Positions 1 through 64,000 of a DNA stretch of 64,000 nucleotides are shown one piece after another. Both the position numbers and the translations under genes were made by a program. A model generated the notes under the pieces. That model was not told the DNA's origin, searched no databases, and saw nothing but the letters and a program-made list of their open reading frames with translations. The stretch covers positions 10,919-74,918 of the forward strand of contig HF993083.1 in the NCBI GenBank assembly GCA_000433475.1. The letters are read 5' to 3'. Positions within the stretch are counted from its first letter, which is position 1, and each line of letters begins with the position of its first letter. The stretch comes from Mycoplasma sp. CAG:956 (GTDB lineage Bacteria; Bacillota_I; Bacilli_A; RF39; UBA660).

Positions 1-688
1 TCAAGCTGGGGTGGCTTCCCGAAGAAAAGCAGAAGAGTTAATAGTTAACGGTAAAGTTACTGTTAATGGTAGTGTTGTTAGAGAACTTGGAACTAAAGTA
101 AGTGGAACTGATATTATTACAGTAAATGGTCGTCAACTTACTAAAGAAAGTTATGAGTACTATTTACTAAATAAGCCAAGAGGATATATTTGTAGTCTTA
201 ATGATGAATTTAATCGTAATATTGTAACTGAGTTGATTGCTACTGATAAGAGAATTTATCCAGTAGGTCGTCTTGATTATGATACAACAGGTTTAATTAT
301 TTTAACTAACGACGGTACTTTAGCTAATATTTTAATGCATCCAAAGAATAAAGTTGAAAAAACTTATATAGCCAAAATAGAAGGTAATTTAACAATGGAA
401 GAGTTACATAAGCTTAAAACTGGTATTGTTGTTGATAAAATGCTTTGTAAACCAACTAGAGTTAAGATTAAGAAACATGACATTGTTAAATGTACAGATT
501 TAGTAGAAATAACAATTATGGAAGGACGTAATCATATTGTTAAGAATTTATTTAAAGCTGTTGGTCATGAAGTTGAAAAATTAAAACGTGAGAAATATGG
601 TTTCTTGGAATTAGGAAGTCTAAAATCTGGTGAATATCGTCCTTTAACAATTAAAGAAGTACATCGTTTGTATGCTTATAAAAAATAA
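1..688 (+). CDS. rluB: rRNA pseudouridine synthase, RsuA/RluB family (5' end runs off the window)
   Basis: S4-like N-terminus (AEELIVNGKVTVNG) followed by catalytic GRLDYDTTGLIILTNDG motif; frame is open to the window edge. Confidence 0.85.
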   Translation, partial: QAGVASRRKAEELIVNGKVTVNGSVVRELGTKVSGTDIITVNGRQLTKESYEYYLLNKPRGYICSLNDEFNRNIVTELIATDKRIYPVGRLDYDTTGLIILTNDGTLANILMHPKNKVEKTYIAKIEGNLTMEELHKLKTGIVVDKMLCKPTRVKIKKHDIVKCTDLVEITIMEGRNHIVKNLFKAVGHEVEKLKREKYGFLELGSLKSGEYRPLTIKEVHRLYAYKK

Positions 689-736
689 AGAGTTTAATGC
701 AGATGTTAAACTCTTTTTAGAAAGAATTTGATATTT

Positions 737-2890
737 ATGAAATATGAATTATTAGCGCCAGCTGGCGATATGGAATGTTTAAAATGGGCGATAGAAGGTG
801 GTTGTGATGCTATTTATTTAGGTGGTAATCATTTTGGGGCTAGGGCTTATTCTAAGAATTTTTCTGATGAAGAATTGGCTGAGGCAATAAAATATGCCCA
901 TCGTTATGGTGTTAAAGTTTATTTAACTTGCAATACTTTAATTTATGACGAAGAAGTAGAAGAATTTTTAAAATTTGTTCGTTTTGCTCATCAAAATGGT
1001 ATTGATGCGGTTTTAATTCAAGACCTTGGTATGTATGATTTAGTTCATCAAAAGTTTCCTGATTTAGAAATTCATGCTTCTACTCAAATGCATATTCATA
1101 ATTTAGAAGGTGCTTTAGTAGCTAAAAAATTGGGCTTTAAAAGGATAGTATTAGCTCGCGAAACTGATATTGATACGATTAAAGAAATTAAAGAACAAAC
1201 AGGACTTGATGTTGAAGTATTTGTTCATGGGTCTTTATGTGTATCTTATTCTGGACAATGTCTATTTTCTAGTTTAGTTGGTGGTCGTAGTGGTAATCGT
1301 GGGGCTTGTGCTGGTTCTTGTCGTCTACCTTATGATATCGTTGATAAAAATAGCGAAGTGTTAAATGATACAAAAAAATATCCTTTATCAATGAAAGACT
1401 TATGCGCTATTGCAAGTATTGGCAAATTAATGGATATAGGAGTTAATTCTTTTAAGATTGAAGGAAGAATGAAATCAAAAGAATATGTTTATTTAGTTAC
1501 TAAACTTTATCGTAAAGCTATAGATAGTTATTTAGATAATAAAAAAGTAACTATCGATTATGAAATTTTAGATAAATTAAAGAAAGTATTTAATCGTGAA
1601 TATACTTTAGGGTTCTTAAATAATGTTAATAATAATGATGTAATAAATGGTAAACAACCTAATAATGTAGGAGTTAAAATAGGTAAAGTAGTTAAACTTA
1701 CAAAGACTAATGCTTTAATAAAATTAGAGGATGAATTACATATTAATGACGGTTTAAGAATAAAAGGACCAGATGGAGAAATTGGCACCATTGTAAATGA
1801 TTTTTATTTACAAGGTAATCTGGTAAAAGAAGCAAGACCTGGTATGGTAATTAGTTTACCTATTTGGAAGAAACCTAATGTTGGGGATGACGTATTTCTT
1901 ACTTCTTCTAAATATATTGGGGATTGTATTGCAAGTGATATAGAAAATAATCCAAGAAATGTAATGCTTAATGGTAGTATTACTTTACATAAAAATGAAA
2001 AAATTATATTTAAAGTAACTGATGGTTTAAATGTTATTACACTTACAGGACCCGTTGTTGATATAGCTAAAAACAGACCTTTAACTAAAGAAACTATCTT
2101 AGAAAAATTAACTAAATTGGGAGGAACTGTCTATAAATTTAATAAGCTTGATTGTATTTTAGATGATGATATATTTGTACCTTTAACAGCTCTTAATGAG
2201 TTAAGAAGAGAAACTGTAGATAATTTAAATTCTAAAAGAGAAAATATTCCTGAGACAATAGTAGAAAAGGAATATATTAGAAAAGTACCAGAGTTTAAAA
2301 AAGAAAACTCTATTAATGCTTGTGTTTTTAAAGATAGTGATATCGATAATGAATCTAAATATCAAAATATTTATTCTTATCAAGAAGATACTAAGTATTT
2401 AGAGGCATTACCAAATGTAATAAACAAATATTCAAGTGATTTAAAAAATTTATCTTTAAAACCAATTTTAGTTGGGGAGATATGTGGTTTAAATTTAGTT
2501 AATATTCATACTGATTACAGCTTAAATGTTGTTAACTCTTATACAGTTGCTTTTTTACATAGTTTAGGAGTTAAAAAGATAACATTATCTTATGAAATGA
2601 CAAGAAGTCAAATAAAGACTTTAATTGATAAATACCAAGAAAGATATGGATGTTTTCCTAATATCGAAGTAATTGTTTATGGTTATATTAAGATTATGAC
2701 TTTGAAATATAATTTATTAAGTGATTATAAAGAAGCTGTTTATTTGAAAGATAGATTTAATAATAATTATCGAATAAAAATGTTTAATAATTTAACGGAA
2801 ATTTATTATTCTAAAATATTAGATAATAGAAATATTGATTATTTTAGTATTGGAGTTAACCATATTAGATATAACCTTTACAAATTTTAA
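737..2890 (+). CDS. Peptidase U32 family protein (long form)
   Basis: MKYELLAPAG start at ATG 737 (track ORF starts at upstream TTG 728); U32 signature-like EVFVHGSLCVSYSGQCLFS and GNRGACAGSCR. Confidence 0.8.
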   Translation: MKYELLAPAGDMECLKWAIEGGCDAIYLGGNHFGARAYSKNFSDEELAEAIKYAHRYGVKVYLTCNTLIYDEEVEEFLKFVRFAHQNGIDAVLIQDLGMYDLVHQKFPDLEIHASTQMHIHNLEGALVAKKLGFKRIVLARETDIDTIKEIKEQTGLDVEVFVHGSLCVSYSGQCLFSSLVGGRSGNRGACAGSCRLPYDIVDKNSEVLNDTKKYPLSMKDLCAIASIGKLMDIGVNSFKIEGRMKSKEYVYLVTKLYRKAIDSYLDNKKVTIDYEILDKLKKVFNREYTLGFLNNVNNNDVINGKQPNNVGVKIGKVVKLTKTNALIKLEDELHINDGLRIKGPDGEIGTIVNDFYLQGNLVKEARPGMVISLPIWKKPNVGDDVFLTSSKYIGDCIASDIENNPRNVMLNGSITLHKNEKIIFKVTDGLNVITLTGPVVDIAKNRPLTKETILEKLTKLGGTVYKFNKLDCILDDDIFVPLTALNELRRETVDNLNSKRENIPETIVEKEYIRKVPEFKKENSINACVFKDSDIDNESKYQNIYSYQEDTKYLEALPNVINKYSSDLKNLSLKPILVGEICGLNLVNIHTDYSLNVVNSYTVAFLHSLGVKKITLSYEMTRSQIKTLIDKYQERYGCFPNIEVIVYGYIKIMTLKYNLLSDYKEAVYLKDRFNNNYRIKMFNNLTEIYYSKILDNRNIDYFSIGVNHIRYNLYKF

Positions 2891-2938
2891 GAAAAAAGAT
2901 ACAATGTTGATATAACTTATTAGTAAGGAAGTTTAATT

Positions 2939-4174
2939 ATGTGGCAAGCAATTTATTATATATTTTTTACTTTAACACTGTTTTATGGACTTTATTATTC
3001 TTTAACAGGACTATATGGTTTTTTAAAACCAAAGAAATTTAAGATAGTACCTTTTGAAGCAGAGAAGAAGTTTGCTATTGTTATAGCGGCTCGTAATGAA
3101 GAAGCTGTTGTTGGTAATTTAGTAAAATCAGTTCTAGATTCTAATTATCCTAGGGATTTATTTGAAGTTTATGTGGCTGTTAATAATACTACTGATAATA
3201 CAGCAAAAGTTGCTAAAGAAGCTGGTGCTATTGTTATTGATGTTAAAGAAAAAGTTAAATCAAAAGGTGAAGTTTTGCGATATGTTTTTAAAAAGTTAAG
3301 AAATCGTAAAGATATTGATGCTTATATTATTTTTGATGCAGATAATATTATTCATCCTGATTTTTTAGCACGTATGAATGATACTTTATGTTGTGGTTAT
3401 CGTGTTGCTCAAGGTTTTAGAGATAGCAAAAATATTAGTGATAACTGGATAAGTGGTTCTTATTCGTTATATTATTACATGCAAAATTTCTTTTTTAGTA
3501 AAGCTCGTATGACAATGAATCAAAATGCTTCCATTAACGGAACTGGTTTCATGGTTAAAAAAGAATTGATTGATGAAATGGGCTTTCCTACCCAAACTTT
3601 AACAGAAGATATTGAGTTTACTGCTTTGTGTGCATTGAGAGATGAAAGAATTGCTTTTGTTGAAAATGCTGTTACTTATGATGAACAACCAGTTGAATTT
3701 AAAGCTTCTTGGAAACAGAGAAAAAGATGGTCTGTTGGTTGTTTACAGTGTTTAAAACTTTATTGGAAGGATTTGCTTGGACACTTCTTTAAAACAGGAA
3801 GTCAGCCTTCTTTTGATATGTTTATGAATTTTGTTGCACCAGTAGTTCAAGTAATTTGTCTTGTTGAATTTGTTGCTTTAATTTTCTTTAGAATATTTAA
3901 TATTCGTCTTTACGATATATTCTCATCTCTATTCTCAAGTGGGGCTGTATTTATGATATTAACTTATGTTAGTGGTGTTGTTGTTAGTATCTTCATTTTG
4001 AAATATAATAAAAGAAAGGCTAAAAATCTTTTGAGTGCGATTGCTTTATTTGCGGTTTTCATTTTAACTTGGATACCAATTAATGTAGTATGTCTATTTA
4101 CTAAAGATATGAAATGGGAAGAAATTAAGCATAATCGTGGTATTGCCTCAAATGAGATGAAGTTTAATAAATAA
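2939..4174 (+). CDS. Membrane glycosyltransferase family 2, processive type
   Basis: N-terminal TM, IFDADN (DxD), TEDIEFT, QRKRW motif, C-terminal TM bundle. Confidence 0.75.
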   Translation: MWQAIYYIFFTLTLFYGLYYSLTGLYGFLKPKKFKIVPFEAEKKFAIVIAARNEEAVVGNLVKSVLDSNYPRDLFEVYVAVNNTTDNTAKVAKEAGAIVIDVKEKVKSKGEVLRYVFKKLRNRKDIDAYIIFDADNIIHPDFLARMNDTLCCGYRVAQGFRDSKNISDNWISGSYSLYYYMQNFFFSKARMTMNQNASINGTGFMVKKELIDEMGFPTQTLTEDIEFTALCALRDERIAFVENAVTYDEQPVEFKASWKQRKRWSVGCLQCLKLYWKDLLGHFFKTGSQPSFDMFMNFVAPVVQVICLVEFVALIFFRIFNIRLYDIFSSLFSSGAVFMILTYVSGVVVSIFILKYNKRKAKNLLSAIALFAVFILTWIPINVVCLFTKDMKWEEIKHNRGIASNEMKFNK

Positions 4175-4398
4175 TGTTAGTTAATGTTAATAAAAAATTA
4201 ATGCTTGATGATTATGAGATAGGTGTTTTGAAAAAATATAATATTGATATTAGTAATTGTAATAATTTAAGAGAAGTTACTTTATTAGTCGAACATTTTA
4301 TGGATAATTATGAACTTGATAGTGAAGAATTAGATGAATTAGATTATATTTTAGAAAGATTACAAGAAAGAAATTACTATCAAAATACAAATAAATAA
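4174..4398 (+). CDS. Small acidic hypothetical protein, start overlaps GT2 stop by 1 nt (taATG)
   Basis: 74-codon ORF translationally coupled to the GT2 gene; no recognisable motif. Confidence 0.4.
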   Translation: MLVNVNKKLMLDDYEIGVLKKYNIDISNCNNLREVTLLVEHFMDNYELDSEELDELDYILERLQERNYYQNTNK

Positions 4399-4601
4399 CT
4401 TAGTAGTACTTAGTGTAAATTAAAATAGATAATAATTTTCTTGATGAAAACTATAGGAACATAGGACAAAAAAAGTAAGAAATAATACCTTTTAGAGGTG
4501 TTATTTTTTTTAATATATGATAGTATATTAATTGCACAAGTAAATACTTAATTTTTAAAATTAAAAATGATATACTAAAGATAGTAAAGGGTGGTGATAT
4601 T

Positions 4602-7484
4602 ATGAAGTATAGTCCTTTAGGAATAAAGTCTGAATATACTTTGTTAACAAGTTTAATTAAAATAAGTGATCTAATTAACTTTGCTATGCAAAATAATATT
4701 ACTACCATTGGTCTTTTAGATGATAATTTAAATGGGGTAATGGAGTTTTATGATACCTGTTTGTTAAATAATATAAAGCCTGTAATTGGTTTAAAAGTGA
4801 GTATCAATGATAATATTTATTATCTTTATGCTAAGAATTATCAAGGCTATTTAGAGTTAGTTAAGATAAATAATAAGATAGTTTTAGAAGAAAGCGTATC
4901 TCTTAGTGATTTAAGAAGTTCTGATATTTATGTAGTTATTCCCTATGAATTTAAAGGAAACTATGAAGAGTTAAAAAACATTAAAAATATTAATGATATA
5001 TATATTGCTTATACTAATTTAGAGGAAAAAAAGAACTTGAGTTTGGTTACTTCCAATATACTATTTATTAAAGAAATAAGATGTTTTAATTCTGGTGATA
5101 CAGTTTATCTAGAATATTTAAAAAAAATTGGTGATAATGATTTTGAAACGTTTAATACAGCTTATGAAAATGACAATATAAATAATGATGATATAGAAAG
5201 ACTAAATAAATTTATTAGTACTATTGATATTAAAATGGATAAATCGAAACGATATATTCCTGTATTTAATAAAGATACTAATAGTAAAACTTATCTTTAT
5301 AATTTAGCTTTTTTAGGACTTAAAAAGAGATTTAATAATAAAGTTAGTGATAATTATATAAAGAGGTTAAATTATGAATTAGATGTCATTGATAAGATGG
5401 GATTTAATGATTACTTTTTGATTGTTTATGATTATGTTAAATATGCGAAGAAAAATGATATTTTAGTAGGACCAGGTCGTGGGTCAGCAGCAGGAGCTTT
5501 AGTAAGTTATTGTTTAGGAATAACTAATATTGACCCATTAAAATATAATTTGCTTTTTGAGCGTTTCTTAAATAAAGATAGAGTAACAATGCCTGATATT
5601 GATATTGACTTCGAAGATATAAGACGTGAAGATATGATAAGCTATGTTAGAGGAAAATATGGTTTATATAATGTTGCACCAATTACAACTTATGGCACTT
5701 TGCAGGCTAGACAAGTTATTAGAGATGTTAGTAAGTATATAATTGTTGATGATAAATTAATTGATACTTTTGTTAGTAATATTAATTCTAAATTGAGTTT
5801 AAAAGAAAATTTACAAAATCCAGTAATTAATAAAATGTTAAAAGAAAATGGTGTTCTACAAAGAATTTATAAGGTTGCTATGAAATTAGAAGGATTAAAA
5901 CGTCATATGTCAGTACACGCCGCTGGGGTTGTTATTTCTTCTGTTTCTTTAAAAGATGTTATGCCTGTTGTTAAGACTACAAGTGGAATTAATACGGGAC
6001 TAACTATGAATTATTTGGAAGAATTAGGATTCTTAAAAATGGATTTTTTAGCTTTATCTAATTTAACATTTATTCATAATATTTTAAGAAATTTACCAAG
6101 TAATTTTAATCTTTATAATATTCCATTAGATGATAAAGAAACATTTGACTTATTCTGTGAAGTTAACACAGATGGTATATTTCAGTTTGAATCTACGGGA
6201 ATGAAAGAATTCTTAAGAAAATTACAACCTAAGAACTTTAACGATTTATATGCAGCAGTAGCCTTATTTAGACCAGGACCAATGGATAATATTAATATTT
6301 TTATTGAAAGAAAAAATGGTGCTGATGTAACCTATATAGTTCCTGAGTTAGAACCAATTTTAAAAGAAACTTATGGTATTATTGTTTATCAAGAACAAAT
6401 TATGCAAATCTTAGTAACTATGGCAGGTTTTAGTTTTGCACAGGCTGATAATATAAGACGTGCTATGAGTAAAAAGAAAAAAGAAGTAATTGAAAAGGAA
6501 AGAATAAACTTTATTACTTCTGCTGTTAAAAAAGGTTATAATGAGACAAAGGCAGTTGAAGTCTACAATTTAATATTAAAATTTGCTAATTATGGCTTTA
6601 ATAAGGCTCACTCTGTAAGTTACGCTTTAATTGGTTATCAAATGGCTTATTTAAAAGTTCATTATAAAGAAGTATTTTTAGCTAATTTACTTAATATGAC
6701 TATAACTAATAGTAAGAAAACTGAGGATTATTTAAATATAGCTAAAAAAGATAATATAACTATTTTAGTACCTAATATTAATAAGAGTAAAGATGTTTAC
6801 TTGAGTAAGAATAATTATCTGTTGTTACCTTTAAGCATAATTAAAAATATTGGTAGTAATACGGTTAATTTAATTTTACAAGATAGAGAAGAAAATGGTT
6901 TATACATAGATTATTTTGATTTAGTTAGAAGATTTTATAAATTAGGAATTAAGAAAAATGCCATTGAAAGTTTAATTTATGCTAAAGCCCTAGATACTTT
7001 TAAGATAAATCATAAAACAATGATAAATATGTTAGATGAAGTGTTAAGATATGCTGAAGTTTGTGATAATTTAGATGTTTCTTTAGTAGAAAAGCCTATC
7101 TTGAAAATAGAAGATGAGTTTGATGATAAAACTTTAATGAATCAGGAATTAAATGTTTATGGATTTTATGTAAGTAATCACCCTGCTAGTAAATATAAGG
7201 CTAAGGATATAATAAAAATAAAAAATATAAAGGCTTACTTAGGTAAGAATGTTAAAATGGTTATATTGGTTAATGACATTAGGAAAATAAAAACGAAAAA
7301 AAATGAAGATATGGCTTTTATTAATGGAACTGATGAAACAGGTAGTATGGATTTTGTTGTTTTTCCCAAAAAAATTAATTACTTAGAAAATTTGAGTGTT
7401 GGCAGTTTAGTAGTAGTAATGGGAACGGTAGCTAGAAGAATTGATAAATATCAAATAAATATAAATGTAGTAAGGAGTATCTAA
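4602..7484 (+). CDS. dnaE: DNA polymerase III alpha subunit, DnaE type (short, 960 aa)
   Basis: GPGRGSAAGALVSYCLGIT, PDIDIDF, FRPGPM, YGFNKAHS motifs and C-terminal OB fold; RBS aaagggtgg before ATG. Confidence 0.9.
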   Translation: MKYSPLGIKSEYTLLTSLIKISDLINFAMQNNITTIGLLDDNLNGVMEFYDTCLLNNIKPVIGLKVSINDNIYYLYAKNYQGYLELVKINNKIVLEESVSLSDLRSSDIYVVIPYEFKGNYEELKNIKNINDIYIAYTNLEEKKNLSLVTSNILFIKEIRCFNSGDTVYLEYLKKIGDNDFETFNTAYENDNINNDDIERLNKFISTIDIKMDKSKRYIPVFNKDTNSKTYLYNLAFLGLKKRFNNKVSDNYIKRLNYELDVIDKMGFNDYFLIVYDYVKYAKKNDILVGPGRGSAAGALVSYCLGITNIDPLKYNLLFERFLNKDRVTMPDIDIDFEDIRREDMISYVRGKYGLYNVAPITTYGTLQARQVIRDVSKYIIVDDKLIDTFVSNINSKLSLKENLQNPVINKMLKENGVLQRIYKVAMKLEGLKRHMSVHAAGVVISSVSLKDVMPVVKTTSGINTGLTMNYLEELGFLKMDFLALSNLTFIHNILRNLPSNFNLYNIPLDDKETFDLFCEVNTDGIFQFESTGMKEFLRKLQPKNFNDLYAAVALFRPGPMDNINIFIERKNGADVTYIVPELEPILKETYGIIVYQEQIMQILVTMAGFSFAQADNIRRAMSKKKKEVIEKERINFITSAVKKGYNETKAVEVYNLILKFANYGFNKAHSVSYALIGYQMAYLKVHYKEVFLANLLNMTITNSKKTEDYLNIAKKDNITILVPNINKSKDVYLSKNNYLLLPLSIIKNIGSNTVNLILQDREENGLYIDYFDLVRRFYKLGIKKNAIESLIYAKALDTFKINHKTMINMLDEVLRYAEVCDNLDVSLVEKPILKIEDEFDDKTLMNQELNVYGFYVSNHPASKYKAKDIIKIKNIKAYLGKNVKMVILVNDIRKIKTKKNEDMAFINGTDETGSMDFVVFPKKINYLENLSVGSLVVVMGTVARRIDKYQININVVRSI

Positions 7485-7485
7485 G

Positions 7486-10400
7486 ATGAGTAGTGAAGAA
7501 TTGTTTTTTCAAAGCCTAGGAATAAATGATTTAAAAGTTTATCAAAACTATAAGATAAAAGAAGTTTTATTAGATGAGAAAAAACGAGAATTTAATGTAA
7601 CTATGATAGTTCCAAATGATTTAATTTTTCAAGATGTTGATAAATTATATCAAGCTTGTAAAAGAGGAATTAATGGAAATATTAAAGTTAATTTAACTGT
7701 TGAAAGTAATATTACAGATAAAGATAAAATAATTAGTATATTTAGATATGTTTTAAATAATTATATAAGTACGAAACCTTCTTTAAGTGGGATAATAGAT
7801 AATAATATTACTATGGATGATGATATTATTATTGTCGAAGTTAATACAAAAATAGAAGAAAAATCTGTATTAGAAGGAGTAAAAAGTTTATTAAATAGAC
7901 TTAGTTTTTATGGAATTAAAGATGTTAATATTACTACAACTGTAAATGTAGAAAAGCAAGAAGAAATTAAAAAGTTAATGGAATCTAGTCATGAAGAACA
8001 AGTAGTAAAAGAAGTATCACCGGTATTTTTAGGTAAACATATTGATGGTGATATTATGGAAATTAATGATATAATGGGTGATACTAAAAATGTTATTGTA
8101 GAAGCTTTTATCTTTGGGGAGATTACTACTTTAGAAAAAGAAACTATTAATATTATTACTCTTAAAGTTAGTGATAAGACAAATAGTATTTTAGCTAAAA
8201 TTTTTAAAAAAGATCATGATGAATTTAGTGAAGTTATGGATAATTTAAAGGCTGGTAATTGGTATCGTATCCATGGTAATGTTGAGTTTGATACTTTTGC
8301 GAAAGAATTAGTTTTAAAAGTCCGTAATATGGAAAAAATAGCTTCTAAAGAAAATAAGGTTAAAGATGATGCCGAAGTTAAGAGAGTGGAATTGCATACG
8401 CATACAATGATGAGTGCCATGGATGCAGTTATTCCGGCTGAAGCATTAGTAAAATATGCTTATAATTTGGGACACAGAGCTATTGCAGTAACCGATCACA
8501 ACTGTGTTCAATCATTTCCAGAGCTATATCATACAGTTGAAAATATTAATAAAGGTAAAGATCCAAAAGACCATTTTAAAGTTTTATATGGTACAGAAAT
8601 TAATGTGGTTAATGATGATATTGATGTAGTATTTAATAATCGTGAGTATAATTTATTGGACCAAACTTATGTTGTCTTTGATACAGAAACAACTGGTTTT
8701 TATGCTGGTAGCGATCAAATGATTGAAATTGGGGCAGTTAAGATTAAGAATAATGAAATTTTAGACCGCTTTGATGAGTTAATTGATCCACATCGTCCCC
8801 TTCCTCAAAAGATTACAGATTTAACTTATATTACTGATGATATGTTAAGGGGCAAAGAAAACGAAGATGTTGTTACGAAGAAATTCTTAGATTGGGTAGG
8901 CGATTTGCCTTTAGTTGCTCATAATGCTAAGTTCGATATTTCATTTATGAAAGCAGCTTGTAATAAGTATAACTTAGGAGAGTTTAATGCGACAGTTTTA
9001 GATACTATGAGTATGGCTCGCATGTTACATCCAGATTGGCCAAATCATAAACTTAGTACTTTGACTAAAAAATTAAATATTCCTTGGGATGAAGATAAAC
9101 ACCACAGAGCTGATTATGATGCTGAAGGTACTGCTTATGCTTTTTATAAATTTTGTAAGGATTTTGACCAACAAAATATTTCTACTACTACTAAGTTAGT
9201 AAAAAGTATTGATACTGATAGTTTAGTTAAGTTTGCTTATCCATTTCATGCTACTATTATTGCTAAAGACCGTGGTGGTTTAAAGAATTTATTTAAAATT
9301 ATTAGTATGGCTAATACTAAATATCTTTATAAGAATGAACAGCCAAAGATTCCAAGACAAGAGATTTCTAAATTAAGAGAAGGTCTTATTATTGGTTCAG
9401 CTTGCATTAACAATGAAATATTTGAAAAAGCTGCTGGTATGGAAGATGAAGAACTTGTTAATATGATGAGTTTCTATGACTATATCGAGGTTCAACCTTT
9501 AAGTGTATTCTCACATTTAATAGGCATTGATCGTAAATTTAATAATGAAATTGAGGCTCAAAATTACTTAAAGAGAATTATTCGTGTTGCGAAAGAAGCT
9601 GGAAAACCAGTAGTAGCAACTGGTGATGTTCATAATTTAACAAAGGAAGATTTAATTTATCGTGAAATAATTGTTAATACAAAGTTCAATGGTAAGTTGC
9701 ATCCATTAAATCGTAAGGGCATGGCTGTTCCAAATATGTATTTAAAAACTACTAATGAAATGTTAGAAGAGTTTAACTTTTTAGATGAGGCAACAGCTTA
9801 TGAAATAGTTGTTACTAATCCAAATAGAATTGCTGATATGGTTAGTGAAATTGAAGTAATCATTGCAACACCAAAACCATTTGCACCAAAGATTCCTAAT
9901 TCGATTGAAACAATGACTGAGCTTGTTTATACTAAGGCAAGAAATTGGTATGGTGATGTTTTGCCTTATCATATTGAAGATAGACTTGCTAAGGAACTTT
10001 ATGGTGATTCTTTAAAAGAAGCAATAACTTATTATGTTAATAAAGATGAGTCGATTACCGATAAAGATAAAGAAATATTTGCTATTTTACATAAAACGAT
10101 TGTTGGTGGGTATGATTCAGTAAAAGATTATATTAAAGGTTATCTAAAAGATACTTTAGAAGAAGTACCTAATGATGAAGAGCTAGATAAAGAAGCTAAA
10201 AAGAAGTTAGGTGGTATCATCGGTGCTGGTTATGATGTTATTTACTTGATTGCTCAAAAGTTAGTTAAACACTCTAATGATGAAGGATTCTTAGTTGGGT
10301 CCCGTGGTTCCGTTGGTTCTTCATTTGTTGCTTGTATGATGGGGATAACTGAGGTTAACTCTTTGGCAGCTCATTATCGTTGTAGTAAATGCAAACTTAG

Positions 10401-12003
10401 TATTTTTGATGATGATGAAGGTAATCCTTTAGGTTCAACTTACTCAAGTGGTTTTGACCTTCCAGATAAAAAATGTCCAAATTGTGATATTCCAATGATT
10501 AAAGACGGTCAAGATATTCCATTTGCTACCTTCTTAGGATTTAATGCTGATAAAGTACCAGATATCGATTTGAATTTTAGTGATTTAAACCAAGCAAGTG
10601 CTCATGATTATACGAAGGTATTGTTCGGTGTTGATAATGTTTATCGTGCAGGAACTATTGGTACTGTTGCTGAAAAGACCGCTTATGGTTATGTTCGTGG
10701 ATACTGTGAAGATAAGGGCATTATCATGCGTAATTTAGAAATTGAACGTTTAGCTATGGGATGTACTGGAGTTAAGAGAACTACTGGTCAGCACCCAGGT
10801 GGTATCGTTGTAATTCCAGGATATATGGAAGTTTATGATTTTACACCATTTCAATATCCAGCAGATGATCCAACTAGTGTATGGCGTACAACTCACTTTG
10901 ATTATCATGCGATTGATGCTGATGTTTTAAAACTAGATATTTTAGGTCATACTGACCCAACTCAGTTAAGAATGATACAAGATTTAACTGGTGATGATAT
11001 TACTAAAGTACCTTTAGATGATAAGGCAACTATGTCGATATTTACTTCGACAAAAGCTTTAGGAGTAACACCAGAACAAATTATGTGTGATACTGGTACT
11101 TTAGGAGTTCCAGAATTCGGTACACCTTTTACAATCTCTTTGGTTAAAGATACTAAACCAACTACTTTTGCTGAACTTATTAAAATATCTGGTTTGTCCC
11201 ACGGTACTGATGTATGGTTAGGTAATGCCCAAGAATTAATTGCTAAAAACGTTGTTCCTTTCTCTAAGGTTATAGGTTGTCGTGACGATATTATGGTCGA
11301 TTTAATGTATCGTGGACTTCCACCATTTAAAGCCTTTAAAATAATGGAGTTTGTTCGTAAAGGACGTGCTTCTAAACCAAAAGACCATGAAGAATGGGAA
11401 GGCTATGTTAAATTAATGCATGAATATAACGTAGAAGACTGGTTTATTGATTCATGTGCGAAAATTAAGTACATGTTCCCTAAGGCTCATGCGGCTGCTT
11501 ATGTTACTAGTGCTTTTAGAATTGCTTGGTATAAAGTTCATAAACCTATAGTTTACTATGCTTCATACTTTTCTACACGTTTTGATGATTTTGATTTAGA
11601 AGTTATGGTTAAAGGTTATGATACAATTAAAGCTAAAATGGCTGAATTAATGGCTAAAGGTTATGATGCTACTAATAAAGAAAGTAGTTTATTAGAAACT
11701 TTAAAGTTAGCTTTAGAAGCAACAGCTCGTGGTATTAAATTTAGTAATATTGATATCGAAAAAAGTGATGGTAAAAACTTTGTTATAGAAGATGAACATA
11801 CATTAATCTGTCCATTTAAAGTTTTGGACGGTTTGGGAGATTCCGTTGCTACTAAAATAATTGAAGAAAGAAATAAACAACCATTTATAAGTATTGAAGA
11901 TTTACAAAGCCGTGGTAAGGTAAGTAGTACAACTATTGATAAATTAAGAACCCTTGGCGTTTTAGATGGCTTACCAGAAACTTCACAATTAAGTTTATTT
12001 TAG
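7486..12003 (+). CDS. polC: DNA polymerase III PolC-type with internal 3'-5' exonuclease
   Basis: VVFDTETTG / HNAKFD / HRADYDA exonuclease motifs inserted in PHP domain, Zn finger CSKCK...CPNCD, PDIDLNF; ATG lies 1 nt after the dnaE stop with AAGGAG inside the dnaE 3' end. Confidence 0.95.
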   Translation: MSSEELFFQSLGINDLKVYQNYKIKEVLLDEKKREFNVTMIVPNDLIFQDVDKLYQACKRGINGNIKVNLTVESNITDKDKIISIFRYVLNNYISTKPSLSGIIDNNITMDDDIIIVEVNTKIEEKSVLEGVKSLLNRLSFYGIKDVNITTTVNVEKQEEIKKLMESSHEEQVVKEVSPVFLGKHIDGDIMEINDIMGDTKNVIVEAFIFGEITTLEKETINIITLKVSDKTNSILAKIFKKDHDEFSEVMDNLKAGNWYRIHGNVEFDTFAKELVLKVRNMEKIASKENKVKDDAEVKRVELHTHTMMSAMDAVIPAEALVKYAYNLGHRAIAVTDHNCVQSFPELYHTVENINKGKDPKDHFKVLYGTEINVVNDDIDVVFNNREYNLLDQTYVVFDTETTGFYAGSDQMIEIGAVKIKNNEILDRFDELIDPHRPLPQKITDLTYITDDMLRGKENEDVVTKKFLDWVGDLPLVAHNAKFDISFMKAACNKYNLGEFNATVLDTMSMARMLHPDWPNHKLSTLTKKLNIPWDEDKHHRADYDAEGTAYAFYKFCKDFDQQNISTTTKLVKSIDTDSLVKFAYPFHATIIAKDRGGLKNLFKIISMANTKYLYKNEQPKIPRQEISKLREGLIIGSACINNEIFEKAAGMEDEELVNMMSFYDYIEVQPLSVFSHLIGIDRKFNNEIEAQNYLKRIIRVAKEAGKPVVATGDVHNLTKEDLIYREIIVNTKFNGKLHPLNRKGMAVPNMYLKTTNEMLEEFNFLDEATAYEIVVTNPNRIADMVSEIEVIIATPKPFAPKIPNSIETMTELVYTKARNWYGDVLPYHIEDRLAKELYGDSLKEAITYYVNKDESITDKDKEIFAILHKTIVGGYDSVKDYIKGYLKDTLEEVPNDEELDKEAKKKLGGIIGAGYDVIYLIAQKLVKHSNDEGFLVGSRGSVGSSFVACMMGITEVNSLAAHYRCSKCKLSIFDDDEGNPLGSTYSSGFDLPDKKCPNCDIPMIKDGQDIPFATFLGFNADKVPDIDLNFSDLNQASAHDYTKVLFGVDNVYRAGTIGTVAEKTAYGYVRGYCEDKGIIMRNLEIERLAMGCTGVKRTTGQHPGGIVVIPGYMEVYDFTPFQYPADDPTSVWRTTHFDYHAIDADVLKLDILGHTDPTQLRMIQDLTGDDITKVPLDDKATMSIFTSTKALGVTPEQIMCDTGTLGVPEFGTPFTISLVKDTKPTTFAELIKISGLSHGTDVWLGNAQELIAKNVVPFSKVIGCRDDIMVDLMYRGLPPFKAFKIMEFVRKGRASKPKDHEEWEGYVKLMHEYNVEDWFIDSCAKIKYMFPKAHAAAYVTSAFRIAWYKVHKPIVYYASYFSTRFDDFDLEVMVKGYDTIKAKMAELMAKGYDATNKESSLLETLKLALEATARGIKFSNIDIEKSDGKNFVIEDEHTLICPFKVLDGLGDSVATKIIEERNKQPFISIEDLQSRGKVSSTTIDKLRTLGVLDGLPETSQLSLF

Positions 12004-12042
12004 TTTGATTTTGTGGTATCCTTATGTTAGGAGGATAACGAT

Positions 12043-12279
12043 ATGTCAAAGAAAGATTTAAAAAAATATAACGATATGTTATTATGTTATGCTATTTTGA
12101 TTTTAACTATCGGTTTAGTTGGAGGTTCATTTTTAATAGCAGTTGGTGTTAAATGTGATACTATAAATGCTATTAGTTTCTGTATGATGGGTTCTATTAT
12201 AATTCTTACTTTCTTTGTGATTTCTGTTGTGATGTACTTGGTTGCAAAAAAGGAAGAATTTAAGAAATTATTTGAATAA
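12043..12279 (+). CDS. Small two-TM membrane protein
   Basis: 78-codon ORF with two hydrophobic spans, RBS taggagga upstream. Confidence 0.4.
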   Translation: MSKKDLKKYNDMLLCYAILILTIGLVGGSFLIAVGVKCDTINAISFCMMGSIIILTFFVISVVMYLVAKKEEFKKLFE

Positions 12280-12287
12280 CTGATAAG

Positions 12288-12322
12288 CTGTTAGAATGTT
12301 TTGATTCTAACAGTTTTATTTT
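12288..12322 (+). terminator. Rho-independent terminator after polC operon
   Basis: ctgttagaat / attctaacag 10-bp stem, 6-nt loop, ttttatttt tail. Confidence 0.75.
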
Positions 12323-12367
12323 GCGTAATAAGTATAAATATAATATGAAATTTGGTAATAAAGACAA

Positions 12368-12396
12368 TTGACATATACTAGATACTTTGGTAAAAT
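12368..12396 (+). promoter_or_regulatory. Sigma-A type promoter of the rplU operon
   Basis: TTGACA - 17 nt - TAAAAT with TG at the extended -10 position. Confidence 0.7.
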
Positions 12397-12496
12397 AACA
12401 GATGTTTTAAGGGCTTTCTTAAAACCGCACTGAAAAGGTTAAAAGAGTTTTGATACCACCTTAAAGGCGTGTCTTAAATTTATAAGGAGGGATATT
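12397..12496 (+). promoter_or_regulatory. 5' leader of rplU (candidate L21-leader type autoregulatory RNA)
   Basis: ~100-nt untranslated leader with 8-bp hairpin gttttaag/cttaaaac (12404..12425); position matches the L21 leader known in Bacillota; fold not verified. Confidence 0.4.
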
Positions 12497-12799
12497 ATGA
12501 AAGCAATTTTTGTAACAGGTGGAAAACAATATTGTGTTTCTGAAGGCGATGTAGTTTATGTTGAAAAATTAGATGCTGAAGTTGGTAAAGAAGTAACTTT
12601 TGATGAAGTTCTTATGGCTGGCGAAGTATTTGGTAATCCAACAGTTAAAAATGCAAGTGTAGTTGGTGTTGTTGAAAAACAAGGTAAACAAAAGAAAATT
12701 ACTGTATTTAAGTATAAACCTAAGAAGAAATATCGTAAAAAACAAGGACATAGACAACCATATACTAAGGTTACTATTAAGTCTATTAATGTTAAATAA
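12497..12799 (+). CDS. rplU: 50S ribosomal protein L21
   Basis: [18 protein letters not shown]... typical L21 sequence; RBS aaggaggg. Confidence 0.95.
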
Positions 12800-12801
12800 T
12801 T

Positions 12802-13113
12802 ATGATAAAAGTGAACTGTGTAGTATCTAATGGTTTAATTAGTAAAATAAGTATTAAAGGTCATGCTGACTATGATACTTTAGGTAAAGATATTGTTTGT
12901 GCAGCTGTATCTAGTATAGTTACAACTACGATAAATAATGTAATAGCTTTAGAAGATGACACAATTAAATACGATACTAAAGAAGGTAATGTTTGTATTA
13001 CTGTTCTAAGGAATAGTAAAGTTACTGATAAACTTTTAAATGTTATGTTAAATATGTTAAAAGAATTAGCAACTGACTATCCACAAAATATAAAAATAGG
13101 AGGATTAAAATGA
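12802..13113 (+). CDS. prp: Ribosomal-processing cysteine protease Prp
   Basis: GHADYD...[10 protein letters not shown] His/Cys motif; sits between rplU and rpmA; ends in TGA overlapping the rpmA ATG. Confidence 0.9.
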
Positions 13114-13397
13114 ATTTTATGAAATTGAATATCCAATTATTTGCTCACGTTAAGGCTCAAGGTTCTACTCAAAACGGTAGAGATTCTGTTGGTCGTAGAT
13201 TAGGTGCTAAGGCTAGCGACGGTGAAGTTGTTAGTGCTGGTTCAATAATCTATCGTCAAAGAGGAACTAAGATTTATCCAGGAACAAATGTTGGAATGGG
13301 AAAAGACCATACTCTATATGCTAAAATAGCTGGCGTTGTTAAATTTGAACGTTTAGGTAGAGATAAGAAAAAAGTAAGTGTATACGAAGTTAAGTAG
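13110..13397 (+). CDS. rpmA: 50S ribosomal protein L27 with N-terminal propeptide
   Basis: KLNIQLFA|[14 protein letters not shown]... L27 core preceded by Prp-cleavable extension. Confidence 0.95.
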
Positions 13398-13453
13398 TAT
13401 ATACTTCTTTTTTTATGTTATAATTTTTCTATAAGATATGAAGGTAGGTTAAT

Positions 13454-15211
13454 ATGTTTGGAAAGATTATAGAGTTAAGAGATAATTATATATATTTAGA
13501 AAATAAACTTGATAGAGCAGAAACAAATTTAATTGGTTTTCATGTTGTTTTTAATGATTCCAATAAGACTTTAGTTGGGGAAATTGAAAATATAAGTGTT
13601 GAAAAAATAGAAATATTACTTATAGGTGAAATTAAAAATAATGCATATGCGCCAGGCATTATAAAGAAACCAAGTCCTAATGCAACGGCTAGAATTATTA
13701 CTAAAAAGGAATTAGAATATTTATTAGGTAGTCAAGATTATAGTAATAAAAGTAACCTACTTATAGGTAATTCCCTTGTTTATGATGGATTTAAAATTAC
13801 AGCGAATAAAAATAAGTTTTTTAGTGGGCATTTTGCTATTTTAGGAAATACTGGTTCTGGAAAATCTTGTGCTGCGGCTAGACTTTTACAAAATTTATTT
13901 TATAGCAATGATGATAAATTACCAATAAATTCTCATTTTGTTATTTTTGATGTTTTTGGCGAGTATAAAAGTGCTTTAAAAGGAATAGAAAATATTTCTG
14001 GTTTAGCCTTTAAAAGTTATTCAACAAATCCAAAGGAAGATGATATGCCAGTAAAAATACCAGCTTACTTTTTAGGTGTTGATGATTTGGCACTTTTACT
14101 TAATGTTAGTGATTATAATGTTATTCCCGTTATTGAAAACACTTTAAGATTAACTTATATTTTTACAAGTAAAGATCCAGATACAGTTAAATATAAAGAT
14201 TATATTATTGCTTCAACACTAATGGATATATTATCTTGTGGAAAAACAGCGGCTGCTATTCGTGACCAGATAATTGCTGCGTTAACTAAGTTTAATACAG
14301 TTAACATTAGTTTAGATTCCATTATTCATCAACCAGGTTATGATAGAACTTTGCGTCAATGTTTACTTATTGATAGTCAAGGCAAAATGAATGCCATTGG
14401 ACCCTTAACTGATTTTGTTAAATCTTTCTTAAATTTTGATTTAAATGAATTAAAAATCAAGCCTAATTTTATTTATACATTAGAGGATTTACAAGTTGCA
14501 TTAGATTTTTCTTTACTTAATGAAGGGGTATTAAATTCAAGTGTGAGATATGATAAATTAAATACTTTGAAGATAAGGTTAAATTCTATTATTAATAGTG
14601 AATATAAACATATATTTGAATTTAGTGAAGTTGTTTCTAAAAATGATTATATTAAACAATTTTTTAAAGCTAAAGACGGTAAGAATGCTCAAATAATTAA
14701 TATTAATTTAAATGGAGTTGATGATAGAATGATTAAAATTCTATCAAAGATATATGGAAAAATGTTTTTTGATTATGTAACTAATTTAGATAAAAGGGCA
14801 AGTTTTCCTATTCATATGGTAATTGAAGAGGCTCATAGGTATGTTCAAAATGATCATGATTATGAGATATTAGGATATAATATTTTTGATAGAATTACTA
14901 AAGAAGGTCGTAAATATGGAATTCTTTTAGGGCTTATTACTCAAAGACCTAGTGAGTTATCAACAACTAGTTTATCACAATGTTCAAACTTCTTAGTACT
15001 TAGACTTCATCATCCTGATGATGTTGATATTGTAAGTAGAATTAGTGCTGCTGTAAATAAAAATATGTTAGAAAGAGTAAAAACTTTACGTTCAGGTATG
15101 CCATTGTGTTTTGGAACAGCCTTTAATATTCCCGTAATTGTGGATATGACTTTGCCTAATCCAATGCCTACTTCAACTAGTGTTGATGTTGTAAAAGTTT
15201 GGTATAACTAA
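13454..15211 (+). CDS. HerA/FtsK-superfamily (DUF87-type) ATPase
   Basis: Walker A GNTGSGKS, Walker B-like HMVIEEAHRY, ITQRPSELS...NFLVLRL motif, N-terminal barrel-like region; own extended -10 tgttataat at 13416..13424. Confidence 0.8.
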   Translation: MFGKIIELRDNYIYLENKLDRAETNLIGFHVVFNDSNKTLVGEIENISVEKIEILLIGEIKNNAYAPGIIKKPSPNATARIITKKELEYLLGSQDYSNKSNLLIGNSLVYDGFKITANKNKFFSGHFAILGNTGSGKSCAAARLLQNLFYSNDDKLPINSHFVIFDVFGEYKSALKGIENISGLAFKSYSTNPKEDDMPVKIPAYFLGVDDLALLLNVSDYNVIPVIENTLRLTYIFTSKDPDTVKYKDYIIASTLMDILSCGKTAAAIRDQIIAALTKFNTVNISLDSIIHQPGYDRTLRQCLLIDSQGKMNAIGPLTDFVKSFLNFDLNELKIKPNFIYTLEDLQVALDFSLLNEGVLNSSVRYDKLNTLKIRLNSIINSEYKHIFEFSEVVSKNDYIKQFFKAKDGKNAQIININLNGVDDRMIKILSKIYGKMFFDYVTNLDKRASFPIHMVIEEAHRYVQNDHDYEILGYNIFDRITKEGRKYGILLGLITQRPSELSTTSLSQCSNFLVLRLHHPDDVDIVSRISAAVNKNMLERVKTLRSGMPLCFGTAFNIPVIVDMTLPNPMPTSTSVDVVKVWYN

Positions 15212-15212
15212 A

Positions 15213-16081
15213 ATGGAAAATATTGTATATCATGGATTAGTACTTCTGATTTAAAGGTTTTAGAGCCACATAAATCTACACATGGAAATTTTGTTTATGC
15301 AACAAACTATAAAGAAATAGCAACTATTTTTGCTAAAAAATATGGTCATGATTTAACTTATGGTATTGGTAGAAGTAATAAAGATGAACCTTGGATAATA
15401 ACAGAAAGAGTACCAGGGGCTTTTGATAGAATGTTTAATAATCCGTTTTCTTTGTATACTTTGCCAATAGATACTTTTAAAGATATAAAAACTGGTTTTG
15501 CTAAAGTTGTTTCTGATACTAGTGTGAAAGTTTTAAAAAATGAACCTTTCTTAAATAATGGTATTAAAGTAATATTAGAAACTTATCCAGAATTAGAAAA
15601 CTATGTTAAACATTCTTTAGAAATAAATAATTTTAATGAAGAACAATTAAAAGATTTATATGCTAAAAAAGATGAGTTTTTAAGTAAGAAAGATTTTGAA
15701 CTATATTTAACTGGAAGTGTTTTTAATAGTTTAGATAAACCAGCTATTATCGATTTTGGAGCAGGGCATTCTATTTATAGGACACCTCTTGCTTTTTATG
15801 AGTTTCAAAGGTTAATGAAAAAATTTAAAAATATTGTTTTTCTGGTACCTAGTGAAGATAAGAGTGAGGCTTTAAGGATAATAAATGAAAGAGTAGCAAA
15901 ACGTGGTCAAAATAATGGTGTTGATTATACCAAAATTAACAGTGGTCATTTAGAAAGTCCTTGTAATGATATAATAGCTACTATGAAAATATGTACTAAA
16001 GGAATGAACTCATCTCGAGTTGCTAGTGAGATATTAAGAAGAATTCAAGAAAGAGAAGAAGATATTGATATAAAAAAGTAA
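15213..16081 (+). pseudogene. Hypothetical gene with apparent frameshift near 15233 (ATG 15213 frame stops at 15252..15254; long frame has no start until 15431)
   Basis: MENIVYHG... from ATG 15213 runs into a stop. The adjacent frame is open from 15212 and reads ISTSDLKVLEPHKSTHGNFVYAT..., continuous with the track ORF 15431..16081. Confidence 0.5.
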
Positions 16082-16250
16082 GATATTTATATAATCATAG
16101 ATATGTCTAATTGTTTGTAAAGTAAGATAAAGTAAAGAAAAAATAATTTTCTTTTTAAATTAAGTATGCTAATATTAAGGGGAATAGAGATAATAGATTA
16201 ACAAAATTACTATTCAAAGTTTAATAACTATCATAAGAGGAGGAAAAATT

Positions 16251-17450
16251 ATGGGATTTATTAAAGCATTTGCAGGAGCAATAAGTGGTACTTTTGCAGA
16301 TCAATGGAAAGATTTTTATGTTCCAAGTAGTAATATAACAGAAACATCTGCTGTTTATCCTGCTGTATTAAAAAGTACAAATAATGGTAGAGGAGAAAAC
16401 TATAAAGGTAATGCTAATATCATTACTAATGGTAGTAAAATTGTTGTACCAGAAAATACTGCTTTGATTACAATGCAAGATGGGGCAATTACAGGCTGTA
16501 TTACTGAAGCTGGTGGTTATGAATTTAAGTCAGATGATGTAAATTCAAAATCAATGTTTGCAGGAGATGGAATATTTGGTCAAACAATTAAATCAACATG
16601 GGAAAAAGTAAAATTTGGTGGCATTCCGGGAAGTCAACAATTAGCATTCTATGTTAATTTAAAAGAAATTCCTAATAATAAATTTGGTACTCAATCTGAA
16701 ATTTATTGGGATGATGCTTTTTTAGGAACACAAGTTGGTGCTATTACAAGAGGTACTTATACTTTAAAAATAGTTGATCCACTATTATTTGTTAAAAATT
16801 TTGTCCCAGCTAAATATTTAGTTGTTGATGCACCAGTATTTGATTTTGGTGATATGGATAATGATGCTTGTGAACAATTATTTAATGAAGTAGTTGGTAC
16901 TTTATCATCAGCATTTTCTAAGTATACAAATGATCCTGAAAAAGGTAATAGAATTACTAAAATTCAAGCTGATCAAATTGGTTTTGCTAAGGCAATGAGT
17001 GCTGCTGTAGAAGAAGCATATCAATGGAAGGAATCTAGAGGTTTAGAAATTGTTAAAACAGCTATTCTTGCTATTGAATATGATGAAGATACTAAGAGAT
17101 TAATGAGTGATGTTAAGAAAGCTGATGCCCTAAGTGGTGCTAGAGGAAACTCATTTATGCAACAAGCTGCTGCTCGTGGTTTAGAGAGTGCTGGTGCAAA
17201 TGGTGGTGGTGCTGGTATGGCTTTCATGGGTGTAGGTGCTAATGCTGCTGGTAGTATGGTAAGTAACTTTGCTCAAGAAAACACTCCTTCATCTTATAAT
17301 CCTAGTTTTGCAAACAAAGAAAGCAATAGTGGAAATGCTACAAGTGAGGATCCTGCTACTAAACTTCTTAAAATGAAAGAACTTTTAGATGCTGGTGCTA
17401 TTACAGAGGAAGACTATGAAAAAATTAAAAAACAATTATTAGGACTATAA
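16251..17450 (+). CDS. SPFH-domain protein of the virion-core-protein-like (YdjI-like) group with C-terminal SHOCT motif
   Basis: MGFIKAFAGAISGTFADQWKDFY N-terminus typical of this group, Gly/Ala-rich linker, C-terminal LLKMKELLDAGAITEEDYEKIKKQLLG (SHOCT). Confidence 0.7.
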   Translation: MGFIKAFAGAISGTFADQWKDFYVPSSNITETSAVYPAVLKSTNNGRGENYKGNANIITNGSKIVVPENTALITMQDGAITGCITEAGGYEFKSDDVNSKSMFAGDGIFGQTIKSTWEKVKFGGIPGSQQLAFYVNLKEIPNNKFGTQSEIYWDDAFLGTQVGAITRGTYTLKIVDPLLFVKNFVPAKYLVVDAPVFDFGDMDNDACEQLFNEVVGTLSSAFSKYTNDPEKGNRITKIQADQIGFAKAMSAAVEEAYQWKESRGLEIVKTAILAIEYDEDTKRLMSDVKKADALSGARGNSFMQQAAARGLESAGANGGGAGMAFMGVGANAAGSMVSNFAQENTPSSYNPSFANKESNSGNATSEDPATKLLKMKELLDAGAITEEDYEKIKKQLLGL

Positions 17451-17453
17451 AAC

Positions 17454-18899
17454 GTGGAAGATAATACTAAAACTAATGTTACTGATATTAATAATGAACC
17501 AACTATTATAAAGACTGATAATGGAGTAGAAAACGGTCAAAATAAATGTCCAAAGTGCGGAGCAACAGATATATCACCTGTTGCTTCAACTGGTCATTTA
17601 CGTTGTAATTTTTGTCATTATGAATTTGAGTCAGAAAAATTTGCTGCTATGATGAGTGATATCGATGCTTTAAATGGTGAAGTTATTGGTTCAGGAGCTC
17701 AAGACATTGTAAGTGATGCCTCTAATATCGTTACATTTAAATGTAGTAGTTGTGGAGCAGAAGTAGTTGTTGATACAGCTAGTAGTATGCAGGCTAGATG
17801 TCATTGGTGTCGTCATATATTGTCTGTAAATGAACAAATTCCAAATGGTAGTGTTCCTGATACCCTGCTGCCTTTTAAAGTATCCAAGGAAGATGCTGAA
17901 GGTATAATTAAAGGCTTTGTTAACAAAAGAAAATTTTTTGCTAATCCTAAGTTTAAAAAAGAATTTACAACTAATAATATAATAGGAGTATTTTTTCCTT
18001 ATATGCTTTTAGATGTAAATGCTCATGCTAATTTTAGCGGGGAAGGTGAACATCAAACTAAGGCTTATCAAGTTGAAATAGGTGATAAAAATGGAGCATA
18101 TGGTGGAGAAAGTTATCAAAATAGTACAGTTAGGCAAACTCTTTATAATGCTGATGTTTATCATGTTGAAAGAGATTTCAATTTAACAATTAGTAATCTA
18201 TCTATAGAATCAAGTTCCAATAATCTAAATGAAGTAAGTGGTAAAACTAATAATATTATTAATGCTATAATGCCTTTTGATACAGAAAACTGTGTTAAAT
18301 TTAATGCTAATTATTTAAGAGGTTTTAATTCAGAAAAAAGAGATGTTAATATTGAAAACTTAAAGGAAACAGCTTATGAACAGTGTAAAGATATAGCAAG
18401 ATACTCATGAAATGATACTTTAGAATTTTATGATAGAGGTGTTCGTTGGGATAATGAGTCTTTAAATATTAGGGGTGAGCAGTGGACATCTGCTTATTTG
18501 CCTGTATGGCTTTATAGCTATTTAGAGGATAAAGGTAATAAAAAACTATTACATTATGTTGCTGTAAATGCAAGAACTAAAGAAGTAATGGGAAGTGTTC
18601 CTATTCATATACCAATGTTGTTACTAGCATCTTTTATAGTAGAAATATTTGGATATATAATGGCTAGTAATATTGATTGGGATTACAGTTGGATATTTTT
18701 ATCAGTGGGATTTATTTATTTCTTTGTTATTTATAATATATATCGTAATAAAAGTGCTCGTCATACTTATGAAAAAGAAACTAAAAGAGATATGAAAAAT
18801 TTAAAGAAAATAGATAATTTTGTGAGAAGTAATAATGGACAGACTAGTAGTATGATGGATGGCGCTAATAATAGAACTATAAGAGGTAAATTTCATTAA
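17454..18899 (+). pseudogene. Double zinc-ribbon membrane protein interrupted by one in-frame TGA (18408..18410)
   Basis: CPKCG...CNFCH and CSSCG...CHWCRH ribbons. Track ORFs 17454..18410 and 18498..18899 are in the same frame, and the codons between them are open and read NDTLEFYDRGVRWDNE...; two C-terminal TM helices. Confidence 0.6.
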
Positions 18900-19006
18900 G
18901 ATAGATAAATGTTAGAAGTTTTTTCTAGCATTTTTTAAATTTTATTTTGGTAAAAATTCTTGATTATCCAAGTATTTTATGATTAAATAATTTTTTGGTG
19001 AAGAAA

Positions 19007-19573
19007 ATGAACGTTGAAGAAATGAATAAACATTTTAATAATAATTCTTATACTAATTATTTGGTTAGAGATAAGGATATTATAAGAACTCCATATACTA
19101 GTGAAATAAATTTTAAAAATACTTCTCCTATATGTAATTTAGAAGAAATAGATTGCAGCACTTCTGGGGTACTAGAAGATATAGAAGATACTATTTTTAA
19201 ATTAAATGATATAGATTATGATGCCCTAAGTTTTAGCTTTTGTGGTGGTTTAGTTGTTAAAAATAACAAACATAAAACAGAAAATATTGATGATTTATTC
19301 TTATATCGTTTAATTATTTATCCTGTAAAGAGTGTTAATGGTGAGTATAGAAGAATAGGCGGCAATAGGAATATCTATCAAAGTGTTTCTGGGAGCATGG
19401 AAAAAATCATTCATTTTGAGGATTTACTAGTTATTTTAAATGGTTTACACATATTACCGTTATATGTTGATAGTGATTATTTTAAAGTATTAACAGAAGG
19501 TTTTCTAGGTTGTGGTAAGCCAATATTATTTACTTTAAAAAAAGAAAAAGGGAGAGTACTTAAAAAGAATTAA
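19007..19573 (+). CDS. Hypothetical protein
   Basis: ORF with ATG 19007 (track start TTG 18995); no motif recognised. Confidence 0.4.
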   Translation: MNVEEMNKHFNNNSYTNYLVRDKDIIRTPYTSEINFKNTSPICNLEEIDCSTSGVLEDIEDTIFKLNDIDYDALSFSFCGGLVVKNNKHKTENIDDLFLYRLIIYPVKSVNGEYRRIGGNRNIYQSVSGSMEKIIHFEDLLVILNGLHILPLYVDSDYFKVLTEGFLGCGKPILFTLKKEKGRVLKKN

Positions 19574-19680
19574 GTGCTTTTTCCTTTTTTATTTGTTATA
19601 CAAATTTAATATAAATTTCTTTAAAACATTGTTTCAAGGAAAAGTTATGATACAATAACAATATAAATTGGTGGTGTTTT

Positions 19681-20361
19681 ATGATAAATATATTAATAGT
19701 AGAAGATGATATTAATCTACTTAATATTATAAAGAAGAATTTAGAAAGAGAAGGGTATGTGGTTTATACCGCTTTAGATGGGGTATCTGGGTTAGAAGTA
19801 TTTGAAAATAATCATATTGATTTAATTATTTTAGATTTAATGTTACCTAAATTAGATGGATATGAATTTACGAAGAAAATTAGAAATGAAAAAGAGAATT
19901 TACCTATTATAATGACTACTGCTAAAAGTTTAATGGAAGATAAAAGAATTGCTTTTCAAACTGGTGTTGATGATTATATGACTAAACCCTTAGAAATGGA
20001 AGAACTATTATTAAGGGTAAAAGCCTTACTTAGACGTAGTAAGATTTTAGCTGAAAGAAAAATAGTTATTGGTAAAGTAGTAGTCGATTGTGATGCGATG
20101 ACGGTTACCAGAGATGGTGATGTAACGGAACTAACACAAAAGGAATTTGCCTTGTTATATAAATTACTATCTAATCCTAATAAAATATTTACAAGAAATC
20201 AGTTAATGGATGAGATATGGGGATATGAGTCTAATAGTGATGATAGGACAATCGATGCTCATATTAATAGATTAAGAAGAAAATTTGAAAATTATCCAGA
20301 ATTTGAAATTAAATCGGTTAGGGGGCTAGGGTATAAGGTGGTTAAAAATGAAAAAAATTAA
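19681..20361 (+). CDS. OmpR/PhoB-family response regulator
   Basis: Receiver IDLIILDLMLPKLDG, winged-helix TIDAHINRLRRKF...VRGLGYK. Confidence 0.9.
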   Translation: MINILIVEDDINLLNIIKKNLEREGYVVYTALDGVSGLEVFENNHIDLIILDLMLPKLDGYEFTKKIRNEKENLPIIMTTAKSLMEDKRIAFQTGVDDYMTKPLEMEELLLRVKALLRRSKILAERKIVIGKVVVDCDAMTVTRDGDVTELTQKEFALLYKLLSNPNKIFTRNQLMDEIWGYESNSDDRTIDAHINRLRRKFENYPEFEIKSVRGLGYKVVKNEKN

Positions 20362-21403
20362 TGATGATGAAATAAAGGCTAATCAAAAATTAACTGTTTA
20401 TTTTACAGCTTTAGCATTTTGTACCTTTGCCGCGATTATAATAGCTTTAAGTTTTTTGATATTCTTAGGTAATCAAATACTAGGTTGGGACTATATGATT
20501 GATTTGCACCAGTCCCAGTTTTGGGTTTTAGTCTTTGTGGCTATCATTTTAATTGGGGTAATTTCTTCAATTTTAATTGGTCGTCCTATTTTAAAAGGGA
20601 TTAAAGAGATATCTAACTCCACGAAAAAGATTAGTGAAGGAGACTTTTCGGTACGTATTAAAGAAAATAATACTAAGTTTTTAGGGCGTCTTTCTCATGA
20701 TTTTAATCAAATGGCTAAAGAATTAGAGGGTGTTAAAATATTAAGAAATGATTTTATTAATAATTTTTCCCATGAGTTTAAAACACCAATAAGTTCGATT
20801 AAAAATTATGCAGAAGAGTTAAAAAATAATGATTTATCTAAAGAAGAACAGGATAAATATTTGGATATAATTATTAAAGAAGCAACCAGACTTTCTAACC
20901 TTTCTAATAGTATTTTATATTTATCAAAAGTAGAAAAACAAGAAATTTTAACAGACAAAACGAAGTACGATGTGGGAGAACAAATAAGACAAGCTATTCT
21001 TTTAGAAATGAAAAAAATAGAAGAAAAGAATCTTGAATTAGACTTAGATATATTAGATTATAAATTGTTGTTGAATGAAGATAGTATTGAACAAGTATGG
21101 ATTAATATTTTAGATAATGCAATTAAATTTAGTGAAGCTGGTAAGACTTTAAAAATTACTAGTAAACTTGTTAATGGTTTTTATGAAGTAAGAATTAAAG
21201 ATGAAGGAATTGGTATTGAAGAAGATGATTTACCATTTGTTTGTGAAAAATTTTATAAAGCCGATAAGTCACATTCTGAAGAAGGTAATGGTTTGGGTCT
21301 TTCTTTAGTAAAAAGAATTCTTGAATTGCATAAAGGTAGTATTGAAATAAAAAGTAAAGTAGGTAAAGGAACTTTAGTTATCGTAAAATTACCAATTAAA
21401 TGA
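20348..21403 (+). CDS. Sensor histidine kinase (2 TM, HAMP, HisKA, HATPase_c)
   Basis: H-box FSHEFKTPISSI, G-box GNGLGLSLVKRI; overlaps the regulator gene by 14 nt. Confidence 0.9.
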   Translation: MKKINDDEIKANQKLTVYFTALAFCTFAAIIIALSFLIFLGNQILGWDYMIDLHQSQFWVLVFVAIILIGVISSILIGRPILKGIKEISNSTKKISEGDFSVRIKENNTKFLGRLSHDFNQMAKELEGVKILRNDFINNFSHEFKTPISSIKNYAEELKNNDLSKEEQDKYLDIIIKEATRLSNLSNSILYLSKVEKQEILTDKTKYDVGEQIRQAILLEMKKIEEKNLELDLDILDYKLLLNEDSIEQVWINILDNAIKFSEAGKTLKITSKLVNGFYEVRIKDEGIGIEEDDLPFVCEKFYKADKSHSEEGNGLGLSLVKRILELHKGSIEIKSKVGKGTLVIVKLPIK

Positions 21404-21466
21404 TTTCATATTCAGTTCATTTTTTAATTGTATAATAAATTTGTTTTGCATAGGAAGTGATTACTT

Positions 21467-23023
21467 ATGAAAAAAAATTATGACTATTATAATAATCCAA
21501 AGATAAATAGTTTTAAAGATTTAATGAATTTAAGTATTAAAAAACCAGATGATATAGCTTTTAAATATTTGGATAATAGTAAAGTTTTAATTAGTAAGAC
21601 TTATAAAGATTTTTATGAAGATGTAAGACTTACTAGTAATTATATAGCTAATCTTTATAATAATAAACATATTGCTTTAATTGGAAAGAATTCATATAAC
21701 TTTTTAGTGTTATTTATGAGTATTGTTATCAGTGGTAATTGTGTAGTTATTATTGATAAAGATTTAGATGCTAATGATATTAAAAAGATGCTTAAGAATA
21801 CTAGTACTAATACTTGCTTTTATTCTAAAGAATATTGTGATAGTTTAAATGGGATTGTTAGTAAGATGTATCCGATTGAAGAGATAGAAAATTATAAATT
21901 AGAAAAAAATTTTATTAGATTTACTAATCCTAAAGATGCTAGTGTTATTTTCTTTACTTCGGGAACAACGGGATTTAACAAGGCTGTTTGTTTAAGTGAA
22001 GAAAATATTTGCTTTGATATTTGGTCTTTAGCTAGTCTATTTAAACCGAATGGCGGTGTATTTGCCGTTTTACCATTTCATCATTCATTCGGACTTATTA
22101 CCGGTATTTTAAAACCATTCTATTATCACGTTCCAATATTTATTAATAGTAGTCTTAAGTCTTTACAAAAAGAAATGAAGCTAGCAGAGGCTAATACAAT
22201 GTTTGTAGTGCCAGTATTTATTGAAACTTTTTATAAGACTATTTGGTCAACAGCTAGAAAGACTAAGCAAGATAAAAAGTTGAAATTAGCGATTAAGTTA
22301 TCTAACAGTCTTTTAAAAATTGGTATCGACTTAAGAAAGAAATTATTCAAATCAGTTACTGACCAGTTTGGGGGAAATTTGGAATATTTTATATGTGGTG
22401 GGGCTTATTTAGATAGCAAATATATTAAATGGTTCCGTAGTATTGGGATTGAAATTTTAAACGGTTATGGTATTACTGAGTGTAGTCCAGTTGTAGCAGT
22501 TAATCGTAATTTGTATGGTAAAGATGGTTCTGTTGGTCTAATTGGTCGTGATATTGATGTTAAAATAATCGACAATGAAATATGTGTTAAAGGTAAAAAT
22601 GTCATGCTGGGGTATTTTAATGATACGAAGGCAACTAAAGAAGTCTTGCAGGACGGTTGGTTTAAAACTGGTGACCTAGGTTATATTGATAAAGATGGAT
22701 TTTTGTTTATAACTGGTAGGAAGAAAAACTTAATAATTTTATCTAATGGTGAAAATATTTTACCAGAAATGATAGAAGAAAAACTAATGAAAGATAAAGG
22801 TATTATGGAAGTAGTGGTTAGTACTTTAAATAATCAGTTAGTAGCCTATATTTATCCAAGTGAGGATTACTTAGGTAATACGACTTATTTTAATAATTTA
22901 ATTTATAAATATAATAAGATAGTTCCTAAAAATCATCAAATAAGTAAGTGTATTTTAAGAACTACGGAATTTAAGAAAAATAATAATCATAAAATTTTAA
23001 GAAATAAAATAATGGAGGAATAA
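21467..23023 (+). CDS. Acyl-AMP ligase / long-chain fatty-acid ligase (AMP-binding superfamily)
   Basis: FFTSGTTGFNKAV, GYGITECS, TGDLGYIDKDGFLFITGRKKNLIILSNGENI. Confidence 0.8.
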   Translation: MKKNYDYYNNPKINSFKDLMNLSIKKPDDIAFKYLDNSKVLISKTYKDFYEDVRLTSNYIANLYNNKHIALIGKNSYNFLVLFMSIVISGNCVVIIDKDLDANDIKKMLKNTSTNTCFYSKEYCDSLNGIVSKMYPIEEIENYKLEKNFIRFTNPKDASVIFFTSGTTGFNKAVCLSEENICFDIWSLASLFKPNGGVFAVLPFHHSFGLITGILKPFYYHVPIFINSSLKSLQKEMKLAEANTMFVVPVFIETFYKTIWSTARKTKQDKKLKLAIKLSNSLLKIGIDLRKKLFKSVTDQFGGNLEYFICGGAYLDSKYIKWFRSIGIEILNGYGITECSPVVAVNRNLYGKDGSVGLIGRDIDVKIIDNEICVKGKNVMLGYFNDTKATKEVLQDGWFKTGDLGYIDKDGFLFITGRKKNLIILSNGENILPEMIEEKLMKDKGIMEVVVSTLNNQLVAYIYPSEDYLGNTTYFNNLIYKYNKIVPKNHQISKCILRTTEFKKNNNHKILRNKIMEE

Positions 23024-23026
23024 AAA

Positions 23027-23263
23027 ATGGAAAATAAAAAAATAATGGTTGGAGAAGTAATTAAATTAATTAGTGAGGTTTGTGAAATACCGGAAGAAAA
23101 GATTAGTGGTAAATCTAATTTAACAACGGATTTAGAGTTAGAATCTTTAGATATTGTTACTTTGATTAGTGAATGTGAAGAAAGATATCATATAACCGTT
23201 CCTGATAAAGATATTAAGACTTTCCAAACTGTTAATGATATTGTGGAATACTTAAATAAGTAA
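23027..23263 (+). CDS. Acyl carrier protein-like carrier
   Basis: 78 aa, LELESLDIVTLI with Ser at the phosphopantetheine position; starts 3 nt after the ligase stop. Confidence 0.7.
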   Translation: MENKKIMVGEVIKLISEVCEIPEEKISGKSNLTTDLELESLDIVTLISECEERYHITVPDKDIKTFQTVNDIVEYLNK

Positions 23264-23301
23264 TTGTTAATTTATAAATTAATAATTAAGATTTTAGAAA
23301 A

Positions 23302-23745
23302 ATGAATAAATTATATATTGAAGAAAATGTTAGTAGTAATGATATTATAAAAGAAATTGCTATTGATAATAATTTAAGTAACTATGTAGTTTTAAAAAAT
23401 AAAAATGGTAAACCTTATTTTAAAGGTAATGATATCTATTTTAATATAAGTAATAAAGATAATATAACAGTTGCAGTTACAAGTTTTAACCCAGTTGGTA
23501 TTGATATTGAAAAATTAACTTTTAAGCTCTCGATAGTTAAACATTTTTTTAGTAAAAATGAACAAGAAATAATTAAGAAAAGTTTAAATAAAGAGTTAGA
23601 CTTTACAACTATATGGGTAAAAAAAGAAGCTTATTTAAAATACTTGGGTTTAGATTTAACAAGTATTAGAAAGATAGATACAACTAAAATAAGTGGTTTT
23701 ACAATAAAAAAATATAAAGAATATATAATAGGAATTAAGGAGTAA
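23302..23745 (+). CDS. 4'-phosphopantetheinyl transferase superfamily protein (short)
   Basis: NKNGKPYF, GIDIEKL and WVKKEAYLKYLG motifs. Confidence 0.6.
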   Translation: MNKLYIEENVSSNDIIKEIAIDNNLSNYVVLKNKNGKPYFKGNDIYFNISNKDNITVAVTSFNPVGIDIEKLTFKLSIVKHFFSKNEQEIIKKSLNKELDFTTIWVKKEAYLKYLGLDLTSIRKIDTTKISGFTIKKYKEYIIGIKE

Positions 23746-23747
23746 GG

Positions 23748-25502
23748 ATGAATTTATTATATTGTGGGGATAGTAATATTAAAGACGGTCTATTTTTGTC
23801 AATAAAATCAATTTTAAAAGTAGAAAAAGAAGCTTTAAATATTTATGTTTTATCAATGGATTATTTAAATTATAAAAAGATAGATAGTGATTTTATTGAT
23901 TATTTAGATACTTTAGTAAAAGAAGTTAATAAGAAGAGTTTTGTTAAACTAATTGATATGACTAGTATTTATCAAGAACATGAATGTAAGGCAAATAAAG
24001 ATACTTTATTTACACCTTATTGTATGTTAAGACTATATAGTGATTTAGTTGATTTACCTAGTAAAATATTATATTTAGATACGGATGTTTTAGTCTATCG
24101 TAGTTTTAAAGATTTTTATAATATTAATAATACTAATTATGAATTAGTAGGGGTACTAGATTACTATGGTAGTCATGTTTATAAGAAAAATCCTTTTAAG
24201 AAAGATTATTTAAATTCTGGAGTATTACTGTTTAATTTGGATTTACTAAAAAAGGAAGATATTTTAAAGAAAGCTCGTAAAATGTGTGCGACTAAAAAGA
24301 TGCTATTGCCTGATCAAAGTGCTTTAAACATTTTGTGTAAACATAAACTTATTGTTGATAGAAAATATAACGAACAAAAAGCTATGCAAAGTGATACGGT
24401 GCTAAGACATTTTACAACGACATTTAAGTTTTTTCCAAGGATTAAAACACAAAAAGTTAAGCCTTGGCAAATTAATAGAATGCATGATGTATTAAACTGT
24501 CATGAATTTGATTGGTTACTTGATGAATATAAGGAGTGGTTACAAATGAATAATAAAATTATACCAATATTTTTTACAATCGATGATGCTTTTGCACCTT
24601 TTGCAAGTGTAGCAATAAAGTCATTACTTGATAATGCTAGTCAAAATTATTTTTATCATATTCATATTGTTAATAATGGTTTAAGTGAAGAAAATATTAC
24701 TAAGATTTTAGAATTAGAAACTAGTTATAGTAAGATAATGTTTAATAATATGGATGAAAGACTTAAAGCAATAACGGATAAAAAAGGAACAAGATTAAGA
24801 GAAGACTACTTTAGTTTGGCTATTTTCTTTAGAATTTTTATCCCTGATTGTTTTAAGGAATATGATAAAGCTTTATATATTGATGCTGATACTATAATAT
24901 TAGATGATATTAGTAAGTTATATAATACGGATTTAGAAGGTAACTATATTGGGGGATGTGTTGATACTTCTTGTTTTGGTATTAAAGATATAACTAATTA
25001 TTTTACCAACGGTGTTGGAGTTGATTACCGTGAGTATATAAATTCTGGTGTTATTCTTTTTGATATGAAAACCTTAAGAGATAAAGGTTTTGCCGATAAA
25101 TTCTTATATTTATTTAATAAATATAACTTTGGCAATGTAGATCCTGACCAATCTTATATAAATGCGATGCTAAAAGGTAAAATTAAGTATTTAGATGGTA
25201 AGTGGGATACTATGCCTACTGAGGGTGGTAAAAGATGTGATAATCCGGGTATTGTTCACTTCAATTTATTTAAGAAACCTTGGCATTATGATAATGTTTT
25301 ATATGAAGAGGAATTTTGGAGTTATGCTAAGAAGACAGCTTATTATGAAAAAATAAAGGAAATTAAAGAAAACTATACTGATGAAGATAAACAAAAAGAC
25401 AATAAGAGCTTAGAAGCAATGTTAAAAAGATGTCGAGAAATAGTTAAAGATGAGGTTACTTTTAAAACAGTCTTTGATAGTGGTAAGGAAGATAGATTGT
25501 AA
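23748..25502 (+). CDS. Glycosyltransferase family 8, two tandem GT8 domains
   Basis: Two copies of the GT8 pattern: LYLDTDVLV...NSGVLLFNL...PDQSALN and IDADTIIL...NSGVILFDM...PDQSYIN. Confidence 0.8.
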   Translation: MNLLYCGDSNIKDGLFLSIKSILKVEKEALNIYVLSMDYLNYKKIDSDFIDYLDTLVKEVNKKSFVKLIDMTSIYQEHECKANKDTLFTPYCMLRLYSDLVDLPSKILYLDTDVLVYRSFKDFYNINNTNYELVGVLDYYGSHVYKKNPFKKDYLNSGVLLFNLDLLKKEDILKKARKMCATKKMLLPDQSALNILCKHKLIVDRKYNEQKAMQSDTVLRHFTTTFKFFPRIKTQKVKPWQINRMHDVLNCHEFDWLLDEYKEWLQMNNKIIPIFFTIDDAFAPFASVAIKSLLDNASQNYFYHIHIVNNGLSEENITKILELETSYSKIMFNNMDERLKAITDKKGTRLREDYFSLAIFFRIFIPDCFKEYDKALYIDADTIILDDISKLYNTDLEGNYIGGCVDTSCFGIKDITNYFTNGVGVDYREYINSGVILFDMKTLRDKGFADKFLYLFNKYNFGNVDPDQSYINAMLKGKIKYLDGKWDTMPTEGGKRCDNPGIVHFNLFKKPWHYDNVLYEEEFWSYAKKTAYYEKIKEIKENYTDEDKQKDNKSLEAMLKRCREIVKDEVTFKTVFDSGKEDRL

Positions 25503-26365
25503 TGATTATCGGTGGTTCGAAAAAAGATGTAATTAAAAATATTGAACAAAATGTCTTAGATAATGAACTTAATAAAAAAGTAGAAGTTAATGATGCGATA
25601 TTAAGTGATGAGGAAATAACTAAGTTATTAGATACTTTTTATAAAAATAAAGGTAAGAAAATAAGATATGGTATTAAACATGCAATTGCTAATATGACAG
25701 TAAGTAAGTATATGAAAATGCTTGATAAAGATATAGTTATTAATGGGGCTGAAAAGTTAAAAAATGTGGATTTAAGTAAGGGAGCAATTATTACATCTAA
25801 TCATTTTAATCCTTTAGATACTTTTATTATTAGAAAATTAGTAGAAAAAGTCTTAAAGAAAGATTTGTATATAGTTATTCAAGATACAAATTTAGCCATG
25901 CCTGGTAGTTTAGGTTTTTTAATGAATTATTTAAATGTTATACCAGTTAGTAAAAGTCCAACTTATTTAGCGGGAACATTTAAAGAAAATTTAAGAAAAA
26001 TTCTAAATGCTGGTAATATTGTTTTGATTTATCCAGAAGAAGAAATGTGGTTTAATTATCGTAAGATAAGACCATTAAAAAGAGGAGCTTATCAGTATGC
26101 TGCTATTCTTAATGTACCCGTAATATCTTGTTTTACAAAGATAATAGATACAGATATAGTTGATAACGAAGAATTTAATAAGACTACTTATGAGTTAAAT
26201 GTTTTGGGAGTTTTATATCCTGATAAAGATGTTAGTCCTAGAGTAAATAGTATTAATATGTTAAATGAAGATTATGAGTGGAAGAAACAGGCATATGAAA
26301 ATGTTTATCATAAAAAGTTAGAATATACTTTTTCTGCTGATGATATTGCTGGTTATAGATGGTAG
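25502..26365 (+). CDS. Lysophospholipid/1-acyl-glycerol-3-phosphate acyltransferase family (LPLAT) protein
   Basis: HX4D motif NHFNPLD and IYPEEE block; ATG overlaps the GT8 stop by 1 nt. Confidence 0.65.
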   Translation: MIIGGSKKDVIKNIEQNVLDNELNKKVEVNDAILSDEEITKLLDTFYKNKGKKIRYGIKHAIANMTVSKYMKMLDKDIVINGAEKLKNVDLSKGAIITSNHFNPLDTFIIRKLVEKVLKKDLYIVIQDTNLAMPGSLGFLMNYLNVIPVSKSPTYLAGTFKENLRKILNAGNIVLIYPEEEMWFNYRKIRPLKRGAYQYAAILNVPVISCFTKIIDTDIVDNEEFNKTTYELNVLGVLYPDKDVSPRVNSINMLNEDYEWKKQAYENVYHKKLEYTFSADDIAGYRW

Positions 26366-26387
26366 AGTACTTAGTACTCTTTTTTTT
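26364..26387 (+). terminator. Rho-independent terminator of the lipid/glycosyl cluster
   Basis: agagtac tta gtactct hairpin followed by T7. Confidence 0.7.
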
Positions 26388-26432
26388 GTATGAATATATA
26401 TTTATTGGGAATAATATATTCTTTAGATAATA

Positions 26433-26725
26433 TTTTCATAGAGTTAAAAACTCTATGAATACGTATTTTCGGATATTATTTTTACCTTATACCTAAATAA
26501 TATCATATCTTTAAGCCTTTTTAAAGAATATATTTAAAGATAAATTATCTTTTTATAGTCAAATTTCTAGTCAAACAATATCTTTTAAAACCTAGGTGAA
26601 TACTGGCTTTGCTAAAAATTATTCTAGTCAGAAAACAAATTTCATTCTAGTCGAAATTATAGTCAAATAGACTTCAAACTCAGTATTCACCTAATATTTT
26701 CATAGAGTTTTTAACTCTATGAAAA
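26433..26725. repeat. Inverted-repeat-bounded upstream module, copy 1
   Basis: 26433..26459 and 26699..26725 are exact reverse complements (27/27). Nested 13-bp IR at 26593..26605 / 26681..26693. RGTCAR hexamer pairs start at 26557/26569 and 26649/26661. Confidence 0.85.
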
Positions 26726-26809
26726 CAGAATTAATGGATATGTATATTATTTTTAATTTTGGTAGGCTATAAGTGTTGCATATTATAGCTAGAAATGGTT
26801 TATATTAAT

Positions 26810-28570
26810 ATGAAAAAATTTAATAAAGATAAGTATTTAAAGAAATTAAAATTTAATAAGTATAAGAGATACTTATATATAGGAATACCTTGTATATTAG
26901 TATTATTAATAGGAATATACTTTGCTTATTCAAAGTTTAGTGTTTTTAAAGAGGAAGAAGTAGTAAGAACTACGGTAGAAAGTTTTATCTCTGATGATGC
27001 TGTTATTGGAGCTTATATAGATGGAGAATACTCTAAAACTATTCCTGGTAAGAATGATGGTTATATAGTAGATAAAATAGTCTGTGATAATGATGCAACT
27101 GCTTCTTGGAATAATGATTCTTGGGGAATAGTATTAACTAATCTAACTAAGAGAACTAAATGTAATGTGTATTTTAAGAAAGGCATAAAAATTGGTAATT
27201 TGACTGCTTTTGTTGATGAGTTAGGTAAATGTCCAACTATCAATAGTGATGGTACAGTTAATGTAACTAGTGCTGAAGCAACGGATGGTTATGTTTGTAG
27301 TGCAAAAGACGCATATGGAACAAGTTATTATTATCGTGGAAATGTTACAAACAACTATGTAAAGTTTGGTAAATGGTCTGATGATTTACCGACATCGTTT
27401 GTTGATGGTGATGGTAATATATATGATTCTTATGATGATTGTACAAGTTTTGGTGGTGGTGATTGTACTGAGTTAGCTCTTGCTGGAAAAAGTATGTACT
27501 GGCGAATTGTTCGTATTAATGGCGATGGTACCGTTAGAGTAATCTATGATGGAACTTCAGCTCATACCAATGGTGAAAGTAGTATGGATAGACAAATTGG
27601 AACATCAGCATTCAATTCATATTGGAAGAAGGATAATGTTCAAGAAGCTACTGAATCATATGTTTATGATAATGCTGGTGTTGGCTATATGTATGGTAAT
27701 CGTGATGCTATGGTAGAAACCACATCATCTTTTATATCAACTAGTTTTCAAAATAATTATACATATTATATTGCTAAAGAGTATACATATGATGCCACAA
27801 CCGATAGATTTACTTTAAAAGATCCGATTGCCGTATTAGGTAGTGCTATGACCTCAGACTATGTAGGCTATTATACTTTTGGAAATTCAAATGTTAGTTA
27901 TTCTAATAGCCGATTGATGAAAATATTTGGAGTAACAGCTGGTCGTATAGATGCCGATGTAGAATATGGTTATATCACGTATGGGACTTCAAGTAAAGAA
28001 GTAGCTCAGACTAATATAAATGACTCAACTATAAAAGCTTACTTAGATAATTGGTATAAAACTAATATTTTCGGTACGAAAAATGAACAATATTTAGCGG
28101 ATAATATTTTTTGCAATGATCGCAGTTTTGCATCTAGTAATTCAGGAACTGGAGCTGGAGTAAGTAAAACATATTATAATTGGTATAATTGGCATACATC
28201 TAAGTCTAATTTAAAATGCCCACAAAAAAATGATGCCTTTACGGTAAGCGATACTACCAATGGTAATGGAGCACTAACATATCCAGTCGGACTTTTAAGT
28301 ACGGATGAAATAGTACTAGCCGGTGGATTGGATAAAGAAAATAGTGATTATTACTTATACTTTGGGAACTGGTGGTGGACTTCCTCACCATACGAATTTG
28401 CCAGCAGCAGTGCTGACATGCGTTATGTGGCTCAGAGTGGTCTTGCGAGTGCCAAAGGCTTTGGTGCTGCTGATTCCAGCCGTGGTGTTCGTCCAGTTAT
28501 CAATCTGAAGGCTGAAGTGCTGGCACAAGGCTCCGGGACAGCTTCGGATCCTTATCGCATTTCTTCGTAG
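26810..28570 (+). CDS. Large membrane-anchored/secreted protein, family paralog A (intact)
   Basis: MKKFNKDKYLKK... basic N-terminus plus TM. Family blocks GKCPTINSDGTVNVT, YGTSYYYRGNVTNNYVKFG, YWRIVRINGDGTVRVIYDGTSAH, NIFCNDR, CPQKNDAFTVSD, YPVGLLSTDE, GVRPVINLK. Confidence 0.8.
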   Translation: MKKFNKDKYLKKLKFNKYKRYLYIGIPCILVLLIGIYFAYSKFSVFKEEEVVRTTVESFISDDAVIGAYIDGEYSKTIPGKNDGYIVDKIVCDNDATASWNNDSWGIVLTNLTKRTKCNVYFKKGIKIGNLTAFVDELGKCPTINSDGTVNVTSAEATDGYVCSAKDAYGTSYYYRGNVTNNYVKFGKWSDDLPTSFVDGDGNIYDSYDDCTSFGGGDCTELALAGKSMYWRIVRINGDGTVRVIYDGTSAHTNGESSMDRQIGTSAFNSYWKKDNVQEATESYVYDNAGVGYMYGNRDAMVETTSSFISTSFQNNYTYYIAKEYTYDATTDRFTLKDPIAVLGSAMTSDYVGYYTFGNSNVSYSNSRLMKIFGVTAGRIDADVEYGYITYGTSSKEVAQTNINDSTIKAYLDNWYKTNIFGTKNEQYLADNIFCNDRSFASSNSGTGAGVSKTYYNWYNWHTSKSNLKCPQKNDAFTVSDTTNGNGALTYPVGLLSTDEIVLAGGLDKENSDYYLYFGNWWWTSSPYEFASSSADMRYVAQSGLASAKGFGAADSSRGVRPVINLKAEVLAQGSGTASDPYRISS

Positions 28571-28694
28571 AAGAAATTATAAATTGTAAAATAGAAAGTC
28601 ATAATGAGAAGTTATGATTTTTTAAAGCAATTAAGATTAAGGGGTTAAAAGTATCTTAATATATAGTATTATTTAGGTATAAATTAAAATATGT

Positions 28695-29363
28695 TAATAA
28701 TAGTTATGGGACTGTTAATGTGACGAAAGTAGAATCTACATATGGGTATGTTTGTAATGTAACTGATGTTTATGAGACTAGTTATTACTTTAGAGGAAAT
28801 ATTACCAATAACTATGTTAAGTTTGGAGGATTTTATTGGCATATTTTAAGAATAAATGGGGATGGCTCAATTAGGCTTGTCTATGATGGAACTAGTGCTC
28901 ATGATAATAATGAATCAAGTAGTGATAGAATTATTGGGAATAGTAAATACAATAGTAGTGCGAATGATAATACTTATGTTGGTTATATGTATGGTAGCAC
29001 TGGTGCTTCTTCATACGATGCAACGCATGCTAATACTAATGATTCTACTATTAAGATTTATATTGATAATACAACTAATCTAAGTAAATATTTTACTTAT
29101 TATCAGCCGATGAGGTCGTTTTAGCTGGGAATTGGACTGATGCTAATACTAATTATTTATATACGGGTAGTCAGTATTGGACTATTTCTGCTGGTAGTTA
29201 TACAACGATGACTTCAGGAAATAGATTAATTGATGCTGATGGAGGTTCTCCTAATTTTAGTTTAGTTGATGTTGATATTGGCGTTAAACCTATTATTAAT
29301 CTTAAAGCTAATTCTTTAACTAAGGTTCTAGGAACTAAGGATAGTCTATATACAGTGGAATAA
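28695..29363 (+). pseudogene. Promoterless, 5'-truncated and internally deleted copy of the family (paralog B)
   Basis: Starts mid-domain at ..GTVNVTKVESTYGYVC.. with no signal/TM. Frame breaks near 29100. A second frame (29106..29363) encodes the family C-terminus ADEVVLAGNW...GVKPIINLKANSL. Confidence 0.75.
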
Positions 29364-29410
29364 AAAAACTACAAGTGTTTAAGTTAATTACTTATTCTTG
29401 TAGTTTTTTT
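29363..29410. terminator. Bidirectional hairpin between convergent genes
   Basis: aaaaaactacaag / cttgtagtttttt 13-bp stem with A/T runs on both sides; overlaps the 3' end of the radical SAM gene. Confidence 0.6.
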
Positions 29411-30333
29411 CCTTGATAAGTATCTCTTTTTACCATTTCTTTATCTATATCATTTAGAACACAAAATTTCTTTAAGACCCATTCGGGAGTAATTAAATCT
29501 TCTTTTTTAGGATCTCCTGTTAGTCTATGAATAACCATTTCTGGACGAAGATATTCTAACTGGGAGACTACTATATCAATATATTCTTCTTTAGTTAAGA
29601 TATGAAATGGCTTTTCTTGATACATAGAAGCTAACTTAGTGTTTTTAATAACATGTAACATATGGATTTTAATGCCAGCTACATTTAAAGAATTTACATA
29701 TTTGGCTGTATTAATCATCATATCTTTGGTTTCGCCAGGTAGACCATTAATAATATGGACAACTACCTTAATATTATTAGCTACTAACTTTTTAACACAC
29801 TCGTCAAAGTTTTTTAAATCATGACCACGATGGATTAATTTTAAAGTTTCATCATACATAGATTGTAATCCTAATTCAATAGTAAGATTAGTTCTTTTAT
29901 TTAAATCGATTAGATATTCTAGGCATTTATCAGAAATACAATCACTACGAGTAGCAATAGAAAGGCCAATAACGTTAGGAATTTTTAAAATAGGTTCAAA
30001 CTTTTCTTTTAGTATTTCAACTGGAGCATAAGTATTGGTATTAGCTTGGAAGTAACCGATGTAATAGGCATCTTGCCATTTATGTTCCATAACATTTTTA
30101 ACCATTTCAAATTGCGTTATTAAATCATCTTCGACTAAGCCGGCAAAATCACCACTACCTAATGGTGAACAAAATATGCAACCATAGCCATCTTTTTTAT
30201 TGGGACAACTGAAACCGGCATTTAAAGAAACTTTAAAGACTTTTTTTCCATATTTAGTTTTATATTCATAATTTAGGGTATGATATCTTTTATTATCGAG
30301 AGTATATTTAAACGTGTTTTCCATGTAAATCAC
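29392..30333 (-). CDS. Radical SAM protein, TIGR01212 (YhcC-like) family
   Basis: NAGFSCPNKKDGYGCIFCS cluster motif and overall family pattern. Confidence 0.85.
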   Translation of the reverse strand: MIYMENTFKYTLDNKRYHTLNYEYKTKYGKKVFKVSLNAGFSCPNKKDGYGCIFCSPLGSGDFAGLVEDDLITQFEMVKNVMEHKWQDAYYIGYFQANTNTYAPVEILKEKFEPILKIPNVIGLSIATRSDCISDKCLEYLIDLNKRTNLTIELGLQSMYDETLKLIHRGHDLKNFDECVKKLVANNIKVVVHIINGLPGETKDMMINTAKYVNSLNVAGIKIHMLHVIKNTKLASMYQEKPFHILTKEEYIDIVVSQLEYLRPEMVIHRLTGDPKKEDLITPEWVLKKFCVLNDIDKEMVKRDTYQGKKLQE

Positions 30334-30438
30334 CTAGAAGTAGTTTAACATAAAAACTAAATTTTAAAAATAAAAAAAATAAGTTGGAAATTTTTAATTT
30401 TAGTCCAACTTACTTTTTGTTTGATGGTATAGATAACA

Positions 30439-31796
30439 TTAATCTACTGATAAAACATAAGGCTTTTCTTTAAGTCCTAATCCAGCTATTAAAGAATCTG
30501 CTTTTATATTAATAACTGGTTTTACAGACGCAGAATTAGAATTAATTCCAAAGTTTGGTGTTGAACCATCCTCACTTATTGATCTATTACCTGTTATTCC
30601 TATAGTACAACTTCCTGCGGAAGCAGTCCAATATTTATTACCTGTATATAGATAATACCCGTTATTAGCACTATTCCAGCCACCGGCTAAAGTAATATCA
30701 TCACCAGACAATAGTCCTATTGGATAAGTTAAAGCTCCATTACCCTTACTAGTATCACTTACTGTAAAAGCATCATTCTGTTGAGGACAAGTAAAAGATA
30801 CTGTCATATTACCATAACTACTTCCATCCCAAGGTCCTCTGGCCAACGATAATAAGTTCCTTTGGTTCCATATCCACTAGTACCATGAGATCCATCTGTA
30901 TAAGTACTAATCTTACGGTCATTGCAAAAGATATTATCCGCTAGATAAGTGGAATACTGACTTAAATTAGTTGTATACCAATTATCTACAAACTTCTTAA
31001 TAGTTGAATCATTGGTATTCGCATGGGTCTCTGCATAAGTTGATGCACCAGTTTTACCATACATATATCCTACATAAGCATTATCATTCGCATTACTATT
31101 GTATTTACTATCCCCAATAATTCTATCACTACTAGCTTCATTATTATTATGAGCACTAGTACCATCATAGACAAGTCTAATTGTCCCATCCCCATTTATT
31201 CTTAAAATACGCCAATAAAATCCTCCAAACTTAACATAGTTATTGGTAACATTTCCTCTAAAGTAATAACTAGTTCCATAATCATCTGGTGCACTACAAA
31301 CATACCCATCTGTGGATTCTACTTTTGTTACATTAACAGTTCCATCACTATTAACACTTGGACACTTTCCTGTCTTATCAACTGATGCTATAATTCTATC
31401 AGTAATTTTACTGGTCTTAAAATAAACATTACACTTAGTTCTTTTCGTTATATGAGAAACATTTAAATCCCAAGTAAGATCATTCCATACTCCTACAGCA
31501 TTATTATCACAGACTACTTTATCAGCAACATATATAGAATTATCTTTAGGAAACTCTCCTACTAATTCATCATCTAAATAAGCCCCAATAATTACATCTC
31601 CATGGATAAAACTTCCTACCGTAGTTTTTACTACTTCCTTTTCTTTAGAGACAAAAAATAAGGAATGAGCAAAATAAATTCCTAGAATACCACTACAAAT
31701 ACAAGATAAGATCATATAGAAGTATTTGGAATAATTTTGCCAAAATTTTTTGAATTTTATTTTTTTCAAATATCTATTGCTATTAAATTTTTTCAT
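30439..31796 (-). pseudogene. Family paralog C, full length but split by a 1-nt frameshift near 30846
   Basis: Track ORFs 30804..31796 and 30439..30846 together reproduce the family order. The junction reads ..GTYYRW then, one frame over, ARGPWDGSSYGNMTVSFTCPQQNDAFTVSD. Confidence 0.75.
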
Positions 31797-32102
31797 ATAT
31801 TACATATCCTCACAAAAATTATTAAGAAGAAGTTATTGATCCTAATTAAATTTTTAATGTTATTTGAATTTAAATATTTAAAGAGATAAAGATAAAAGAT
31901 ATAAGGTATTGTAACTTATTCTTAATTTACACTATAACTATACTATAGAAATTTTTTTAAATCAAGATTAAAAATAGTTTTATAAAATATGAATGATTAA
32001 TTAATTTTAATACTAAATAAGGTTTAAGATGCTATTATCTTTTTTATTGAAAAAGACTTTTTAGTTTGTTATACTTAAAATTAGAAAGAATAGGGATGTC
32101 AA

Positions 32103-34646
32103 TTGAGTACTTTAGGAAATCATTTTTTACCAAATATGAATAATAGGATGACAAATCCTAAGGCTGTATTTAAAGGAAAAAATTATCGTATAAGTATAAT
32201 TAGTGATATGATAATTCGTCTAGAATATGATGAAGAAGGAATATTTAATGATTATTTAACTGAGAATGTCTTAAATAGGAATTTTCCATTACCACAGTTA
32301 GATGTTCAAGAAGATCATGCTACTTTAATTGTTAATACTAAGTATTATCGTTTACAATACTTAAAAGAAAAACCTTTTAAAGGTAGTCTTTTTGCACCTG
32401 ATTCAACTTTAAGAGTTAATGTTTTGAATTCTCAAGCTTACTGGTATTATGGCAGTGATGAGATTAAAAATATTTCTTGTTTAAAACCAAATTTAGATTT
32501 AAAAAAAGAATTTGTTTTTGCTAGTGAGGTTTTAGATTCTTACGATAAGAAAGATAGTAAAGCTAAGGAAGATGATAAGACTAAAAAAAAGGAAGAGTTA
32601 AAAAAAGAAAAAGAAAGATATCAAAAAGCTAAAAATAATATATTTGAAAGACAAAAAAGCTTGTATTCTTTAGAAGGTTTTAGTACTTTAGATGACTCAA
32701 ATAGTATGATAATTGATGATAAGGGTTATATGGTTCCTAGAACACATAAATCAATTGATATGTATGTTTTTGTTTATAATAAAGATTTTCGTTTGTTTTT
32801 AGGAGAGTATGCTACTTTAGCTGGTAGATGTCCTTTAATTCCTAGATATGCTCTTGGTATTTGGTGGTATAAAGATGATGTTTATACTTTTGATAATGTT
32901 AGAAAATTAGTTTACGATTTTAATAGTCATCACATTCCTTTAAATGTTTTAGTGTTGGGAAGTAATTGGCATATTAAAGATCCTAATGATTTAAAAAAAT
33001 TTAAGAGTGGTTTTACATTTAATAGGGATAAACTTGGTACTTTAAGTAACTTTACGACTTTTTTACATGAAAGAGGTATTCGTTTAGGACTTAGTCTAGA
33101 TCCAACTGAAGGTATTCATCCTCATGAGTTTAAGTATCGTGATTATGCTAGTGAACTGGGGGTTAATGATAGTCAAGATTTACCTTTTAATGTTTTGGAT
33201 ACTAATGTTATTGCTGCTTATCTAGATAAGCTTATTATGCCTTTATATAATGATAACGTTGACTTTTTCTTTTTAGATGTTAGAACTAAAGATAGAAGAG
33301 TTATGAATGCTCTTAATTATTATCATTATAATGATTATAAGCAGTTTAATAATACAAGAGGGATGATTTTATCAAGACCAGCTTCTTTAGGAGCAATAAG
33401 ATATCCTGTTCTTTATACAGGAGAAACAGAGGTAAGTTGGGATACTTTAAGAAAATTACCAGAATTTATTAGTAGTTCTTATAATTCAGGACTTACTTGG
33501 TGGAGCAATGATATTGGTGGGTTTAAAGGTGGTATTGAAGATAGTGAATTGTATTTAAGATATGTAGAATTTGGTACTTTTAGTCCAATATTTAGATTTG
33601 CATCATCCTATGGTCATTATTATAAAAGAGAACCATGGAGGTGGAATAATCAAGTTTTTAGAGTCGTTAAAGATTATTTAAATTTAAGACTTCAGTTATC
33701 TAGTTATTTATATGCTGAAGGTTATAAGTATTATAAATTAGGAATTCCCATTTTTATGCCTTTATATCATGTTGTACCGGAAATGTTAGATGAACCAGAT
33801 TATAAAAATGAGTATTTCTTTGGTAGTGAACTATTAGTATCTCCAATTACAACAAAAAAAGATATGGCAATGCAACGTAGTGTTGAAAAAATATATTTAC
33901 CAAATGGTACTTGGTATGATTTTAAAACTGGTAAAAGATTTAATGGTAATACTAGGTATGTAATGTTTTTTAATGATGAAGATTATCCAGTATTTGCTAA
34001 AAAGGGCTCAATTATTCCAATGTATGTTCCTGATAAAAATATTAATAACATTGGTATAGCTAAGAATTTAGAAGTACACATTTTCCCAGGAGAAAGCAAT
34101 ATTTATAATTTATATGAAGATGATGGGGTTAGTTCTTTATATGAACAAGGTTATTATATTGTAACTAGATTTGATTACAACTATTTACAAAGTAACTATA
34201 CTCTAATAATAAGACCATATGAAGGTAAGAGTGGTATTATACCCGATACAAGAAACTATAAAATTAGATTTAGAAATACGAGAACTGCCACTGATGTTCG
34301 AGTTTTACAAGAAGCTGATAAGAAAGATTTTACGGCTTATAGTGAAGATAGTGACTTTGTTATTGAAATTAATGATGTTTCAACTGTTAAACAGTTAACT
34401 ATTATTTGCCGCGGTAAAAATATTGAAATTGATGCAACCAGAATTTTAAATGAAGATATTGATGGTATTATTTCAGATATACCAGTAAAAACGACTTTAA
34501 AAAATGAGATTGCTAAGATTATGTTTAGTGAAAAAGATTATAGTGATAAACGTATTATGGTTAAAAAATTAAGAACGAAAGGTCTTAGTGATTTGTATAT
34601 TAGAATGCTTTTAAGATTACTTGAATACACTAGTAATAAAAAATAG
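32103..34646 (+). CDS. Glycoside hydrolase family 31 (alpha-glucosidase/xylosidase-like)
   Basis: IRYPVLYTGE..SW, WWSNDIGGF, C-terminal LYEDDGVSSLYEQG blocks typical of GH31. Confidence 0.75.
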   Translation: MSTLGNHFLPNMNNRMTNPKAVFKGKNYRISIISDMIIRLEYDEEGIFNDYLTENVLNRNFPLPQLDVQEDHATLIVNTKYYRLQYLKEKPFKGSLFAPDSTLRVNVLNSQAYWYYGSDEIKNISCLKPNLDLKKEFVFASEVLDSYDKKDSKAKEDDKTKKKEELKKEKERYQKAKNNIFERQKSLYSLEGFSTLDDSNSMIIDDKGYMVPRTHKSIDMYVFVYNKDFRLFLGEYATLAGRCPLIPRYALGIWWYKDDVYTFDNVRKLVYDFNSHHIPLNVLVLGSNWHIKDPNDLKKFKSGFTFNRDKLGTLSNFTTFLHERGIRLGLSLDPTEGIHPHEFKYRDYASELGVNDSQDLPFNVLDTNVIAAYLDKLIMPLYNDNVDFFFLDVRTKDRRVMNALNYYHYNDYKQFNNTRGMILSRPASLGAIRYPVLYTGETEVSWDTLRKLPEFISSSYNSGLTWWSNDIGGFKGGIEDSELYLRYVEFGTFSPIFRFASSYGHYYKREPWRWNNQVFRVVKDYLNLRLQLSSYLYAEGYKYYKLGIPIFMPLYHVVPEMLDEPDYKNEYFFGSELLVSPITTKKDMAMQRSVEKIYLPNGTWYDFKTGKRFNGNTRYVMFFNDEDYPVFAKKGSIIPMYVPDKNINNIGIAKNLEVHIFPGESNIYNLYEDDGVSSLYEQGYYIVTRFDYNYLQSNYTLIIRPYEGKSGIIPDTRNYKIRFRNTRTATDVRVLQEADKKDFTAYSEDSDFVIEINDVSTVKQLTIICRGKNIEIDATRILNEDIDGIISDIPVKTTLKNEIAKIMFSEKDYSDKRIMVKKLRTKGLSDLYIRMLLRLLEYTSNKK

Positions 34647-34770
34647 ATGGCATTATGGAAGAAGAAATTGTACTTTAAAAATTAAATGATACAATAATTT
34701 TACTTTTATTCATTGGACTTGCAGATATAAATTATTGTGTTATAATATGAAAGAAAAAAAGAGGAAAAAT

Positions 34771-34989
34771 ATGAAAATATATCAAATATTATTATTAATA
34801 GGGGTAATACTTGCTAGTATTGCAACATCGTTTTATTTAGTTAAAATGATTAGTTTATTATTAAAAAGTAAGAATAGTAAAAAGATTACAGATAAAGAAT
34901 TAGATAATGATTTAAAATATATGGTTATATCTATTGTTTTACTTACTATTTGTTCACTAGTATATTGTATTACCAGTATTATGAGTTAG
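34771..34989 (+). CDS. Small two-TM membrane protein
   Basis: ATG 34771 preceded by agagga RBS (track ORF starts further upstream at 34735). Confidence 0.4.
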   Translation: MKIYQILLLIGVILASIATSFYLVKMISLLLKSKNSKKITDKELDNDLKYMVISIVLLTICSLVYCITSIMS

Positions 34990-35006
34990 TTAGTGAGTAA
35001 TGATAA

Positions 35007-35513
35007 ATGTCTATTAAAAAAAGATTAGAATATGAAGATATTGTTAAAGATATCTTAGATAATGAAGAGTTTAAAAAACTTCATTTAGAGCCGCATCATG
35101 GTATAAGTAGGTATGAACATGTTTTAAGAGTATCAAAAGTTTCATATTTTTTAGCTAAAAATTTAAAATTAGGTCATTTAGAAGAAATTACAAGGGCAGC
35201 TTTACTGCATGATTTCTATTTTGATAAGGATTTAGTAGAGTATGATGCTTATGAAAAATTAAGTATTCATCCTGAGTTGTCTTTAAATATGGCTAGTAAT
35301 TATTATGATTTAACTGCTTTAGAAAAGGATATTATTGTTAAACATATGTATCCACATACTAAAGCTAAACCTAAGTATGTTGGTTCTTATTTAGTATCTA
35401 TTTGTGATAAGTTGGTAGCAACTTATGAAATGGCTAGATTTAAAGTATCTTTAAGGTTAGGAATTTATTTAATCTTTATTTATAATGTTGTAAGTATAAG
35501 GATGCAACAATAA
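35007..35513 (+). CDS. HD-domain phosphohydrolase-like protein
   Basis: HHGISRYEHVLRV ... AALLHDF (H...HD pattern). Confidence 0.65.
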   Translation: MSIKKRLEYEDIVKDILDNEEFKKLHLEPHHGISRYEHVLRVSKVSYFLAKNLKLGHLEEITRAALLHDFYFDKDLVEYDAYEKLSIHPELSLNMASNYYDLTALEKDIIVKHMYPHTKAKPKYVGSYLVSICDKLVATYEMARFKVSLRLGIYLIFIYNVVSIRMQQ

Positions 35514-35527
35514 AAAAATCCTTTTTT

Positions 35528-35604
35528 GTCCTTGTAGCTCAGCTGGATAGAGCAATCGCCTCCTAAGCGATAGGTCGTGTGTTCAAATCACATCAGGGAC
35601 GCCA
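35528..35604 (+). tRNA. tRNA-Arg (anticodon CCU), CCA encoded
   Basis: Cloverleaf folded by hand: acceptor GTCCTTG/CAGGGAC, D stem GCTC/GAGC, anticodon stem ATCGC/GCGAT with loop CTCCTAA, T arm GTGTG TTCAAAT CACAT, 3' GCCA. Confidence 0.9.
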
Positions 35605-35798
35605 TTTAAGAATATAAGAAATTTTACTTTTGTTTTAATATTATAAGTAAAGGTAAGATTTCTTTTTTTATGTCTTTAATTAAATTTATTTGGTTGCATT
35701 ATAAATAGTGTTGGTGAGTAAAATCATCAACACTATTTGATAAAGAACCCAGAAAGTGGGATTATTTCCTGCTTTTTTAGTGGAATTTTCTAAAAGTA

Positions 35799-35828
35799 TT
35801 GACAAACTAAATAATATTTTACTAAAAT
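35799..35828 (+). promoter_or_regulatory. Sigma-A type promoter of trpS leader
   Basis: TTGACA - 18 nt - TAAAAT. Confidence 0.6.
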
Positions 35829-35834
35829 AAAAGA

Positions 35835-36057
35835 GAAATCGCTGATATAGAAGAGTAGATAAAATGATTATTTATAGAGAGCAGTAGATGGTGGAAGGCT
35901 GTAATATAGTTTTATTGAATGGGCTATGGAGAGACTTGCCGATGTAAGTAGGCTAGTACGGATTACTTAACCGTTAAAATAAGTGTTGTATGTTAGTACA
36001 ATTTAGTGGCAAGTAAGTATTAAGTCTTATTCTAATTTGTTAGAGTAAGACTTTTTT
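35835..36057 (+). promoter_or_regulatory. T-box leader, Trp specifier
   Basis: AGAGA box, gaaTGGg specifier (TGG 35920..35922), T-box-like aatttagtggcaagt, terminator aagtcttattcta/tagagtaagactt + T6 (36022..36057). Confidence 0.75.
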
Positions 36058-36074
36058 ATAGGAGGTAATTATTT

Positions 36075-37121
36075 ATGAAAAAAGTTATATTGACAGGAGA
36101 AAGACCAACAGGACCACTTCATATTGGACATTATGTTGGTTCATTAAAAAATCGAGTTAAAATTCAAAATGAAGGGGATTATGATGAGATGTATTTGTTT
36201 GCAGCCGATGCTCAAGCCCTAACAGATAATTTTGATAATCCAAAAAAAGTAAGGGATAATGTTTTTGAGGTAGCTTTAGATAATTTAGCTTGTGGTATAG
36301 ATCCTAATAAGGTATGTTATTTTATTCAATCAGAGGTGCCAGAACTTACAGAATTAACGTTTTATTATATGAATTTAGTAACGGTATCAAGATTGTATCG
36401 TAATCCTACTGTTAAAGAAGAAATTAAATTAAGAGGTTTTGAGGATAGTATTCCAGCTGGGTTCTTTACTTATCCTGTTAGTCAAACAGCAGATATTACA
36501 GCTTTTATGGGAACTTTAATTCCCGTTGGGGAAGATCAATTACCAATGATTGAACAAGCAAGAGAAATAGTTCGCAAATTTAATGCAATTTATGGAGAAA
36601 CTTTAGTAGAACCAGAAGCACTAATTCCAGAAAATGTTAATGAAAGAAGACTTGTTGGTACTGATGGTAATGCTAAGATGAGTAAGTCAATTGGTAATTG
36701 TATTTATCTAAAAGATAGTCCAGAAGAAATTAAGAAAAAAGTTATGGGAATGTATACAGATCCCAATCATATTAAGATAACTGATCCTGGTAAGGTCGAA
36801 GGGAATGTAGTATTTACTTATTTAGATGTATTCTGCAAGGAAGATTCTTTTCTAAAGTATTTACCAGAATATAAAAATTTAGATGAATTAAAAGAACATT
36901 ATCGTCGTGGTGGCTTAGGTGATATGAAAATCAAAAAATTTTTAAATGATGTTTTACAAGAAGAGTTAAAACCAATTAGAGAAAGACGTGAAAAATTAGC
37001 AAACAATCCAGAATATGTATATCAAGTATTAAGGGAAGGAACAAAAAAGGCAAGAGCTAAAGCTAGAGAAACTTTAAAAAATGTTAAGAAAGCAATGATG
37101 CTTGATTACTTTGAAGATTAA
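36075..37121 (+). CDS. trpS: Tryptophan--tRNA ligase
   Basis: HIGH-type [10 protein letters not shown] and KMSKS motifs; Trp T-box upstream. Confidence 0.93.
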
Positions 37122-37183
37122 TAAAAATAATTGTTTTTAGAACATAATAAAGATATAATTATTTTAAGAAAGGTAAAATTAAT

Positions 37184-37441
37184 ATGAGAGATTTAAAAAT
37201 AAATGGTATTTATCGTCATTTTAAAGGGGATTATTATTTAGTACTTGGAGTGGCAATTCATAGTGAGACAAAGGAAAAATTAGTCGTTTATCGTGCTTTA
37301 TATGGTGATAATTTGGTATATGCAAGACCTTATGAAATGTTTTTAAGTGAAGTTGATCATGAAAAATATCCAAGTGTTAAACAGAAATATCGTATGGAAG
37401 AAGTAAACGTAGAAAGTGTTGCTAAAAATTTTAAAAAATAA
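37184..37441 (+). CDS. DUF1653-family protein
   Basis: YRHFKGDYYLVLGVAIHSETKEKLVVYRALYGD..YARPYEMF pattern. Confidence 0.65.
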   Translation: MRDLKINGIYRHFKGDYYLVLGVAIHSETKEKLVVYRALYGDNLVYARPYEMFLSEVDHEKYPSVKQKYRMEEVNVESVAKNFKK

Positions 37442-37448
37442 AAAGGAC

Positions 37449-38450
37449 TTATTTAGTCCCGTGAAGAAGAGTTAAGACTCTTCTTTTAAAATTGTAAGTT
37501 TTTAAACTTTTAGTAGCATTTTTACTATTAAAATTAATAGTTTTACTTAAATTTATGATTTCATCATCAGAATAATTATCAAATATTTGTAAATTAAGAC
37601 AACCACAATTATTAATAATTTCAGGATAATGTTTATATATAAATAAAGCTCTAGTTATATTAATACCGTTATTTAAGGCTTTAGTAAGAAAATACTCAGG
37701 AGATATTTTTATATCTAGTAATTCTTCATCACTAAATAATTCAAACATCAGATCATAATTATGATAGAACATGGAAAAATTAGTTTTAGCTATTAAATTA
37801 TTTAATCTTTTTATAGTATCTTTATTAGGAATGGTCTCTAAGGGTGCAATAATATTTGTTAACTGATCAAGACTAGCACTAAAATAAGTATTATCATTAA
37901 AAGTATCTAGTGATTTCTTAGTAAATAAACTATTAACTATTGTTTTAGAGTCTTTTTCAAGTATTTTTAAAGTACAATCTAAAGAAGTAGTTAATTTGAT
38001 AAATCTTTTAATATAAGTCTCTTTTTCTTTATTATTAAGATCTTTAATAGATAGAAAAAAACTGTGTAAATAAGGTTTATATCTAGTTATAAAGTCTATA
38101 TAAGAAATATTAGTAAAATGCTTGGTAAAACTATTATCTAAGATGTAGATACCTAAATTACTGGGATATATTCCTAAGGAAAAGTTATTTCTATTTAATA
38201 GGGTTAATATTTCTAAATTATCAAAATAAAGTGCTGTATATATTTTAATATAGTAACACTTTTTTTCATCGGTATTTAAATTATTATCTTTTTTTAAAAG
38301 GGGAATAATTTTCATATCAATTAATTTTTCTTTTTGGGGATCTAATTTAATTTTTCTTTTTATTTCTTGTTTAATATATGTTAAAAATTCTTGCATAAAA
38401 TTCCTTCTATTATAAATATATTTATCATCTAAAAAAAGATGTAAAATCAT
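37449..38450 (-). CDS. Hypothetical protein, divergent from the sigma-factor pair
   Basis: 333-codon ORF, no motif recognised; true start may be an internal Met. Confidence 0.45.
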   Translation of the reverse strand: MILHLFLDDKYIYNRRNFMQEFLTYIKQEIKRKIKLDPQKEKLIDMKIIPLLKKDNNLNTDEKKCYYIKIYTALYFDNLEILTLLNRNNFSLGIYPSNLGIYILDNSFTKHFTNISYIDFITRYKPYLHSFFLSIKDLNNKEKETYIKRFIKLTTSLDCTLKILEKDSKTIVNSLFTKKSLDTFNDNTYFSASLDQLTNIIAPLETIPNKDTIKRLNNLIAKTNFSMFYHNYDLMFELFSDEELLDIKISPEYFLTKALNNGINITRALFIYKHYPEIINNCGCLNLQIFDNYSDDEIINLSKTINFNSKNATKSLKTYNFKRRVLTLLHGTK

Positions 38451-38635
38451 TGTAAAACTTTATTCTTAAAAAAGAAAGACTAAATTTATAAAGTTATATT
38501 ATTTTCTTAAAAATACATTTAAATTATTCAGAAAATATTAAGTTAAACATATAATTAAGAATTATATAAATTTGCTATTTTCTTTTTTTAAAATTGTGAT
38601 ATACTATTTGAGCTTGAAAAAAAAGAGGGATTTGG

Positions 38636-40003
38636 ATGGAAGAAAGATTAGAAATTGTATTAAATGAAATATTTTTAAAATATGGTTTTTTATTTGATAA
38701 GAAAAGTGAATTAGAAGATTTAGTTAGTGATATTACTGATAGATATTTAGAATCAGTTAGACTTGATGTTTCTATTTTTAATACTTATTTAATGGAAATA
38801 GAAAGTAGAGTTAGAAAATATTTAGCTTTGAAAATAAAGGAAAATCCTTTTAAGGTTTTAAATAGTTATATAAATAAAAATCTAAGTAATGCTAAAAATA
38901 ATATAGAAGCTTTAGATAGCATTAGTTATTTGTGTGATATTAGTGGTTATAAAATAAGTAATGTTATGATTAAAGAATTACTTAATAATAATAAAGTTTT
39001 AAATAAATTAGTTAGTAGTGCTGTAAAGGATAATATGGTTTATTTAAAAAATAATAATTTAGGTAAAAAAGTATCTAATGAAGTAGCGAAAGAATTTATT
39101 TATACTTATTGTGATTTAGAAAATATTGATGTTAATGAAATAAATCCAACTAGTAAATATCCTTATTTTGGTTATGATCTTCCACCTTTTAAAACGGTTG
39201 AAGAAGAATTAGAAGTTGTAAATATGGCGAAGATGGGCGATAAGAGTGCTAAAGAAGAGCTTATTTTAAGAAATATTAAACTTATAAATAATGTAGCTAT
39301 TAAATATCTTAATACAATATTTAATATTGATGATTTAACTCAAGAAGGAATAATTGGGCTTTTAACTGCTATTGAAAAATATGATAGTAGTAAGAAAATA
39401 AAATTTAGTACTTATGCTAATTATTGGATTAAAGCTAATATTTTAGGATATATAAAAACAAAGGGTAATGCTATTAAAATTGGTAGTAGTGATACTACTT
39501 TGTATACTAAATATTTAAAGTTTCAAGAAAGTTTTTCAAATAAATATGGAAGAGTTCCTACTTTAGCTGAAGCTGCTTTAGAATTAGATGTTGGCATAGA
39601 ACACTTAGAAATGGTTATTAATTCAAGAAAAAATAATCTTAGTCTAGATGAGTATGTTTATGATGAAGATAAAGAAGCTACTATGGCTGATTTTATACCT
39701 GATGAATCAATTGATATTGAGGCAGATGCCGAAGATTTAGAGTTAAAAGAAAATATAAATACTATTTTAAATAATATTGGTTTAAGTGATAAAGAGAAGA
39801 TAGTAGTTTATTTACGTTTCGGCTTTGATGGTAGTGGGACTATATGTCCAAGACAAAAAATTGCTGATTATTTAGGATTATCACAACAAAGAATTGGACA
39901 AATAGAAGAAAGTGCTAAAAAGAGAATAATTAATAGTAAAATTTTTAAAGATTTAATAGCCGATGATTCATTAACAAGAACGTTAGATGTTTTAAAAAAA
40001 TAA
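38636..40003 (+). CDS. Sigma-70 family factor with ~190-aa unknown N-terminal domain (paralog 1)
   Basis: Region 2 DDLTQEGIIGLLTAIEKYD..KFSTYANYWIK, region 3, region 4 IADYLGLSQQRIGQIEESAKKRI. Confidence 0.8.
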   Translation: MEERLEIVLNEIFLKYGFLFDKKSELEDLVSDITDRYLESVRLDVSIFNTYLMEIESRVRKYLALKIKENPFKVLNSYINKNLSNAKNNIEALDSISYLCDISGYKISNVMIKELLNNNKVLNKLVSSAVKDNMVYLKNNNLGKKVSNEVAKEFIYTYCDLENIDVNEINPTSKYPYFGYDLPPFKTVEEELEVVNMAKMGDKSAKEELILRNIKLINNVAIKYLNTIFNIDDLTQEGIIGLLTAIEKYDSSKKIKFSTYANYWIKANILGYIKTKGNAIKIGSSDTTLYTKYLKFQESFSNKYGRVPTLAEAALELDVGIEHLEMVINSRKNNLSLDEYVYDEDKEATMADFIPDESIDIEADAEDLELKENINTILNNIGLSDKEKIVVYLRFGFDGSGTICPRQKIADYLGLSQQRIGQIEESAKKRIINSKIFKDLIADDSLTRTLDVLKK

Positions 40004-40036
40004 GTATAAGATTAATCATGATTGGAAGTTGATAAT

Positions 40037-41374
40037 ATGGAGGAAAAAGTCTTAGATAGTGTTTATAACAAATATGCTTTTCTATTTCAAAATAAGAGTG
40101 AATATTTAACTAAAGTAAGACAAGCAATAGAAAAATATGAAAATTGGGCTTTAAGTAGTTCAAATATAGAGTTATTCTTATATGAATTAGAAGTAATTAT
40201 GCATAAATATTTAAAAGAAAGATTAAATGAAAATCCTTTTGATGTTTTAGATAAGTATATTGAGATAAATTTAAAAAATTGTACGAACTATTTAGGTGCT
40301 TTAGAAGATTTAGCTAAATTTTGTGATACCAATTATTTAATATTAAGTACTGATTTAGTAAAGAAATTATTACTTGATAATGTTATTTTAAATAATATAG
40401 TTGGTAATGTTTGCAAGAAATATTTAAATAGTATAAAAATTGGTCGTTTTAATAATGAAACTACAAATAAACTAGTTAGAGAATTCGTTTATATCTATTG
40501 TGACTTAGAAAAGATTGAAATAGCTTATGAAAACAGTAGTTATTCATATTTAAGATATAGTTTGCCTCCTTTTGATACGAAAGAACAAGAGATTGCGGCA
40601 ATTAAAAAAGCTAAAGACGGTGATAATGCTGCAAAAGAAGAGATTATTTTAAGAAGTGTTAGGTTAGTTTATAGTATTGCTAAAAGGTACTGTTCTGAGG
40701 GAATTAGTATGGAAGATTTAATTCAAGAAGGTATAGAAGGAATATTATATGCTATTAATGGTTATAATTTTGATTATGATATTAAATTTAATTCTTATGC
40801 TTATGAATGGATTAGACAAAAGATATCAAGATATGTTATATCAAAAGAACATTATTTTGGGGGAGCATTTACTAATGCTAAGTTATATGGTGAATATGAA
40901 AAAGTGTATGAAAAATTATGCTCTAAATTAGATAGAGAACCAACTATAAAAGAAGTAGCAGAGGTTTTAAAAGTACCTAGTTCTAAATTATATATGGTTA
41001 TAATTAGTAATACCTCTAATGTTAGTTTAGATGAACCAATAGATAGTGATACTCCTTCTAGTATTAGTGAATTTTTAGCTGATGATAGTAGTGATTTTGT
41101 TTTGGAACATGAAGATAAAGAATATCTTGAAAATATAGATAACTTATTAGAGAGTATGGGTTTAACTAAAAGAGAAAAAGAAGTTATTAAGTTAAGAAAT
41201 GGATTAGATGATTTAGGAATTACTAGAACTAAGGTCGAAGTAGCAGAGATGCTAGGACTTACTCATCAAAGAGTTGCCCAATTAGAAAAAGTTGGGTTAG
41301 AAAAAATAAGAAGTTATATGAATAGTGAAGAAAAGAATAATAAGAAAAGATTAAAACTTGAGAAAAAAAATTAA
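40037..41374 (+). CDS. Sigma-70 family factor with the same N-terminal domain (paralog 2)
   Basis: EDLIQEGIEGILYAINGYN..KFNSYAYEWIRQ, VAEMLGLTHQRVAQLEKVGLEKI. N-terminus aligns with paralog 1 (NENPF.VL..YI, EF.Y.YCDLE). Confidence 0.8.
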   Translation: MEEKVLDSVYNKYAFLFQNKSEYLTKVRQAIEKYENWALSSSNIELFLYELEVIMHKYLKERLNENPFDVLDKYIEINLKNCTNYLGALEDLAKFCDTNYLILSTDLVKKLLLDNVILNNIVGNVCKKYLNSIKIGRFNNETTNKLVREFVYIYCDLEKIEIAYENSSYSYLRYSLPPFDTKEQEIAAIKKAKDGDNAAKEEIILRSVRLVYSIAKRYCSEGISMEDLIQEGIEGILYAINGYNFDYDIKFNSYAYEWIRQKISRYVISKEHYFGGAFTNAKLYGEYEKVYEKLCSKLDREPTIKEVAEVLKVPSSKLYMVIISNTSNVSLDEPIDSDTPSSISEFLADDSSDFVLEHEDKEYLENIDNLLESMGLTKREKEVIKLRNGLDDLGITRTKVEVAEMLGLTHQRVAQLEKVGLEKIRSYMNSEEKNNKKRLKLEKKN

Positions 41375-41426
41375 TAGATTAATTATTAAATTTTTGCTAT
41401 ACTTAGAACAGGTATAAGGTGATAGT

Positions 41427-42560
41427 ATGATTTATTTAGATTATAGTGCAACAACTCCAGTTAATCCTGAGGTTTTAGATAGTTTAGTTAAGGTTAGTAG
41501 GGATTATATTGGTAATCCTAATTCTATGCATAATTTAGGGGTAAAATCGAGAGCTCTTTTAAAAAGTGCAACTAGGCAGATAGCAGATTGTCTAAATGTT
41601 AAAATGGAAGAAATTATTTATACAAGTGGTGCTACGGAGGCTAATAATACGGCTTTGCTTGGTGTTGCCTTAAGATATAAAAATAGGGGTAATCATATAA
41701 TATTATCCAAATTAGAGCATCCTTCGGAATATGTACTGGCTAATTATTTAGAGAACTTAGGCTTTAGAATTAGTTATGTTAATAATGATTCTGATGGGTT
41801 AATAGATTTAGATGATTTAAAGAGTTTAATAACGGATAAAACCATATTAGTAAGTATTGTGGGAGTTAATAGTGAAGTAGGAGTTAGACAACCATTAAAA
41901 ACTATAAGACAAATAATTAAGAAAGAAAATCCTAATACTATATTTCATAGTGATTTAACACAAGCCTTAGGAAAAGTGGCTATTAATTTAAATGATGTCG
42001 ATTTAGCTAGTTTTTCAGGTCATAAAATATACGGTCCAAAGGGAATCGGCTTACTTTATAAAAGTGAAAAAGTCGATATAGTTCCGTTAATTCATGGTAG
42101 TAGTAAAGATTTTCCATTACGTGCTGGAACACCTCCTCTTCATTTAATCGTGGCTTTATCAAAAGCTATTAGATTATGTTTAATTGATTTAGATAAAAAA
42201 GAATTATATGTTAAAAAATTAAATGAAAAGATTGTAGATGATTTAAGTCATTATCCTAATTTGAAATTTAATAATACTAAGTATTCAATATATAATGTAA
42301 TTAATATAAGTTTAATGGATATTAAGCCGGAAAGTTTTGTACATGCCATGGAAGATCATGAAGTATATATAAGTACTAATACAGCTTGTTCATCAGGAGA
42401 ATTATCTACTTCAGTTATGGCTTTATATGGTGATAAAAAACGAGCAATGACTACTATTAGAATAAGTTTATCATGTAATACTACTATGGATGAAGTTAAT
42501 AAGTTTTTAACTTTCTTCCATGGGGAATATCAAAGATTTATAAGATTAAAAGGTAAGTAA
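41427..42560 (+). CDS. Cysteine desulfurase (class V aminotransferase, NifS/IscS-like)
   Basis: PLP lysine SGHKIYGPKGIG, active-site TNTACSSG. Confidence 0.85.
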   Translation: MIYLDYSATTPVNPEVLDSLVKVSRDYIGNPNSMHNLGVKSRALLKSATRQIADCLNVKMEEIIYTSGATEANNTALLGVALRYKNRGNHIILSKLEHPSEYVLANYLENLGFRISYVNNDSDGLIDLDDLKSLITDKTILVSIVGVNSEVGVRQPLKTIRQIIKKENPNTIFHSDLTQALGKVAINLNDVDLASFSGHKIYGPKGIGLLYKSEKVDIVPLIHGSSKDFPLRAGTPPLHLIVALSKAIRLCLIDLDKKELYVKKLNEKIVDDLSHYPNLKFNNTKYSIYNVINISLMDIKPESFVHAMEDHEVYISTNTACSSGELSTSVMALYGDKKRAMTTIRISLSCNTTMDEVNKFLTFFHGEYQRFIRLKGK

Positions 42561-42705
42561 GTAAAAAAATCTCTAGAATTAAGTTAAGTTTTAGGGGTTT
42601 TTTAGATGTACTTAAGTATGGCATAATTTAATGAAAAGTAAAAATAAAAATGTTTAATACGTAATATTTAAAATGTTAAAATGGTACTATGAAGTGGGTG
42701 TTTTC

Positions 42706-43680
42706 ATGTTAATTAATAGTAAAGAAATAGGTAAAAACTTAAAAAAAATAAGAATAGAAAAAGGGCTATCTCAGGAGCAACTGGCAAAAAAAATAAATTA
42801 TACTAGACAAAATATATCAAAGTGGGAAAATGGCATTTCTTTTCCAGCAGATGATATTATTATTAATAAATTATCAACTATTTTAGAAATTTCCAAAGAA
42901 GAATTATTAAATTCCCAAAAAGAAAAAGATATTTTGAAGAATAAAAAGAATATTTATTATTGGTTATTTGGCTTATTAATAATTCTATTGTTAGTTTTAG
43001 GGATAATTTGTTACTTTATTTTGAATCAAAAAATTTATAAAATTAATATAGATGGCATTTTTTCTGGAGTATATACTAGTAATTTTAGAGAAAGATATTT
43101 AAATTTATATACAAATGGATATATAGAAAATTTGAAAGGATTATATTTATATACTGTATATAATAACGAAGAAAAGTATATCTTAAAAACTGCTGAGAAT
43201 GATATTAATGTTTATGAGAAGGGGGATTCCTATGAATACAATTTAAGGTATGTTTTTAAGTGTGGCTTACATTTAGTTCTATTTTATCAAGATGAAACTT
43301 ATGATAAATATGATTATTATTTAAATAATGATAAGGCTGATGATACTTGCGACTATGAATATGTTTATAAAAACAATTCTGTTTTAGAAAATTATGGTTT
43401 TGTAAAAGATGGCTTTAGTTATATTTATACTTTTGATAATACTAAGTTAATTTATAATGGTTATGGTTATCACTTGGACTTAATAGATAATGAAACAATT
43501 GAAAGTGTTGAAACTCTTGGTGAATTTCACTTTTTATATGAAAAATATAATAAAAGTACGGGTAACCAACAAGACGAAATAGTTGAAATTAAAGAAGAAA
43601 AAGACTGCATAGAAGAAAAATGTGCAACTTATGAAGATTATGCTAAGTTTATCAATTTTTTAACTAATGTTAATAGATAA
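42706..43680 (+). CDS. Membrane-anchored XRE-family HTH regulator
   Basis: IGKNLKKIRIEKGLSQEQLAKKINYTRQNISKWENG HTH, one TM (YYWLFGLLIILLLVLGIICYFIL), ~220-aa extracytoplasmic part. Confidence 0.7.
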   Translation: MLINSKEIGKNLKKIRIEKGLSQEQLAKKINYTRQNISKWENGISFPADDIIINKLSTILEISKEELLNSQKEKDILKNKKNIYYWLFGLLIILLLVLGIICYFILNQKIYKINIDGIFSGVYTSNFRERYLNLYTNGYIENLKGLYLYTVYNNEEKYILKTAENDINVYEKGDSYEYNLRYVFKCGLHLVLFYQDETYDKYDYYLNNDKADDTCDYEYVYKNNSVLENYGFVKDGFSYIYTFDNTKLIYNGYGYHLDLIDNETIESVETLGEFHFLYEKYNKSTGNQQDEIVEIKEEKDCIEEKCATYEDYAKFINFLTNVNR

Positions 43681-43681
43681 T

Positions 43682-43725
43682 AATTGCGGGTGCAACTAAA
43701 AAGTTGCACCCGCAATTTTGTATTT
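43682..43725 (+). terminator. Strong rho-independent terminator
   Basis: aattgcgggtgcaact aaaa agttgcacccgcaatt perfect 16-bp GC-containing stem then T-rich tail. Confidence 0.85.
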
Positions 43726-43758
43726 TAGTTTATAATTTTTGGGGAAAAGGATAAAATT

Positions 43759-44184
43759 ATGAAAAAAATTGCAAGAAACACATTCTTAGTTGGATTAATT
43801 GTATTATCTATAGGTATTGTTAAAGCAACAGAAATTTATTATCAAACTACGGTTACTGTTGGATGTCCATACAAATTAGTAGGACAATATAGAAATTTTG
43901 GGGCTGGTGAACAAAAAATCGAATTAAATAAAATTAATTTAGGCACTGCTGAAAGGCAGGAAATAGAAATTGAATATCAGCAAAAGACACTTGTAGGAAG
44001 TACAAAGTTAGGTAAAGAAAGACTCGAAATTGTGTATTCAGAGCCAATGAACTTTTCAAAAACTTTTCAATTTGGCAATCAGAAAAAATCTGGAAAAAGA
44101 AGATATATATTTTATAACAACTTATCTGGACAAAATAACACAGCCATCTTTATTGATGACGTAAAAATGTATCCAAGGGCATAG
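43759..44184 (+). CDS. Small secreted protein
   Basis: Signal peptide MKKIARNTFLVGLIVLSIGIVKA; no known motif. Confidence 0.5.
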   Translation: MKKIARNTFLVGLIVLSIGIVKATEIYYQTTVTVGCPYKLVGQYRNFGAGEQKIELNKINLGTAERQEIEIEYQQKTLVGSTKLGKERLEIVYSEPMNFSKTFQFGNQKKSGKRRYIFYNNLSGQNNTAIFIDDVKMYPRA

Positions 44185-44252
44185 TTAAAGCCAAAGACAG
44201 TTGCTTTAATTTCTGTCTTTAGCTTTATAATTAAAAAAGAAGGTATATTAAT

Positions 44253-45326
44253 ATGAAATTTATAAATACAATTTTTAAATATATAGATACTTATAAAAGA
44301 AATATTTTAGTAATAATGCTTATTTTAATAACGGTAAGTGGAATACTTGGAATATCTTATTATATGTTTTTTAATAATAAGATAGAAAAATATCAAAAAA
44401 ATAATTATATGTTTAAAGTTTATCATGCTGGTTATATAGATGGTGATTATAGTACATATAACAAACTAAAAGAAAGTAAGTACGTAGTTGATATATTTAG
44501 CACAAAAGAATACACAGCATCCGTTATTTTTAAAAATGGATGGACCGTTGATTTATTTGGAACTATTCCAAATAATATGAATATGGTTGATGGTCGTACC
44601 TTTAATATAGATAGTGATGATGAAATAATATGCCCAGATAATTTTAATGATGATGAAACTGAGTTTTTAAAAAATAAAACAAAGAATATTTCTCAATATT
44701 TAAATAAAAGTCTTATTTTAACTGATTATGATGATAATGAAACGAAAGTAAAATTAGTGGGAATTTTTGCTTCTAAAGATGGTGTTTATGAACCAACATA
44801 TTGTTTTGCATCACATAAAACATTACAAAAAATAAATGAAAAAATGCCCCAATATTATAATTCTGAAAGTATTTATATTCAAATTGATGATAATAGTAAC
44901 TTAGAAAAACTAAAAGAACAATTTCCAACAATTAACTTTTCTAAAATACAAGAAGCAAATAACGATATCAGAAATTTAGTCTGTGGTATATGTTTATTTA
45001 TTTATGTTGTCAGTTTATTTATTATAATAGAAATAATGCGAAAAATTGCAGTAAATGTCAAAGCTCAAGGTAGTATTAAAAATAAAATAATATCTGTTTT
45101 AAAATTAGAATTAAAACCATTAATAATTGGCATAATGATTGGTCTTGTTATAACTTTTATTATAAATTATTTGGTTATTCCTAAATTAATTCCAAGTATT
45201 TATTTATTTTATAATAATTATGCTGAGGTTAAAATTATATATGTTCTTTTAAATATTTTGGTAACTGGTCTTATTGTTGTAATGAGTAATCTTAGGAGTG
45301 TCATGAAGATAGAGGTTAAAAAATGA
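44253..45326 (+). CDS. FtsX/MacB-like permease (divergent), no cognate ATPase adjacent
   Basis: N-terminal TM, ~200-aa external domain, then 3 TM with RKIAVNVKAQGSIKNKIISVLKLE resembling the FtsX loop. Confidence 0.5.
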   Translation: MKFINTIFKYIDTYKRNILVIMLILITVSGILGISYYMFFNNKIEKYQKNNYMFKVYHAGYIDGDYSTYNKLKESKYVVDIFSTKEYTASVIFKNGWTVDLFGTIPNNMNMVDGRTFNIDSDDEIICPDNFNDDETEFLKNKTKNISQYLNKSLILTDYDDNETKVKLVGIFASKDGVYEPTYCFASHKTLQKINEKMPQYYNSESIYIQIDDNSNLEKLKEQFPTINFSKIQEANNDIRNLVCGICLFIYVVSLFIIIEIMRKIAVNVKAQGSIKNKIISVLKLELKPLIIGIMIGLVITFIINYLVIPKLIPSIYLFYNNYAEVKIIYVLLNILVTGLIVVMSNLRSVMKIEVKK

Positions 45327-46060
45327 AAAAAGGAAAAATATTTCAAGAATTATTTAAAATTTCTCTTGTATTATTAGGAGTTTATCTTTTAGAAGTTATC
45401 TGTTTTAATTTATATGTCAATATAAAGATATTTATTATTTTAGTATTTCTTGTTTGTATTAATATTTACTGTAAAAATTATTTTTTAGTAATTGAAGATA
45501 AAGACTATTCGTATGTTGAAAAAATGATTTTATTTTATTCTGTAATTTATTTTTTAATTTTATTACTTGTTACTAGTTTTTTTCGAGGTCAAAGAATTGT
45601 AACTTCAAATTTTCATCAAGTTAATTTTATTCCAATTATAAATACTATTAAAGATATAAAACTAATATTATTTTCTAAAAAATTGTGGATGTTAAGTACT
45701 ATTTTGGGTAATATTGTGATGTTTATTCCTTTTAGTTATCTCTTACCAAGACTTAAGAAAAATATGAATTTTAGGAAAACTATAATGTTAATATTAGGAT
45801 TATCTTTTCTAATTGAATCTTTTCAATATATGTTTGGAACTGGTGTTTTTGATATAGATGATATTATTTTAAATGGAGTTGGAGCAATTATTACTTATCC
45901 TTTACTAAATAATAGTCGTTTTTCTAAAATTGTTGATAAATTTATTCTGCTTAAAACTTTTAAATTTTCAATTAAAGACTATTTAGAAATTAGTATTATC
46001 ATTCTTTTAGGATTATTTTTTCTAATCTTTTTAATATCTTCATATTGGAAACTAATTTAA
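45323..46060 (+). CDS. VanZ-like family membrane protein
   Basis: FIPFSYLLP ... ESFQYMFGTGVFDIDDIILNGVGAIITYP; ATGA overlap with upstream gene. Confidence 0.7.
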   Translation: MKKGKIFQELFKISLVLLGVYLLEVICFNLYVNIKIFIILVFLVCINIYCKNYFLVIEDKDYSYVEKMILFYSVIYFLILLLVTSFFRGQRIVTSNFHQVNFIPIINTIKDIKLILFSKKLWMLSTILGNIVMFIPFSYLLPRLKKNMNFRKTIMLILGLSFLIESFQYMFGTGVFDIDDIILNGVGAIITYPLLNNSRFSKIVDKFILLKTFKFSIKDYLEISIIILLGLFFLIFLISSYWKLI

Positions 46061-46075
46061 AAGAAAAATTTTAGT

Positions 46076-46125
46076 ATGCAAAATAAAAAGGTTTAGTGTT
46101 TCCGCTAGACCGTTTTATTTTGCAT
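46076..46125. terminator. Long bidirectional hairpin between convergent genes
   Basis: atgcaaaataaaa / ttttattttgcat 13-bp stem with an inner ggtttag/ctagacc helix. Confidence 0.7.
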
Positions 46126-46190
46126 ATAGTGCAAGAAAAATGAAATAGTTAATTATTTCTCTCTACACGATTTGTTTACTTTTTATAAAA

Positions 46191-46448
46191 TTAAGCTGCA
46201 ATAGGCTCAGTTTCAGCACTTTCATCCTTTTTTACAAATTCGATAGTGTTGTCTTTTGCCTCTTCAGCTAATTTGATTGCACTAACTGGACAAGAATCAA
46301 TGGCATTTTGTAGAGTATCACTTTCAAGGTTATCTTGACTCTTTACTTCTGATAAACCAGCATCATTTATGGCGAAATGTTCTTCATCCATAGCAGCACA
46401 CATACCGCATCCCATACAAACACTATCGTCTACTATTAATTTTTTCAT
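46191..46448 (-). CDS. Ferredoxin, single 4Fe-4S cluster type
   Basis: CMGCGMCAA ... SCPVSAI. Confidence 0.8.
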   Translation of the reverse strand: MKKLIVDDSVCMGCGMCAAMDEEHFAINDAGLSEVKSQDNLESDTLQNAIDSCPVSAIKLAEEAKDNTIEFVKKDESAETEPIAA

Positions 46449-46563
46449 ATTATTTCCTCCTAAGTAATTATATCAATAATTGTGTAAAAAAGTAAATTAG
46501 TAATACCAAAAAATTACAAATTATGCTATTATGTTATTGATGGATAGTAATTGAGGTAATGAT

Positions 46564-47595
46564 ATGAACAATGATTATAATGATACTACACCAAGTCGTG
46601 TTAAAAAAAATGCAAATCTTTATAGAAGAATAGATGCTTCTACAATTGATGATATTGAGATAAATCAACCAGAAGAAGTAATTGAATCAAACACATCGAC
46701 TATTGATGTAGAAAAACTAAAAAGTATGCTTGATAAAAAATATCGTGATCCTAGTAGTAATACTTTAAAAGATGTTGATCATAAACCAGTTGATAGACAA
46801 ATAAATTTAGAAGAAACTAGAGAATATAATTTAGATGAGATATTAAATAAAGCTAAAGCCAATGATGATACTGATTATGGTGTTGAAAGACTGAAGAAAC
46901 TAAGTGATACAAATGTTTCTATATTAGATGGATTAAATATTAAAGATAATGATACTTCTAAAGATGAGATTAATGGTGCTGAAAAGTTAAGTAAGAGTAA
47001 AGTAAGTAGTGATTCTAAAAAATTAATTGAACTTATTGATACCATTAATTTAAAAGAACAAGAAGGTTATGATGCTTTATTAAATGAATCTAATAATAAT
47101 TATGACGATGATACTAGAGATGATAATAAAAAAGCTAGTTTATTAGATGATTTTGATTTAGAAGATACAACTTCTAATGAACCACTTGATATGTTAAGCG
47201 AATTAACTGGTACTGATGAAGATACTAAAGTAGTGGGAGCATCTGAAATAGTTAGTAATAAAGACTTAGAAGATGAAAGTCCTAAATTAGATAATAAAGA
47301 TGATAAATATGATGATATTGATTTAGAAAATAGTGATGATGATTTTGATACTACAGAAGTAGTTAGTAGAGATGATACTGATGATTTTACTGATAGTATG
47401 GAACTTACAACTACCCAAATATTTACTAAAGATGACTTTGAAGATTTTGATGATTTAAAAGAGGCTACTAAACCGCGTATATTTGTTAAAATATTAATAT
47501 TTTTAATAGTTATTGCCGTTATTATTGGTACTGTCTTTGTTTTAGATCGTGTATTAGATTTAGGTATATTAAGTAGATTAGGTATAAATATATAA
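46564..47595 (+). CDS. Highly acidic protein with C-terminal membrane anchor
   Basis: D/E/N-rich low-complexity body, C-terminal IFVKILIFLIVIAVIIGTVFVL. Confidence 0.5.
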   Translation: MNNDYNDTTPSRVKKNANLYRRIDASTIDDIEINQPEEVIESNTSTIDVEKLKSMLDKKYRDPSSNTLKDVDHKPVDRQINLEETREYNLDEILNKAKANDDTDYGVERLKKLSDTNVSILDGLNIKDNDTSKDEINGAEKLSKSKVSSDSKKLIELIDTINLKEQEGYDALLNESNNNYDDDTRDDNKKASLLDDFDLEDTTSNEPLDMLSELTGTDEDTKVVGASEIVSNKDLEDESPKLDNKDDKYDDIDLENSDDDFDTTEVVSRDDTDDFTDSMELTTTQIFTKDDFEDFDDLKEATKPRIFVKILIFLIVIAVIIGTVFVLDRVLDLGILSRLGINI

Positions 47596-47603
47596 TAAAA
47601 AAT

Positions 47604-47641
47604 AGAAGAGAAGAAAATTTAAAAATAATCTTCTCTTTTTT
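47604..47641 (+). terminator. Rho-independent terminator
   Basis: aagagaag / cttctctt stem followed by T run. Confidence 0.6.
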
Positions 47642-47664
47642 ATTATGGGTTAATATATTTTAAT

Positions 47665-48363
47665 ATGAAAAGATTTAAAAAACCTAGAGATATTAATTTA
47701 TTATGGATATATACAATATTAATTTTAATAGAAGTTATATGGTCTATTAATAGTATTGGCAAGTTAATAAGTCCTAAATTAATTAATATAGTTAAGAATA
47801 ATATAGTATATTATGATAATTTATTAGTAGAAGAATATGTTGATACTAAAGAATTAAGAAGTAATTTAGTTGATAATTTAATTACTTTAGATAAGAATAA
47901 AAATGAAGAAATAATAAATATTAATATTGATACAGCTAAGTCTTATGAATTAATGGCAAATATTGTAAAAGAGTTAAAAGGTAAGTCTAATAATTATGGT
48001 GATGTTGATTCTTATGCTAAAAATAAACGAGGAAGTATGGTACTTAGGTATCCAATAGGACTTGCTAGTTCTAATATATTACTTAATAATTTAGGGTATC
48101 GTATTCCTTTAAAGTTAATACTTAATAGTAATGTTTTAACGGGTATTAAAACTAAAGTTACTAATTATGGTTTAAATAATGCGTTAATTGAAGTTTATCT
48201 AAGGGTAAGTTTTGTTTCTAATGTTATTTATTTTAATATGGATGAGGCACTTAAAAGTGATTATGAAATTCTTTTAGCAAGTCGGATGGTAATGGGGAGA
48301 GTTCCAGATATGTTTAATGGTTATTTAGAAAAAAATATTGAAAATAATAATATTAAAAGTTAA
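47665..48363 (+). CDS. yunB: Sporulation protein YunB-like
   Basis: YPIGLASSNILLNNLGYRIPLKL...GLNNALIEVYLRV...MGRVPDMFNG matches my recollection of the B. subtilis YunB C-terminal half (IPLGQATNNALLANLGPKVPVKL...GINNAYVEVYVHL...QGEVPQFYNG). Confidence 0.75.
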   Translation: MKRFKKPRDINLLWIYTILILIEVIWSINSIGKLISPKLINIVKNNIVYYDNLLVEEYVDTKELRSNLVDNLITLDKNKNEEIININIDTAKSYELMANIVKELKGKSNNYGDVDSYAKNKRGSMVLRYPIGLASSNILLNNLGYRIPLKLILNSNVLTGIKTKVTNYGLNNALIEVYLRVSFVSNVIYFNMDEALKSDYEILLASRMVMGRVPDMFNGYLEKNIENNNIKS

Positions 48364-48432
48364 TAATTTAAAATTTAAGGAAATATCATACATTGATAGA
48401 TTTGTACCGGTTATTGTGGTACCATATTTGTT

Positions 48433-64000: not shown

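Follow-up and report, generated by a model that had tools for sequence, protein, structure and literature searches.

Gene organisation of the locus

The locus is a tightly packed unit of seven regulatory and biosynthetic genes from an uncultured gut bacterium, lying within a 64-kb window (the whole stretch of DNA analysed here). Its features are listed in Table 1. A two-component system, consisting of a response regulator (RR) and a histidine kinase (HK), is followed by a fatty-acid ligase, an acyl carrier protein (ACP), a 4'-phosphopantetheinyl transferase (PPTase), a protein with two GT8 glycosyltransferase domains, and an acyltransferase, here called ATB. All of the domain calls for the seven proteins are above the Pfam gathering scores. 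The genes, domains, coupling and terminator hairpin agree with a preliminary description of this DNA, and the elements of its interpretation that are open to computational testing are supported as well.

Table 1 Features of the seven-gene locus and its boundaries, in window coordinates
Feature	Position	Strand	Evidence or remark
Terminator of preceding gene	19550..19583	+	14-pair stem, then T run; 5' limit of unit
Candidate constitutive promoter of the two-component genes, extended -10 TGATACAAT	19648..19656	+	Read from sequence
RR, OmpR/PhoB-family response regulator, 226 aa	19681..20361	+	Pfam Response_reg and Trans_reg_C
HK, intramembrane-sensing histidine kinase, 351 aa	20348..21403	+	Pfam HAMP, HisKA and HATPase_c
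Candidate RR binding box, direct repeat TTCATATTCAGTTCAT (TTCAT-N6-TTCAT)	21405..21420	+	Conservation
-10 hexamer TATAAT, perfect	21431..21436	+	10 nt 3' of box
ANL-superfamily fatty-acid adenylating ligase, 518 aa	21467..23023	+	Pfam AMP-binding, 144 bits
Stand-alone acyl carrier protein, 78 aa	23027..23263	+	Pfam PP-binding, 49.8 bits
Compact Sfp-type PPTase, 147 aa	23302..23745	+	Pfam ACPS, 49.0 bits
Fused pair of retaining GT8 glycosyltransferases, 584 aa	23748..25502	+	Pfam Glyco_transf_8, two stretches, 222.9 bits
ATB, soluble LPLAT-fold acyltransferase, 287 aa	25502..26365	+	Pfam Acyltransferase PF01553, 52.4 bits
Intrinsic terminator ending the operon	26364..26388	+	7-bp stem 26364-26380, then T run

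The RR and HK genes overlap by 14 nt. The biosynthetic genes are translationally coupled: only 3 nt separate the ligase from the carrier, whose GGAGG lies inside the 3' end of the ligase gene; there are 38 nt between the carrier and the PPTase and 2 nt between the PPTase and the tandem GT8; and the tandem GT8 and ATB genes overlap in the sequence TAATG. The full seven-gene order is found again in six further public contigs (L001, L009-L011, L090 and L091), across which protein identity falls to approximately 61–67%, and the gene set is far from a chance assembly.

Sensor pair and promoter

The RR gene is retained upstream of the cluster in all seven loci of the clade. The RR is around 51% identical to that of L039, a Clostridia MAG, and to the RRs of ligase-RR-HK trios, and the HK is 42% identical to that of L039. 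Hydropathy places the transmembrane segments of the HK within residues 14–48 and 53–85, with a short loop of roughly 10–20 residues between the two helices, and the HAMP, HisKA and HATPase domains follow.

The candidate constitutive promoter lies upstream of the RR gene. The ligase operon has a perfect -10, but the sequence before it contains no usable -35, and its promoter is therefore probably activator-dependent. The box before the ligase gene is a direct repeat in an 11-bp register, and is a candidate binding site for the RR, standing in for the -35 element. It is conserved in L001, L009, L010 (with one C variant), L011 and L090 despite divergence of the flanking intergenic DNA. The spacing to the -10 is exactly 10 nt in every clade locus and in L039, where the same box geometry is found upstream of an RR-HK-ATA-GT8-GT8-ATB operon (ATA is described below). 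The box is matched once within the window against an expectation of 0.7, a count that alone is no more than chance, and its weight rests on conservation rather than on rarity. Its retention in the clade, and its recurrence before a related sensor-plus-module operon, point to sensor control, which the preliminary description had suggested.

The arrangement recalls the HssRS and HitRS-type systems of Bacillota, where the target operon of an OmpR-type regulator has a direct repeat directly 5' of its -10, on which the regulator acts. The HssR box of S. aureus is reportedly GTTCATATT-N2-GTTCATATT, which the TTCATATT-CA-GTTCAT of the window resembles. However, the target of those systems is an ABC exporter, whereas here it is a predicted lipid operon, and the kinase in the window has almost no extracellular domain. 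C. difficile offers a parallel for the target; of its proteins, HexS is a glycosyltransferase, HexD a deacetylase and HexF a flippase. The HexRK two-component system induces HexSDF and thereby an additional glycolipid in the membrane, which changes how well membrane-active antibiotics are tolerated (PMC10128005). This is a precedent for induction of a glycolipid pathway by such a system, although its enzymes are unrelated and it has no ligase, ACP or LPLAT.

Ligase, carrier protein and PPTase

The ligase contains the motifs TSGTTGFNK (at residue 164), GYGITE (333), TGDLG (401) and GRKKN (417), all conserved across its homologues. Its closest solved structures are FadD13 and an insect long-chain fatty-acyl-CoA synthetase, and it scores under every NCBIfam equivalog cut-off. 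It is predicted to be an acyl-ACP synthetase. In most of the 80 ligase-anchored loci the carrier gene directly adjoins it; distant relatives of the ligase also adjoin a carrier, some of them beside ORFs of approximately 1,300–2,450 residues with weak similarity to the ligase, and these neighbourhoods fit a ligase that loads a stand-alone carrier.

The carrier has a pI of 4.5, and among 74 homologues at least 95% retain its attachment residue, Ser40 in the sequence LESLD. It scores beneath the housekeeping AcpP cut-offs, and could be the only ACP of the cell instead of a private one. The PPTase is modelled by AlphaFold2 with a pLDDT of 93.9, its best Foldseek match being Sfp (4mrt, TM 0.72 on the query). 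Its GKP, FNIS, GIDIE and WxxKEA motifs are conserved, and the catalytic residues G66, D68, E87, W105, K108 and E109 are present and retained by homologues. The minimal unit is ligase-ACP-PPTase-ATB, which persists without GT8 genes in L101, L103 and L104.

The preliminary description likened this set to a split Aas with its own carrier and PPTase. In Aas of E. coli, too, an ANL adenylating ligase is joined to an HX4D LPLAT acyltransferase and the acyl chain travels via ACP, as is predicted here, and the ligase and ATB match the corresponding parts of the Aas equivalog models. These partial matches, the coupling of the genes and the persistence of the minimal unit all support the comparison. 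The scores are nevertheless far under the Aas cut-offs (127 against 1349 bits, and 29.7 against 1221), and the window differs in having split soluble proteins, a carrier and PPTase in the same cluster, and a link to two GT8 domains. The LplT partner of the Aas system is absent from the annotated neighbours of the cluster. A ligase gene directly beside a small carrier gene is also seen with AasS of Vibrio harveyi and in lipoinitiation pairs of the DptE/DptF type, but the locus has no NRPS or PKS, the predicted downstream user being the LPLAT.

Glycosyltransferases and acyltransferases

The two halves of the GT8 fusion span residues 1–262 and 263–584 approximately. Each retains a DxD (111–113 and 379–381) and a KPW motif, conserved across homologues, which bears out the earlier proposal of two retaining GT8 domains in one enzyme. 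Sister lineages encode the halves as separate genes. The PDB relatives are LgtC and the GT8 domain of WbbM, both of which match much more strongly than GlyE (5gvv, E 8e-7).

ATB has a pI of 8.75 and an HFNPLD motif at residue 101 that its homologues share; where a PEGTR motif would be expected it has YPEEEMWFNYR, and it scores 33 bits on the PlsC model against a cut-off of 103. No sequence-level match was found in the PDB. The AlphaFold2 model (pLDDT 91.8) matches PlsC (5kym), PatA (5f2z/5oce) and GPAT (1iuq) in Foldseek with TM scores of about 0.45–0.55, which do not discriminate between a PlsC-like and a PatA-like enzyme. The family is narrow: a search of 1.84 billion representatives gave 164 clusters at E<=1e-30.

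PatA, one of the best structural matches, belongs to the early phosphatidylinositol-mannoside pathway of mycobacteria (PimA, PimB', PatA), in which two retaining glycosyltransferases likewise act together with an LPLAT-fold acyltransferase that acylates the sugar of a glycolipid. However, those glycosyltransferases are GT4 rather than GT8, the acceptor is an inositol lipid, the acyl donor of PatA is acyl-CoA (PDB 5f34, with an acyl-CoA analogue), and ATB is only 10–13% identical to PatA, with a TM of about 0.35–0.5.

Distribution and evolution of the module

Almost all relatives of the module contain a second, membrane-anchored LPLAT-fold acyltransferase, ATA. The core module comprises two GT8 glycosyltransferases and two LPLAT-fold acyltransferases (ATA, GT8, GT8 and ATB). 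Of 88 loci anchored on ATB, nearly all contain it; they come from Clostridia (gut members among them), Lactobacillaceae, Bacteroidales, Saccharibacteria and RF39-like Bacilli. Lactobacillaceae carriers include horA hop-resistance plasmids, where the module flanks horA, as on Pediococcus claussenii pPECL-8. GT8n, GT8c and ATB of the Clostridia and Lactobacillaceae module are orthologous to those of the window (43–50% identity). The four module genes are listed among plasmid genes specific to beer-spoiling L. brevis (PMC6533708). A literature search found no published characterisation, product or function for any member of the module, in keeping with the earlier remark that no pathway of exactly this composition was known to its author, and no SRRP or LTA genes lie nearby.

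Compared with the module of Clostridia and Lactobacillaceae, the window has a fused GT8 and no ATA, and adds the ligase, ACP, PPTase and two-component system. Wherever the contig extends far enough, RF39-like and window-clade loci all carry the ligase and ACP. So do 8 of 9 Saccharibacteria loci, but none of around 50 loci from Clostridia, Lactobacillaceae and Bacteroidales. Among the loci surveyed, the ligase-ACP(-PPTase) add-on is therefore restricted to RF39-like Bacilli and Saccharibacteria. Saccharibacteria are not known to synthesise fatty acids. RF39 is reported to be wholly without fatty-acid biosynthesis (PMC6784871), and from its relatives we infer that the organism studied here belongs to a FASII-less lineage. 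Restriction of the add-on to such lineages argues that the ligase supplies acyl-ACP to the acyltransferase. The ATB tree splits, at 100/99 support, exactly according to the presence or absence of ligase and ACP, a pattern that co-evolution of ATB and its acyl donor would produce.

The biosynthetic part of the locus, with its five genes, is a derived, trimmed form of a widespread uncharacterised module. The window clade has fused the GT8 genes, lacks ATA at the locus and has gained an intramembrane-sensing two-component system. Co-conservation, on which the preliminary description had staked its reading, was found in more than 50 loci; the set is real and conserved, but it is not ancestral, being derived from a six-part locus that normally includes ATA. 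The 64-kb window contains neither an ATA gene nor a remnant of one, and the pathway may therefore be incomplete here, or finished by a gene elsewhere. In other genomes the recurrent neighbours of the module are membrane-lipid genes. Giant BcrAD_BadFG+DUF2229 proteins of the plasmalogen-synthase type accompany it in 9 loci and MsbA-like ABC exporters in 5, with horA as a further case on beer-spoilage plasmids, while HlyIII/PAQR proteins and short-chain dehydrogenases are each found in 6 loci.

Possible functions

On the basis of these observations, we hypothesise, with a probability of roughly 60%, that this is a sensor-controlled operon in which a scavenged fatty acid, handled by the ligase, ACP and ATB, is combined with the activity of the double GT8 to give an alpha-diglycosylated acyl lipid or a sugar-acylated glycolipid.

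A less probable explanation is housekeeping synthesis of bulk lipid, with the ligase, ACP and PPTase as the general, and perhaps only, route of fatty-acid activation, ATB as a glycerol-phosphate or lysophosphatidate acyltransferase, and the GT8 domains making ordinary diacylglycerol glycolipids. The confinement of ligase and ACP to lineages that are reported or known to be without FASII, RF39 among them, would suit this, as would the units that lack GT8 and the match of ATB to the soluble plastid GPAT. However, an activator-type promoter under a stress-type sensor would be unusual for essential bulk-lipid genes, and in Lactobacillaceae the ATB/GT8 module is an accessory element carried on plasmids, while in Clostridia it coexists with normal lipid genes. 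ATB itself lacks the phosphate-binding PEGTR-type motif, falls well short of the PlsC cut-off and belongs to a family that is tiny next to PlsC, and the locus has no phosphatidate phosphatase.

It is unlikely that the product is a secreted or surface-active glycolipid, for instance a natural product with a biosurfactant-like or signalling role, and not a component of the membrane. The pairing of sugar transferases with acyltransferases does recall the logic of mannosylerythritol lipids and sophorolipids, and the giant ORFs beside distant ligase-ACP relatives (L117, L121, L128, L143 and L152) were taken as megasynthases, but the locus itself has no megasynthase, exporter or hydroxy-fatty-acid-forming enzyme, and the neighbours of the module elsewhere point to membrane lipid. 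Action of the GT8 pair and acyltransferase on a protein or wall polymer (serine-rich-repeat-type O-glycosylation, or acylation and glycosylation of teichoic acid or polysaccharide) is very improbable: streptococcal serine-rich adhesins are glycosylated by GT8 enzymes and GlyE is a weak match, but LgtC and WbbM far outscore it, all of the enzymes are cytoplasmic without transmembrane segments, and no SecA2/Y2, GtfA/B, SRR adhesin, flippase, polymerase or wall-polymer genes occur in the locus or recur near the module.

Under the favoured reading, a sensor-controlled glycolipid operon, the HK probably responds to changes in the membrane or to a membrane-active compound, and the activated RR would bind the TTCAT-N6-TTCAT box and switch on the promoter before the ligase gene. 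The mini-Sfp PPTase would convert the carrier to its holo form, and the ligase would adenylate a free, scavenged fatty acid and load it onto the carrier. ATB would then transfer the acyl chain from acyl-ACP to a hydroxyl of the acceptor, while the fused GT8 would attach two alpha-linked hexoses from UDP-sugars. Of the two products envisaged in the preliminary description, an envelope glycolipid or an acylated glycan, a lipid is favoured and an acylated glycan less so. It would be either a cytoplasmic-membrane acyl lipid with two alpha-linked sugars or an existing glycolipid acylated on its sugar; an inducible alpha-diglycosyl acyl membrane lipid is the likeliest product.

Gene organisation

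The coordinates that the preliminary description gave for the cluster are exactly reproduced by the ORF list, and the terminator that it placed at the end of the cluster was found, together with another 5' of the cluster.

Genes of the cluster and the terminators on either side of it (window coordinates)
Feature	Position	Source
Terminator, 5' of cluster	19550-19583	
Response regulator (RR)	19681-20361	ORF list
Histidine kinase (HK)	20348-21403	ORF list
Ligase	21467-23023	ORF list
Carrier (ACP)	23027-23263	ORF list
PPTase	23302-23745	ORF list
Double GT8	23748-25502	ORF list
Acyltransferase (ATB)	25502-26365	ORF list
Terminator, 3' end of cluster	26364-26380	

The carrier ATG has a GGAGG 3 nt before it, within the 3' end of the ligase gene; the GT8 ATG is preceded by AAGGAG; and the GT8 and acyltransferase genes overlap in the sequence TAATG. 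The junctions show translational coupling. All of the domains of the cluster proteins, encoded in a window of about 26% G+C, score above the Pfam gathering score. None of the proteins reaches an NCBIfam equivalog cut-off, and therefore no named enzyme has an orthologue among them. All seven genes can be read without reassigning a stop codon. The five biosynthetic enzymes are cytoplasmic, with no TM segments. Among ten further ORFs of the window, Pfam identified no lipid genes.

Directly 3' of the operon terminator, and 5' of the gene for a 591-aa membrane-anchored protein (26795-28570), near-perfect inverted repeats at 26435-26459 and 26698-26722 (TTCATAGAGTT..AACTCTATGAA) enclose about 240 bp of DNA. 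Further along the window are genes for a VanZ-like protein (45323-46060) and for a protein carrying the sporulation domain Spore_YunB (47665-48363), the latter unexpected in a reduced RF39-like genome.

Ligase, carrier and PPTase

With 518 aa the ligase is a short protein, and CoA ligases are its closest relatives of solved structure. The hallmark of a FAAL is a specific insertion that prevents the use of CoA and lies in the N-terminal domain. Against the models for Aas, the bifunctional acyl-ACP synthetase/acyltransferase of E. coli (NF005291/NF006386), the ligase and the acyltransferase match two different parts, both far below cut-off: the ligase scores 127.5 bits (cut-off 1349) and 108.8 bits (cut-off 1221), and ATB 29.7 bits (cut-off 1221). 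The LPLAT and ANL domains are here on separate proteins.

The carrier is an acyl carrier protein by PF00550 (PP-binding; 49.8 bits against a cut-off of 20.8), with Ser40, the serine of the D/E-S-L motif, kept in at least 95% of 74 sequences. It falls short of the housekeeping AcpP models TIGR00517 and PRK00982 (55.4 bits against 70.45, and 59.3 against 71). It is acidic (pI 4.5), in contrast to the basic ligase, PPTase and ATB.

The PPTase matches the ACPS profile with 49 bits (cut-off 25), reaches no NCBIfam PPTase equivalog cut-off, and keeps the motifs GKP, FN(I/L)S, GxDxE and WxxKEA of the Sfp type. The top Foldseek match is Sfp (4mrt; TM 0.72 on the query, 25% identity), matches to AcpS structures being far weaker. 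At 147 aa it lacks the two full pseudo-symmetric halves of the Sfp type (about 220-240 aa), and leaves about half of Sfp uncovered (TM 0.49 on the target). It is a compact Sfp-type enzyme. This is an unusually small size for the type (147 against about 225 aa), with all catalytic motifs present; the enzyme has a confident structural model and is conserved in 48 loci.

Glycosyltransferases and acyltransferase

The GT8 fusion matches PF01501 in two stretches, with 222.9 bits (cut-off 24.3). The DxD and KPW motifs are retained in both halves, the DxD motifs (D111xD113 and D379xD381) being kept in at least 95% of the homologues compared (93 and 96, respectively). The PDB matches are LgtC and WbbM.

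The acyltransferase of the window, ATB, is a soluble LPLAT-fold protein that matches PF01553 with 52.4 bits (cut-off 23). Its HX4D motif is HFNPLD, at residue 101, and the histidine is invariant. By sequence it finds no match in the PDB, either as a single sequence or as a profile, apart from one profile match that is not significant (a nematode fatty-acid-binding repeat, E 0.25). The AlphaFold2 model (pLDDT 91.8) matches only PlsC, PatA and GPAT in Foldseek, all with probability 1.00, a comparison that does not separate PlsC-like from PatA-like use of the acceptor. Assignment to PlsC proper was rejected, with 33.4 bits against the TIGR00530 cut-off of 102.95 and no PEGTR-type motif III; where PlsC has PEGTR, ATB has YPEEEMWFNYR. 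The whole family comprises 164 clusters only (E<=1e-30, in 1.84 billion representatives), some members being C-terminal domains of proteins of roughly 600 aa. ATB is something other than a generic PlsC. One homologous locus (L059) encodes a 550-aa protein containing ATB, which is probably a double acyltransferase. Fusions of GT8 with an acyltransferase were also confirmed for the module in other genomes.

A widespread GT8-acyltransferase module

The homologues of the fused GT8, and the contigs carrying them, were taken as the starting point. The closely related locus L001 keeps the seven-gene order at 61% identity. Remoter relatives retain only two GT8 genes (GT8n and GT8c) and the acyltransferase, usually with an extra protein of 250-280 aa, here called ATA. 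This is a second, divergent LPLAT-like enzyme, which has a hydrophobic segment at its N-terminus and carries NHTQPxGD and YPEAHVWPY motifs.

A scan of the ATB alignment against one genome per species gave at least 578 confirmed matches, of which the best 80 were annotated using the seed proteins. Among the matches listed, ATA, GT8n, GT8c and ATB are present in nearly all loci, and the carriers include Lachnospiraceae, Oscillospiraceae, Ruminococcus, eleven cultured species of Lactobacillaceae, Bacteroidales (Cryptobacteroides), Saccharibacteria, and many MAGs labelled 'uncultured Bacilli/Tenericutes'. Of the parts of this module, which was defined by comparison, the window has adjacent orthologues of GT8n, GT8c and ATB, and its cluster is a derived form of this widespread module. 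In one homologous locus, on a contig of 1.69 Mb (L139), the order is ligase-ACP-ATA (430 aa)-GT8n-GT8c-ATB on a single strand.

On beer-spoilage plasmids, genes of the module lie on either side of an ABC-transporter gene that occupies the horA position. In a comparative study, the two glycosyltransferases and the two acyltransferases are listed with other plasmid genes found specifically in beer-spoiling L. brevis (PMC6533708). Our literature searches found no paper that deals with a module of GT8 and LPLAT genes or with ligase-ACP of Saccharibacteria or RF39, and the paper on UgtA/UgtB of C. difficile makes no mention of GT8 or acyltransferases. The preliminary description knew of no described pathway with this exact composition, and the searches likewise gave no match to a characterised locus and no published characterisation of the cluster.

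The window clade

In the ATB tree the window and six other loci (L001, L009-L011, L090 and L091) form a monophyletic clade (100/100) within RF39-like Bacilli. Its sister (98/92) consists of loci in which the GT8 genes are split and the ATA gene is convergent. Since the clade is nested, with a sister of this kind, three changes are derived within it: the GT8 genes were fused, ATA was lost from the locus, and the two-component system was gained. The loss of ATA from the window is firm. There is no ATA ORF or remnant in the 64-kb window, a tblastn search of the window with ATA gave only cross-hits to ATB, and ATA is absent from the loci of the other six members. The GT8 fusion is independent of those in some Clostridia and Bacteroidales.

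Association of the ligase and carrier with loss of fatty-acid synthesis

Among the matches listed, ligase, ACP and PPTase genes lie 5' of GT8n-GT8c-ATB in all 22 of the loci from RF39-like Bacilli where the contig allows this to be seen, and they are 5' of GT8-ATB in the window clade too. In Saccharibacteria, a ligase and ACP without a PPTase stand beside the module in 8 of 9 listed loci. The add-on is found in none of about 50 listed loci from Clostridia, Lactobacillaceae and Bacteroidales. Saccharibacteria are not known to synthesise fatty acids. In RF39 the pathway is reported to have been lost completely (PMC6784871). The add-on follows the lineages that lack fatty-acid synthesis.

The maximum-likelihood tree of ATB splits (100/99) exactly along the presence or absence of the ligase-carrier add-on, and on the ligase-bearing side Saccharibacteria and Bacilli are intermixed. 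This pattern implies that the whole unit would have been transferred between lineages of Bacilli and Saccharibacteria, and that ATB would have co-evolved with its acyl donor.

A second sample consisted of 80 metagenome loci anchored on the ligase. Here, ligases of at least 50% identity almost always have the ACP (and PPTase) after them and are joined to the module. In three rumen contigs (L101, L103 and L104), ligase-ACP-PPTase is accompanied only by an ATB gene in divergent orientation; the contigs show neither GT8 nor ATA, and the neighbours are unrelated. The minimal functional unit is therefore ligase-ACP-PPTase-ATB. This would be an analogue of Aas, but split and carrier-dependent. The neighbours in L104 are Ham1, an aldo-keto reductase and a Cna_B surface protein.

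In the same sample, ligases of only 37-47% identity still have an adjacent carrier, as would fit a family that serves to load stand-alone carriers. Some of them adjoin ORFs of about 1,300-2,450 aa with weak similarity to ligases, which we take to be putative megasynthases. Such pairs occur in five loci (L117, L121, L128, L143 and L152), in some cases followed by a Sfp-type PPTase of 200-260 aa, an arrangement that suggests lipoinitiation of NRPS/PKS products.

Sensor and promoter

The HK has two TM helices separated by a loop of roughly 10-20 residues and followed by a HAMP domain, the architecture seen in intramembrane-sensing kinases. No terminator was found between the HK and ligase genes. 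The 63-nt spacer contains TTCATATTCAGTTCAT (21405-21420), then exactly 10 nt, and a perfect TATAAT (21431-21436), with no usable -35. The first element is a direct repeat, TTCAT-N6-TTCAT, here called the box. A direct repeat of this kind, with an 11-bp register and 10 nt between its end and the -10, is classic for activation of the PhoB/OmpR type.

The box, its 10-nt spacing and the -10 are kept in every member of the window clade, even in L001 and L011, where the spacers are about 450-490 nt and have otherwise diverged. A relaxed pattern of the box has just 24 matches in the 4.7 Mb of strands searched, and a search of the window for further copies, and thus further members of a regulon, found none. 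In HssRS/HitRS-like systems, an OmpR-type regulator responds to a specific signal (haem or envelope stress) and acts on a direct repeat at the target promoter. The box, a direct repeat of conserved geometry at a predicted target promoter, may resemble the HssR box of S. aureus.

A Clostridia MAG locus (L039) has GTTCATAAAGCGTTCAT, 10 nt and TATGAT upstream of an operon RR-HK-ATA-GT8n-GT8c-ATB, with RR and HK 51% and 42% identical to those of the window. Five rumen contigs (L129, L135-137 and L153, the last with uninformative neighbours) carry ligase-RR-HK trios of the same sensor subfamily (ligase 42-44%, RR about 50% and HK about 38% identical to those of the window), with no carrier gene after the ligase. 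The kinases are all of the two-TM, short-loop type, and the promoters of the trios are ordinary sigma-70 promoters with no TTCAT box. The L039 operon and these trios indicate a recurring link of this sensor family with fatty-acid activation or with the module. There is a precedent for glycolipid synthesis induced by a sensor in HexRK/HexSDF of C. difficile (PMC10128005).

On the minus strand of L124, a further contig with a ligase-ACP pair, three TTCAT units in an 11-bp register followed by TATAAT are present at the contig edge (88-99), about 8 kb from the pair; they may be another site of the same regulator family.

Proposed function and significance

In other genomes, the genes found repeatedly beside the module are lipid-related. 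They encode giant BcrAD_BadFG+DUF2229 proteins of the plasmalogen-synthase type (9 loci), MsbA-like ABC exporters (5 loci, in addition to horA), HlyIII/PAQR proteins (6 loci) and SDR short-chain dehydrogenases (6 loci).

The best explanation, which we would put at a probability of about 0.6, is a pathway that the sensor would induce: a scavenged fatty acid would be loaded on the dedicated carrier, ATB would transfer the acyl chain from the carrier, and two alpha-hexoses would be added to give a membrane glycolipid. The preliminary description had proposed a specialised envelope glycolipid or acylated glycan, made from an exogenous fatty acid on a private carrier, and this is supported as far as sequence analysis reaches. 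The main rival, that the same genes are the ordinary lipid-synthesis route of the cell, we consider unlikely. A role in SRRP glycosylation or with a wall polymer was rejected because partner genes are lacking. The neighbours that were annotated, both for the cluster and for its homologues, include no SecA2/SecY2, GtfA/GtfB or SRR adhesin.

We also offer a more far-reaching proposal, which is speculative and rather doubtful. ATA, the two GT8 enzymes and ATB could make an undescribed class of alpha-diglycosyl acyl lipid, sugar-acylated or glycerol-free, that is widespread in gut Firmicutes and helps them to withstand membrane-active compounds (for example hop acids, bile and free fatty acids). 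The ligase, ACP and compact Sfp-type PPTase could be the missing route of fatty-acid activation in those gut lineages, RF39-like Bacilli and Saccharibacteria, that lack fatty-acid synthesis, swapped by horizontal transfer, and placed in the window clade under an intramembrane sensor of membrane or fatty-acid status.

The uncultured RF39-like Bacilli and Saccharibacteria are common in the gut and unable to make fatty acids, and how they activate scavenged fatty acids and which lipids they build bear on their resistance to cultivation. The locus provides a testable answer, in the form of a self-contained set of ligase, carrier, PPTase and acyltransferase with two sugar transferases, and its promoter box and sensor give an experimental handle on the timing of lipid synthesis. 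The core enzymes are also present in the Lachnospiraceae, which are very abundant in the human gut, and are encoded on plasmids that give beer-spoilage lactobacilli their hop resistance, so that the product, identified once, would annotate hundreds of species, and its identity might explain part of hop or bile tolerance.

Follow-up and report, generated by a model that had tools for sequence, protein, structure and literature searches.

In the Mpi system of Bacteroides fragilis and the RecV system of Clostridioides difficile (which acts at cwpV, flgB, and cmrRST), one remotely encoded recombinase serves many short promoter or regulatory segments that lie upstream of genes for surface structures, and at any given moment most of these loci are OFF. 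The Mpi enzyme belongs to the serine recombinases, and RecV uses dissimilar, imperfect repeats. We know of no description of either system that includes palindromic half-sites around a locus-specific centre or conserved internal direct repeats. In the sites loxP, FRT, and dif, inverted arms flank an asymmetric spacer of 6-8 bp; this spacer sets the polarity of the site and must match between partners, and recombination between inverted sites leads to inversion. Finally, the mpl switches of Mycoplasma penetrans have repeats of about 12 bp around a segment of about 135 bp.

According to PMC2268961, which cites Horino et al. 2003, the mpl (P35) family of M. penetrans comprises 38 lipoprotein genes that form clusters around the chromosome. 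Most of these genes are turned ON and OFF, each independently of the others, when the promoter segment next to the gene inverts, and candidate Xer-like tyrosine recombinases act at many loci. The same paper mentions promoter inversion for Bacteroides polysaccharides. In gut Clostridia, inverton group 139 (invertase group 35) is read-validated, has inverted repeats of up to 25 bp, and spans about 230-256 bp; this group almost always adjoins a gene for a tyrosine-type recombinase or integrase, and its hosts include Clostridium sp. D5 and Intestinimonas (PMC11892184).

The DNA that we analyzed (the window) is a stretch of 64,000 nucleotides from contig HF993083.1 of Mycoplasma sp. CAG:956. A reading of the window from its letters alone (the sequence-only reading) had proposed that a pair of inverted repeats upstream of a surface-protein gene, which we will call gene A, bounds either an invertible promoter or paired operators for a looping regulator. 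We consider it very probable that positions 26433-26725 of the window (module A) are a promoter inverton, that positions 59501-59783 (module B) are another, and that a recombinase acting in trans on such modules gives combinatorial phase variation. Systems of this kind are known, and the present one forms a new family among them.

As in mpl, we find a large family of surface paralogues with a putative invertible promoter for each gene and a candidate tyrosine recombinase, in a host from the low-GC Bacilli and Mollicutes. The many paralogues, with their own invertible promoters and mostly OFF, amount to an organisation of the mpl type, which is a likeness of organisation and not of ancestry. 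Unlike the mpl switches, the modules described here have full palindromic 9-7-9 sites of 25-27 bp around a segment of about 230-240 bp with two TTGAC pairs; the proteins are transmembrane-anchored, with a weak match to DUF6273, instead of being lipoproteins; and the candidate enzyme is a 355-aa protein of the integrase type with an extra N-terminal domain. As in the Mpi and RecV systems, there are many short putative promoter segments before surface genes, and these are probably mostly OFF. As in loxP, FRT, and dif, two inverted arms surround an asymmetric centre (here with 9-bp arms and a 7-bp centre), but here there are dozens of natural pairs of sites, at least 41 centres, and one near-invariant A within the centre. 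The candidate enzyme also resembles heterobivalent integrases (lambda Int and the Int proteins of Tn916 and Tn1549) in its extra N-terminal domain, and here too there are phased direct repeats that differ from the core sites. The established integrases serve the integration and excision of mobile elements, whereas the candidate enzyme is putatively chromosomal and would carry out inversion. By its description, group 139 resembles a locus from Clostridiales (L067) with sites 228 bp apart beside a recombinase gene, and by analogy it may belong to the same class of site, TTCATAGAG-N7-CTCTATGAA. That study deals with cultured community strains, and not with the uncultured Bacilli clade or with a multigene family that has dozens of copies. 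When the full-text literature was searched for the motif itself and for invertible systems with arm-type sites, nothing relevant came up.

When we recomputed the structure of module A, its arms (26433-26459 and 26699-26725) were reverse complements at 27 of 27 positions, were 239 nt apart, and each contained the palindrome TTCATAGAG-N7-CTCTATGAA, all as the sequence-only reading had described. The centre of one arm, TTAAAAA, is the reverse complement of that of the other, TTTTTAA, so the arms are inverted and not direct, which had also been pointed out. The palindrome, with up to 2 mismatches allowed, has 3 copies in the 64-kb window (at 26435, 26699, and 59503), while 0.01 copies would be expected from shuffled sequences. 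The copy at 59503 is the head of a second, diverged, whole module that had gone unnoticed. This is module B, which lies upstream of a paralogue of gene A (gene B), and its centres, TTACATA and TATGTAA, are reverse complements of each other. Tyrosine-recombinase core sites have inverted arms and a matching asymmetric overlap of 6-8 bp, and the 9-7-9 sites have both, so each end of a module appears to be a complete core site, with two inverted 9-bp half-sites around an asymmetric 7-bp centre. Other details that had been reported for module A are present as well: the nested repeat at 26593-26605 and 26681-26693 (which extends to 19 nt at 89%); the RGTCAR hexamers with 12-bp spacing, which read TYGACN-N6-TYGAC on the minus strand; and the upstream terminator (26364-26380 plus a T-run in our scan), which probably insulates gene A against read-through. 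In public assemblies, gene A (586 aa) is likewise called with its start codon at 26810. An Rfam scan of window positions 25000-28000 gave no match at E ≤ 1. The features of both modules are listed in Table 1.

Table 1. Features of modules A and B and their surroundings, in window coordinates
Feature	Position	Strand	Details
Intrinsic terminator of upstream operon	26364-26387	+	
Left core site, module A	26435-26459		TTCATAGAG-TTAAAAA-CTCTATGAA (9-7-9); perfect inverted repeat reaches 26433
Invertible segment, module A	26460-26698		239 bp; exact reverse complement in other assemblies
Putative promoter P1, module A	26497-26525	-	TTTAAA-17 nt-TG-a-TATTAT; extended -10 at 26497-26505
Promoter-proximal direct-repeat pair, module A	26558-26574	-	TTGACTAGAAATTTGAC; candidate accessory (arm-type) sites and/or upstream promoter element
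Nested inverted repeat, module A	26593-26605 (left copy), 26681-26693 (right copy)		TAGGTGAATACTG
Second direct-repeat pair, module A	26650-26666	-	TTGACTATAATTTCGAC; 57 nt to right core site
Right core site, module A	26699-26723		TTCATAGAG-TTTTTAA-CTCTATGAA; inverted repeat reaches 26725
Gene A	26810-28570	+	586 aa; transmembrane helix at the N-terminus, body rich in beta structure, weak match to DUF6273
Left core site, module B	59503-59527		TTCATAGAG-TTACATA-CTCTATGAA
Invertible segment, module B	59528-59756		229 bp; flipped in gut-metagenome contig L141
Putative extended -10, module B	59565-59573	-	TG-a-TATATT; points away from gene B in the window's state
Weaker TTGAC pair, module B	59614-59631		CTGACCACAATTTTGACC
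TTGAC repeat pair, module B	59708-59724	-	TTGACTAGAAATTTGAC
Right core site, module B	59757-59781		ATCATAAAG-TATGTAA-CTCTAGGAA; degenerate, 3 mismatches
Gene B	59869-61629	+	586 aa; 44% identity to protein A

By looking up contigs that encode exactly protein A, we retrieved NODE_136 from the ENA assembly ERZ1310109 (L001, which is also L116). Over 7,761 bp, this contig matches the window with 100% identity, apart from positions 26460-26698, which are exactly reverse-complemented. Looking up the upstream acyltransferase led to ten places from different samples. Out of nine assemblies of the species that bear the module, five have module A in the window's state (L114, L115, L117, L121, and L122), and three, from three samples, have it flipped (L116, L119, and L120). 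At L118, one site is left and the interior is deleted, and at L123, an unrelated phage-type integrase lies where module A would be. L114 and L119 have the same 456-aa downstream gene and share a strain background, with only 45 mismatches in 6.6 kb of flanking sequence, and their interiors are exactly reverse-complementary to each other.

A junction-anchored scan for module B turned up a flipped copy on a metagenome contig (L141). This contig is 98% identical to positions 55011-59526 of the window (a 4.5-kb flank) and then continues with window positions 59783 to 59515, reversed. If the outer half-sites stay and the inner half-sites travel, then there is 1 mismatch in the half-sites of L141, as compared to 2 if whole arms travel and 5 if whole arms stay; this segregation of half-sites was seen in a single cross-strain comparison. 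Since the outer half-sites stay and the inner ones travel, the exchange in module B occurred in or next to the 7-bp centre. More precisely, the same single cross-strain comparison places the exchange between position 5 of the outer arm and position 2 of the inner arm.

Thus, both modules are found in both orientations, with conserved flanks, in independent assemblies, which upholds the invertible-switch side of the sequence-only reading. All of this evidence for inversion comes from metagenome assemblies, and the flipped copies might have been artefacts of assembly at an inverted repeat. However, the flipped copies are from four different samples and assemblers, and the half-sites of module B recombined in the exact pattern of a site-specific exchange. 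Furthermore, the 27-bp repeat is shorter than the reads or k-mers used, so it cannot by itself cause ambiguity. We therefore view assembly artefacts as an extremely unlikely explanation.

Our orientation calls are for consensus assemblies of different samples. We infer that switching also takes place inside one population, which is supported by contig breaks at the sites: among the matches listed, 14 of the 18 unpaired sites are at contig ends, and five MAG contigs keep the unique flank but break off precisely where the inner edge of a site lies. This is how a de Bruijn assembler would be expected to behave if both orientations coexist in a sample. (Classifying the DNA beside contig-end sites by k-mers was not discriminating in such AT-rich sequence, so we inspected these sites directly instead.)

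We scanned for the palindrome in one genome per species and found at least 111 blocks, nearly all of which are from 12 species of gut MAGs named "uncultured Bacilli" or "Tenericutes UMGS735". The window stems from a congener, as nucleotide identity across thrS is about 88% and the synteny between thrS and module B is kept. If up to three mismatches are allowed per site, and if the two modules of the window are included, then there are at least 106 modules in the 12 related gut MAG species plus the window. At least 25 of these are in one MAG, and five occur in tandem within one 8-kb block. To orient the modules, we compared their interiors to each other, all against all, by k-mers; a single motif as an orientation marker (GTATTCAC) was insufficiently conserved. 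Among the matches listed, the half-sites are 98-100% conserved (212 sites), while the interiors are only about 58% identical pairwise, and the distance between sites falls into two classes, 252-255 bp and 262-266 bp. The centres of the two sites are exact reverse complements in 104 of the 106 modules listed and are direct in none. Across these 106 modules there are at least 41 distinct 7-bp centres, and the centre position next to the inner arm is A in 99% of the cases listed. A nested repeat of at least 8 nt is present in 32 of the 106 modules listed (about 30%) but in just 3 of 106 shuffled controls, and as far as the sequences go, it is a feature of a subfamily only.

The alternative that had been described as equally valid was that the repeats are paired palindromic operators and that a dimeric regulator loops the DNA, without any inversion. 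The half-sites are indeed perfect palindromes, and among the matches listed, the two spacing classes are about 10.5 bp apart, as looping operators might be. Operators would not require reverse-complementary centres, however, and exact inversions of modules A and B appear in several independent assemblies. The flipped assemblies contradict looping as the sole explanation; it is not needed, and we assign it a negligible probability. The quantised spacing suggests that looping may take place within the recombination complex.

Pairs of modules with identical centres are about as common within a genome as would be expected by chance (24 observed versus 26.5 ± 5.2 after permutation). Because shared centres are not depleted, there is no sign of selection for private switches. 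Heteroduplex segregation during repeated inversion is another possible source of the strict match between partner centres. As a side observation, at solo sites (L118 and loci of the L133 type), the cassette has occasionally been lost, which would leave the gene without a promoter.

Among the matches listed, 91 of the 100 ORFs that read away from modules belong to one superfamily, which includes proteins A and B and has over 7,000 unnamed homologues, and the modules lie 9-98 nt upstream of these genes. The sequence-only reading had warned that the palindrome might be a ubiquitous intergenic repeat with no relation to the gene family. It is widespread, but because 91 of 100 flanking ORFs (among the matches listed) are from one gene family, it is tied to that family. 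We also considered the possibility that the modules are MITE-like mobile elements that spread by transposition, as there are over 100 copies of an element of about 290 bp with conserved terminal inverted repeats. But we found no target-site duplications around the modules beyond the control level, and the steady position of the listed modules just before members of one gene family is in keeping with their having been duplicated along with the genes. Viral contigs are also essentially free of the site (2 matches in 2.9 million contigs), so it is not a phage feature. Transposition of MITE-like elements has, in our view, next to no chance of being the correct account. As for the proteins themselves, a search of NCBIfam with proteins A and B gave no match, and the AlphaFold model of protein A (mean pLDDT of 50) was too poor for a fold search. 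Nothing in our analysis ties the OmpR-type regulator or the sigma factors, which had been suggested as candidates, to module A.

The interiors of the modules contain a conserved promoter-like element. In 102 of the 106 modules listed, one and the same strand has a match to TGnTATAAT (with at most 1 mismatch) at a constant position, about 37 nt from one core site; on the opposite strand, among the same listed modules, such matches are found in 10 of 106 and at scattered positions. The corresponding element in module A is P1, which is on the minus strand and would fire leftwards, away from gene A. P1 is probably the promoter that is actually used, although its -35 element is weak (TTTAAA). Generic sigma-70 promoter scans of the AT-rich DNA of the window gave matches that were no commoner than in shuffled sequences.

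Because the conserved extended -10 points away from the gene, we read the window as being OFF for genes A and B, and the flipped copies (L001, L119, L120, and L141) are probably ON. The sequence-only reading was correct that the TTGACT repeats point away from gene A and that no promoter faces this gene, which the OFF state of the window would account for. Among the matches listed, 91 modules could be assigned to a gene; the promoter points away from the gene in 81 of these and is flipped in the other 10. Furthermore, in 32 of these 91 listed modules, the ATG is at most 39 nt from the site, so there is no room for a fixed promoter.

The opposite assignment, with real inversion but with the window being ON via an unrecognised plus-strand promoter or via RGTCAA activator sites, seems unlikely to us. 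The window's state is the commoner one, both across modules (81 of the 91 listed) and across the other assemblies for module A (5 of 8), and the RGTCAA repeats on the plus strand read towards the gene. However, the only promoter element whose position is conserved (in 102 of the 106 modules listed) is on the other strand, and plus-strand promoter matches are rare and scattered. Also, terminator hairpins separate the module from a recombinase gene at two loci (L130 and L135), so that this gene is guarded on the side that P1 fires towards. Finally, multigene phase-variable families usually hold most of their members OFF, which counts against the window's state being ON.

No recombinase is encoded in the window, as had been noted: neither tblastn with two members of the recombinase family described below nor Pfam scans of the 46 ORFs of the window found any. 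We suggest that the enzyme is a chromosomal tyrosine recombinase of about 355 amino acids that is encoded elsewhere in the genome and is carried by congeners of the window's organism. Genes for such recombinases adjoin the sites, or lie within segments that are bounded by the sites, in five lineages; three species from the same clade as the window are among these cases. In a MAG from Clostridia (L023), inverted sites with the centres TAAACCC and GGGTTTA bound a segment of 1,466 bp that contains the gene for a 383-aa tyrosine recombinase. Homologues of the recombinase adjoin a site in L111 and L067. In a MAG from the clade (L003), the 355-aa recombinase is 195 bp from a module, and L130 is a 1.5-kb contig that starts exactly at a site and has a homologue of the recombinase beside it. 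At eight of eight loci in another set (L133-L140), the recombinase is 186 bp from a site; two of these loci have a full module that faces a 657-aa family gene, and the other six have a solo site only. (Other ORFs beside sites in L023, L037, and L096 were considered as recombinases and rejected, as they are of the SDR, MscS, and GT2 types.) The recombinase contains a SAM-like core-binding domain (PF14659) and a catalytic domain (PF00589) with legible catalytic motifs (RIGE, HALRHT, GHS, and LYVH). Its closest matches in PDB are structures of Tn1549 Int, and XerA and XerH are also matched.

Some other enzyme might invert the modules, for example a serine invertase or a tyrosine invertase that is small and FimB-like; the 355-aa recombinase would then lie beside the site by coincidence or because the site is a mobile element's own att site. 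The window lacks a recombinase, and in one species (L124), there is no site within 4 kb of the recombinase gene. Also, the recombinase belongs to a family of over 7,400 members, many of which are on contigs that are barely longer than the gene, and the family resembles the integrases of conjugative transposons. On the other hand, the adjacency to a site recurs in five lineages, and in one case the segment between the sites contains the gene itself. The neighbours of the recombinase gene are the housekeeping genes RmuC, RNase J, and BacA, with no mobile-element genes, so they do not suggest a mobile element. An odd-length site with a 7-bp centre suits tyrosine recombinases better than it suits the serine type, with its 2-bp core. 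A serine invertase system of the Hin/Gin/Mpi type does not fit the loci that we inspected: the genes that recurrently adjoin the sites encode tyrosine recombinases, and the site is 25 bp with an odd centre. Overall, we think it improbable that an enzyme other than the ~355-aa recombinase is responsible.

Besides the putative promoter, the modules contain pairs of TTGAC repeats. Among the modules listed, we counted 127 TTGAC pairs in 30 kb of module sequence, as compared to 9 in 696 kb of flanking sequence (roughly 320-fold enrichment). Two TTGAC pairs are also present, on one strand and at about 65 and about 155-200 bp from one core site, in three loci from Lachnospiraceae (L022, L037, and L096), whose interiors share the core site but are otherwise unrelated to those of the clade's modules and are longer. 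In the modules listed, four internal distances are quantised in steps of about 10-11 bp, with a jitter of ±1 bp: from a core site to a TTGAC pair (56-58 or 67-68), from one TTGAC pair to the other (79-81 or 90-93), from a TTGAC pair to the -10 (61-63, 71-74, or 80-83), and from the -10 to the far core site (26 or 36-38). The TTGAC pairs and the distances, quantised at about 10.5 bp, suggest that recombination takes place in a phased complex. It is equally possible that the TTGAC repeats are -35-like elements, upstream promoter elements, or activator elements.

The N-terminus of the recombinase (about 50 residues) is highly conserved, and it is modelled as a three-stranded sheet plus a helix (beta-beta-beta-alpha, with a pLDDT of 86). 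This is the topology of the arm-binding domains of integrases. Comparisons of the N-terminal domain to arm-binding domains by relaxed Pfam searches, PDB profile searches, and Foldseek gave no significant match, so we offer arm-type sites as a hypothesis for the role of the TTGAC repeats. In the most elaborate form of this idea, the recombinase would be a heterobivalent, integrase-type invertase: its N-terminus would bind the four TTGAC repeats and its core-binding and catalytic domains would bind the 9-7-9 sites, in a helically phased, intasome-like "invertasome", and the centres (41 variants) would be heterospecific spacers that limit recombination between switches. We consider this form possible but somewhat doubtful. 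If it is true, then the architecture of att sites has been put to a second use, in inverting promoters at dozens of places in the chromosome. In any case, the conserved and phased internal repeats provide a falsifiable hypothesis for how an integrase-type enzyme could serve as an invertase.

Overall, we propose that the tyrosine recombinase would bind the 9-bp half-sites TTCATAGAG and CTCTATGAA and exchange strands in the 7-bp centre. Because the two core sites are in inverted orientation, recombination between them would invert the segment of about 230-240 bp in between. This segment would carry an outward-firing promoter of the sigma-A type, with an extended -10 about 37 nt from one core site. 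In the OFF state, the promoter would point away from the membrane-protein gene, and after inversion, it would read through the core site and into the gene (ON). A single recombinase of about 355 amino acids would act in trans on dozens of modules, and with one module per paralogue, this would lead to combinatorial phase variation of cell-surface proteins. More speculatively, the TTGACN-N6-TTGAC pairs, at helically phased distances, may be arm-type sites that help the synaptic complex to assemble.

For the annotation of genomes, the motif TTCATAGAG-N7-CTCTATGAA flags switches in assemblies of Bacilli, Lachnospiraceae, and other Clostridia, and it explains recurrent contig breaks. The format of these switches is simple (9-bp arms, a programmable 7-bp centre, a cassette of about 240 bp, and one candidate recombinase), so that the system lends itself to testing and might serve as a source of orthogonal inversion sites. 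For the organisms themselves, our results indicate that an uncultured lineage of low-GC Bacilli from the human gut ("Tenericutes" in one record) has dozens of switches of the same format for one family of membrane-anchored proteins. These proteins are probably exposed and under pressure from the host or from phages, and the implied combinatorial variation of the cell surface would be comparable to that of Mycoplasma penetrans or Bacteroides.

The core sites that bound the invertible promoter segment of module A (window 26433-26725) consist of two 9-bp half-sites around a 7-bp asymmetric center. Across 212 core sites, the center base adjoining the inner (segment-side) half-site was A in 99%, versus only 83% with T at the base adjoining the outer (flank-side) half-site. 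The constraints on the center are asymmetric, which leaves an effectively variable core of 6 bp and makes the two arms nonequivalent. The same core site also bounds far longer segments in metagenome-assembled genomes (MAGs) of Clostridia and Lachnospiraceae (see table).

Features located in this analysis
Feature	Location	Strand	Details
1,466-bp segment	L023 3906-5396		contains the recombinase gene itself
571-bp segment	L096 6653-7248		TTGACA-17-TATCAT promoter; adjoins a GT2 glycosyltransferase operon
1,120-bp segment	L037 4250-5394		adjoins an MscS channel gene
Site pair	L103 6647 with L044 527		about 1.9 kb apart
Hairpin and T-run	L130 30-190		between module and recombinase gene
Hairpin and T-run	L135 3190-3270		between module and recombinase gene
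Hairpin and T-run	L003 2300-2480		between module and recombinase gene
Operon upstream of module A	window 21467-26365		AMP-binding enzyme, 78-aa carrier protein, phosphopantetheinyl transferase, two-domain GT8 glycosyltransferase, acyltransferase
Phage-type integrase, 396 aa	L123 1566-2756	minus	weak Arm-DNA-bind_4 match, SAM_3, Phage_integrase

At some loci, only one core site is present. One strain of the same species (sample ERZ28581440) has a single 9-7-9 site in place of module A (L118 3935-3959). Similarly, a solo site lies about 186 bp upstream of the gene for the candidate tyrosine recombinase in six of the eight assemblies that cover the recombinase-adjacent module (L133, L134, L136, L137, L138, and L140). 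These loci lack the invertible interior along with one of the two core sites, and the flanks are unchanged around the remaining site. This arrangement suggests occasional irreversible deletion, which would leave the gene without the segment's promoter.

Modules can also occur in tandem. Contig 20 of MAG CAKOSN01 carries five of them within 8 kb (L033 1236-7572), each preceding a gene of about 370 amino acids from the membrane-protein family. All five modules are in the OFF orientation (as judged from sequence, the conserved extended -10 promoter faces away from the family gene), so each promoter would be predicted to drive antisense transcription into the adjacent family gene from its 3' end.

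The recombinase gene itself appears to be shielded from the switch. At three loci (L130, L135, and L003), a long hairpin with a T-run after it separates the module from the recombinase gene, in the orientation that stops transcripts leaving the module, and past the hairpin the recombinase gene has its own TGnTATAAY promoter. Many close homologs of the recombinase (P0001, P0002, P0012, P0026, and others) are found solely on contigs of 1.2-2 kb, which barely exceed the gene. This suggests frequent assembly breaks to either side of the recombinase gene, as would be expected if invertible or repeated sites flank or adjoin it.

The operon upstream of module A, which is preceded by an OmpR-type two-component pair (window 19681-21403), looks like a cell-envelope modification cluster. 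In one strain (L123), the terminator of the operon's acyltransferase gene is followed by a phage-type integrase and small open reading frames, with neither module A nor gene A at that position. The integrase has no relation to the inverton recombinase (33% identity over 42 amino acids), and the region is probably an integrated element. Among other strains of the same species (L114-L122), the upstream operon is conserved, but the gene downstream of module A (equivalent to window 26810-28570) encodes a protein of 456, 500, 586, or 591 amino acids, depending on the strain. From these sequence comparisons, the switched gene would itself be a hypervariable cassette.

Follow-up and report, generated by a model that had tools for sequence, protein, structure and literature searches.

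Invertible promoter-like cassettes upstream of a large, probably surface-exposed protein family of RF39-like gut Bacilli

Results

Paralogs and cassettes of the window

The window, by which we mean the whole 64-kb stretch of DNA that was analysed, holds four members of one protein family (A, B, C and D), each at the place that a preliminary description had given for it. These genes and the elements associated with them are as follows:

26433..26725, no strand assigned: invertible cassette upstream of A; 293 bp, with 27-nt perfect inverted-repeat arms and a 239-nt interior
26497..26525, minus strand: promoter-like site in the A cassette; TTTAAA/TTAAAA, 16-17 nt spacer, TG-n-TATTAT; points away from A in the window
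26810..28570, plus strand: gene A, intact, 586 aa; membrane helix at the N-terminus, beta domain, and DUF6273-like domain with two insertions
28645..28689, plus strand: armless relic of the cassette promoter end, facing B; 45 nt, 76% complementary to 26480-26524
28698..29363, plus strand: B, pseudogene remnant of a g3-type paralog; 5' 446 nt missing, deletions of 6, 235 and 3 nt, two invariant residues changed
30439..31796, minus strand: C, a 452-aa paralog that a 1-nt deletion at 30842 has inactivated in this strain
31915..31943, minus strand: armless relic of the cassette promoter part, facing C; 29 nt that match the promoter part of a cassette in L071 at 90% identity
59494..59790, no strand assigned: cassette homologous to that of A, upstream of D; sites 59505-59525 and 59759-59779, spacers TACAT/ATGTA
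59869..61629, plus strand: gene D, an intact 586-aa member whose N-terminal module differs

A and D are both intact, as the preliminary description had it for A and for the copy at 59869, and each has 586 aa; the A open reading frame spans 26795-28570, and the ATG at 26810 is the start in the gene calls of sister contigs. All four paralogs belong to a very large family whose hosts are uncultured RF39-like gut Bacilli, a lineage that NCBI places as Mycoplasmatota incertae sedis. The family proteins have a transmembrane helix at the N-terminus, together with a small beta domain and a domain that is DUF6273-like (C-type-lectin-like). When 60 and 112 family members are aligned, the shared sequence blocks listed earlier for the four copies fall on invariant or near-invariant columns. 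The DUF6273-like domain combines a conserved scaffold with insertion hot spots and hypervariable C-terminal loops, the latter being the most variable part of the family in the variability profile. The insertion of ~40 aa that A had been said to carry after KFGKW is real, and it recurs in other alleles.

The suggested resemblance to DUF6273 modules stands, albeit weakly at the level of profile searches. With the Pfam HMM for this domain (PF19789), the score of A is 20.5 bits (E = 4.8e-4), short of the gathering threshold of 23.5 bits; neither intact C (P0221) nor D is matched at E <= 0.01, and the two fragments of C in the window have no match at E <= 1. Matches at E <= 0.01 were obtained for 18 of 60 close relatives (best 2.4e-7), and a precomputed PF19789 hit is present in many family homologues. 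We also obtained an AlphaFold2 model of intact C (pLDDT 83, pTM 0.74), which is the representative of a cluster of 368 database sequences. The N-terminus of this model is a single long helix (residues 6-47). Foldseek aligned the model with phage DUF6273 proteins at E = 1e-5 to 8e-4, the named DUF6273 hits having probabilities of 0.6 to 1.0; as modelled, intact C shares the fold of recognised DUF6273 proteins. Against the PDB, the best Foldseek match of the same model was the Lcl C-terminal domain at a non-significant E = 0.24, and no significant match of the family to a solved structure was found. By analogy with other DUF6273 proteins, the family domain is probably a ligand-binding surface module. 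The proteins are membrane-anchored and probably exposed at the surface. Inspection of family sequences revealed no lipobox, and Pfam and NCBIfam gave no match of family members to P35-family lipoproteins.

The segment upstream of A inverts

The arms of the A cassette (26433-26459 and 26699-26725) each form a lox-like site, CATAGAGT-N5-ACTCTATG, a motif that the window has four times where chance would give 0.01. Over 16.8 kb, contig L091 and the window are 100% identical apart from the segment 26433-26725, which is reversed in L091; L091 and L097 likewise have 100% identical flanks around oppositely oriented segments. The cassette is likewise reversed in L093, L094, L083, L084, L087 and L110, and its orientation is that of the window in L097, L090, L092, L095, L098 and L114; among same-species contigs, 7 are forward, 7 are reverse, and two more are deletion derivatives. 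Both orientations are seen on one and the same allele, and several contigs start or stop at the cassette. These comparisons show inversion of the segment upstream of A. Two contigs, L001 and L096, have a single hairpin from which the cassette interior is missing. Another, L116, is a natural deletion derivative that keeps exactly the promoter-like end, facing the gene; it is explained by a deletion between two 13-nt repeats, which lie in direct orientation only when the cassette is inverted.

In other genomes, cassettes homologous to that of A precede more than 30 related genes. Paired sites numbered 38 in an initial set of loci, with more in later loci, and each of the 48 listed pairs immediately precedes a gene whose product is a membrane-anchored protein. 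These cassettes are ~290 bp long and lie 22-100 nt upstream of the gene, between lox-like, palindromic sites of 21-27 nt; the spacers of the sites are reverse-complementary within a pair and differ between cassettes, and conservation extends to the interior, in which TAGTCAAA motifs are repeated. The cassette upstream of the A orthologue in L082 is 91% identical to that of A, as expected for vertical descent.

An account that dispenses with programmed variation, and which we regard as unlikely, is that the paralogs are a birth-and-death cluster and that the 264-bp segment upstream of A is a MITE-like insertion into a palindromic hairpin, in either orientation depending on the strain. The single hairpins of L001 and L096 resemble an empty site, the arms (themselves palindromic, and so readable also as direct repeats) are like a target duplication, and an integrase-bearing element lies 30 nt away in L099. 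However, such an insertion accounts poorly for opposite orientations in contigs that are otherwise identical over 16.8 kb, for the constant distance at which the cassette precedes more than 30 paralogous genes, and for spacers that are particular to each cassette yet always reverse complements within a pair. It is also opposed by the divergence of orthologous cassettes in step with their genes (as in L082), by a strand-specific promoter-like site common to all cassettes, and by the way in which L116 is explained by a deletion that requires the inverted state. As a separate matter, the absence of the cassette from L001 can alternatively be read as an empty insertion site.

A promoter-like site on one strand of the cassette

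The extended -10 element of the promoter-like site occupies the same alignment column and the same strand in 22 of 22 distinct cassettes, and these 22 have no conserved site on the opposite strand. A simple promoter scan of this AT-rich DNA showed no enrichment over shuffled sequence. In L091 the site faces A. Upstream of B and C, the armless relics likewise face their genes; the one at B also has a short exact match to cassettes. Judging from this conservation, we infer that the cassette carries a promoter on one strand only, in which case the A and D cassettes would both be in the OFF orientation in the window, and most cassettes in the assemblies examined are also in this putative OFF orientation. 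The right site of the D cassette is imperfect (2 mismatches), and the orientation of this cassette is identical in 4 of 4 assemblies.

We note that D is intact and conserved, which is awkward if the sole orientation observed for its cassette is OFF.

No recombinase gene was found within the 64-kb window. In L009, which belongs to the closest reference genome, a tyrosine recombinase gene (PF00589 plus PF14659) lies 197 nt from a cassette, and inversion is most likely carried out by a tyrosine recombinase encoded elsewhere.

B is a remnant and C an ordinary gene

The preliminary description had proposed that B and C are silent copies that serve as an archive for variation of an expressed gene. 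It was correct that B is headless and changes frame near 29100: homology begins at 28698, equivalent to nt 447 of the intact orthologue g3 in L082, so that B has neither a start codon nor an N-terminal module, and relative to g3 the change of frame results from the 235-nt deletion, which lies at about 29096. In addition, two changes in B (G174E and R196H) hit residues that are invariant in 112 relatives, and B is confined to a single haplotype, being absent from strains with other A-slot alleles. B is a decayed, dead remnant of a paralog that is intact in a related species, not a silent cassette.

The frameshift that had been noticed in C near 30846 is also genuine: compared with contig L001 (99% identity), one G is lost at 30842 (GGG to GG), splitting the gene into open reading frames of 330 and 135 aa. 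Nevertheless, C does not fit the role of a silent cassette. Of the 8 other same-species contigs covering C, 6 have it intact, and it is 96.5-99% conserved in other strains. C has a start codon of its own, and only the strain of the window carries the frameshift. C is an ordinary complete paralog with a fixed, armless promoter-like relic, knocked out in this strain by a single nucleotide.

Within one species, the alleles that occupy the A slot itself are mosaic and divergent, and number at least five (586, 591, 456 and 500 aa, plus a fifth form that is 91% identical to the 500-aa allele); these are 57-82% identical to A and occur in strains whose flanks are ~98% identical. Strain comparison had been proposed as a means of finding mosaic A alleles with tracts derived from B or C. 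Mosaicism was found; a sliding-window best-match analysis of four A-slot alleles detected no tract that best matches B or C. A short conversion-like event does appear in C, where 19 clustered substitutions in a 40-nt tract (nt 744-783 of the gene) divide two strain groups; its donor-like matches are other family members (89-91% identical), not B.

These data allow the archive to be judged as a mechanism, with A as expression site and B and C as silent donors for gene conversion into A, in the manner of MgPa/MgPar, pilE/pilS and vlsE. The paralogs are indeed clustered, with a headless partial copy among them, the A-slot alleles are mosaic, the tract in C indicates that short conversion-like events occur in the family, and the central part of B is slightly nearer to C (85.8%) than to its own orthologue (82.7%). 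Yet the reading is unsupported, because B is decayed (by in-frame as well as frameshifting deletions), C is mostly intact elsewhere, and the four A-slot alleles analysed have no tract that best matches either; moreover, the tract in C points to donors other than B, and a single remnant is no cassette array. We judge this model to be largely refuted already, and very unlikely to be correct. What stands of the earlier proposal is a multi-copy variable family of membrane-anchored, probably surface-located proteins, with mosaic alleles and the tract in C; the layout of one expressed copy plus silent donors does not. The variation mechanism that the data do contain is the invertible cassette upstream of A, with a homologous one at D and a promoter that is assigned by its sequence features, together with whole-allele replacement between strains.

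One further mechanism deserves mention, namely that the DUF6273-like loops are diversified by a diversity-generating retroelement (DGR), with the 3' part of B as the template repeat. In gut phages, DUF6273 domains are among the targets of DGRs (PMC10743442), and variability in the family peaks in the C-terminal loops, the usual place of DGR variable regions. But, family copies aside, no reverse transcriptase gene was found among the window open reading frames that reach 120 aa, each of which was covered by a Pfam scan or by precomputed Pfam calls for the gene in sister contigs. Furthermore, the 3' part of B is ~67% identical to that of C and is simply orthologous to g3, and the substitutions in the C tract show no adenine specificity. 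Within the window the model is already contradicted, and we give it almost no chance of being correct. B and C also form an inverted repeat of 373-409 nt (86-87% identity) around a radical-SAM gene.

Discussion

We consider it probable that the family is switched by an invertible promoter cassette, that whole-allele exchange and short conversion-like tracts add variation, and that B and C constitute no archive. Inversion of the cassette between its two inverted lox-like sites would turn the gene ON or OFF, the mosaic alleles of the A slot would be exchanged between strains via recombination in the conserved flanks, and short conversion-like tracts may pass between paralogs. Promoter-inversion phase variation of a surface-protein family is a known kind of mechanism, of which this family would be a new example.

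A broader and more tentative hypothesis, which we put forward as a possibility and not as our expectation, is that RF39-like gut bacteria maintain a genome-wide combinatorial display: dozens of DUF6273-type lectin-like surface proteins, each behind a conserved lox-like invertible promoter cassette with its own spacer, would be served by one or a few tyrosine recombinases and kept mostly OFF. Further layers might come from deletion derivatives locked ON or locked OFF, from the loss of paralogs that have no arms and are always ON (C being a knocked-out example), from whole-allele exchange between strains and from micro-conversion between paralogs. If true, this would be a multilayered surface-variation strategy, directed at phages or at host immunity, in a never-cultured lineage.

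Gene-conversion archives are known from M. genitalium (MgPa/MgPar), Neisseria (pilE/pilS) and Borrelia (vlsE). The present locus resembles them in that its paralogs are clustered, one of them being partial, in that its alleles are mosaic, and in its short conversion-like tracts. It differs in having one damaged remnant instead of an array and no cassette-derived tracts in the A-slot alleles analysed; the other supposedly silent copy, C, is a normal gene in most strains.

DUF6273 (PF19789) C-type-lectin-like domains have been described in phage receptor-binding proteins and as the N-terminal domain of a Thomasclavelia IgA protease (PMC10743442, PMC12402451). The family resembles these proteins in its weak HMM matches, in the significant Foldseek matches of the model (to the phage proteins) and in the hypervariable loops at the C-terminal end of the domain. 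On the other hand, its domain is below the Pfam threshold (A) or unmatched (intact C and D), contains large insertions, and is fused to an N-terminal membrane anchor in the product of a chromosomal gene, with no DGR found in the window.

Invertible promoters ('invertons') are familiar from gut bacteria, for example at Bacteroides capsule loci and in the cwpV and flagellar switches of C. difficile. Here too a putative promoter lies between inverted repeats upstream of genes for surface structures, both orientations occur in metagenomic assemblies, and a recombinase acting in trans is plausible; the site sequence, the conserved cassette interior and the target family are different. In the literature that we found on invertible promoters, coverage of this taxon was not found.

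One of the closest parallels is the mpl system (P35 family) of Mycoplasma penetrans, in which, as the work of Horino et al. (2003) is summarised in PMC10502178, each gene has its own invertible promoter. The mpl products are P35 lipoproteins, whereas the proteins described here are unrelated, transmembrane-anchored and DUF6273-like, with no lipobox; the putative switch is a cassette of ~290 bp with lox-like palindromic sites of 21-27 nt, and the host is an uncultured RF39-like gut lineage. The two systems nonetheless have in common a Mollicutes-related lineage, a large surface-protein family, and individual ON/OFF control that would be exerted through short promoter-like cassettes flanked by inverted repeats.

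Four family copies in the window

At about 26–30% GC, the chromosomal DNA of the window is GC-poor. Its housekeeping genes include those for DNA polymerase III, ThrRS, TrpRS, a tRNA and a topoisomerase subunit of the GyrB type. A preliminary description had placed in it four copies (A to D) of one surface-protein family, and all four lie where it claimed; tblastn found no fifth copy in the window.

Family copies, cassettes and cassette relics in the window
26433–26725: cassette upstream of A
26795–28570: A, intact ORF; ATG at 26810 is the start in sister-contig gene calls; 586 aa
28645–28689: armless relic of the cassette's promoter end, facing B
From 28698: B, by homology; no start codon and no N-terminal module
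30439–31796, minus strand: C, broken into ORFs of 330 and 135 aa
31915–31943: armless relic of the cassette's promoter end, facing C
59494–59790: homologous cassette upstream of D
59869–61629: D, intact

Between B and C, which are inverted repeats of each other over 373–409 nt (86–87% identity), lies a radical-SAM gene, the protein of which has no exact-sequence database record. Elsewhere in the window, 38636–41374 holds a tandem pair of paralogous sigma-70-family genes of ~450 aa with long N-terminal extensions.

An invertible cassette upstream of A

The arms of the A cassette are perfect 27-nt inverted repeats, and within each arm is a lox-like site, CATAGAGT-N5-ACTCTATG. The window contains four matches to this motif, where 0.01 would be expected at random; the remaining two are accounted for by the D cassette, the right site of which is imperfect (two mismatches). 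The segment 26433–26725 is reversed in L091, a contig that is otherwise 100% identical to the window across 16.8 kb. Both states recur within the species: the window orientation is also found in L097, L090, L092, L095, L098 and L114, and the reversed one in L091, L093, L094, L083, L084, L087 and L110. The cassette's promoter-like site points away from A in the window and towards A in L091. Bearing in mind this polarity, and that the two relics face B and C, we infer that the window orientation is OFF.

The species also has two deletion derivatives. In L116 (L116:3200–3480, equivalent to window 26380–26850), one arm and the promoter end are kept and face the gene, and the breakpoint of the deletion is inside a 13-nt repeat, AATATATTCTTTA (window 26413–26425; inverted copy at 26522–26534), that is direct in the reversed cassette state only. 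L116 looks like a natural derivative that is locked ON. L001, which is the same contig as L096, has a single arm left and the interior gone, and looks like the opposite case, locked OFF.

In another same-species contig, an element (L099:1566–9446) that encodes HTH proteins, a Rep3 replication protein and a tyrosine integrase is inserted immediately behind the acyltransferase gene; its junction corresponds to window ~26403, 30 nt short of where the switch has its left arm.

Related cassettes in other genomes

A scan of metagenomes with the arm sequence returned 16 loci, mostly from other species. The loci first fetched from many RF39-like MAGs contained 38 paired sites, 252–275 nt apart, and later loci added more; every one of the 48 paired sites listed is directly upstream (14–100 nt) of a gene whose product is membrane-anchored. 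Spacers vary between cassettes and are reverse complements within each pair. When 22 distinct cassettes were aligned, conserved blocks emerged, and an extended −10 promoter-like site, TGnTATnnT, was present in 22/22, in one column and on one strand; no conserved promoter-like site was found on the opposite strand of these cassettes.

The cassette interiors (26557–26665 and 59610–59725) also contain two conserved direct-repeat pairs, TAGTCAAA-N4-TAGTCAAA. A box, CCAGTATTCACCTAG, is likewise conserved near the gene-proximal arm and pairs with an internal inverted copy; the repeats and the box may be accessory protein-binding sites. Inversion of the D cassette was not seen (one orientation in 4/4 assemblies), and D is intact and 99% conserved although its cassette stays in the putative OFF orientation.

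Leaving the family copies aside, the window ORFs that reach 120 aa or more yielded no recombinase gene by Pfam; some were scanned directly, and the others were covered by precomputed Pfam calls for their counterparts in sister contigs. In L009, from the closest reference genome, a candidate is provided by a tyrosine recombinase gene 197 nt from a cassette. The results provide a testable switch: a site sequence, a cassette, a candidate recombinase, and deletion derivatives that are seemingly locked ON and locked OFF.

The related species represented by contig L082 has a gene, g4 (L082:15306–16661), in which the N-terminal 128 aa are 87% identical to those of A and are followed by a different C-terminal domain. 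It has its own cassette (L082:14926–15211); membrane-anchor module and switch therefore travel between different surface-domain families. Separately, an ORF of 586 aa whose N-terminus resembles a type IV pilin (GFTIPELL; L005:9400–7640, minus strand) lies 125 nt left of cassette L005_9627, on the side opposite the family gene.

Alleles of the A slot and the fate of B and C

We traced same-species contigs through the identical acyltransferase protein that adjoins A. Among strains that match the window at ~98% identity in the flanks, at least five alleles occupy the A slot.

Alleles of the A slot
Allele 1: A type, 586 aa
Allele 2: 591 aa, 82% identical to A
Allele 3: 456 aa, 57–59% identical to A (range joint with allele 4)
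Allele 4: 500 aa, 57–59% identical to A (range joint with allele 3)
Allele 5: 91% identical to the 500-aa allele

The preliminary description had raised the possibility that B and C are a silent archive that donates sequence to A, in which case strains should differ by mosaic A alleles with tracts derived from B or C. Mosaicism was indeed found: the 456-aa and 500-aa alleles are identical for roughly the first 540 nt and divergent after, and the 82% allele alternates between A-like and 500-like segments. However, a sliding-window comparison of four alleles found no segment for which B or C is the best match. B and C are therefore no donor archive for A. The best-supported reading is instead that B and the frameshifted C are decay products, casualties of gene turnover, and this outcome cautions against over-reading partial or frameshifted copies as antigen archives. 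The hypervariable A locus is itself usable as a strain marker.

The stretch 26945–29484, which takes in most of A, plus B and the beginning of the radical-SAM gene, shows one difference in 2.5 kb from L001, with flanks ~1% different; the adjoining 26695–26944 has 17 differences, mostly A to G. This distribution has the look of a recent sweep or recombination tract whose breakpoint is at the 5' end of A.

In most strains C is an ordinary gene. The 1-nt frameshift reported in it is real, and comparison with L001 (~99% identical to the window) places it at window 30842, where one extra G gives back a 452-aa ORF. Eight other same-species contigs cover C, counting L116, which touches only the last few bases of the gene; C is intact in six (L090 and L092–L096), and the frameshift recurs in L091. 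The intact protein, P0221, represents a database cluster of 368 sequences. The L082 orthologue of C, g2 (L082:11928–13290), carries an independent knockout, in which the codon for the conserved Trp of a YW(T)AS motif has changed from TGG to TGA. Genetic code 4 was considered for this codon and ruled out: long ORFs are open under code 11, so the TGA is a nonsense mutation. This second knockout suggests that the armless paralog C is lost repeatedly.

Within C, 19 substitutions at nt 744–783 split A-haplotype strains from other strains in a conversion-like tract. The other strains have the state found in L082; the new tract has its nearest sequences in other family members (89–91% identical) rather than in B. 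Together with the mosaic alleles, this tract indicates that segmental exchange occurs in the family.

As for B, its origin can be read from L082, where flanking proteins are 77–91% identical to those of the window and the locus contains extra genes, in the order A orthologue, g2, g3, g4, HipA-like gene and radical-SAM gene. The g3 protein is intact (451 aa) and its C-terminal part is 84% identical to that of B; B is therefore the remnant of a g3-type paralog. It lacks the first 446 nt of g3 and is further shortened by three deletions (6, 235 and 3 nt), of which the second is the cause of the frame change that had been noted, correctly, near 29100. Furthermore, G174E and R196H alter two residues that are invariant across 112 family members. 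The dN/dS of B (0.28 against its orthologue, 0.22 against C) is uninformative on its recent decay. B is confined to strains of the A-type haplotype; strains with other alleles carry an unrelated ~670-nt stretch in its place.

A large family with a predicted lectin-like fold

With scoring limited to 8,000 candidates, more than 7,000 clusters at 90% identity match A, and none of these is named. The genomes concerned are MAGs that go by the labels uncultured Bacilli, Tenericutes or Mollicutes, Mycoplasma sp. CAG:776, or Candidatus Pelethosoma; 5–7 family loci per genome are frequent. A resemblance to DUF6273 had been suspected; a Pfam HMM search gave weak or sub-threshold matches only, NCBIfam gave only noise, and PDB sequence searches with A and with a 60-member profile found no match even at E ≤ 10. 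For A, whose alignment was shallow, AlphaFold2 gave no usable model (pLDDT 51). For intact C, aligned with a more diverse set of 112 sequences, it yielded a model with pLDDT 83 and pTM 0.74.

Parts of the intact C model
Residues 6–47: long N-terminal helix
Residues 68–128: beta domain
Residues 140–452: large domain

Foldseek found no significant match to this model in the PDB. The model does match phage DUF6273 proteins (E = 1e-5 to 8e-4), in line with the suspicion. Published work describes DUF6273 as a C-type-lectin-like domain that is DGR-diversified in phage receptor-binding proteins and that also makes up the N-terminal domain of an IgA protease from the gut (PMC10743442, PMC12402451). 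A very large unnamed family is now linked to a lectin-like fold that gut phages use in receptor binding. Column entropy is lowest at residues 171–300 and 341–370 and highest in the C-terminal loops (391–425), with insertion hot spots after residues 191 and 247. A DGR was considered for loop diversification and rejected: Pfam showed no reverse transcriptase gene among the window ORFs of 120 aa or more outside the family, the 3' part of B is only about 67% identical to that of C, and the substitutions of the C tract are not adenine-specific.

Comparison with known systems

The reading that these data support best is that of a family of lectin-like surface proteins that is phase-variable and rich in alleles. 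RF39-like Bacilli are common and uncultured in the human and animal gut, and their cell surface is almost undescribed; in the literature searched for invertible elements in RF39 or Mollicutes MAGs we found nothing relevant, and no description of this cassette system. Gut "invertons" are the broader class of such switches, from which the present one differs in proteins, site sequence and host. The closest known system is the mpl family of M. penetrans, in which, as summarised in PMC10502178 from Horino et al. 2003, each gene is preceded by its own invertible promoter: the likeness lies in one invertible promoter-like cassette per gene, whereas host, proteins and site sequence are different here.
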